24,000 nt of DNA from an uncultured Candidatus Woesearchaeota archaeon (GTDB taxonomy: Archaea; Nanobdellota; Nanobdellia; Woesearchaeales; UBA10107). Where the stretch lies: the NCBI GenBank assembly GCA_963835585.1, contig CAWIGF010000003.1, positions 281,376 to 305,375 of the forward strand, in the 5' to 3' direction. Shown here piece by piece: positions 1 through 24,000 of this stretch. The notes beneath the pieces were generated by a model that worked only from the letters and a program-made list of their open reading frames with translations, had not been told where the DNA came from and did not search any database. Position 1 is the first letter of the stretch; every line of letters begins with the position of its first letter. Made by a program: the position numbers and the translations under genes.

Positions 1-101
1 TACTTGGTCTTGAAAACCGCGTCGAATCAATCAAGAACGAATTCAAGGAACTTTCTAAAAAGAAATTAAGTCCAAAACATCTTCCTGTATTGCTGAATTG
101 A
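1..101 (+). CDS. 3' end of a CDS entering from the left edge (...LGLENRVESIKNEFKELSKKKLSPKHLPVLLN*), product unknown
   Basis: Open frame from position 3 to TGA at 99-101. It is truncated, so it is absent from the ORF track. No motif recognised. Confidence 0.3.
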   Translation, partial: LGLENRVESIKNEFKELSKKKLSPKHLPVLLN

Positions 102-191
102 TTGAAGATATCATGAGAAGAATAAAATCAATTATGCTCATTTGTATCACCAGTGATTAAAACTTTAAATAATTAACCGTGAATATGCATT

Positions 192-1307
192 TTATCCAGC
201 CCAGTAAGTGCTTACAAATGAGAGGGTATAGATGGCCAGAAGAAGAATGGAACTGAAAATCCACAGCAGCTGCAGATTTTTATTCTTAATTGAAGCACCC
301 AAGATATATATGGGGAACAAGACCAGTATAAACCTGCCGATAGCCATGGTCGTCCCGCTGCTTAATACAGTTGCCAATGTGGCTAACATGTAAAGACCGT
401 AAGATATCCGTAATTTTTTAAAAACAAAAAAAGTAACTATAAGGACAAATATTAAAAAGAAAAAATCTAAACAAAAGTTAACTATCGCAGCATTTGTTGC
501 GAGCGAAAAAAAGTCGCTGCTCAATTTAAAAAAAGGCCTATTCCATTGGCTCTCTGTAGTGAAATACAAAAAGAAATTTCCGAATTTAAAATAATCGTAA
601 AGGAAAAAACTCAAAGTTCCAGCCGGCACAAGAAAAATCGATAAAATCTTTAAATTCAAAGCACGCGAAAATTTAAAATCATAATTTTTGAAGTATTCCC
701 AAACAAGCGGGATAAACAGCAACATTCCTGTTATGCGGGTCAGAGAAGCCAAAAATCCAAGAACGCCAGCCAGAAAAAAATTCCCTCTTAACCCATAATA
801 AAAAACAGCCAAGGAAAGAAAGAGAAACAATGATTCAGCATAAACAGCATTAAGAAAAAAAGAGGTTGGAAAAATCAGCAAAAGAATAACCGGCAAATGT
901 GGATCAATTTCTGGGTGGAATTCTTTAACGAGTTTGAAAAGGTACAAGCATGCTAAAAAGAGGAAGATTGTGCTTAGTATCCATCCGGTCAAAACAAGAT
1001 TTCCGCCGGTCAAAAATGAAGTTTCCTTGATAAGATAAGGATAGAGCGGAAAAAAGGCGACATTGGGGAGCTGTTCAATACCCCTGGGGCTAAGCAGATA
1101 GCCTTTTTGAGCGATGTCTATATACCAGTATGAATCCCATTTCTCATGAATTGAAACGACATCCCATGTTTGTGCAGAGGAAAAATTATTTTGCGCAATC
1201 CAGCTAAAAGAAGTATCTTCATTTAAATTAAAACGATTAAGAGAGAGTATGGCAAATACATTGATAACTATGAACCACAAAATGAAAATAACAACTAATT
1301 TTTTCAT
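192..1307 (-). CDS. Polytopic GT-C type membrane glycosyltransferase, PIG-V/mannosyltransferase-like
   Basis: 371 aa with about 9-10 hydrophobic helices. The N-terminal loop motifs WDSYWYIDIAQKGY and NVAFFPLYPYLIK match what I remember of the PIG-V-like (Mannosyl_trans2) family. ATG at 1307; TATA-like AAGATTAAATAGG lies about 30 nt upstream. Confidence 0.65.
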   Translation of the reverse strand: MKKLVVIFILWFIVINVFAILSLNRFNLNEDTSFSWIAQNNFSSAQTWDVVSIHEKWDSYWYIDIAQKGYLLSPRGIEQLPNVAFFPLYPYLIKETSFLTGGNLVLTGWILSTIFLFLACLYLFKLVKEFHPEIDPHLPVILLLIFPTSFFLNAVYAESLFLFLSLAVFYYGLRGNFFLAGVLGFLASLTRITGMLLFIPLVWEYFKNYDFKFSRALNLKILSIFLVPAGTLSFFLYDYFKFGNFFLYFTTESQWNRPFFKLSSDFFSLATNAAIVNFCLDFFFLIFVLIVTFFVFKKLRISYGLYMLATLATVLSSGTTMAIGRFILVLFPIYILGASIKNKNLQLLWIFSSILLLAIYTLSFVSTYWAG

Positions 1308-1359
1308 GGATTATCAAAGGTGTATGCCTATTTAATCTTTTTTATTTGTTTCGAAAAAA

Positions 1360-3069
1360 TTATGCTATCATTATGCCTGTAAAAAAAACAGCGCATAAGA
1401 GAAAGACATAACTGCCTGCTGTGCTGAGTCTCCAGAGGAAAAGCGAGCCCGAACTGGAATCACTGATTTCTTTTTTCTTTATATCGTCAAGTGATAAATA
1501 TGAGTTCCAAAGAAAAATGCTATTTACTATAATATAAAAGAAAATCCAAATAAAGATAGTATAATACTCTGAGTTCAAAACCGGGAAATGGCCACTGCTT
1601 ATTGTTAATCCAAGCATGCCTAAATAAACCAAAAAGACAAATGCGTTAAACTTAATCAACGTAACATAAGATTTGGAGAATTTATCTTTTATGGCACCGG
1701 TGGGCTGCCAGACCAATGGTTTTTTTATTATGTTTAAAATGACAGAGTATGCACAGCTGTTAGCATGCGCTGTTCTGGCGATAATTGTGCCGTATTTGAC
1801 CTTTGAAATTCTGAACAGCGGCAGCACTACGAAACCAAATATGAGAAAAGGGAGGAACGGCAGAGCGTGCACAAGGCTTATGAATTTAAAGTTCCAAAAA
1901 AGCAGTACAAATACCTGAAATGACATGAGTACAGCGAATGCATAACTCACATAATACAAAAATCCAGAAATGAAGCATAATTTCTGTGAATTTGTGAGTT
2001 TTGATTTCCAGAACTCAGGATAAAATAAAAGGCTCATGTTGCCGCTGCACCATCTATTTTGCTGGTGGAAATATGCATGCATGTTTTCTGGACACAGGCC
2101 AATTGCAAGAATAATTGGGATGTATTTTATTTTCCAGCCATTATTGACTAATTTAATTCCTGTGTGTATGTCCTCGCTGTGCTCAATTTGAATTATGCCT
2201 CCAATGGAATCGAGTGCTTTTCGCCTGTAAATCGCATTTGATCCAACGCAGACTGCCCCGCCAAAATTATCTCTTGAAACCTGAATGATGCGGTAGAACT
2301 CCTCCTGAACACTGCCTGCGCCATATTCAAGTGCTGAACGCTGATGGATATCGTTGTCTGTTTGGAAATATTGCGGTGATTGGACAATAGATACAGTTGC
2401 ATCTTTCATGTATGGAAGAAGCTCTTTTATGAAATCAGGATTGGGAGCGAAGTCAGCATCAAATATTACGATAAATTCTCCATTTGAATTCTCAAACCCA
2501 AATTTGAGATTTCCTGACTTCTTCATGTATCCTTTATTTTCTCTGCTCAAATATGAGAATCCCTTTGATATTGCCAAGGCCTTGTGTTCTTTGTCCCCCT
2601 TGTCGTCAAGTACATACACTTTTTTGTTTTTGTAGTTTATTTTTGATATCGCATGAAATGTTTTTTTGAGAATCTCGGTGCTTTCCCCACAAATGGGAAC
2701 GAAAATATCGACAGATGGCAGTTTCTTTTTTTTGTCCCAGTATTTTTTAATAAATGCATTGTGCTTATCTAAATCAAATGATTTATAAAATAAATTAATG
2801 CCATAGCTGACAAGATAATGTACAGTAAAAATGCCGACAATCGGGGCAATAGTTAACCAATATATTAATTTAAGATTAAAAAAAACAACAAATCCGTAAA
2901 CAACAAAAAGCCAGCATATGATTCCCAGCAAATAAATCGTCCGTACTTTCCATGCATTTTTTATGATATACTTGTATTTATCTATATTTTCCGGTTTAGT
3001 GTTGGCGGATATTCTGCTGTTTAGGCGGACGTTTGAAAAATAATCTTTTAATAGGTTATTGTCATTCAT
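1360..3069 (-). CDS. Family-2 processive beta-glycosyltransferase (cellulose/chitin-synthase-like), membrane-integrated
   Basis: 569 aa. All GT2 processive signature motifs are visible: VLDDKGD, FDADF (DxD), SEDIHTG (TED) and QQNRWCSG (QxxRW). TM helices flank the catalytic domain. Confidence 0.85.
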   Translation of the reverse strand: MNDNNLLKDYFSNVRLNSRISANTKPENIDKYKYIIKNAWKVRTIYLLGIICWLFVVYGFVVFFNLKLIYWLTIAPIVGIFTVHYLVSYGINLFYKSFDLDKHNAFIKKYWDKKKKLPSVDIFVPICGESTEILKKTFHAISKINYKNKKVYVLDDKGDKEHKALAISKGFSYLSRENKGYMKKSGNLKFGFENSNGEFIVIFDADFAPNPDFIKELLPYMKDATVSIVQSPQYFQTDNDIHQRSALEYGAGSVQEEFYRIIQVSRDNFGGAVCVGSNAIYRRKALDSIGGIIQIEHSEDIHTGIKLVNNGWKIKYIPIILAIGLCPENMHAYFHQQNRWCSGNMSLLFYPEFWKSKLTNSQKLCFISGFLYYVSYAFAVLMSFQVFVLLFWNFKFISLVHALPFLPFLIFGFVVLPLFRISKVKYGTIIARTAHANSCAYSVILNIIKKPLVWQPTGAIKDKFSKSYVTLIKFNAFVFLVYLGMLGLTISSGHFPVLNSEYYTIFIWIFFYIIVNSIFLWNSYLSLDDIKKKEISDSSSGSLFLWRLSTAGSYVFLLCAVFFTGIMIA

Positions 3070-3360
3070 TTTACCCCGTACAGATTATTTTGTTATTCAA
3101 GACTGATTGTCATGCATACATTTTGAGGTATATAAATATTAACACTATTGACAATATTCAGAATATACATGATTTTATTTCATCAGAAAAAATGTAATAC
3201 CCCCAACGTGCGGGAAGACTTCGTTCAAAGCACTGTGGTTTATAGCGTCTGTAGCTTGCTTTATACGCATTTATAGACATTCAGACTATTTTAATCTTTT
3301 CTTTTCATTCGTAATTTATTGAAACTCTAAAAAATATTTTTAGAAATTATGATTGTGCAT

Positions 3361-3466
3361 TTTTAAATCGTTTCCCGACCCTGTTCAAGCCGCGACGAGC
3401 TGAAACAATGGCAAGGCCGAGCCTGCCGACCCTACATTTCTTCCCCATATTGACTGCGCCACGGGA
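3361..3466. repeat. Copy 1 of a ~105-nt direct repeat unit in a gene-free island
   Basis: 3361-3381 is identical to 3646-3666 (21/21). 3419-3436 is identical to 3704-3721 (18/18). The 37 nt between these blocks are unrelated in the two copies, and about 30 nt of partial similarity follows. The offset is exactly 285 bp. Confidence 0.8.
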
Positions 3467-3645
3467 GAGAAACCTGGCAAAATGTTTCATGCCTAAACGG
3501 CCTAAATTTCGCCACTGTCCTTTGAAAAATGCATTTCACGGCCTAAATTCGATTTAGATAATAACAACATACCTCTTTGCTATCATTAGGGCGGAGCAGG
3601 CCGTAGCTAGGCCGATGTGTAAAAATTCTATCCTCAAAAAATAAT

Positions 3646-3752
3646 TTTTAAATCGTTTCCCGACCCAAATGAACGCCTAGTTCGCCGAATGTCAGCCGAC
3701 GCAGAGCCTGCCGACCCTACAATTTCTCCATATACTGACCGCGGTCCGGGAC
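3646..3752. repeat. Copy 2 of the ~105-nt direct repeat unit
   Basis: See copy 1. Each conserved block contains CCGACCC (GGGTCGG on the minus strand), giving four copies in total. Confidence 0.8.
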
Positions 3753-3821
3753 CGAGCCATCTCTCTAGAACAAAATCAAAACTAATCAATCATGCATGAA
3801 TGATGCGAAGAAGCAAAGAAA

Positions 3822-3865
3822 GTCCGTGAAAGAGCCAAAAGAACGCGACACGTAAAGCAACGGAC
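3822..3865 (-). terminator. Hairpin plus T-rich tract downstream of the HEPN gene (possible terminator)
   Basis: GTCCGT (3822-3827) pairs with ACGGAC (3860-3865). On the minus strand the hairpin is followed by TTTCTTTGCTTCTTC. It lies 25 nt after the HEPN stop codon. Confidence 0.3.
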
Positions 3866-3889
3866 CACTTCACAAAAGGCATGAGTTTC

Positions 3890-4291
3890 TCATACCACTT
3901 TTGTCTTGACAACCGCTTTCAATTTCTGTATGACCGCAAGGAGTTTGTCTTTGTTGTTGCGTACATATACCAATTCTATCTGTTTCCCCTCGTACATGCT
4001 CTTGTTCCTGCGTATGCGCAGGTCATCGATGAGCGCGATCTCGTCCTGGTGGAGCTCATGGTAATTTGAAAGATAATCGACGAGGTCCTTGTGCGCATTC
4101 TCGCCTGCCGTCTTGTAACCGTCCGCAAGCGCGATGGCGGTCATAAGTTCCTTTAGTATCTCATAGTAGCTTTCAGCGATCATGGTGGGGAACGTATCCA
4201 TGTTGATATTTTTTGTATACGCTTCCCGTTGCTCGACGAGCTTTACGATCGCCTGTGCACGTTCCTTGTCCGGTGTTGTCTTGATTATCAT
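3890..4291 (-). CDS. HEPN-domain protein, partner of the upstream nucleotidyltransferase (MNT/HEPN pair)
   Basis: All-helical, about 133 aa, with a C-terminal LRIRRNKSMYEG motif (R-N-x3-Y/H type HEPN signature). The ORF track starts at TTG 4297; ATG at 4291 sits 2 nt after the MNT stop. Confidence 0.65.
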   Translation of the reverse strand: MIIKTTPDKERAQAIVKLVEQREAYTKNINMDTFPTMIAESYYEILKELMTAIALADGYKTAGENAHKDLVDYLSNYHELHQDEIALIDDLRIRRNKSMYEGKQIELVYVRNNKDKLLAVIQKLKAVVKTKVV

Positions 4292-4293
4292 GT

Positions 4294-4818
4294 TCAAAAG
4301 AGCTTAAGGTATCCTTTCAACACGATGCCATTGATGAGGTTGTTCTTGAATTCGCCTGACATTTTTGTCTTGTCGGACTCGATGAGTATATTGACGGTCT
4401 TATGCAAGTATTTCTCGTAGCTTCCTATATCAATTTTTCCTTCTTTCCCTATTATGAAGATATCGATGTCCGAGTGCTCAGTATCCTCTCCCCGTACTGC
4501 AGAGCCGAACAAGATGATGGCCTCGGGAGCCAACGTGTCCCACAAATAATCGATCAATCCAGATACATGTAATTCATACAAGATGCTTACTCTCTTGAAT
4601 AGTTTGAATGATTCGTCATCCCGATTTGCCCGATAGAACGGGACACTCCGTTTCTCGTATCGTGTGACAAGGTGTTCCGCTTGAAATTCCTTGAGATAAT
4701 TTGCCACCGAAAGCGGCGCGATACCGCTCAGTCTGCTTAATTCACGCAACCTGAAATTTTCCAACGGGTTATCGAAAAATACCTTGAGGAGTTTGTATTT
4801 GTTATATTTTTTGAACAT
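4294..4818 (-). CDS. Minimal nucleotidyltransferase (MNT) with N-terminal winged-HTH domain
   Basis: LFGSAVRGEDTEHSDIDIFI is the GS-x-RG...DxD pol-beta-type NTase motif. The N-terminal FRLRELSRLSGIAPLSVANYLKEFQAEHLV is HTH-like. Confidence 0.8.
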   Translation of the reverse strand: MFKKYNKYKLLKVFFDNPLENFRLRELSRLSGIAPLSVANYLKEFQAEHLVTRYEKRSVPFYRANRDDESFKLFKRVSILYELHVSGLIDYLWDTLAPEAIILFGSAVRGEDTEHSDIDIFIIGKEGKIDIGSYEKYLHKTVNILIESDKTKMSGEFKNNLINGIVLKGYLKLF

Positions 4819-4820
4819 AT

Positions 4821-4836
4821 GTTATAATATTATAAC
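4821..4836. promoter_or_regulatory. Perfect 16-nt palindrome GTTATAATATTATAAC between TATA and the ATG of the MNT gene (candidate operator)
   Basis: The sequence is self-complementary by direct reading. It sits 3-18 nt upstream of the start codon (4818) and downstream of a TATA-like TTATTATAT (about 4842-4850, minus strand). Further GTTAC/GTAAC half-sites occur at 4852, 4879 and 4893. Confidence 0.45.
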
Positions 4837-4887
4837 AAGTGATATAATAATGTTACGATTTTGTCAAATATAATGATTGTAACTTAA

Positions 4888-4917
4888 TAGTAGTAACAAA
4901 TAGAAAGATTTATATAT
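4888..4917 (+). promoter_or_regulatory. Recurrent promoter-like module, copy A (TAGTAGTAACAAA-N-AAAGATTTATATAT), orphan
   Basis: It shares the motif TAG-W-AGTWACAAA plus a TATA box with 5246-5274 (+), 18098-18127 (+) and 19021-19052 (-). No ORF of 60 aa or more lies downstream. Confidence 0.4.
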
Positions 4918-5086
4918 CTGTACTATTCTCGTAAAGCCACCAGTATCAGGAAAACCTTGCAAAAAATGAAAAATCGTGCACAAGTTGCACGTGAACAACT
5001 AACCACAAAAAAATAAAACGGCCGTAAAAGATGCACACAAGGTTTGTAGTAGCAAAACAGGATTCTTAGGTTCAAGGGAAGTTTAA

Positions 5087-5168
5087 CGCGGCCGCCCGGA
5101 TTTGAACCGGGAAGTCTTTCGACACTGGTTTTCAAGACCAGCGCAGTACCGGATTGTGCCACGGCCGC
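5087..5168 (-). tRNA. tRNA-Ser (anticodon UGA), class II, no intron
   Basis: Fold: GCGGCCG-UG-GCA-CAAUCCGGUAC-UGC-G-CUGGU-CUUGAAA-ACCAG-UGUCGAAAGACUU-CCCGG-UUCAAAU-CCGGG-CGGCCGC-G. CCA is not encoded. A minus-strand TATA (GCTTTATATACA, about 5205-5216) lies upstream. Confidence 0.9.
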
Positions 5169-5245
5169 ATATAGACGTCTTTTAAGGCATTCTTGGACGA
5201 GTTTTGTATATAAAGCTTGTTGCCCGTAATAATGTAGTTACTTAC

Positions 5246-5274
5246 TAGTAGTTACAAAACGAAAGGTTTATATA
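5246..5274 (+). promoter_or_regulatory. Recurrent promoter-like module, copy B, upstream of the 5326 gene
   Basis: TAGTAGTTACAAAACGAAAGGTTTATATA. It is preceded by a second GTAGTTAC half-site (5234-5241). Confidence 0.45.
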
Positions 5275-5325
5275 GTGGTATTACTTATAATATATTCTGA
5301 AAAACTCGCATATGAAACAGGTAAA

Positions 5326-5661
5326 ATGCCCAAGACACTGACTTTGGAAAAAGGACGTGAACCAGCAACTAGACCTATGGCGGGAAAACAACCATTCATG
5401 ACTCATGAAAATACTAACTTGAAAAGCGATGTAGATCATCCTAGTAAAGGCAGGATTGCTGCAATCAAACAATTGCAAGGACCGTGTGATATTACTCATG
5501 CTCCGGGATTTTTAGAATTAAGAGAGCTCTATTCACAATATAAAAAATCAATTTCTGATATGCCAACTGGGCCTATAAATGTCATTTACCTAATTTGCGA
5601 TCCAAGTTACGAGATTATGAGAAGAGAACCAACTGGCATAGAGAGGATGTTAAGAAAATGA
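5326..5661 (+). CDS. Hypothetical protein (111 aa), translationally coupled to the downstream RHH gene
   Basis: ORF track 5275..5661. I prefer ATG 5326 (MPKTLTLEKG...) because the GTG at 5275 lies inside the TATA box. Its TGA overlaps the next ATG (ATGA at 5658-5661). No motif recognised. Confidence 0.45.
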   Translation: MPKTLTLEKGREPATRPMAGKQPFMTHENTNLKSDVDHPSKGRIAAIKQLQGPCDITHAPGFLELRELYSQYKKSISDMPTGPINVIYLICDPSYEIMRREPTGIERMLRK

Positions 5662-5786
5662 AATACAGGATCTCAATCTCAATCAGCGAACCAGTTCTTC
5701 TTAAGTTGAAGGAGAAGATGCGTTCGGAACGCATCAGAAACCAGAGCTCGCTTGTTGAAAAAGCAGTCGAACAATTTTTGCAGTAA
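5658..5786 (+). CDS. Ribbon-helix-helix (CopG/Arc/MetJ-type) DNA-binding protein, 42 aa
   Basis: MKYRISISISEPVLLKLKEKMRSERIRNQSSLVEKAVEQFLQ shows a beta-strand, helix, turn, helix pattern. The internal ATG of ORF 5595..5786 gives a 4-nt overlap with the upstream gene. Confidence 0.7.
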   Translation: MKYRISISISEPVLLKLKEKMRSERIRNQSSLVEKAVEQFLQ

Positions 5787-5792
5787 ATGCTA

Positions 5793-6083
5793 CTAATATT
5801 GCCTATACACAGTCCAGTCAATTGGCTGCGTATTTTTAGGGTCTAATTCTATGCTAAATTCTCTATTGTCTTTTCTGGAAAGATAATTTCTCTTGAATTC
5901 ACCGGCAGAAATAATCTCGAGTCCAACCGTTAGTTGCACCAAATCATCCAATTCTTTCAATTTCTTGTGATTTTCTGGAGTAAAAATAAGCGTCCTTTTT
6001 TGAGAACTTCCATTGCGGTTTACCGTCCAAATCCCCAAATATTCATTTGTTTTATGATTTTTAATTTCTGCTTCTTCTATCAT
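5793..6083 (-). CDS. Hypothetical protein, 96 aa
   Basis: ATG-initiated ORF 8 nt downstream of the 80-aa ORF. No motif recognised. Confidence 0.5.
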   Translation of the reverse strand: MIEEAEIKNHKTNEYLGIWTVNRNGSSQKRTLIFTPENHKKLKELDDLVQLTVGLEIISAGEFKRNYLSRKDNREFSIELDPKNTQPIDWTVYRQY

Positions 6084-6091
6084 GGTGAGAT

Positions 6092-6334
6092 TTATTTTAG
6101 AATATCATATAATGTAAACGCAATACCAGGGTACGCACAAGCGACAGTGTAAACACTTAGTGCTTTACCGCATGAATATCTAGGACCTGTGAGGTCTTTG
6201 TTCTGCTCTTTTATTGCATTTGCAGCATCACGTGTAGCTTTTGTGAAAGGAACGCTTTTCATCATCCCTTCTAAAAATCCTTCCGTAAATTCGTCAGAAG
6301 GTCCAAAAACGCCATCAATTGTTTTTGTTTTCAT
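6092..6334 (-). CDS. Hypothetical protein, 80 aa
   Basis: ATG-initiated ORF with a TATA-like AAGTTTATAAG about 25 nt upstream. No motif recognised. Confidence 0.5.
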   Translation of the reverse strand: MKTKTIDGVFGPSDEFTEGFLEGMMKSVPFTKATRDAANAIKEQNKDLTGPRYSCGKALSVYTVACAYPGIAFTLYDILK

Positions 6335-6428
6335 GAGTTGTAAACTTATATCTATCTTATAAACTTTACTCTGCTTTTCAACCTTCTCGAATCAAAACAT
6401 ATTTAATATAGCATAAAGTGGCAATACA

Positions 6429-7385
6429 ATGACGCAAGAAATTCTTAAAAGCAGCAAACGCGGAGAGGTAATACACTTTCCTATGTCCGATGGTGGGTTA
6501 GTTCTAAAAACACCTTACTCGTTCGGCGACAAGAAACGTTTGAATAAGAACAGAGTGGCCTTGCTCAGGAATGAAGCTCAAGTTTTGGATAAGGCGCAGG
6601 GTAAAATAAACGGAAGTTTCGCAGTTCCTCTTCTTTCCGATGAAGAATTCAGAGATGGAATCATAGAAATGAATTATGTTGACGGAACTTTTTTTGGAGA
6701 AAGGAAAGCATACGATATTCTTGTTCTTCCTCATGATATCGTTTCTCCTAAATTTGTTGATTATCTTGTTACATTGGTAAATTTCAATCCTGGAGAGTTG
6801 CCATATGATTCAGGATTCAGAAACCTGGCATTTCTCAACTGGATTTCATCCGAAAAATGGTTAAAACCTATATGGCTTGCGAAATCGCTAGGATATTTGG
6901 CTGGAATCAATATCCACATTGGAGAGAATTTGTTTTCTACTATCATAAATAGTAAAATCTCGCAAACAGGATTTAATCACTGCAACATCCGCCCTGAACA
7001 TCTCATAAAAACAATCGATGATTATGCATCAATTGACTGGGAATGGGCAACTAACAAATTCCCGAAACACTATGACGTATGCTACTTGGCTGATGTACTT
7101 GGCATTGCTCATGGACGTTCCTATTTGGCAGAGAAATTATTGCATTCTTACAGGGAAGCACTGCATCCTTCCGAACGGCAGTATTTCGACGATACCTGCT
7201 ATGGTCTTCTGGCAATAAGAGCGCTCGGTGAATTGAGAGATATGTCAAGTGGCGTCTCTATGCACAAGGAACATTTCTTCGGAAAAGGAAAGGGGAAGTC
7301 AGGATTAGTCCTTGACCATTACATTGCTCATATTGTCGAAGTTGGCAAGTTCATTTCAAAAATAGAGACTAGAACTCTTCTATGA
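6429..7385 (+). CDS. Protein-kinase-like fold phosphotransferase (APH/choline-kinase family-like), catalytic loop substituted
   Basis: FNHCNIRPEHLIK...ASIDWEWATNKFPKHYDVCYL aligns with the APH pattern HxDxxxxN...iDwE.a..g.p.~Dla. Here H-C-N-I-R-P-E-H replaces HxDxxxxN. Confidence 0.6.
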   Translation: MTQEILKSSKRGEVIHFPMSDGGLVLKTPYSFGDKKRLNKNRVALLRNEAQVLDKAQGKINGSFAVPLLSDEEFRDGIIEMNYVDGTFFGERKAYDILVLPHDIVSPKFVDYLVTLVNFNPGELPYDSGFRNLAFLNWISSEKWLKPIWLAKSLGYLAGINIHIGENLFSTIINSKISQTGFNHCNIRPEHLIKTIDDYASIDWEWATNKFPKHYDVCYLADVLGIAHGRSYLAEKLLHSYREALHPSERQYFDDTCYGLLAIRALGELRDMSSGVSMHKEHFFGKGKGKSGLVLDHYIAHIVEVGKFISKIETRTLL

Positions 7386-7389
7386 TTTT

Positions 7390-8454
7390 TTAGTGTGGTA
7401 ATGAACTGTTGCCAAATCCTTCTTTGTAATATACCTCGACGAATGTCCAGAACAACGAGATGATTAATGGACCAATTATGATGCCGATTGGGCCCATCAC
7501 GAAAAGGCCTCCAAGTGTTCCGATCAGCACGACGCCTGGATGTATGTTCAATCTCTTTCCTATCAGCATAGGCCTTAGGAAATTATCCGCGATTGTTACT
7601 ATGAATAATCCAGCAATGAGGAGTATGACTCCCTTGCCTGTGCTTCCTTCTATGAATAATGTTATTGCCGTAGGTACCCAAATCAATGGTGATCCGACGA
7701 TTGGAAGGAACGCGAACACTGCAATGGCCAATCCTGCGAGTATAGGCGTCGTTATACCTAGAAGATAGTACGTCAATGCACCCAATATGCCTTGTATTGC
7801 CGCGCTGACGACATGACCATATAACGTGGCATGCATGAATTGGCTAAACTGGTTTATTATATGGTCGACGTGGTGCTTCTTCAATGGGATTGAGCGTTTC
7901 ATTTTTTCTATGAGAAGCTCCCCGTCAATGAAGAAGTAATAGATTGAGAAGAACATAACGACAAAGAATATGATAAGATTCGGAAGACTGATGATGAAGT
8001 TCGATGCCTCATTCACGATGAATGAGCTGAGCTTGCTTGAAGCGTCCTGGATATAATAAGCTACCTGAGGATTTTTCACCAAATTGACAAATTTGTTCGT
8101 GAGGCCGCAGAAGAGATATGGTGTCTTTTGGCAGTTAATGTTCAGTTGCTCCGTTGTCGCCAACTTCTGTTTTATCTCAATGAATAATCCATAACCTTCC
8201 TTTGTTATTGCTTCCGTTATGTAGTACGACGGGACGACAATCAATATGATAAGCACAATCACGAGAACGAATGACGCCACCTGTTTTGAACGGAACATCC
8301 TTGCACAATACTTGTATACTGGATAGAAGAAATATGCGAGGACTATCGCGCATAATAAAGCGTTCATCAAAGGATAAAGGACCATAAGAGTCAGGACGAG
8401 CAGCACAATCAAAAGACCCAGGAAAAAATTCTTAGAAAATCGCTCCTCTGCCAT
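7390..8454 (-). CDS. AI-2E family transporter (PerM/UPF0118-like permease)
   Basis: 354 aa with about 8 TM helices. The C-terminal ADNFLRPMLIGKRLNIHPGVVLIGTLGGLFVMGPIGIIIGPLI is characteristic of the family. Confidence 0.8.
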   Translation of the reverse strand: MAEERFSKNFFLGLLIVLLVLTLMVLYPLMNALLCAIVLAYFFYPVYKYCARMFRSKQVASFVLVIVLIILIVVPSYYITEAITKEGYGLFIEIKQKLATTEQLNINCQKTPYLFCGLTNKFVNLVKNPQVAYYIQDASSKLSSFIVNEASNFIISLPNLIIFFVVMFFSIYYFFIDGELLIEKMKRSIPLKKHHVDHIINQFSQFMHATLYGHVVSAAIQGILGALTYYLLGITTPILAGLAIAVFAFLPIVGSPLIWVPTAITLFIEGSTGKGVILLIAGLFIVTIADNFLRPMLIGKRLNIHPGVVLIGTLGGLFVMGPIGIIIGPLIISLFWTFVEVYYKEGFGNSSLPH

Positions 8455-8504
8455 GATAATTATTACTTCCTTTTATGATTTATAAATCTATTGCTTGCTA
8501 TGGC

Positions 8505-8990
8505 TCATATACGGTTGTACAGGCCTCGCGCGTAGTCCGTCATCTGCTTCAAATACGTGAATGTCTGTTCAGGGTTAGTGATGCCTTTTATGGTGAGATT
8601 CGGCTGCATTGTTATTGTTCCAGTCCTAAAAAACGTGTCTATGAAATTTTTTGAGAGTTTGATGTCATTGACAGTGTTGAACATGATGTAATTTTCTTTT
8701 TGTCCAACGAATTGGATTCTGTTTTTGTACACATAGTATTTTGTATGTGATGTGCGAACATATGTCAGAAGCGCCTGCATTATCACCAACAGTCCCAAAA
8801 CAGAAAATATGAGCACTGTTATTGATCCGGGAACCTGGATTCCAAGCAAGTAGATATTCAATGCAATGCCCCCATAGAACACAAGAGCAAGCACGAACGT
8901 AACGACTATTGTAGGAACTATCGCCCTGAGTGTATCTGGTTTTATTATGTATTCGGGAAACTCCTGTATTGCTTGGTTTGGTGCGTCCAT
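8505..8990 (-). CDS. Membrane protein with two TM helices and a bacterial-PH (bPH_2/DUF304-like) domain
   Basis: Start moved to M16 (MDAPNQ...) because the first 15 codons of ORF 8505..9035 translate the tRNA. Two TM helices are followed by YYVYKNRIQFVGQ...FFRTGTITMQ. Confidence 0.55.
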   Translation of the reverse strand: MDAPNQAIQEFPEYIIKPDTLRAIVPTIVVTFVLALVFYGGIALNIYLLGIQVPGSITVLIFSVLGLLVIMQALLTYVRTSHTKYYVYKNRIQFVGQKENYIMFNTVNDIKLSKNFIDTFFRTGTITMQPNLTIKGITNPEQTFTYLKQMTDYARGLYNRI

Positions 8991-8998
8991 GTATATAA

Positions 8999-9093
8999 TG
9001 GACCCGCCCGGATTCGAACCGGGGACTCCCACCACGTCAAGGTGATGTCATAACCATTGTCCGCCATGATTGGTGGCTCTAGACCACGGGTCC
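8999..9093 (-). tRNA. tRNA-Val (anticodon GAC) with a ~21-nt insertion in the D-loop (non-canonical intron)
   Basis: Fold: GGACCCG-UG-GUCU-AG[AGCCACCAAUCAUGGCGGACA]AUGGUUA-UGAC-A-UCACC-UUGACGU-GGUGG-GAGUC-CCCGG-UUCGAAU-CCGGG-CGGGUCC-A. The anticodon arm, T arm and acceptor stem are unambiguous. The insert boundaries are approximate. Confidence 0.75.
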
Positions 9094-10128
9094 TTTTATC
9101 TTAAAAGGTAGAATAGCATTCCTATATAAGTCTTTTTGATAGTACTGTGTAACTTCATGCCGATATATGGTTTTATTTTCAAAAAATCGCAAATAGAACC
9201 GAACGATGTGTCTGAGATTTGAACTTCCTACTTTTCTGAAGTAATTTAAAATATTCTCACCCTTGTTTGTTCCAATTTGGGTCTCATCTTTTGATACATA
9301 ACTGAATAAGTCATGCTTGTCTGATATTTGTTTTACTTGCCGGATTAGATTTTTATTATGAGATGTGAAAACAATACAAAATTGGGAGCCATCTCTTCCT
9401 CTGCGAGAAATCGATCCATCAGTATCAATAAGCCCCCTTAGACAGGCTAGTGATAATTTAGAACTTTGTAATATGCTTTTAGGGATCAACGTGTTATTCC
9501 TGATTTTATCCCCATATTCTATTCCAAATTTGTCGTGTAGGAACATACAGAAATTTTTTGAAGAAATCGTAAGATACAATGTATTTCTAGTTTTATCATT
9601 TTCTTTTAAGATGTGTGCATCTATTCCAAAAATATCAAAAATTAATTTTTGAAGGTAGTTGAAATACGGCAAGTCATATCTGGCATCTCCCGAGATTTTA
9701 AGAAAGTATTTTGTTAAGGTTCCATCTCCTAAGTGCGCTCCAATGAACTCTGCAAGTCGTTCATCAAGGATGGGTATTTTAATCTGTTTTGCGTTCGAAT
9801 AGTGGAATTTTGATATGCCTTTTTTTCTCCATTCAACTAGTTCTCTTTTGTATTTTCTTAGCAATGTTTTTGCTCCTTTTTGTCCGCCAATGCGTTTCCC
9901 CCAATTTTCTGGCAGATAAGATGCTTCAAAATCTTTTTCTTTCTTATGAGATAATTTCAAAAGTTTTTCAAATATTTCCTTGGGCAGCAGCATATTTTCT
10001 TGAAAATAATTCTTTAGGGTTGGGTATGGAATTTGCAACCGTTGAGCAACAGTATTCAAAGAATTATGTTTTTGCATTGTTGCAGCAATTAATTTACGTT
10101 GTTCTCCTTTTTTTAGCTTCACCCTCAT
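9079..10128 (-). CDS. Free-standing double-motif LAGLIDADG homing-endonuclease-like protein with N-terminal HTH
   Basis: Two LAGLIDADG motifs: LAEFIGAHLGDGTL and LACLRGLIDTDGSI. The N-terminal NSLNTVAQRLQIPYPTLKNYF is HTH-like. The last 4 codons plus the stop codon overlap the 5' 15 nt of tRNA-Val. Confidence 0.8.
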   Translation of the reverse strand: MRVKLKKGEQRKLIAATMQKHNSLNTVAQRLQIPYPTLKNYFQENMLLPKEIFEKLLKLSHKKEKDFEASYLPENWGKRIGGQKGAKTLLRKYKRELVEWRKKGISKFHYSNAKQIKIPILDERLAEFIGAHLGDGTLTKYFLKISGDARYDLPYFNYLQKLIFDIFGIDAHILKENDKTRNTLYLTISSKNFCMFLHDKFGIEYGDKIRNNTLIPKSILQSSKLSLACLRGLIDTDGSISRRGRDGSQFCIVFTSHNKNLIRQVKQISDKHDLFSYVSKDETQIGTNKGENILNYFRKVGSSNLRHIVRFYLRFFENKTIYRHEVTQYYQKDLYRNAILPFKIKGPVV

Positions 10129-10230
10129 ACTTTGTTTTAGACTATTCTAGTTAATAAATTTATTGATTTAATCATAAAAGTAGACTGTCGGTCCTTTGGA
10201 GAAGGTACATTTTCAAATATCAATTGTAGT

Positions 10231-10764
10231 TCATACACTCAGCATATCTTTCGGTAATTTTTTGAGTTTTGGTTTCTTGATATCTTTGTATCTTTCTTTT
10301 ATCGCGGTAAAGTCGTTGTTCTTGATCTTTGTTAGAATCCAGATGTACTCAAACTGATCTGGATAGAACGGCATATATTCTTCATTTTCATATCTATTGA
10401 TGTTTTCGTCTATTGCGCCGTTTGAGAAATAATAATCTTTGGCAATCTTGATGTTGCCTTTCTTTTTTATGTCGATGTAATCGGATCTTTTTAATGATTC
10501 TTCACCAAGCATTCGCACGATTTTTATTTCGATATTTTCAGTATTTTCGTATATGGTGAGATTCCCTATTTCAATTTGTCTGTTGGACATTATTTTTTTA
10601 CCGTTGCCAGTAACGAATATGACTCCATTGTCATAGACTATTTTTGATACTTCTTCGGCGAGATTGCGATTATGTTTATTTACAGCATGGACAAATGTGC
10701 TATATGTTCCTATTGCTGCAGAAAGTCCAAGACATCCATAAATGGCAAGCTTCTTTAAATTCAT
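10231..10764 (-). CDS. Hypothetical N-terminally anchored/secreted protein, 177 aa
   Basis: Start moved to the internal ATG (MNLKKLAIYGCLGLSAAIGTYSTFVHA..., signal/anchor-like). The upstream part of ORF 10231..10995 overlaps the 232-aa gene. TATA-like ATTTATATCC lies about 25 nt upstream of 10764. Confidence 0.55.
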   Translation of the reverse strand: MNLKKLAIYGCLGLSAAIGTYSTFVHAVNKHNRNLAEEVSKIVYDNGVIFVTGNGKKIMSNRQIEIGNLTIYENTENIEIKIVRMLGEESLKRSDYIDIKKKGNIKIAKDYYFSNGAIDENINRYENEEYMPFYPDQFEYIWILTKIKNNDFTAIKERYKDIKKPKLKKLPKDMLSV

Positions 10765-10813
10765 GAAAGCGAAAAATAAAACTTGGATATAAATGTGTTG
10801 TTGAGAGAAGTAA

Positions 10814-11512
10814 TTATTCAACGAGTTGTTTTGAAAGCTTTCGTGTCTTTGGCGCTCCGCGTACCCCACGAACAAGATAGTAGCCAAAGTACAAGAGCCT
10901 GTCGTAAACGTAGAAATCCGAGTCGTAGTTGAGACTCCTGAGCCACAAAAGGCGAGCAAATGGCTTGTCTTGTTTTTGAGTGTAATCTTTGTCAACGGTC
11001 AATATAGGAACTTCTTTGATGCCATAGTCCTTCAGGAATTTTCCGTATGCTTTTGCACTGTCATTCAGCGAGAAGTTTGATAAAGGATGATCGGCGAGTG
11101 CATCGACAGAGATGTTCTTGATGGTGCTTCGTGGAAGCAAAAGAACACCGTTCTTTTTTCCGTCTGCTGTTGCAAGTTGCCGCAGCTTGTCAGCTTCGAC
11201 ATAGAATTCTTTTCCGTTTCGATGTGCATTTGTCGCTTCACTTGGCTTCTTGAGGATTGGGTTGTGTTTGCCATCAACAACAAGAATGTTGTCTAGTTCT
11301 TTTGGCATGTACAGGAATCCTTCCTGCACATAGCTTCCATTTTGGGAGACATCGTGTTTTGATCCTAATGCTATTCTTGCTTGTGCGAGTTGCTGCGTTG
11401 TTGTTTGAGCATACCCTGCTTTGTTGAGAACAACGAGCGCTGTATCGAATACATTCTGCTCTGTTGCGATTGTGACGTTTTTCTTTCCAATTTTGTATGT
11501 TGCTGTAATCAT
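10814..11512 (-). CDS. Hypothetical cytoplasmic protein, 232 aa, last gene of the surface operon
   Basis: Its ATG is 3 nt after the giant gene's stop. It has no signal peptide or TM helix and no motif I recognise. Confidence 0.6.
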   Translation of the reverse strand: MITATYKIGKKNVTIATEQNVFDTALVVLNKAGYAQTTTQQLAQARIALGSKHDVSQNGSYVQEGFLYMPKELDNILVVDGKHNPILKKPSEATNAHRNGKEFYVEADKLRQLATADGKKNGVLLLPRSTIKNISVDALADHPLSNFSLNDSAKAYGKFLKDYGIKEVPILTVDKDYTQKQDKPFARLLWLRSLNYDSDFYVYDRLLYFGYYLVRGVRGAPKTRKLSKQLVE

Positions 11513-11515
11513 TTT

Positions 11516-14500
11516 TTATTGCCAGATCTTTCTTATTCCCAAGAATAGCAATAAACCTATTACAACTGTTGCGATGCTTACTCCTACACCAACTGGGACT
11601 GATGGTGTTCCGTGTGCTATCTCTCCTGATATTTTGATTACGCCGTTGGCTACTTGCTGAGGCACTGAAGGCGTGCTGACTAACGGAGTTGCAGTAGGCT
11701 CTGTCATGAACAACTTCAAATTGACGTTCGTATTCTGGTCAGGCTGTTCATAATTGACTCCAAGGTTCGTTACGAGCAATTGTCTATCCTTTACATTGAA
11801 ATTGTAAACATCATTCAGGTATCCTGTCCTTGTAGCATCTGAAGGACTTAGACGCAACATTACTTCGTTGCCTGTTCCTATTTTGTCCACAAGCAGGCTG
11901 TAAGTTGTCCCTTGGTATACGAACATGATGGTATCTATTTCACGTATAGATTTTGTCAATGGATTCTCCTGGGTTATGTTCCACAAGTAGTGCTGTGGCG
12001 AGACTATGGTAGGATTGTTGACTGAATTAAGCAAGCCTCCACCTGAAGATGATTCTGGCAATATCATTGGTTGCACATCGACATTAGTCTCTGTTGCGTT
12101 TGCTGAAAGCCCGATGTTATCGGTGACTTTCAGAGTGACGGTGTATCTTTCTATGGCCGTATATGAGTGAGGTACTGATGAATGCGAAGAATTCAATAAA
12201 TTAGTTCCATCCCCGAATGTCCAACTGTAAATAAGAGGACCATTTGCGTCACTTACTGTTGGCGTGAACACAATGTCCGCTGGATAGATTGTGCTTGGTG
12301 CGTAACTGAAACTTACAACTGGTGACTGTGGTGGTATGCCATTGACAGGTCCTGTGTATGTCACATTGTTGATTGTCATGTTGCCGCTGACCAAATTTCC
12401 GTTTGACACGTTAGCATTGGTGAAAACAACTCCCGTTGCTGTCGTGTTGTCAATGAACGAATTTGTCGCGTTGACATTGTTCAAGTTTGAGTTGGTGATT
12501 GTTGAATTTACTGAAACAACATTCACAAGCGTATCGTTTATGACCGTCGAATTTTCTATGTCGCTGCCAGTTACCTGTGAATTTTGGACAGTGCTTCCTG
12601 AAATGGTGCTGCTTGCAATTGTCGATGAGGAGACATTGCTGTCCGATACCGTTGAATTTGTAATTGTTGATGAATATATGTTGCTATTATCTGAAATGGT
12701 TGAGTTCGAAATTTGTGAGTTGTTGACTGAACTGCCGTCTATTGAGCTTCCTATGATTGTTGAACTTTCCGTTACGCTTGAACCATTTGTTATGTTCGAC
12801 TGGCTTACAGTTGAATCTTGTACTGCTGAGTTGTTTACTAACGAGTCGATTACGTGTGAATCATTGATATTAGCTCCTGAAAGGTAATCGTTGATTATTG
12901 TCGAGTATGTGGCATTTGAATTAAGCACAGTCGAATTTGTTATTGTCGAACCTGTGGTTACGCTGTTCATAACTGTTGAAGGGTCTATTACTTCATTGAG
13001 GCAATTGTACGATGGTTCATTTTCATAAATAGAACCTATAATTGTGCAATTGAAGAGGCTGTTTGCAATAACCATTGATCCTCCTAAGACTGTTGAAATA
13101 TTTATACTTGTTATTACATTTGCAGTTGAATCATTTATTCCTGATTGCGAATCTATAGCAACGCTAGTGATTTGATATGAGGCGTTTGCTGGGTAATATA
13201 CGCTGTTGATTGTTGAATTGAAGATGTTGTTTGTAACATTAACAGGCGGGATTACAACAGTTCCGTTGTTCTGCAGTGTCGTGAAAGAGAATGGTCCTGC
13301 TGTCGAGCAGTTGCTGATAAGATTTACATTGCATGCAGTTATGTTGTAGCTGTATGTTGTTGCATTCAAGAGTGCGAGAGGGATTACGCTGAATGAAGTT
13401 CCTGCTTGGTTGAATGTTCTGACTCCGAATAGATTAAGCGTGCTATTTGCCAAAATATCTGTGTTCCAACCTATTATTACAGAACTATTCGTGATTGAGG
13501 AGTTTGTGACGTTTGATATCACTGGTGCTGCGGTGCTGTTTGTCATGTTTATTGGCGGAATAACAATACTTCCATTGTTGTTCAATGTCGTGAACGAGAA
13601 CGGCCCTGCTATTGTGCAGTTGTTGTATATGTTGCATGCTGTTATGTTGTAATTATATGTTGTTGAGTTTACAAGTCCAGGCACGAAAACTGAACTATAT
13701 TGAGTTGTGTCATTAGTGAATGTCCCGACTCCGAATATGTCCAATGTGCTGTTAGTTATCTCGCTTGTCGCCCAATCCAAAGTGACTGAATCGTTTGTAG
13801 CAGTGACGTTAGATAATACGATGAATGGTGTCGAAGTGTCGTTGCCTGGCGGTATAACCACCGATCCGTTATTGTTAAGTGTGGTGAACTGGAATGGGCC
13901 TGCGGATGAGCAGTTGATGTACATGTTGCATGCCGTTATGTTGTAATAATATGTTGTCGAATTTGTAAGATTGCTAACTGGAACCGAGTATGATGTTCCT
14001 GAGACAAAAGTAAGTCCATTCAATACTAAAGTACTGTTGGTTGCTTCATTTGTCGTCCAGTTGATAATTGCAGATTCATTTGTTATATCAGAGACATTTA
14101 CATTTGAGATTACTGGCGCCGAAGTATCATTTACAGGTGGAATTACGACTGCTGTACTGTTGTAAGTGTAGATTGCAGTTACAGCTCCATTGCCGTTTAC
14201 ACTGATGTTCGTGGTTTGCGAATTAGGACTTGTAACGCTTACGTTTCCTGTAGTGTTCCATGAATCGAACACGTAGCTTGCGTTCAATGGATTATATGTT
14301 ACCGTGTAGTTTCCTGAATAAACTACGCTTGGTGTTGTATTTGGAAGACTCATTAACAAAGACTCTGGTGTTATGATGCCGTTGAGAATCACAGTGACAT
14401 TGAACGTGACACTTCCTATATCTGAAGGATTGCTTGCGTTAGTGTCAATTCCATCGAATGAAACTGAATACAAAGAAAGAGGAGGTCCTGGTATAGGAAC

Positions 14501-16735
14501 TACGATTACACTTTGCGTTGCTGATGTGCCGCTGACTCCTTCTGCGTCAGTCGCTGTTAGCGTTACATTGTATGTGCCGTTAACCAAATACTGATGAGTC
14601 GGATTTTGCAGGTTTGATGTGCTTCCGTCCCCGAAATTCCATGTCCAATTTGTGATTGCATAGGGTGAAGATGAAGTGTCCGTGAAGTTAAGAGTGTCAT
14701 TTACATTCACTGAAGAGCCATGGAGATATGCGAAACCTTGGATTGAGATATTGAAATTGGCAACTACATTATCGTAAGTGTAGATTGCAGTTACAGCTCC
14801 ATTGCCGTTTACACTGATGTTCGTGGTTTGCGAATTAGGACTTGTAACGCTTACGTTTCCTGTAGTATTCCATGAGTCAAACACGTAGCTTGAGTTCAAT
14901 GGAGTGTACGTTACTGTGTAGTTTCCAGGATATACACCTGTTGCAGTGACTGGAAGAGGTGTCTCATTGGTAATTATTGTGTCGACCCCATTTACGACAG
15001 CTGTAAATCCGCTGAACGTGATGTTTCCAAGATTAGTTGGATTTGTGTCAGCTCCGTTGAATGAGACTGAAAATGTGGAAGGAGCAGGCATAGGAACAAC
15101 AAGAACTGTCTGCGTTGCTGATGTGTTGCTGACTCCATCTGAGTCAGTTACAGTAAGGTCGATGTTGTATGTTCCAGGAGTCGAGTATTGATAAGTTGGA
15201 TTTTGTGACGTTGATATATTTCCGTCTCCGAAATCCCACAATCGGCTTGCTATGTTGTCGTATGAATAAGAATTATCCGTGAAGTTAAGAGTCTGATTTA
15301 CAAAAACCTGATAGACTGGAAGAGGAGGTGCTCCTGAAAGTGAAATAGTGAAATTAGCGATTGGAGCTATGTCATTGACTGTGATTTGCTGCGGTACTGG
15401 AGCAAATCCAACTCCGTCAGAGTCAGTTACCATAAGTGTTACTGGATATGTCCCGTTCTTCAAGTAGGTATGAGTAGGATTTGTTTGATTTGATGTCTGT
15501 CCATCGCCGAAGTTCCATAACTGTGAGACGATCGGATCAAGCGGCGTTCCTGGAGTCGAAAGATCAGTGAACGTGATACTTTGATTCTCTGTTATCGTTG
15601 TCGCGCTTTGCGTGAACGCTGTGTTCGGAGCTACATCACTGACCTGCACATAGGTTATATTACTTGCACTCACACCATCAGTGTCAGTTATGGTAAGATT
15701 GATTGCGTATGTTCCTTTCAAGAGGAATGTGTATGAAGGCGAAACTGTATTTCCGAAGACAGTTCCGTTCGAGAATGACCATACATACGTCAATGGCAAA
15801 TCATAGCCTGTCGATAATGCTCCGTTGAATGTTACTAGTTGATTTTCAAGCGATGTCTGGTTCGCTCCTGCATTTGCGATTGGAGGTATATCATTTACAA
15901 TAATGTTTTGTATACTTGAATTTGTAACGCCGTCAGAATCAGTTGAAGTAAGATTGATTGTGTATGTTCCGTTCTTCAAGTAAACGTGATTAGGATTTTG
16001 CAATGCTGAGGAACTTCCATCTCCAAATACCCAATTCCATGCAACTATTGTATCATAACCATGAGATAAGTCAGTGAAATTGACCTGAGCTCCTTCGTTT
16101 ACTGGATTTGGTGTGAAACTGAAGTTTGCGACTGGAGCTATATCAGAGATAGTGGCAGTAGTGCTTACTGTTGATGATCCGTTGTCAGAATCGGTAGCTG
16201 TGAAAGTTACTGTGTATGTTCCGTTCTTCAAGTAAACGTGATTAGGATTTTGCAATGCTGAGGAACTTCCATCTCCGAATGTCCAGTTGTACGAGACAAT
16301 TGTATCGCCATCGACAGGATCTGATGCTGTTCCGATGAATTTTATTGATTGATTTTCAATTCCATTGTAAGGTCCGTTTGTAATGGATGTCACAGGCAGT
16401 GCGTTCTGGATCGTTACCTGGCTTGAGCCCTGCAAGGCGCTTGGTATGTTGATTATTTTTCCGCCAACCATTGCAACTGTCGAGGCAGACCATACTTCGC
16501 ATTTCCATACATCACCATGAGTGGTATATGCCGAACTTAATGTTGAACCGATTGTGTCAGAGAATAAAACGCCGTTCTTGAACCATTTGTACACGTATTG
16601 TGAACCTGAAGGTGAGCAGCTCAAATCCTGATTGTGGAATGGAGTGCTTGGCGTTATTGTTACGCTGAGTGCCGCAACAGAAGCCAAACTAATCAAAAAT
16701 AAGAATACTATTGAAAGTAATTTTGTTTGCTTCAT
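11516..16735 (-). CDS. Giant (1739 aa) mosaic cell-surface protein: signal peptide, Ig-like domain, 7 PKD domains, 2 B-repeat-like modules, 3 Fn3-like domains, S/T/N-rich 5-residue-repeat region, C-terminal TM anchor
   Basis: Start moved to MKQTKLLSIVFLFLISLASVAALS (signal peptide) at 16735. PKD signatures of the type WxFGDG...NPxHxY...GTYxVxLTxTDxxG recur seven times. The Fn3-like pattern is ISNVxVSxITNxSAxIxW...TTYxYNITACN...GPFxFTT. The C-terminus is GVGVSIATVVIGLLLFLGIRKIWQ. Confidence 0.9.
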   Translation of the reverse strand: MKQTKLLSIVFLFLISLASVAALSVTITPSTPFHNQDLSCSPSGSQYVYKWFKNGVLFSDTIGSTLSSAYTTHGDVWKCEVWSASTVAMVGGKIINIPSALQGSSQVTIQNALPVTSITNGPYNGIENQSIKFIGTASDPVDGDTIVSYNWTFGDGSSSALQNPNHVYLKNGTYTVTFTATDSDNGSSTVSTTATISDIAPVANFSFTPNPVNEGAQVNFTDLSHGYDTIVAWNWVFGDGSSSALQNPNHVYLKNGTYTINLTSTDSDGVTNSSIQNIIVNDIPPIANAGANQTSLENQLVTFNGALSTGYDLPLTYVWSFSNGTVFGNTVSPSYTFLLKGTYAINLTITDTDGVSASNITYVQVSDVAPNTAFTQSATTITENQSITFTDLSTPGTPLDPIVSQLWNFGDGQTSNQTNPTHTYLKNGTYPVTLMVTDSDGVGFAPVPQQITVNDIAPIANFTISLSGAPPLPVYQVFVNQTLNFTDNSYSYDNIASRLWDFGDGNISTSQNPTYQYSTPGTYNIDLTVTDSDGVSNTSATQTVLVVPMPAPSTFSVSFNGADTNPTNLGNITFSGFTAVVNGVDTIITNETPLPVTATGVYPGNYTVTYTPLNSSYVFDSWNTTGNVSVTSPNSQTTNISVNGNGAVTAIYTYDNVVANFNISIQGFAYLHGSSVNVNDTLNFTDTSSSPYAITNWTWNFGDGSTSNLQNPTHQYLVNGTYNVTLTATDAEGVSGTSATQSVIVVPIPGPPLSLYSVSFDGIDTNASNPSDIGSVTFNVTVILNGIITPESLLMSLPNTTPSVVYSGNYTVTYNPLNASYVFDSWNTTGNVSVTSPNSQTTNISVNGNGAVTAIYTYNSTAVVIPPVNDTSAPVISNVNVSDITNESAIINWTTNEATNSTLVLNGLTFVSGTSYSVPVSNLTNSTTYYYNITACNMYINCSSAGPFQFTTLNNNGSVVIPPGNDTSTPFIVLSNVTATNDSVTLDWATSEITNSTLDIFGVGTFTNDTTQYSSVFVPGLVNSTTYNYNITACNIYNNCTIAGPFSFTTLNNNGSIVIPPINMTNSTAAPVISNVTNSSITNSSVIIGWNTDILANSTLNLFGVRTFNQAGTSFSVIPLALLNATTYSYNITACNVNLISNCSTAGPFSFTTLQNNGTVVIPPVNVTNNIFNSTINSVYYPANASYQITSVAIDSQSGINDSTANVITSINISTVLGGSMVIANSLFNCTIIGSIYENEPSYNCLNEVIDPSTVMNSVTTGSTITNSTVLNSNATYSTIINDYLSGANINDSHVIDSLVNNSAVQDSTVSQSNITNGSSVTESSTIIGSSIDGSSVNNSQISNSTISDNSNIYSSTITNSTVSDSNVSSSTIASSTISGSTVQNSQVTGSDIENSTVINDTLVNVVSVNSTITNSNLNNVNATNSFIDNTTATGVVFTNANVSNGNLVSGNMTINNVTYTGPVNGIPPQSPVVSFSYAPSTIYPADIVFTPTVSDANGPLIYSWTFGDGTNLLNSSHSSVPHSYTAIERYTVTLKVTDNIGLSANATETNVDVQPMILPESSSGGGLLNSVNNPTIVSPQHYLWNITQENPLTKSIREIDTIMFVYQGTTYSLLVDKIGTGNEVMLRLSPSDATRTGYLNDVYNFNVKDRQLLVTNLGVNYEQPDQNTNVNLKLFMTEPTATPLVSTPSVPQQVANGVIKISGEIAHGTPSVPVGVGVSIATVVIGLLLFLGIRKIWQ
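12353..12970 (-). repeat. About 40 tandem 5-residue (15-bp) units inside the giant gene
   Basis: DSHVI DSLVN NSAVQ DSTVS QSNIT ... NSTIS ... SSTIT NSTVS DSNVS SSTIA SSTIS GSTVQ NSQVT GSDIE NSTVI. V or I falls at every fifth position. Confidence 0.7.
14162..15367 (-). repeat. Tandem duplication of a (PKD + B-repeat-like) two-domain module, period 612 bp
   Basis: 14162-14254 is identical to 14774-14866 (93/93 by direct reading), with high similarity beyond. The protein segment FDSWNTTGNVSVTSPNSQTTNISVNGNGAVTAIYTY is repeated exactly. Confidence 0.85.
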
Positions 16736-16739
16736 GTGC

Positions 16740-18002
16740 TTATTTTCCGGAAAATATGTCGAACAGATTTCTCCAGCTAAGTCCGACTGTTCCTTCAGGA
16801 CCTGTCTGACTTGAATGTATGTCTGCATCTGTTCCCATCCCATATGCAACATCAACATCAAAACGTAAATCTTTTGCCCAATTGCCCAAGAATGCAAAGT
16901 CGTGGTTTAATGCAGCGTGGTATCTTGTGAAATTATTTCCTTCTCCGGTGAAATTGTCTGCTCCACCGCGAAGCTCTGTCCCATCGTGAAGAATTACTCG
17001 TGCTTCCAGATTAAGGTCTTGCTCGGAAACTGGATATTCGATTCCCATGACATGACCTGCTCCTGTTCTGTCCAGTATTTGTGCAGTGATCCTTGTTTTT
17101 GTTGTGTTAGTATTGTAATCAGTTCCAAACACAAGGTTTAGTCCATTTCCTTTTTGATCGTAAGGTCCGACGCTTGGAGCGTTTCCATCAGTGTTTTGCC
17201 AATTCCATCCGCCAAGCACAAATGGTGTTATACCATTTCCGACGTCAATGCCTGCACCGAGCGCAGCATCTCCTGCAAGAAGACTGAGCGTTTGTTTGTC
17301 TCCATCGACATCCAAGCTTTGTTTTGGCGCAAATTCGCCGTTAAGTGAAAGTATGATTGATATGTCGTCCTTTTTAACAACAGGTCGTGCATATACTTTG
17401 AAATCAGGTCCGTTGTTTGTTGCGACTGACTTGAATGGAGCGGCTCCGCTTCCTTCAATTGGTTGTGAATTTATTTGCGAATATGTCCATCCTGCGAATC
17501 CGCCGTCTTCCATTGTGAAATCAGAAATATTTTTTGCAGTTGCAGAATTTGATTGTGCAACAACTTTACTCATATCTATGACATTAGGTTCGTAGACTGT
17601 GGGCGCTCCTGCATTTTGCGTGAATGTTACTGGTGCGCCTGTTGCAGATTTTCCGTCAGTTGCGTATGCATTTAGAACTCCTCTCTTAACTCCTCGTATT
17701 TGCGCAGGATTTATTTTGAGAGTGACCTTGCGTCTTGCTTTTGTTTTCTTGATAGGGCTTCCCTTTATTGTATTTCCATGATTAGGTGAGCTTTGATCTC
17801 CATTTAAGATATCTATATATGTAACTGGTTGCGAAGGGGATTTTGGTTGAACATATACAGTGATATTTGATTTATCTGCATGGTATTGAGCATTATCTAT
17901 TGTTGGTTTTGCGTATGCAGAACCTATTGCTAAGAATGTCGCAGTAATTGTTGGTGCGACGTATTTGACACATTTCCCGTACATGTTTCGGATAGTATTC
18001 AT
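16740..18002 (-). CDS. Secreted beta-rich protein (420 aa) with a porin-like C-terminal half; first gene of the surface operon
   Basis: Signal-like N-terminus ...VAPTITATFLAIGSAYA|KP. It has no TM helices. The C-terminal half consists of short amphipathic strands separated by G/N/D turns. Its stop lies 4 nt before the giant gene's ATG. Confidence 0.7.
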   Translation of the reverse strand: MNTIRNMYGKCVKYVAPTITATFLAIGSAYAKPTIDNAQYHADKSNITVYVQPKSPSQPVTYIDILNGDQSSPNHGNTIKGSPIKKTKARRKVTLKINPAQIRGVKRGVLNAYATDGKSATGAPVTFTQNAGAPTVYEPNVIDMSKVVAQSNSATAKNISDFTMEDGGFAGWTYSQINSQPIEGSGAAPFKSVATNNGPDFKVYARPVVKKDDISIILSLNGEFAPKQSLDVDGDKQTLSLLAGDAALGAGIDVGNGITPFVLGGWNWQNTDGNAPSVGPYDQKGNGLNLVFGTDYNTNTTKTRITAQILDRTGAGHVMGIEYPVSEQDLNLEARVILHDGTELRGGADNFTGEGNNFTRYHAALNHDFAFLGNWAKDLRFDVDVAYGMGTDADIHSSQTGPEGTVGLSWRNLFDIFSGK

Positions 18003-18097
18003 TGTTATTCCCCCAACTAATTACACTTTGTTCTAACCAACCCCTCGTACTTGGATATGTTACTCATATATAAATGTTTTCATCAATAGTTATTATG

Positions 18098-18127
18098 TAG
18101 TAGTAACAAAATAAGGTACTATATATT
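18098..18127 (+). promoter_or_regulatory. Recurrent promoter-like module, copy C, orphan
   Basis: TAGTAGTAACAAAATAAGGTACTATATAT. It lies in the 265-bp gap between two minus-strand genes. Confidence 0.35.
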
Positions 18128-18267
18128 TTCAGTATAGAAAACAATTAACAGCATTCAGAGGGGATGCCAAAAAGGAGTAAAGCCTCTAAATTTTATATAC
18201 TGTGCAGGTAACGTAGCATGTTATTTTAATATTTCTTTGCCAGAAATCCGCACACTTTATTGGTTGC

Positions 18268-19014
18268 TTATCGAGAAGCTTTCTCATACAATCTCTTAGC
18301 TTGGGCTATTGTCAGTAAGTTATTCAGTCCATTCTTTTTCAAGCTCTTTGGTTCATTCGATTCATCGAATAAATTAACACCTACCGAGGCAGCCAGTTTA
18401 TCAATTGGTCCTCCGACACTGTAATCTTTAGGTTTAATTTCACTTAACTTTTTCCCTGTTTCTATGGCATATATTCCAGTTAAGCCATATTTTCTTGCAG
18501 CTACTAAGAACTCAGGTTCCGTGTACTTTGGAACATTTGCTGATGGTGCAGTGTAACCTGCCTTATTTTCGATATGTCTAGGAACGCTTTGTTGTGAAGT
18601 AGTGGTTGTTTTGTTTGAATTCACGTAAACGCCTAATCCTATGGCAAGAACAGCCGTTGCAGGAACAAGATATCTCAAAATTCTATTTTTATAATTTTGA
18701 TTTTTATTTGTTTCATCTTGAGTTTCTTTTTTGAAGACCTCTTCGAGAAGCTTGTATCCTCTTGGTAATTTTGTAAGGGATTGCTCTAATTCATATTCGT
18801 GTCCAGGTGCTAAAACACTTAAAGCAGGTTTTGTTACTTTCCAACCAGGACCGCTATTTAGAGTTTCTTCTCCAAGCCCCAACGTTGACCAGTCTTTTGC
18901 AGGGCCTGCATGATGTTTGCCTATTGCTTCAACCACTAATTGATTTTTCTTCGCTAATTGTCTGGCTTTTCTCTCTATCTTTATTTTTTGTAATGTTAAC
19001 ATGATTTTAGGCAA
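18268..19014 (-). CDS. Hypothetical single-pass membrane protein (about 244-248 aa)
   Basis: One central TM helix (ILRYLVPATAVLAIGLGVYV). The ORF track uses TTG at 19014; ATG at 19002 is equally possible. No motif recognised. Confidence 0.55.
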   Translation of the reverse strand: MPKIMLTLQKIKIERKARQLAKKNQLVVEAIGKHHAGPAKDWSTLGLGEETLNSGPGWKVTKPALSVLAPGHEYELEQSLTKLPRGYKLLEEVFKKETQDETNKNQNYKNRILRYLVPATAVLAIGLGVYVNSNKTTTTSQQSVPRHIENKAGYTAPSANVPKYTEPEFLVAARKYGLTGIYAIETGKKLSEIKPKDYSVGGPIDKLAASVGVNLFDESNEPKSLKKNGLNNLLTIAQAKRLYEKASR

Positions 19015-19020
19015 AGGGGA

Positions 19021-19052
19021 GTAATATTTAATCTTTTCCTTTGTTACTTCTA
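19021..19052 (-). promoter_or_regulatory. Recurrent promoter-like module, copy E, upstream of the 18268-19014 gene
   Basis: The minus strand reads TAGAAGTAACAAAGGAAAAGATTAAATATTAC. Its TATA-like part is about 28 nt upstream of ATG 19002. Confidence 0.45.
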
Positions 19053-19070
19053 TTAAGTAAATAAAATCAG

Positions 19071-19143
19071 AGCCTCCTCTGGGAATTGCACCCAGGACCT
19101 GCTGCTTACTAGGCAGCCGCTATAGCTACTAAGCCAAGGAGGC
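19071..19143 (-). tRNA. Atypical 73-nt tRNA, anticodon AGU (nominally Thr), non-canonical D and T loops
   Basis: Fold: GCCUCCU-UG-GCUU-AGUAGCUA-UAGC-G-GCUGC-CUAGUAA-GCAGC-AGGUC-CUGGG-UGCAAUU-CCCAG-AGGAGGC-U. The acceptor, anticodon and T stems are perfect. The D-loop lacks GG, and the T-loop is UGCAAUU rather than UUCRAAU. Confidence 0.6.
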
Positions 19144-19149
19144 ATGAAG

Positions 19150-19295
19150 TGCGGGAGAAGGGATTTGAACCCTCGTAGGGACTAACCCACAGGATATCTT
19201 CCTATGCAATGGTTATCCATCGCCAGGTCTTAAGTTTCGCAGAAACGACTTTCATCATTTCACCTGCGCATTTGACCAGGCTCTGCCACTCCCGC
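19150..19295 (-). tRNA. tRNA-Leu (anticodon UAA), class II, interrupted by two insertions (~27 nt and ~33 nt)
   Basis: Fold: GCGGGAG-UG-GCAG-AGCCUGGUCAA-AUGC-G-CAGGU-[27 nt, 19235-19261]-CUUAAG-[33 nt, 19196-19228]-A-UCCUG-UGGGUUAGUCCCUAC-GAGGG-UUCAAAU-CCCUU-CUCCCGC-A. The gene is 146 nt, versus about 86 nt mature. Boundaries were inferred by restoring a 7-nt anticodon loop. Confidence 0.7.
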
Positions 19296-19378
19296 ATGGC
19301 ATGAATTTTCAAGGCGTTATTTCATTTATAAACCTTCCTTACCTTTGAAGTTCTGTGCGAGAATTTGCTTATTATTGA

Positions 19379-20161
19379 TTATACCTGATTTCTAAAATAG
19401 GCAGTTAGTTTTTCTCTTAGTTTATTATCGGGCTCTTCTTGTATTTTCTTCGTAAAATCGTATTCAGGAAATGCTTTTTTCAAACATTTGGCAATAAAGT
19501 CAAATCCGACGCTTTTTTGGATTCCATCAAGAATGAATTCTTCGTTTCCTTTGGCAATATCAAAAATCTCAAAATATATATCGATTGCTCTCGGATTTTT
19601 TAGTATTTCGTAACCCCTGATAACAGCAGCCAACTCACTTCTTTTGTTCCATAATTTATCTACAAATACAGAAACTTCTTTTGAGTGCGATTCGCTGTAC
19701 CTCAGCATGCCACTCGCAGCCCAAACTATTATGAACGCTTCCTGTGGAGGATTGTCTTCAGTCAATGGATTTGAATCAACGATGTAATTTGCTGCCTTCT
19801 GTACCACATCAAATAGATTTTCATATTTTCCACAAGAAGCGACATTTCTGAATGATGATCTGAACTTGTTGCCCGCTTCTAAGAGTTCTTTATTTGACTT
19901 TAAGCATACTTCCTGCAGATTATCATTTGTTTGTTTGATTATTTCCTGAGTAATTTCATGTTCGGTAGGAACATTTTCAACGATTTTTACCAATTCTTCG
20001 CAAGGATCATAGACTTCATTTTTGCCATACGGGAAGACTAGCATCTTTAGCAGTTTGCCTTCTCGCTCTCCTTCTCTCAATTGCTCGTAATCCAGCAAAT
20101 CAGAAACTTTTCTGCTCAAATCTCTTTTTTCATAAGGAAGTATTTCTATCTCTTTTGGCAT
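19379..20161 (-). CDS. Hypothetical protein, 260 aa
   Basis: Start moved from 20182 to M8 (MPKEIEIL...). The TATA box AAATTTATATAC directly abuts the 20182 ATG and sits about 25 nt upstream of 20161. No motif recognised. Confidence 0.55.
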   Translation of the reverse strand: MPKEIEILPYEKRDLSRKVSDLLDYEQLREGEREGKLLKMLVFPYGKNEVYDPCEELVKIVENVPTEHEITQEIIKQTNDNLQEVCLKSNKELLEAGNKFRSSFRNVASCGKYENLFDVVQKAANYIVDSNPLTEDNPPQEAFIIVWAASGMLRYSESHSKEVSVFVDKLWNKRSELAAVIRGYEILKNPRAIDIYFEIFDIAKGNEEFILDGIQKSVGFDFIAKCLKKAFPEYDFTKKIQEEPDNKLREKLTAYFRNQV

Positions 20162-20214
20162 CTTGGAAGCTAAATGTAACATGTATATAAATTTTTAGAA
20201 TCCGTTTTGCATAT

Positions 20215-20727
20215 TCAGGGTGCAGGTATATATCTGCTCAGATTCAAGTACGCTTTCAGTTCTGTATGTATGTTTTCGACGTCCTTCATCAGCCCTGCAT
20301 CGTATCGTTCCATGTATTTTTTATTGACAAACTTGTCATAGATTGTTCTCAAAAAGAAGAACAGCGGCTTTGACTCCCATCTCTCGAGAAGGTCAGTAAC
20401 AAGGAATGCACTGAAAAGTATTGTGATTTTTCCCTTGTTTATTTTTATTGGCTTGTTGTCTTTCTTGATTTCTGTCTGTATCATGTCCTTGATCATTACG
20501 CGAATGTCGATTTCATACTTCACGTAATCGCTCATCTTCTTGTAGGGCATGATCTCATAATCGATTGTTTTGCCTTTCTCTCTTACACGTTCCGTATCCC
20601 TTATCTCTTGTTTTTCATATCCTTGATTGTGGAACCATTCATCCATGAGTTTGAACAGTTCAAACGCATCAAACAGCCCTTCATATTCTATTGTCAAATC
20701 ACTGATTAGTATCTTCCTTTGCGCCAT
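20215..20727 (-). CDS. Hypothetical protein, 170 aa; paralog of the upstream gene
   Basis: It shares IEYEGLFD...W...Y, DYV.YEIDI, ...W..., F..R.IYDKF...Y with 20706-21257. It overlaps the upstream gene by 22 nt. Confidence 0.6.
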   Translation of the reverse strand: MAQRKILISDLTIEYEGLFDAFELFKLMDEWFHNQGYEKQEIRDTERVREKGKTIDYEIMPYKKMSDYVKYEIDIRVMIKDMIQTEIKKDNKPIKINKGKITILFSAFLVTDLLERWESKPLFFFLRTIYDKFVNKKYMERYDAGLMKDVENIHTELKAYLNLSRYIPAP

Positions 20728-21257
20728 GGATATGCTGTGGATTTACTCTCGAAATCCAGTACCTCCTTGAGTTTTGTTTGTAATTCGTAAGCTTCGTAGT
20801 ACATCTTCTCTTCCCATTGCTCTATTTTCCTTCGTATTATATACCTATGAAAAAAATCCCTCATTTTCCTCCTGAATGGCGTCTGATCCCATCTGCCGTT
20901 GCCTTTTTCCTGCTTCTTCCAATCCATCTCTATTGACGGAAACAAGTCAATCCTTATCATGCTTGCCTTTTTCTTTTTCTTTTTCTCCCCATTCTCGATG
21001 ACCTCGACGTCTTCGACATTATTCCCCTTTATTTTTATCTCCATGGCGTTTCTGACATAATTTGTCTCCTCGCGCTCGCCAAGAGCCTCGTATTCCATCT
21101 CATATCCGTACGTTCCTATCTTCGACACGTTCTTTGTCTCGTAGAAATCGTATTTCTTCTCCCTGAAAAAATCAAGAAACGTGTTGTATAGCCTCTCCCA
21201 ATCGAAAATGCCCTCATATTTTATCCTGACCACTCCAAGGTTTCGCTTATCGTTCAT
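20706..21257 (-). CDS. Hypothetical protein, 183 aa; paralog of the downstream gene
   Basis: Start moved from 21281 to M9 (MNDKRNLGVVRIKYEGIFD...). TATA TATTTATAA abuts the 21281 ATG. The new N-terminus aligns with the paralog's MAQRKILISDLTIEYEGLFD. Confidence 0.6.
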   Translation of the reverse strand: MNDKRNLGVVRIKYEGIFDWERLYNTFLDFFREKKYDFYETKNVSKIGTYGYEMEYEALGEREETNYVRNAMEIKIKGNNVEDVEVIENGEKKKKKKASMIRIDLFPSIEMDWKKQEKGNGRWDQTPFRRKMRDFFHRYIIRRKIEQWEEKMYYEAYELQTKLKEVLDFESKSTAYPWRKGRY

Positions 21258-21317
21258 TACCAAGGAAATCGGCACTGGCATTTATAAATATTGTCGTGTT
21301 TTTGGCCGGAAAGAAAT

Positions 21318-21848
21318 TCAGCGAACGCAGTTCATGCACACAAGGACATCTTTCTGTGGCACTAGCCGCTTGGAGTAGTTTCCGCACTGCTGGCAGATGC
21401 CGTCGTTTCCAGATAGCTTGCTTTCCTGTTCTCTTACTGTTATATTGTCAACTATTAACTCGAACAACTCAGGTTCGATTTTAAGGACATCCTTAAGCGT
21501 AAGTATTCCAATCATCTTTTTTCCATTCATTACGGGAAGCTGCTTGATGTCCTTCTCCATCATAAGAGTTACCGCATCAAATATGTCTTTCTCAGGACTT
21601 ATTGTGATTAATTTTGTGGCCATGTGCTTGTCAACGGTTGTCTTTTTCGGATCGATCCCTTTCGCAATTATCTCATGAACAATATCTTCATCAGTTATGA
21701 TTCCTTTCAAGGAATTTCCTTCCTGTATCAGTAGGCTTCCGACACTTTCCTTGCTCATCAGTTTGGCGCATTCTTGGATTGTCGCATTATGCGAAACTGT
21801 TACGGGCATGCTTGTCATAGCATCGCACACTTTGTATCCTGTTTTCAT
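21318..21848 (-). CDS. CBS-domain pair protein with C-terminal CxxC...CxxC zinc ribbon
   Basis: Two CBS repeats (VTVSHNATIQECAKLM...SLLI and ITISPEKDIFDAVTLMMEKDIKQLPVM...GILT). The C-terminus is CQQCGNYSKRLVPQKDVLVCMNCV. Confidence 0.8.
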   Translation of the reverse strand: MKTGYKVCDAMTSMPVTVSHNATIQECAKLMSKESVGSLLIQEGNSLKGIITDEDIVHEIIAKGIDPKKTTVDKHMATKLITISPEKDIFDAVTLMMEKDIKQLPVMNGKKMIGILTLKDVLKIEPELFELIVDNITVREQESKLSGNDGICQQCGNYSKRLVPQKDVLVCMNCVR

Positions 21849-21901
21849 AGTACTTGGTAAGTGATTAAATCTTATAAAATTATAGTATATATTTTTAGAA
21901 A

Positions 21902-23797
21902 TTAATTGATAAGGACTTCAACGTCTTTTCCGAACAGCTCCTTGAGATTCTCAAAGATGCCCTGCTTGACGAATACCTTGTTGTTTACCTTTGCGCTTGC
22001 AATGAATTTTTCAAGTTCTTCAATGCTTGATGCCTCGACTGTACCAAGGCTTCCATCCTTGTTTATAGCCGCTCTTTGTATTTCTTTTTCCTTAGCGTCA
22101 ATATCATATGTGATGAATGCGACATCGTCAAAGAGCAGTATCTCCCCATATTTCTCCCCATATTTAACGCGTATCTTTGCCCGCTCTATTTCCTGGCCTC
22201 GCCTTCTCTGTATGTATTCAATCAGGATTCTGTTGAATTCTCTGCCTTCTTTTGCCACTTTCTCTATGTCTACCTTTGAAAGCGTCGCAAGCCTTTTTTT
22301 GGCGGCGAGAATCTCATTCAGTTTTCTTCCATACCTTTGAGGTATTTTTCCCTTGTCGACAAGTTCCGATTTGAATATCTTCAATACATCATCCTCTGGA
22401 ATTTTTTTGATTCCTTCGATGATTAATGCGTCCCGGACAATGCTTATCGTGCTGTCATGAACTTCAAGAATGCTTTCTCTTAATTTCTTTGTCTCGATTT
22501 GCTCGAACAGCTTTTGGATTCGCTTCAAGTAATCTTCCGTGTCCCGCAGCAAATCATCAATCTCCTTTCCTGTGATCTCCTTTATTTTCCCGTGTTCAAG
22601 GTCTTTGTAATAAGTTCGGATGCGCTGCAATATTTCGATATATTTCTTCTCCAGCATTTTTTCCTTTTTCACGAAAATCTCTTCCATGATCTGGATGGTC
22701 TCTTTCGGTGTTGGAGGAGGCACGCCGTAAAGCATGAGCGCTGCCTGGCTCGGGTTCAAAGTGGACCAGTATATTTCAGTGCCCACAAGATCCTTCAGTT
22801 TGTCCTTTACCCTGAATATGACTTGCTCTCCTGAACTCATGAACAGATCGATTGCTTCCTTGCTTGGCCTTATTCTCCCCATCTGAAGCAACTGCTTCCA
22901 TGGCATGAAAATTCCCCTGTCAAACAATGGAACTCCGTCCCTCAAAAGCGTGTAGAAGACTGGGTTTGCTTCTCTCAGACCTTCCCAGAAATCAGTCAAG
23001 ATGTATGTCTGGATGTGGAATTGTTTCCTAACTCCTGTTATTTGTGCCGCTTCATAGCTCATGCTGTATATTATCGACCTTAGCTTGTCCTTGAGCTCTG
23101 CTCGCGACATTCGTTTGACATCAGTGTCATCAATGATGATGTACGTGTCGATGTCATTCGATTTTTCTCCCCTGAATAAAGTTCCCGCTCCCGCATAGGC
23201 AACAATGTATTTTTCGAACTTCTCAAGGACCATGCGTTTGTGCACTTCAGATACCTTGAACGCGCCAATGACATCGCGAGGATCGTATACAGGTTGTGAT
23301 TGCGCTATAGTTTCAAGGACATCATACTTTCCATCCTCGCAGTTTGTCTTCACTTCAGTTATGAGGTGGATCTCGACGGAAAGATTCGCATCAACTTCTT
23401 TTGCCTGCTCAGTTATTATCTTTGATAATTTGTCAAGGAGTTCTTCCTTGCTCATCTTCGATGATTCGTTGTCATCGATAAGGACAAATACGTTAATTTG
23501 ATTCTTCAGCTTCTCTTCCTCTTCTTTCGTGAGCGTCTTTTTTTCTGTCTCTAACCTCTTTTTTTCTGCTTCGATATTTTTTGGTGGAAGCAATGCTATG
23601 CCAAGAATATATTTGTTGAATTTTTCAAGAACTTTTTTCTGGAACTTCTCTACTTTCTGCTGTATCGCCTTAAGTTTTTCCTTTACTTCCGGAGGAAGCT
23701 TGTTGAACTCCTGGACCAGTGGATCTTCTTGTTTCTCTTCTTTTTTAGCAGACTTGTTATTTTTCTTTCCTTTAGAAGATTTTTTCATATATTTCAT
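21902..23797 (-). CDS. Large (about 630 aa) protein with tandem nucleotidyltransferase-like domains (first degenerate, second with an intact motif)
   Basis: AYAGAGTLFRGEKSNDIDTYIIIDDTD is a pol-beta NTase G-x-x-x-RG...DxD motif. An earlier ILGIALLPP...INVFVLIDDNES resembles the same fold but lacks the Gly/Ser motif. Start moved to MKYMKKSS (23797, or 23788), because the upstream codons overlap the PIN gene and its TATA. Confidence 0.6.
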   Translation of the reverse strand: MKYMKKSSKGKKNNKSAKKEEKQEDPLVQEFNKLPPEVKEKLKAIQQKVEKFQKKVLEKFNKYILGIALLPPKNIEAEKKRLETEKKTLTKEEEEKLKNQINVFVLIDDNESSKMSKEELLDKLSKIITEQAKEVDANLSVEIHLITEVKTNCEDGKYDVLETIAQSQPVYDPRDVIGAFKVSEVHKRMVLEKFEKYIVAYAGAGTLFRGEKSNDIDTYIIIDDTDVKRMSRAELKDKLRSIIYSMSYEAAQITGVRKQFHIQTYILTDFWEGLREANPVFYTLLRDGVPLFDRGIFMPWKQLLQMGRIRPSKEAIDLFMSSGEQVIFRVKDKLKDLVGTEIYWSTLNPSQAALMLYGVPPPTPKETIQIMEEIFVKKEKMLEKKYIEILQRIRTYYKDLEHGKIKEITGKEIDDLLRDTEDYLKRIQKLFEQIETKKLRESILEVHDSTISIVRDALIIEGIKKIPEDDVLKIFKSELVDKGKIPQRYGRKLNEILAAKKRLATLSKVDIEKVAKEGREFNRILIEYIQRRRGQEIERAKIRVKYGEKYGEILLFDDVAFITYDIDAKEKEIQRAAINKDGSLGTVEASSIEELEKFIASAKVNNKVFVKQGIFENLKELFGKDVEVLIN

Positions 23798-23813
23798 AGA
23801 ATAGATAAAGGCT

Positions 23814-24000
23814 TTATAAAGGTTTCCCCAAAGATTTGGAGACAATGATATTATTTTTGGAAAATAAATTTTCAAGTTTTGCCGTGTACAAATGATGCCT
23901 GTCTCTTGTGACTATTTCAGCGTTGTTTTGCAACGCGCATGCAGCGAGCACCGCGTCGCTCGGATCAGAAATTACTTTCAATAAATCAACGCTGATAGAT
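23814..24000 (-). CDS. PIN-domain (VapC-like) protein, C-terminal 61 codons; gene continues beyond the right edge
   Basis: My own minus-strand translation from 23999: SISVDLLKVISDPSDAVLAACALQNNAEIVTRDRHHLYTAKLENLF...GKPL*. The segment D-x-x-L-A-A-x-A-x-x-x-x-A-x-I-V-T-R-D is the typical PIN C-terminal acidic-residue region. Stop TAA at 23814-23816. Confidence 0.55.
   Translation of the reverse strand, partial: SISVDLLKVISDPSDAVLAACALQNNAEIVTRDRHHLYTAKLENLFSKNNIIVSKSLGKPL

Follow-up and report, generated by a model that had tools for sequence, protein, structure and literature searches.

Two tandem non-coding units with mosaic conservation beside an MNT/HEPN gene pair: a possible duplicated promoter module in an apparent DPANN archaeon

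The DNA analyzed here, hereafter the window, is a stretch of 24 kb (24,000 nt), ~10% of which is intergenic. Within it, an 820-bp gap separates a glycosyltransferase gene from the gene for a HEPN-like protein, which is paired with an MNT-type nucleotidyltransferase gene; a tRNA-Ser gene lies beyond the pair (Table 1). As the original prediction had noted, the gap is unusually long (other gaps in the window are mostly below ~105 bp) and contains no ORF of 60 aa or more, the largest ORF that touches it being 54 aa in length. It holds two direct non-coding copies of a 108-nt unit (here units A and B), offset by exactly 285 nt and without indels.

To judge from its intron-bearing tRNAs, from TATA-type boxes ~30 nt before genes, and from the relatives of the HEPN-like protein, the host is apparently a DPANN archaeon. 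One tRNA (19150-19295) carries a ~60-nt insertion in the anticodon loop, an archaeal trait, and a second interrupted tRNA occurs at ~9000-9093. The relatives of the HEPN-like protein are named Nanoarchaeota or Woesearchaeota and are encoded beside archaeal genes (e.g., RNase P p30). The named relatives of the glycosyltransferase are Patescibacteria, which had pointed to a CPR bacterium and to a bacterial promoter framework (scans for sigma-70 promoters and terminators); on the strength of the three lines of evidence above, this reading was dropped.

The gap had originally been described as a GC-enriched island. This holds for 3359-3889 (46% GC), to which the enrichment within the gap is restricted, but not for the gap as a whole (GC fraction 0.402 vs. 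a window mean of 0.393), of which 3070-3358 has 29% GC, like the remaining intergenic DNA (29%-30%). The enriched part starts exactly with unit A and is continuous with the HEPN and MNT genes (44% GC), so that the block as a whole (3359-4818, 44%-46% GC) lies between DNA of 29%-36% GC on both sides, with the tRNA-Ser gene just past it. There is also a C-over-G skew on the plus strand that is consistent over the stretch. Because this ~1.5-kb islet spans protein genes, its GC content is not specifically a signature of non-coding RNA; the stretch looks like an acquired islet.

Table 1. Features of the gap, its two units, and the adjacent genes (positions in the window)
Feature	Position	Strand	Remarks
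Family-2 glycosyltransferase gene (cellulose-synthase-like)	1360-3069	-	Minus-strand gene that follows the units
Unit A, block 1: ATTTTTAAATCGTTTCCCGACCC (23-mer)	3359-3381		Identical to 3644-3666
Unit A, TATA-box-like 9-mer	3360-3368	-	Minus strand, TTTAAAAAT; plus strand, TTTTTAAAT; both differ from the local consensus TTTATAAAT at one position
Unit A, CCGACCC heptamer 1	3375-3381		51 nt before heptamer 2
Unit A, core (37 nt, divergent)	3382-3418		14 of 37 positions match core B
Unit A, block 2: GAGCCTGCCGACCCTACA (18-mer)	3419-3436		Identical to 3704-3721; heptamer 2 at 3426-3432
Unit A, tail (semi-conserved)	3437-3466		20/30 identical to the unit B tail; ends in CGGGA, complementary to TCCCG at 3373-3377
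Inter-unit spacer	3467-3643		Counterpart absent after unit B
Unit B, block 1 (identical 23-mer)	3644-3666		TATA-like 9-mer at 3645-3653; CCGACCC at 3660-3666
Unit B, core (37 nt, divergent)	3667-3703		14 of 37 positions match core A
Unit B, block 2 (identical 18-mer)	3704-3721		CCGACCC at 3711-3717
Unit B, tail (semi-conserved)	3722-3751		20/30 identical to the unit A tail; ends in CGGGA
GC-richer non-coding stretch, unit B to HEPN stop codon	3752-3889		Neither a family match nor a fold signal
Terminator-like hairpin GGTATGAGAAACTCATGCC	3878-3896	-	Lies where the HEPN-like gene ends; on the minus strand, TTTTG comes next
HEPN-like gene	3890-4291	-	Partner of MNT; context
MNT-type nucleotidyltransferase gene	4294-4818	-	Context
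tRNA-Ser(TGA)	5086-5169	-	Borders the far side of the stretch with the MNT/HEPN genes and the units

The arrangement of the units was largely as first described. The shared 21-mer reported at 3361 and 3646 is part of a 23-mer that begins two positions earlier in each copy (3359/3644), and the 18-mer at 3419 and 3704 is exact in both. The core, which had been called unrelated, is near background (9.4 ± 2.7 matches expected), and the ~30 nt of partial similarity past block 2 were recovered as the tail. Outside the units, identity at an offset of 285 nt falls to 6/30 upstream, and to 10/30 and then 8/30 beyond the tail. Such a mosaic is hardly random: when the 108 match/mismatch positions were permuted 200,000 times, runs of ≥23 and ≥18 matches arose twice, and in window shuffles the expected number of matches to either block was zero, even with up to three mismatches allowed. 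Each of the four conserved blocks contains CCGACCC (GGGTCGG on the minus strand), as stated at the outset, and these are the only four occurrences of the heptamer in the 24 kb, where 0.7 would be expected. Within each unit, the two heptamers are 51 nt apart.

The units are therefore best seen as an old duplication, in which drift would have brought the core and the flanks close to background but left two short blocks unchanged. Inheritance is the simplest reason for the equal length of the two cores, which is in itself no evidence of a length constraint. The feature is real, and because drift spared exactly two short blocks, it is probably functional; the units are apparently under selection. 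Blocks identical over 23 and 18 nt amid near-background surroundings would, in a tiny genome, mark a functional element.

Relatives of the units were sought in the window and in several outside collections, as had been proposed for the blocks, and no further copies were found. Neither blastn-short nor pattern searches allowing three mismatches revealed more copies in the window, the 21-mer has no match among GTDB representative genomes, and phages and plasmids yielded no blastn match. A gapped two-block pattern had no match in IMG/VR and one in JGI metagenomes; the latter has a 30-nt gap and lies inside a high-GC bacterial gene, and we consider it a chance match. The same applies to single IMG/VR matches of the 18-mer and of a 17-mer, each of which falls within unrelated coding sequence and lacks the second block. 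The neighboring genes offer little more. Four loci carry the closest relative of the glycosyltransferase (63%-65% identity) with an upstream gap of ~500 bp, and that gap shows no similarity to the one studied here, no repeats, and no Rfam match. The MNT/HEPN pair recurs together in Nanoarchaeota and Woesearchaeota contigs, and 16 loci with HEPN/MNT relatives contain neither a unit-like sequence nor an analogous repeat architecture. Given that the nearest homologs of both neighboring genes are only 63%-67% identical, there is no close relative for phylogenetic footprinting.

Could the units be decayed protein-coding sequence, either one pseudogene that contains a repeat or a pair of small paralogous genes? 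The spacings of 285 and 51 nt are both multiples of three, and one plus-strand frame gives FLNRFPT...SLPTLHFFPILTAPRER as compared with FLNRFPT...SLPTLQFLHILTAVRDR. This frame has the lowest pN/pS of the six (0.48-0.55, with four synonymous codon changes), and the GC content and skew are akin to those of the neighboring genes. However, the frame is broken in unit B, there are 10-20 stops per frame across the region, and the best pN/pS (~0.5) is based on 11 changes (five synonymous and six non-synonymous) and is not significant. An exhaustive profile search with the 80-aa translation ended in two highly repetitive junk proteins that are not homologs, a chimeric query built from four frames had no match at E ≤ 10, Pfam gave nothing for 10 stop-to-stop segments, and ORFs from all related loci produced no real tblastn match. 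Furthermore, perfect nucleotide identity without synonymous differences in the blocks is unlike the divergence of coding paralogs. We regard a coding origin as highly improbable; a frame-shifted remnant of a protein gene, the outcome that the original prediction had itself named as speaking against it, thus finds no support in the coding, profile, Pfam, or tblastn tests.

OmrA and OmrB are adjacent paralogous bacterial sRNA genes with nearly identical 5′ and 3′ ends and a distinct central region (PMC2588501), and the units could by analogy be a tandem pair of sibling small RNA genes, each driven by its own promoter. As in OmrA/OmrB, they are adjacent paralogs that point the same way and whose identical end blocks enclose a divergent center of equal length, and a promoter-like element (the TATA-like box) is included in each repeat. 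With the box read on the plus strand, transcripts would start near 3387-3390 and 3672-3675, and each would consist of a copy-specific ~30-nt 5′ segment that pairs with different targets, then the shared 18-nt block, and then the semi-conserved tail. In a variant of this reading, the RNA would be made from the minus strand, with the variable core lying between two hairpins, GGGUC-GGCA-GGCUC and GGUCG-GGAAA-CGAUU. These two small hairpins, which lie in the invariant blocks and form on the minus strand only (they contain G.U pairs), count in favor of sibling RNAs, as do the GC content of the region (46% vs. 29%-30% in other intergenic DNA) and its consistent strand skew.

Most RNA-level tests point the other way. 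At gathering thresholds, Rfam identified three tRNAs in the window, all of them outside the gap, and at E ≤ 10 within 3000-3950 it returned one spurious lncRNA match of 14 bits, so the covariance-model scan proposed with the original prediction gave no family match in the gap. ARAGORN found nothing in 3000-3950. Folding of the units, spacer, and flanks was no better than that of shuffles on either strand (z from -0.9 to +0.7). Consensus folds of the two copies have nine and 15 pairs (the helices are TCCCG/CGGGA and, on the minus strand, GGGUC/GGCUC), all invariant save for one two-sided change inside the diverged core, and two sequences give such a comparison little power. The box C motif of C/D guide RNAs (RTGATGA) is absent from 3070-3900, and, with regard to H/ACA RNAs, an ACA does end the 18-mer but without a preceding hairpin. 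Neither core has a complementary site in the 24-kb window beyond shuffle expectation, and IMG/VR contains no exact match to the halves of the cores. On the plus strand, no run of five or more Ts and no terminator-like site directly follows the units, and the 50%-55% GC of the DNA between box and start is unlike that of any of 12 local promoters.

These tests remove the positive case for a structured RNA, and an unstructured base-pairing RNA is compatible with them. The original argument that GC enrichment signals structured RNA found no support, given the lack of an Rfam match, the ordinary fold z-scores, and an enrichment that covers the adjacent toxin-antitoxin genes. The comparison with OmrA/OmrB also has its limits: the host is archaeal, no terminator, conserved structure, or targets were found for the units, and much of their conserved 5′ block consists of the promoter-like box, not of RNA. 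Further members of such a family are absent from every collection searched. On balance, we consider sibling small RNAs conceivable but rather doubtful. A more far-reaching version strikes us as very improbable: that the units are the first two visible members of a family of small guide-type RNAs in DPANN archaea, linked to a defence-type islet (MNT/HEPN) but not to CRISPR repeats or cas genes. In such RNAs, a programmable segment of 37 nt would lie between constant 5′ and 3′ handles, each with GGGUCGG/CCGACCC as a putative site of protein binding. A separate candidate, an RNA from the spacer that is antisense to the start of the glycosyltransferase mRNA (a 24-nt inverted match of 75%), was rejected, as its duplex energy is no better than that of shuffles.

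In CRISPR-like mini-arrays (CreA antitoxin RNAs), two degenerate repeats flank one spacer-like segment, and the units are similar in having a copy-specific segment of typical spacer length (37 nt) between constant flanks. Unlike in mini-arrays, however, the two flanks of a unit have only CCGACCC in common (7-8 nt are shared between blocks within a unit), and recurrence is at 285 nt rather than at the distance of a repeat plus a spacer. In addition, tandem arrays are absent, there are no cas genes in the 24 kb, and, as noted, the core halves lack exact IMG/VR matches. A CRISPR array or mini-array was thus rejected.

Alternatively, a mobile or integrated element may have left the units behind as relics, in the form of attachment or recombination sites, boundaries of cassettes, or element termini. 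They would have come in together with the MNT/HEPN genes and may have lost their function. The compositional break at 3359-4818 fits this, as do the position of the islet next to the tRNA-Ser gene and the fact that unit A begins right at its left edge. In DPANN contigs, the MNT/HEPN pair is found in many different contexts, which implies that the pair moves. Integron-like cassette arrays, often with toxin-antitoxin cassettes, have been reported in Nanoarchaeota (PMC9668308), and, like the attC sites of archaeal cassette arrays, the units are direct, have conserved ends and a variable middle, and lie next to a toxin-antitoxin pair. Unlike attC sites, they have neither R″/R′ core motifs (RYYYAAC and GTTRRRY are absent from 3300-3900 on both strands) nor an imperfect palindrome nor a single-stranded DNA hairpin (folding z from -0.1 to +1.3, without an end-to-end stem), and no unit follows the other neighboring genes. 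No inverted termini or target duplications surround either a single unit or the pair, the window lacks an integrase or transposase, and units are missing downstream of every HEPN/MNT relative retrieved. In a direct comparison, the units are unlike the 3′ end of tRNA-Ser. Finally, neutral relics would not hold 23 and 18 nt perfect amid saturated neighbors. We judge a mobile-element origin to be unlikely.

Several other candidates were considered and rejected. Termini of a MITE or insertion sequence can be set aside, as neither a unit nor the pair is bounded by inverted repeats. A pair of split or permuted tRNA halves, or an att site derived from tRNA-Ser, would require T-arm-like or tRNA-Ser-like sequence, of which there is none. 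The template and variable repeats of a DGR are not indicated, as the cores differ at 23 of 37 positions, with all base types involved, and the window encodes no reverse transcriptase domain. Archaeal origins contain ORB or mini-ORB motifs, which are TTCC...GAA dyad boxes (PMC1904270). These boxes are usually inverted around AT-rich DNA near orc1/cdc6; here, the block has TTCC without a GAA partner, the copies are direct rather than inverted, and no Orc1/Cdc6 gene is present in the window.

The alternative that gained support is one that the original prediction had listed, a duplicated cis-regulatory array, given that the 23-mer holds a 9-mer resembling the TATA boxes of the window. Boxes similar to TTTATAAAT occur 26-37 nt upstream of start codons and tRNAs in the window, and 19 of the 31 such boxes are intergenic, in DNA of which only 10% is intergenic. 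The four boxes in the units are of the same class. The box is nearly symmetric, and its orientation must be read from the composition of the flanks alone. On the minus strand, the 20 nt after the box have 20%-25% GC, as compared with 29 ± 10% for the 12 local promoters; on the plus strand, the corresponding 50%-55% GC exceeds the local maximum of 45%. The flanking composition thus modestly favors a promoter that would fire leftward, on the minus strand. Upstream of the box on this strand is an octamer, GGAAACGA, that resembles GCAATAGA and AGGAAAAG at local promoters.

Archaeal BRE/TATA promoters can have adjacent regulator-binding sites (e.g., upstream activation sites of the Ptr2/Lrp type). 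The units are like such promoters in the closeness of their 9-mer to the local consensus and in being, on the minus strand, purine-rich upstream and AT-rich downstream of it, and also in having short repeated motifs beside and upstream of the box, in helical phase. They differ in that conservation reaches ~100 bp from the box, which is unusual for an archaeal promoter and counts against this reading, in that there is a tandem duplicate 285 bp apart, and in that the surroundings are unusually GC-rich (regulatory DNA here otherwise has 29%-30% GC). Other observations also count against a promoter. At position -3, the putative BRE has a C in place of the A seen in 13 of 14 local promoters aligned by hand, no obvious gene or stable RNA lies on the minus strand just downstream of either box, and the glycosyltransferase gene has nearer TATA-like boxes of its own. 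No second locus with the unit motifs was found in the collections searched, so a regulon is not demonstrable.

Even so, a DNA-level module is the explanation that we tentatively favor, while considering it somewhat short of probable: the units may be a duplicated promoter plus binding-site module, probably directed to the minus strand. Counting for it are a conservation that is at the level of nucleotides rather than peptides, the lack of support for RNA-level explanations, and the confinement of CCGACCC to the units. The repeats, their mosaic and non-random conservation, the membership of the 9-mer in the promoter-box class of the window, and the fit of its minus orientation to the composition of local promoters are direct observations; from them, we infer a box that fires, heptamers bound by protein, and the transcript that would result. 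Each 23-mer would hold a BRE/TATA-type promoter element, most likely directed leftward along the minus strand, with one GGGTCGG heptamer abutting it and the other 51 bp (approximately five helical turns) upstream, and the heptamers would be candidate binding sites for one sequence-specific protein. After an old tandem duplication of this regulatory module, purifying selection would have kept the promoter element and heptamer blocks identical, and the intervening and outer DNA would have been free to drift.

We know of almost no promoters, regulators, or small RNAs in DPANN archaea that have been characterized experimentally. The units offer concrete testable motifs, namely the TATA-like box and GGGTCGG. 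If they are a regulated promoter module, they would be an ordinary though useful example, and an RNA pair with a swappable core would be more unusual. As a single locus for which no relatives were found, its general significance is limited. If the favored promoter module is correct, the unit A promoter would transcribe from ~3340 toward the glycosyltransferase gene, and the unit B promoter would transcribe the inter-unit spacer leftward from ~3625. This spacer has repeats of its own, all of them present as first described: ACGGCCTAAATT at 3497 and 3538, GCCTAAA at 3491, 3500, and 3541, and GGCC-N7-GGCC at 3599-3614.

The AT-rich part of the gap between the glycosyltransferase and HEPN-like genes may hold a small transcription unit, read from the minus strand. 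The box at its head is very close in sequence to two promoters found elsewhere in the window (aaaaGATTAAATA), and a 31-aa ORF begins 24 nt downstream of the first T in this box. At the HEPN edge of the gap, T-rich runs flank a hairpin on both sides, and this candidate terminator could serve transcription from either direction.

Features in and around the gap and elsewhere in the window
Feature	Position	Strand	Remark
Glycosyltransferase gene	1360-3069	-	cellulose-synthase-like
Putative small transcription unit	3175-3300	-	
Box GAAAAGATTAAAATAG	~3300-3286	-	
ORF	3175-3270	-	31 aa
Hairpin and T6 run	3216-3190	-	
Hairpin GGTATGAGAAACTCATGCC	3878-3896		overlaps HEPN stop codon
MNT/HEPN pair	3890-4818	-	
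'tRNA-???'	8999-9093	-	ARAGORN call; 4-base anticodon
LAGLIDADG_3 protein	9079-10128	-	349 aa; weak N-terminal HTH
PKD-domain protein	11516-16897	-	1793 aa; at least seven PKD domains
Class II tRNA	19150-19295	-	long variable arm

The closest named relatives of the glycosyltransferase are from Patescibacteria/CPR bacteria (43-63% identity), whereas the closest relatives of the adjacent MNT/HEPN pair are in Nanoarchaeota/Woesearchaeota, which suggests gene sharing across domains around these genes. In four loci from Nanoarchaeota relatives (L006-L009), the pair is followed by RHH_12 and PIN_2, by their domains a second small toxin-antitoxin-like set, which lies ~240 nt beyond the HEPN homologue on its downstream side; this arrangement indicates that such modules cluster in these genomes.

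The class II tRNA, for which ARAGORN made no call, was matched by Rfam at 35.8 bits. Its anticodon loop holds a ~60-nt insertion that, judged from sequence, is a tRNA intron of archaeal type; the box-C-like AAUGAUGA within it may be a guide-RNA-like motif. The tRNA-like sequence with the 4-base anticodon, which starts with GGACCCGTGGTCTAGAGCC and overlaps the mechanically listed start of an ORF (8505-9035), was aligned by Rfam at 21 bits over tRNA positions 9-63. This makes two tRNAs that are probably interrupted, here by an intron in a noncanonical position. The LAGLIDADG_3 protein adjoining it is free-standing.

The PKD-domain protein is probably a surface protein, of a kind typical of small-genome episymbionts.

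Follow-up and report, generated by a model that had tools for sequence, protein, structure and literature searches.

Three minus-strand ORFs, encoding proteins of 420, 1739 and 232 aa, are arranged head to tail in the window, that is, the whole 24-kb stretch of DNA analysed here. The features of the locus, in the direction of transcription, are as follows.

18066-18081, minus strand: consensus archaeal BRE/TATA promoter GAAAACATTTATATA, comprising a purine-rich BRE-like GAAAAC and the TATA box TTTATATA
16740-18002, minus strand: gene 1, ORF for a 420-aa orphan protein
11516-16735, minus strand: gene 2, ORF from ATG 16735 for a predicted giant surface protein of 1739 aa
10814-11512, minus strand: gene 3, 232-aa AvpA-like (predicted C-type-lectin-fold) DGR variable-protein homologue, assigned by family profile
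10864-10955, minus strand: VR-like segment of gene 3, encoding LWLRSLNYDSDFYVYDRLLYFGYYLVRG and aligned with the VR/TR pairs of loci L005, L003 and L012
10864-10873, minus strand: conserved IMH-like GTTCGTGGGG, the end of the VR-like segment
10843-10855, minus strand: decayed remnant of the GC-rich homing hairpin that follows the IMH, GCGCC-AAA-GACAC
10786-10793, minus strand: TATA-like box TTTATATC at the end of the unit, 29 nt ahead of the ATG of the next gene
10772-10781, minus strand: oligo-T tract TTTTATTTTT after this TATA-like box (T-run scan)
10231-10764, minus strand: next gene, a 177-aa ORF 3' of the end of the unit

The spacers measure 4 nt (GCAC, between the gene 1 stop at 16742-16740 and the gene 2 ATG at 16735) and 3 nt (AAA, between the gene 2 stop at 11518-11516 and the gene 3 ATG at 11512), in agreement with an earlier reading of this DNA made without database searches (the sequence-only reading). 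A longer, TTG-initiated gene 2 ORF, to 16897, would overlap gene 1; the ATG at 16735 yields a canonical signal peptide and was also chosen in an independent gene call on L011. The promoter is located ~64 nt 5' of the gene 1 ATG, and this ATG is preceded, at 8-12 nt, by a Shine-Dalgarno-like GGGGG run. Where a single TATA-like box had been proposed at about 18066-18073, a full BRE+TATA architecture was found, the only BRE/TATA match in the motif map of the minus strand from 19337 to 3659. The same architecture as in GAAAACATTTATATA was observed 5' of AvpA-like genes in related Woesearchaeota. Besides the promoter box, no second TTTAWAW was detected in the motif map of the minus strand from 18074 to 10793; a rough composition-based estimate, not tool output, puts the chance expectation for 7.2 kb at about 4-5. 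The segment at 10772-10793 is likely to be a terminator plus the promoter region of the next gene. Weak internal promoters may exist, e.g., TTTATTGC ~40 nt 5' of the gene 3 ATG. Judged by spacing and motif maps, the three genes would form one transcript.

Gene 1 encodes an N-terminal putative Sec-type signal peptide (MNTIRNMYGKCVKYVAPTITATFLAIGSAYA/KP), and no further hydrophobic segment was seen by hydropathy. This single segment and the Gly/Ala/Thr/Asn-rich composition suggest that the product is probably secreted and beta-rich. No match was obtained in Pfam, NCBIfam, PHROGs or PADLOC, in the PDB, or among viral contigs, and no homologue was found either in a word-indexed search of 5.8e9 proteins or by exhaustive phmmer against 1.84e9 representatives. 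By these searches, gene 1 is lineage-specific. Its AF2 single-sequence model (pLDDT 32) was unusable.

Gene 2 is composed of the following segments.

16670-16735, minus strand: signal peptide (hydrophobic segment, aa 3-30)
16406-16666, minus strand: Ig-like N-terminal domain
15098-16405, minus strand: five PKD domains (Pfam PKD_4)
14771-15097, minus strand: YVFDSW module 1 (internal repeat)
14501-14770, minus strand: PKD domain 6 (Pfam PKD_4)
14159-14500, minus strand: YVFDSW module 2 (internal repeat)
13247-14140, minus strand: three Fn3-like domains (internal repeat; sub-threshold Pfam)
12356-13243, minus strand: Ser/Thr/Asn-rich pentapeptide-like region, probably beta-helical (sub-threshold Pfam)
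12068-12352, minus strand: PKD domain 7 (Pfam PKD_4)
11666-12058, minus strand: unique C-terminal domain and Thr/Pro linker
11531-11608, minus strand: TM anchor, then a short basic tail (hydrophobic segment, aa 1710-1739)

Pfam PKD_4 matches the protein over seven stretches (E=8.6e-109), well over the gathering score, and internal BLAST agrees; by the latter, the two YVFDSW modules share 65% identity and the three Fn3-like modules ~60% identity with one another. The seven PKD domains, the two YVFDSW modules and the C-terminal TM segment had already been recognized in the sequence-only reading, but the likeness it saw between the YVFDSW modules and InlB was not borne out, with no match to the Listeria-Bacteroides/InlB B-repeat family even at E<=1. 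Its three Fn3-like modules stand as repeats, whereas the Fn3 assignment, and likewise that of its 5-residue repeats to the pentapeptide family, come from sub-domain scans with Pfam matches below threshold only. In these scans, neither the YVFDSW modules nor the unique C-terminal domain matched a family. The short-read assembly of the same sample was observed to break within gene 2, and therefore the copy number of the repeats may depend on the assembly. The CPR pilus RbmA-like protein PamR (NCBIfam NF058578) was matched on Ig/PKD-like stretches with E=1.2e-16; at 60.5 bits, far under the 300-bit cut-off, this was rejected as generic beta-sandwich similarity.

Gene 2 may be compared with the giant surface/adhesin proteins of DPANN archaea and the PKD-rich cell-surface proteins of archaea, e.g., SPEARE of Nanohaloarchaeota. 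Shared with these giants would be the signal peptide, beta-sandwich modules of PKD/Ig/Fn3 type in tandem, densely spaced sequons (99 N-glycosylation sequons N-X-S/T in gene 2), a Thr/Pro linker, and a TM anchor at the C-terminus. Unlike them, gene 2 contains no protease or nuclease domain and no detected PGF-CTERM or archaeosortase signal (neither these nor other sorting-signal models of NCBIfam were matched), and it is set apart by its module order, its two YVFDSW modules and a unique C-terminal domain outside known families. The product is most likely a surface adhesin or cell-envelope protein; signal peptide, beta-sandwich modules, TM anchor and sequons all fit the adhesion-type giant proposed earlier, and a role in attachment is plausible for a DPANN (Woesearchaeota-like) archaeon.

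Gene 3 had been described as encoding an unknown protein. Its family profiles place it in the AvpA-like variable-protein family of archaeal diversity-generating retroelements (DGRs), the only match in the PDB being AvpA (5IOO; E=4.5e-8 and 7e-6; Handa et al. 2016, PMC5006420). Because the single sequence gave no match to AvpA and the AF2 model of the family was poor (pLDDT 59, no significant fold match), the CLec fold of the product is proposed from profile similarity and DGR context. Like AvpA and AvpA-like proteins of Nanoarchaeota/Woesearchaeota (about 230-290 aa), the gene 3 product lacks a signal peptide, and it has no TM segment. The variable region (VR) is likewise located near, not at, the C-terminus, with the IMH-encoded R(F/V)xGV strand at its end. 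The IMH-like sequence of gene 3 encodes RVRGV, resembling the RFxGV motif described for AvpA, and the strand corresponds to AvpA beta5 (PMC5006420). Gene 3 is identical to the other ten sequences at 28 of 28 fully conserved alignment columns. The ORF is intact, has an N-terminus normal for the family, and extends past the IMH-encoded strand, short of the C-terminal tail of ~40-46 aa borne by relatives in the family alignment.

About 30 AvpA-like loci from Woese- and Pacearchaeota were surveyed, representing at least 14 distinct contexts with at least 1 kb of upstream sequence; those closest to gene 3 are from Woesearchaeota and Pacearchaeota MAGs. Twelve AvpA-like genes were found to have a template repeat (TR) whose mismatches fall exclusively at adenines, together with an RVT_1 reverse transcriptase (RT) just downstream, and a DGR TR and RT are the conserved neighbours of the family. 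TR/VR mismatches at A versus other positions number 12 vs 0 in L005, 10 vs 0 in L003 and 9 vs 0 in L010. In about half of the family, IMH and hairpin are kept in the absence of a local TR/RT, and nearly all of the relatives' genes have their own promoter 5'. The relatives' cassettes follow the logic of canonical DGRs (Bordetella phage BPP-1 Mtd, Treponema TvpA): VR in the target, nearby TR, adenine-specific mismatches, post-VR GC hairpin, RT, and IMH vs IMH* as GGGG vs GGAA. Fold subclass and internal VR position are of the archaeal AvpA type, not of the FGE-type CLec of Mtd/TvpA (PMC5006420), and Table 3 of the same paper labels Woesearchaeota genome entries 'no DGR'. Fic, HepT, ParE-like and RT genes were also seen to adjoin the relatives' AvpA-like genes, and a free-standing LAGLIDADG endonuclease and an MNT-like nucleotidyltransferase pair lie in the neighbourhood of the unit in the window.

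Unlike its AvpA-like relatives, gene 3 has no TR/RT in 24 kb, no intact hairpin and no tail, and it has lost its own promoter, none being seen in the promoter comparison. No TR for its VR, no TR/VR pair of any kind and no RT ORF were found in the window, which, unlike canonical DGRs, carries the target half only. The VR is adenine-biased and Tyr-rich. Compared with the TRs of three relatives, it shows mismatches in 16/29 conserved-A versus 10/58 conserved non-A columns, an adenine bias of divergence with Fisher P=4.6e-4. The relatives' hairpin is, e.g., GCACC-GAA-GGTGC or AGCGCC-GAA-GGCGCT, and the 60 nt past the IMH fold with an energy of -2.8 kcal/mol in the window copy versus -6.6 to -17.2 kcal/mol in 17 relatives, RT-linked and orphan both included. 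It is doubtful that gene 3 is an active remote DGR target, with its VR rewritten in trans by a TR and RT elsewhere in the 681-kb genome and its ligand-binding product, expressed together with the adhesin, hypervariable as a result. The intact IMH-like sequence and the adenine-biased substitutions would be expected of such a target, and the retention of IMH and hairpin in the half of the family without local TR/RT suggests that trans-acting arrangements exist. Remote DGR targets are known (PMC8144416), the hairpin is reported to raise homing efficiency and not to be strictly required (PMC5006420), and since the visible stretch covers 24 kb of the 681-kb contig, a TR and RT elsewhere could still act in trans. 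However, among the copies compared, hairpin decay is unique to gene 3, its tail is truncated, and TR and RT are missing from the 24 kb. The best 120 of 7,987 relatives of the L005 RT include none from the source contig; the remainder may include one.

An AvpA-like gene joined to a giant surface-protein gene in one transcription unit was seen in none of the ~30 relatives' loci: no PKD-bearing or giant ORF stands beside the AvpA-like gene, the largest ORF being of 851 aa. Synteny is thus not conserved, and the three-gene arrangement is known from one instance only. The sequence-only reading had regarded the 420-aa and 232-aa proteins as fixed, dedicated partners in a conserved module, exporting, anchoring or maturing the giant adhesin. 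Tight packing with 4-nt and 3-nt spacers, a lone promoter, and the dependence of gene 3 on the adhesin's transcript for lack of its own promoter are consistent with such a module, and the 3-nt coupling could reflect selection for co-expression, reviving part of it. The survey nevertheless largely refutes it, with the 232-aa family found at ~30 other loci beside TR and RT rather than giant/PKD neighbours. Because gene 1 has no homologue in 1.84e9 representatives, no pairing is demonstrable for it and nothing about its pairing is conserved. Neither small protein matches export, sortase or maturation families in Pfam or NCBIfam, and the dedicated module is very improbable. Since gene 3 has lost its DGR machinery, the trio, by these comparisons, does not constitute a conserved attachment module of three parts.

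The favoured reading, with a probability of about 0.55, is a single unit of an orphan, probably secreted protein, a giant adhesin and a DGR target, orphaned and probably frozen, that was captured by rearrangement. The promoter at 18066-18081 would drive all three genes as one transcription unit in a small-genome Woesearchaeota-like (DPANN) archaeon, and the giant would be a heavily N-glycosylatable stalk, membrane-anchored at its C-terminus and assembled from modules of Ig-like, PKD, Fn3-like and beta-helix-like type. In the relatives, the AvpA-like gene stands alone under its own promoter and is rewritten at adenine-templated positions by the adjacent TR and RT. Because gene 3 starts 3 nt past the giant-gene stop, its expression would require read-through transcription and probably also coupled translation. 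With TR, RT, homing hairpin and C-terminal tail gone, it looks like an orphaned DGR target. Its Tyr-rich binding site would now be frozen; any rewriting in trans would be inefficient at best, and we infer that the VR is inactive at present. A local rearrangement, rather than an ancient conserved partnership, would have put gene 3 under co-expression with the adhesin, to which it may be functionally linked.

Capture into the adhesin unit is preferred here over a chance juxtaposition, an unlikely case in which gene 3 would be a degenerating DGR-target pseudogene-in-progress behind the giant gene in a variable, mobile-element-rich region. The endonuclease and nucleotidyltransferase genes nearby, the Fic, HepT, ParE-like and RT genes flanking relatives, and the missing 3' tail and hairpin would accord with such decay. 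Against it, the gene 3 ORF is intact, matches every fully conserved column and reaches the AvpA beta5 equivalent (PMC5006420), and its start, with a family-normal N-terminus, is placed precisely 3 nt past the upstream stop.

The best-supported reading of the locus, drawn from its sequence, is a lineage-specific operon. It would combine the gene of a secreted protein that is an orphan with those of a giant surface protein of adhesin-like type and of an AvpA-like lectin, itself orphaned and probably frozen. The three minus-strand ORFs are packed exactly as the sequence-only reading had described them, with spacers of 4 nt (GCAC) between genes 1 and 2 and 3 nt (AAA) between genes 2 and 3. The features concerned, including the variable repeat (VR) and its conserved 3' end (IMH), are as follows:

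18066-18081, minus strand: archaeal promoter GAAAACATTTATATA, TATA-like box included, upstream of gene 1
16740-18002, minus strand: gene 1, 420 aa
11516-16735, minus strand: gene 2, 1739 aa counted from the ATG
10814-11512, minus strand: gene 3, 232 aa
10864-10955, minus strand: VR-like segment, IMH-like sequence kept
10864-10873, minus strand: IMH GTTCGTGGGG, identical to the IMH of the VRs at three loci with relatives of gene 3 (L005, L003 and L012)

An alternative TTG start would lengthen gene 2 into an overlap with gene 1; with the ATG, which was also the start called in an independent assembly from this sample, the protein begins with a canonical signal peptide. The TATA-like box noticed earlier upstream of gene 1 proved to be part of a good archaeal promoter, whose layout of a purine-rich BRE and TTTATA(T/A)A is also used in related Woesearchaeota. 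As the organism is archaeal, BRE/TATA and oligo-T motifs were mapped by script and no sigma-70 model was applied. In this map, no further TTTAWAW was found on the minus strand from 18074 to 10793, and the next copy, with an oligo-T tract behind it, precedes by 29 nt the start codon of a 177-aa gene that comes after gene 3. Such an arrangement would fit a single tricistronic unit terminating downstream of gene 3.

The protein encoded by gene 2 scored 356 bits against Pfam PKD_4 (cut-off 27) over seven stretches, and seven copies were also recovered by segment-versus-whole BLAST, in agreement with the seven PKD domains first proposed. The same BLAST comparison revealed two YVFDSW modules with 65% mutual identity and three tandem Fn3-like modules with approximately 60%. 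The threefold Fn3-like repeat therefore stands, while its Pfam assignment is sub-threshold: scanned in isolation, the region reached 18.9 bits for fn3 (cut-off 25) and 23.6 bits for Pur_ac_phosph_N (cut-off 30). The isolated pentapeptide-like region reached 30.9 bits for Pentapeptide_4 (cut-off 38, E=2.8e-7). The suggested resemblance of the YVFDSW modules to divergent InlB B-repeats was not recovered; the isolated module matched no B-repeat family in Pfam at E<=1, giving only weak matches to the SpaA and Filamin beta-sandwiches, and its assignment as a Listeria-Bacteroides/InlB B-repeat was rejected on these grounds. Matches of the giant protein to InlK_D3, LapB and PamR are generic and placed on PKD-like stretches, that of InlK_D3 falling on PKD 6, outside the YVFDSW module. 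Hydropathy indicated a signal-like segment at the N-terminus and a single TM segment at the C-terminus, so that the protein unites the features used here to recognize PKD cell-surface proteins, namely a PKD match above the gathering score and hydrophobic N- and C-terminal segments. It carries 99 N-X-S/T sequons (5.7 per 100 residues) and ends in ...PVGVGVSIATVVIGLLLFLGIRKIWQ; no archaeosortase sorting signal (PGF-CTERM and related) was matched in NCBIfam at E<=0.1. Overall, gene 2 is predicted to encode an adhesin-like surface protein of a typical kind, large, glycosylated and membrane-anchored. Two Logan short-read contigs from the same sample (L011 and L001, run ERR10755942) break within the repeat region of the gene, and for this reason the PKD and YVFDSW repeat counts of the 1739-aa model may depend on the assembly.

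The gene 1 protein starts with a plausible Sec-type leader and is otherwise free of hydrophobic segments by hydropathy. It was assigned to no family in Pfam, NCBIfam, PHROGs or PADLOC, had no match in the PDB or in viral contigs, and found no homologue in a word-indexed search of 5.8 billion proteins or in an exhaustive phmmer search of 1.84 billion cluster representatives. These "no homologue" results are to be weighed together with an artefact of the public 90%-identity clustering, in which the protein is grouped with unrelated peptides of 30-51 aa under a 51-aa representative. The protein is consequently absent from its own word-indexed and phmmer searches; the artefact hides it from searches of representatives, and the negative result for other clusters holds. 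An AF2 model computed from the single sequence without an alignment was unusable (pLDDT 32). Judged by these searches, the gene 1 protein is an orphan, so that the fixed pairing attributed to it earlier cannot be claimed: with neither family nor homologue, it offers no second locus in which a pairing could recur.

For the gene 3 protein, the protein collection contains 11 homologues, and further relatives were found at six genome loci (Woesearchaeota and Pacearchaeota MAGs) and 20 metagenome loci; viral contigs yielded none. With E=2e-106, the window protein is a member of this family. When two family profiles, A1 (built from 11 sequences) and A4, were compared with solved structures, the sole match was AvpA (5IOO), at E=4.5e-8 and 7e-6, respectively. 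No AvpA match was obtained with the window protein searched alone, and the link thus appears to hold at the family level. AvpA is the archaeal variable protein of a diversity-generating retroelement (DGR) that defines a new C-type-lectin subclass (Handa et al., PMC5006420). In that system the VR is internal, the IMH encodes the beta5 strand, and a hairpin lies within the coding sequence of a 46-aa tail (PMC5006420); the same layout of internal VR, IMH-encoded strand and post-VR hairpin is found in the gene 3 family, whose alignment shows a hypervariable Y/D/S/F/G/N-rich patch directly before a conserved RVRGVR. The motifs of the AvpA family are GxxVVVYAH, HPxxxPFxG and RFxGV (PMC5006420). Candidate equivalents picked by eye in A1 are ILVVDGKH, HPLSNFSL and LVRGV, the last being the only one that HMMER aligns to AvpA. 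Modelling gave no structural confirmation of a C-type-lectin fold: AF2 on the 11-sequence alignment gave a pLDDT of 58.9, and Foldseek returned no PDB match at E<=0.001. Taken together, the exclusive profile match to AvpA and the shared layout identify gene 3, on sequence grounds, as an AvpA-like DGR variable-protein homologue, replacing the earlier description of its 232-aa product as an "unknown cytoplasmic protein".

In relatives, a direct repeat of the variable patch lies some hundreds of bases further downstream, and the two differ only at adenines of the downstream copy. Adenine-site versus other mismatches between VR and template repeat (TR) numbered 12 versus 0 in L005, 10 versus 0 in L003 and 9 versus 0 in L010, where the VR belongs not to the AvpA-like gene but to another target gene, of 255 aa, some 3 kb away. 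A TR with adenine-only mismatches was found for 12 AvpA-like genes, and an RVT_1 reverse transcriptase (RT) then follows. In L005, L003 and L012 the VR ends 3' in GTTCGTGGGG and the TR in GTTCGTGGAA, the IMH/IMH* distinction, and relatives carry a GC hairpin of 5-6 bp with a GAA loop after the VR. Two further arrangements were observed. In L024 (2394-5374), two tandem AvpA-like targets share one TR as the match for their VRs, and a single RT lies downstream of this TR; in L010 (6090-10507), the DGR acts on the 255-aa target and the AvpA-like gene has no matching TR. The family therefore has multi-target and orphan arrangements. In the cassette of the closest relative (L005, 6198-7320), the RT is split into ORFs of 188 and 172 aa at a SLSLSLS-coding repeat, which reflects either a frameshift/pseudogene or an assembly error; the 12 adenine-only differences are present despite this split.

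The window copy may retain traces of such a system. Compared with the near-identical TRs of three relatives, used as reference because the window has no cognate TR, its VR differs at 16 of 29 conserved-A columns and 10 of 58 conserved non-A columns (Fisher P=4.6e-4), an A-biased pattern that would be the footprint expected of past adenine mutagenesis. No TR was detected in a targeted scan of the window by the method that recovers TRs in 12 relatives' genes, and a window-wide scan of the 24 kb found no DGR-type repeat pair. No window ORF matched a profile of 40 DPANN DGR RTs, RVT_1 was absent from the Pfam-scanned window ORFs, and no RT from the window's own contig was among the best 120 of 7,987 relatives of the L005 RT. 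The hairpin is degraded, reading GCGCC-AAA-GACAC (3 of 5 pairs, -2.8 kcal/mol), compared with -6.6 to -17.2 kcal/mol and GC stems of 5-6 bp in 17 relatives, and the gene stops about 40 codons before the relatives' ends. In other respects the reading frame is undamaged: at each of the 28 fully conserved alignment columns, the window copy has the residue shared by the other ten sequences. Although remote DGR targets are documented (PMC8144416), the loss of the hairpin argues against continued rewriting of the window VR in trans from another place in the genome, which is considered unlikely.

Nearly all relatives, RT-linked or not, have their own BRE/TATA promoter 25-45 nt before the ATG. In the window, this position is occupied by the coding sequence of the giant gene, from whose transcript the AvpA-like gene is apparently expressed. 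A local rearrangement would have placed the lectin gene behind the giant gene; that the resulting juxtaposition is functionally meaningless decay is doubtful. The dedicated three-gene module proposed earlier is highly improbable. Among the approximately 30 family loci, at least 14 of which are distinct contexts with at least 1 kb of upstream sequence, no ORF matched the PKD profile and the largest was 851 aa; neighbours were TR/RT cassettes, Fic, HepT, MNT-like, ParE-like or housekeeping genes. The 232-aa family thus occurs away from giant PKD genes, and the 420-aa protein has no family, so that the recurrent co-occurrence that a module of adhesin and partners would show was not seen in these loci. 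The annotation "unknown cytoplasmic protein" should become "AvpA-like DGR variable protein, orphan", and the proposed module should not be propagated.

Beyond the lineage-specific operon itself, a more specific scenario may be considered, in which TR, RT and hairpin disappeared once the retroelement had arrived at a useful specificity, and the frozen Tyr-rich AvpA-like lectin was then put under the adhesin promoter. Such a retired, fixed binder, hard-wired into an attachment operon, would join the giant protein and possibly the gene 1 protein in host recognition. This is a long shot; if true, it would be the first genomic tie of the AvpA family to DPANN cell-surface attachment machinery and an example of DGR product fixation. 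For AvpA-like proteins, only a supporting role in the symbiosis of nanosized archaea has been proposed (PMC5006420), and the locus, where diversification machinery and own promoter are lost, gives them a concrete, testable context. Co-expression, if functional, would connect the family with attachment to the host and show how a hypermutation target becomes fixed; if not functional, the locus would still serve as a clean case of a decaying DGR and of lineage-specific innovation among the surface proteins of DPANN genomes. Both recognizable parts are of known kinds, PKD-rich giant DPANN surface proteins and AvpA-like proteins, the latter including those in Woesearchaeota genomes tabulated under the label "no DGR" (Handa et al., PMC5006420); the combination of giant and AvpA-like genes is new, from a single instance.

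Several other elements were observed in the window, the following on the minus strand. A GT2 glycosyltransferase of 569 aa (1360-3069) could serve surface-protein glycosylation. The region 3345-3800, part of an 800-bp stretch without ORFs of at least 80 aa, contains a tandem pair of non-coding units, each about 285 nt long and ending in GGGTCGGGAAACGATTTAAAAA, that share 77% identity; as structured RNAs they are unsupported, with no Rfam match and predicted folds that do not surpass those of shuffled sequences (z -1.1 and -0.5). An MNT-like nucleotidyltransferase (174 aa) and a 135-aa partner overlapping by 4 nt (3890-4818) look like a toxin-antitoxin pair. ARAGORN reported an odd "tRNA" with a 4-base anticodon at 8999-9093, between a 176-aa ORF and a free-standing LAGLIDADG endonuclease gene (349 aa, 9079-10128) and overlapping both. 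Rfam called a 146-nt tRNA adjoining tRNA-Thr (19150-19295), which was missed by ARAGORN; its length suggests an intron-containing archaeal tRNA. On the plus strand, a promoter-like element, GTAGTAAC...(A/G)GAAAG(A/G)TTTATATA, is repeated at 4879-4925 and 5237-5283. The same layout of TAGTAAC plus BRE/TATA recurs upstream of genes in several Woesearchaeota contigs, including upstream of the AvpA-like genes of L005, L003, L012 and L013, and suggests an extended promoter typical of the lineage.

Follow-up and report, generated by a model that had tools for sequence, protein, structure and literature searches.

We describe here a gene of 420 codons found in a window of 24,000 nt, by which we mean the whole stretch of DNA analysed. 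It belongs to a two-gene operon, in which it comes first and is followed by the gene for a giant adhesin. The features of the locus are collected in Table 1. We will call the first gene the orphan gene, and the place which it occupies upstream of the adhesin the slot. The contig from which the window is taken spans 681,493 bp.

The orphan gene is a real coding gene beyond reasonable doubt. With a codon-usage model trained on the remaining genes of the window, its frame has log-odds of +0.42 bits per codon and the other five frames are all negative. At the local composition, the chance of finding 420 codons without a stop is about 4e-12. All nine peptides quoted in the original prediction, which was made from the DNA letters and their open reading frames, are found in its translation.

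The adhesin has a signal peptide, seven PKD domains and an FN3-like plus Ser/Thr/Asn-rich repeat region; it ends with a C-terminal transmembrane anchor (...GLLLFLGIRKIWQ). No terminator is found in the 4 nt which separate it from the orphan gene. The operon is complete in three genomes, namely the window and two related loci, L014 and L019, and its beginning is also present in a fourth one, L018, which ends there. The two genes are closely coupled in all complete cases: there is a gap of 4 nt in the window, an ATGA overlap in L014 and a gap of about 2 nt in L019. The original prediction had mentioned delivery together with the adhesin; this tie is confirmed as a coupling of genes by the short distance from stop to start and by the presence of the operon in three genomes.

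The DNA upstream of the slot is also conserved. The four genomes share about 150 nt here, including an invariant TATA block, the element GGGGTTGG and a Shine-Dalgarno-like TGGGGG. Further upstream, the pair of tRNA genes (19070..19295) is the border of a hypervariable island, which we will discuss below.

Table 1. Features of the operon and of its upstream region in the window
Feature	Position	Strand	Remarks
Giant adhesin, 1739 aa	11516..16735	minus	Starts 4 nt past the stop codon of the orphan gene
Orphan gene (CDS), 420 aa	16740..18002	minus	Strict sequence orphan; stop codon 16740-16742
All-β region, aa 169-414	16761..17498	minus	About 11–12 long dyad-amphipathic strands, as judged by eye; the last one is GTVGLSWRNLF
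N-terminal mature region, aa 32-135	17598..17909	minus	Short β-strands from low-confidence DSSP
Basic motif PIKKTKARRK	17724-17753	minus	Within the N-terminal mature region
Signal-peptide-like N-terminus, aa 1-31	17910..18002	minus	Predicted cleavage between AYA and KP
Shine-Dalgarno-like TTGGGGGAAT	18007-18016	minus	SD-like TGGGGG conserved among four genomes
Conserved 5'UTR element GGGGTTGG	18037-18044	minus	Conserved among four genomes
Archaeal BRE/TATA-like box ACATTTATATATGAG	18063..18077	minus	61-75 nt upstream of the ATG; core invariant in four genomes
Distal upstream elements GAAAATATATAG and GTTACTACTACATAATAAC	18089..18130	minus	Conserved
Variable island gene, 248 aa	18268..19014	minus	One central hydrophobic segment; without counterpart in L014 and L019
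tRNA-Thr	19070-19143	minus	Member of the conserved tRNA pair
tRNA with a 62-nt intron	19149-19295	minus	Member of the conserved tRNA pair

Origin and integrity of the contig

Two tRNA genes of the window have short introns, one of 29 nt at a non-canonical position and another of 62 nt at position 37/38. The introns of bacterial tRNAs are long group I introns, so that tRNAs with short introns are an archaeal trait. The window also has TATA-box promoters and shows no excess of sigma-70-like sites.

Through the co-transcribed adhesin we reached the syntenic locus L014, in a contig of 774 kb (GCA_965231065.1) which carries the genes for SBDS, the exosome proteins Rrp4, Rrp41 and Rrp42, RpoK and TFB. 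L014 and the window have flanking orthologs with identities of 46–74%, and both have kept the tRNA pair. A related protein shares its cluster with GenBank HIH39387.1, which is labelled Candidatus Woesearchaeota archaeon.

An independent Logan contig (ERR10755942) is 100% identical to the window over the junction of the upstream gene with the orphan gene and over the junction of the latter with the adhesin. The codon usage of the orphan gene fits that of its neighbours and its GC content is unremarkable; the slot recurs, with the same promoter, in four assemblies of related archaea which are independent of each other. From the tRNA introns, the TATA boxes, the synteny, the Woesearchaeota label and the Logan junctions it follows that the contig is archaeal, of the DPANN type, and is not chimeric. 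The apparent archaeal origin which had been noted at the outset is thus well founded, and the chimeric assembly which was to be checked is not present.

The orphan protein and its comparison with outer membrane barrels

The N-terminus of the orphan protein, MNTIRNMYGKCVKYVAPTITATFLAIGSAYA followed by KP, resembles a signal peptide as was predicted, with a weak hydrophobicity (Kyte-Doolittle 1.24). A motif formed by a small residue, Y and A/S is found directly before the mature protein, as it is in the counterparts of three related genomes (L018, L014 and L019). The predicted absence of a hydrophobic helix also holds: past the signal peptide all windows of 19 aa have Kyte-Doolittle values of 1.15 or lower. 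Residues 32-135 are possibly Ig-like, to judge from the modelled strands. In the all-β region the connectors are rich in Gly, Asp and Asn, there is no Cys and Gly amounts to 13%. The protein ends in ...GTVGLSWRNLFDIFSGK: its last residue is Lys, and Phe414 lies six residues before the end. The best explanation of these features is a candidate extracellular protein of the Sec-exported type, free of Cys and all-β.

We have searched extensively for relatives of this protein. None was found by a word-indexed search of 5.8 billion clusters (E≤1e-3 and E≤10), by exhaustive phmmer on 1.84 billion representatives or by locus scans of GTDB genomes, JGI metagenomes and IMG/VR. The cluster to which the protein belongs is masked by a spurious representative of 51 aa. 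In Pfam there are no families for the full-length protein at E≤10 and none for residues 195-420 at E≤1; among the families without a match are the β-pore-forming toxins (aerolysin/ETX-MTX2, leukocidin; E≤10), ShlB/FhaC (PF03865) and POTRA. NCBIfam and PHROGs do not give any match either, and the sequence matches in PDB are only noise, as are the pairwise HMMER scores against individual OMPs (outer membrane proteins) of E. coli, which we have discarded. Within the window there is neither a paralog nor an internal repeat. By sequence comparison the gene family is new. An identity as a porin, OMP or pore-forming toxin, which the original prediction had considered, finds no family match at E≤10. 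AlphaFold2 run without an alignment gave pLDDT values of 32 for the full length and 30 for residues 160-420; these models are unusable.

The features of the C-terminal part were calibrated on 13 genuine OMP barrels from E. coli K-12 and 24 soluble secreted proteins, mostly β, all of them taken from annotated regions; the PKD adhesin of the same genome was the internal negative control. Dyad-amphipathic windows of 10 and 12 residues cover 36–38% of residues 201-420. This coverage (0.36–0.38) ranks with the highest values of both calibration classes, which the statistic barely separates (AUC 0.63–0.72); the segments of the adhesin give 0–29%. The alternating pattern of strands on which the original prediction was based is therefore real, and stronger than in the neighbouring extracellular protein, but it does not single out membrane barrels.

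Amino acid composition separates the classes much better. A classifier with a leave-one-out AUC of 0.99 gives 0.66 for residues 201-420, at the lower edge of the range of true barrels (0.63–0.95). Soluble proteins have values up to 0.35, with the exception of the NanM propeller (0.69), which is the only one of the 24 above the orphan protein; adhesin segments have 0.06–0.27. The best single features of composition place the protein on the soluble side: aromatic residues are 9.5% (11.4–20.5% in OMPs), Tyr is 2.7% (4.2–10.8%), below all 13 barrels, and aliphatic residues are at or above the OMP maximum. On the other hand, the proportion of Gly on the polar faces of strands, 0.22, is OMP-like (AUC 0.91), compared with 0.21 at most in soluble controls and 0–0.09 in the adhesin.

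The terminal-aromatic fraction is 0.31, compared with 0.33–0.75 in OMPs, but the adhesin of the same genome comes out as a false positive with this measure. We have rejected aromatic-girdle statistics as a test for barrels, as they misclassify this PKD protein and do not transfer. The alternation of connector lengths, measured with an automated strand caller, had no power either (AUC 0.36–0.49, with only 6 of 8 strands detected in OmpA and OmpX). The connector lengths obtained by eye in the orphan protein (21-4-13-3-16-4-4-4-17-7-14) are thus a subjective hint only. The last residue of the E. coli barrels is Phe in 11 of the 13 cases, Trp in LamB and Leu in NanC; the orphan protein, with its end ...WRNLFDIFSGK, does not have the aromatic or hydrophobic residue of the C-terminal β-signal. 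The net result of the calibrated tests is ambiguous.

Variation of the slot among related loci

A metagenome scan with a conserved neighbour of 657 aa gave 80 related loci. Only in the closest relatives is there a secreted, β-rich gene of about 410 aa directly upstream of a giant PKD protein. The slot protein has 407 aa in L014 (c407) and 422 aa in L019 (c422); in L018, on a contig from Hainich H51, it is a fragment of 112 aa at the end of the contig. The cluster of c422 at 90% has 15 members. A basic motif KKT(K) and the end of the signal peptide, xYA/S, are common to all four slot proteins, including the one in the window.

The mature parts are a different matter. The proteins c407 and c422 are homologous (E=7e-7, 23% identity), whereas the orphan protein and c407 have no homology detectable by BLASTP (E=0.33). 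We did not join the orphan protein to the family of c407 and c422, as the profile-profile probability given by hhalign is only 0.4%. The flanking proteins of L018 and L019 are 86–91% identical; nevertheless the L018 fragment resembles the orphan protein (Smith-Waterman z=5.0, 0 of 300 shuffles) and not c422 (z=-0.1). Just past the tRNA genes the DNA identity of L018 and L019 collapses. In view of this collapse and of the different types of slot protein, the whole region between the tRNAs and the adhesin is a hypervariable island. As far as alignments can tell, the mature slot proteins form at least two mutually unalignable types with one common architecture, and their distribution is incongruent with the relatedness of the genomes. 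Diversifying selection or cassette replacement in surface molecules would be expected to give such a pattern. An origin by a DGR was rejected: the orphan gene has no part in any repeat of at least 30 nt, and the ORFs of the window contain no reverse transcriptase domain. A further candidate relative, P0016 in L017, is a bacterial PKD protein and unrelated, and a query of the genome contigs with the AI-2E neighbour gave no match.

The sister type has some resemblance to outer membrane proteins. The best Pfam match of c407 is OMP_b-brl (PF13505), with E=1.6e-3 for the whole protein and 7.6e-4 for its β-region alone; it covers 140 of the 175 profile positions with 19–20 bits, below the cut-off of 28.7. 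It also matches ShlB/FhaC (PF03865; E=2.6e-3 and 1.2e-3, 17.7–18.9 bits, cut-off 22.7). The best match of c422 is the Autotransporter β-domain (E 0.14–0.22). In 20 controls (shuffles, and reversed sequences of the archaeal proteins, of true OMPs and of soluble β-proteins) there was no OMP match and none better than E=0.06. However, among 51 secreted-type proteins of the clade there are about 10 unrelated matches at E 0.002–0.007, so that both matches of c407 are at the upper limit of the background. In the classifier based on E. coli composition c407 and c422 have values of only 0.16–0.20. The OMP-like signal of c407 is suggestive, not significant; it would extend to the orphan protein only through its position and the shared architecture.

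Possible roles of the protein and comparison with known systems

In our preferred reading the orphan protein would work outside the cell as a partner of the adhesin, where contact with a host is made, and would evolve under diversifying selection; its β-domain would not be a classical outer membrane porin. We give this reading a probability of about one half. The orphan gene heads a conserved bicistronic operon, in which the second gene codes for a giant membrane-anchored adhesin with PKD repeats. The operon is part of a hypervariable surface island, bordered by tRNAs, in a DPANN archaeon with a small genome, from a clade labelled Candidatus Woesearchaeota. The orphan protein would be produced together with the adhesin, beside which it would act on the cell surface, where it might be a co-receptor, a cap or a docking partner. 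Its C-terminal part of about 250 aa would be a large antiparallel β-sheet domain (a sandwich, a jelly-roll or a soluble barrel) rather than a porin which depends on BAM. A soluble β-domain, which was the conservative alternative in the original prediction, is at least as likely as a barrel in a membrane. Overall the description of an archaeal, secreted-type, β-rich and helix-free protein coupled to an adhesin has been borne out, but the barrel fold has not: there is no family match, the AlphaFold2 models have pLDDT values of 30–32 and the pattern of strands is not diagnostic.

The same 250 residues could instead form an OMP-like transmembrane barrel with 10–12 strands, inserted without BAM into the membrane of the host or into an unrecognised archaeal outer membrane, where it would be a conduit for metabolites or lipids. 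We consider this rather unlikely. The long amphipathic strands (about 11–12) with their alternation of short and long connectors, both judged by eye, speak for it, as do a dyad coverage equal to that of the best OMPs, the Gly content and its place on polar faces, the value of the classifier, the lack of Cys, a low content of Pro and a final strand, GTVGLSWRNLF, which resembles a β-signal. The matches of the positional counterparts c407 and c422, which none of the 20 controls gave, the tight coupling to the adhesin and the host dependence of DPANN cells, which is generally accepted, also agree with it. Against a classical OMP we find that the protein itself has no OMP family match even at E≤10, that its aromatic residues and Tyr are below those of every true barrel with high aliphatics, and that it ends in Lys. 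Furthermore the matches of c407 are below the curated cut-offs and at the edge of noise, c407 has no detectable homology with the orphan protein, both c407 and c422 have low values in the classifier, and the objective test of connector alternation does not discriminate. Nor is there any BAM or Omp85 known in archaea: a survey of the whole of UniProt did not detect Omp85/TpsB proteins in them (PMC4104836). A few archaea have been reported as diderm, with a double membrane (PMC8871954).

The small OMP barrels (PF13505; OmpA, OmpX, OmpW and NanC types, 8–12 strands) share with the orphan protein a signal peptide, the absence of a helix, about 250 aa of dyad-amphipathic strands, connectors rich in Gly, Asp and Asn, the lack of Cys and a G-x-G-Φ-x-Φ-x-x-x-F type of last strand. 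The orphan protein differs from them by its lack of a family match, fewer aromatic residues and Tyr, more aliphatic residues, the end ...FDIFSGK and an additional N-terminal region of about 130 aa; it also belongs to an archaeon without a known outer membrane or BAM. The lipid-trapping PopA-like superfamily of bacterial predators offers another comparison: it consists of porin-like β-proteins of cells which live on another cell, and in archaea it has one putative distant relative at most, from Altiarchaeales (PMC12228718). The β-barrel toxins (aerolysin/ETX-MTX2, α-haemolysin/leukocidin) are also secreted, soluble-looking, all-β and free of helices, and they are able to enter the membranes of other cells without BAM. 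However, each of their monomers provides only one amphipathic hairpin; in the orphan protein amphipathic strands are found throughout a region of 250 aa. A wider proposal, according to which DPANN archaea of the Woesearchaeota type would have OMP-like barrels inserted without BAM and co-expressed with an adhesin, acting as channels in the host membrane or in an outer layer and with allele types matched to hosts, appears unlikely.

It is very unlikely that the orphan protein is a platform for export or anchoring of the adhesin, similar by analogy to TpsB proteins (ShlB/FhaC) or fimbrial ushers, which would help the adhesin to cross the S-layer or envelope or to attach to it. In two-partner secretion a TpsB protein goes with a TpsA adhesin or haemolysin; here we also have a β-rich secreted protein followed by a co-transcribed giant repeat adhesin, with translational coupling in three genomes, and of the weak matches of c407, two in number, one is to ShlB. 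However, the orphan protein has neither a POTRA domain nor a match to ShlB, with its 420 aa it is too short for a TpsB (about 550 aa), and its hypervariability is unexpected in a conserved machine. Moreover the adhesin does not need an outer membrane transporter, as it comes with a signal peptide and with a C-terminal transmembrane helix which anchors it. As to bacterial contamination, a chimera or a recent bacterial transfer, in which the orphan gene would code for a bacterial OMP on a misassembled contig, the OMP-like look of the sequence is outweighed by the codon usage and GC content, the four assemblies, the Logan junctions and the lack of any bacterial homolog in database searches with the protein, so that this explanation is effectively refuted.

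An extracellular partner of the adhesin, as we prefer, would have parallels in the hypervariable loci of surface antigens and receptor-binding proteins, such as the allelic cassettes of type IV pilins or porins. They share with the slot a conserved 5' end and flanks, mature parts which cannot be aligned and types incongruent with relatedness. The slot differs from them by its archaeal (DPANN) setting and its new protein family, and the window contains neither a DGR-type pair of repeats nor a reverse transcriptase. Secreted, hypervariable partners of surface adhesins would be a known kind of molecule, represented here by a new family. A conserved promoter and signal peptide followed by hypervariable mature parts are the signature of molecules found at the interface between host and symbiont.

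DPANN archaea lack most biosynthesis, and one open question is by what means they hold on to a host and obtain metabolites and lipids from it. The locus offers a concrete candidate module which can be cloned, with a secreted all-β partner and a giant adhesin. If the orphan protein were a membrane barrel, it would represent the first family of OMP-like barrels in Archaea and an example of insertion independent of BAM. If it has a soluble β-domain, the locus would still be a useful marker for the variation of host range in Woesearchaeota.

The slot gene, its leader and its neighbours

By the slot gene we mean the secreted all-β protein gene or its positional counterpart directly upstream of the giant PKD adhesin gene. 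Its promoter and 5'UTR are kept across four genomes (the window, the syntenic locus L014 and the close relatives' loci L018 and L019), but the coding sequence is not. The leader, of about 40 nt, contains the G-rich blocks GGGGTTGG and TTGGGGG, which could be a regulatory element. The adhesin is very dense in N-glycosylation sequons (N-x-S/T), with 5.7 per 100 aa, whereas the window's β-protein has 1.2 and its counterparts 0.9–1.2 per 100 aa, which is the chance level.

In the 90% clustering the β-protein was grouped with unrelated peptides of 30–51 aa, and a 51-aa sequence is the cluster representative. This is a clustering artefact, and because of it the protein is invisible, even to itself, in large protein searches.

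In L019 the variable island contains a Fic/DOC-family gene (Pfam E=1.9e-5), with the tRNAs on one side and the slot gene on the other. No such gene is present at the other three loci, those of L018, L014 and the window.

Features of the window and of related loci
Feature	Location	Position	Strand
51-nt direct repeat	window	3416-3466, 3701-3751
Intron-containing tRNAs	window	8999-9093, 19149-19295	-
LAGLIDADG-like ORF	window	9079-10128	-
PKD adhesin	window	11516-16735	-
Secreted β-protein	window	16740-18002	-
Slot-gene promoter + 5'UTR	window	18007-18130	-
Slot-gene promoter + 5'UTR	L014	8631-8780
Slot-gene promoter + 5'UTR	L018	5427-5576
Slot-gene promoter + 5'UTR	L019	4301-4450
Paralog, 170 aa	window	20215-20727	-
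Paralog, 191 aa	window	20706-21281	-
657-aa protein gene	window	21902-23875	-
Fic/DOC-family gene	L019	3663-4178	+
208-aa protein	L056	13413-14039	+

tRNA introns and a probable mobile element

Of the two intron-containing tRNAs, one is interrupted by a 29-nt intron in a non-canonical position (23/24). The second, whose intron measures 62 nt, was called Ile(aat) by ARAGORN; this anticodon is doubtful, since its positional ortholog in L014 is an intron-less tRNA-Leu(taa). The LAGLIDADG homing-endonuclease-like ORF is free-standing and encodes an HTH at its N-terminus; L014 has no counterpart of it at the same position, so the ORF looks like a mobile-element insertion adjoining a tRNA gene.

Proteins without known domains and a direct repeat

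The 657-aa protein has no match in Pfam or NCBIfam. Its L014 ortholog is 74% identical, at least 158 metagenome relatives show about 50% identity, and two of its stretches, GAGTLFRGEKSNDIDTYIIIDD being one example, resemble minimal nucleotidyltransferase motifs. Apparently this is an uncharacterised protein that is widely conserved in this archaeal group. The tandem overlapping paralogs, also without known domain, share about 21–27% identity across the pair in cross-genome comparisons and have been conserved together in L014, L018 and L019.

The two copies of the 51-nt repeat (78% identity, spacing 285 nt) are found in a stretch of about 800 nt (3070-3890) with no ORF of at least 100 aa; this is possibly a small RNA or a degenerate gene pair.

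The 208-aa protein of locus L056, encoded on a contig with an archaeal marker gene, has no match in Pfam. It is a further OMP-looking orphan of this clade, with a classic signal peptide, dyad β-strands along its whole length and a canonical OMP-style C-terminus (...YNVGGFGKVSF).
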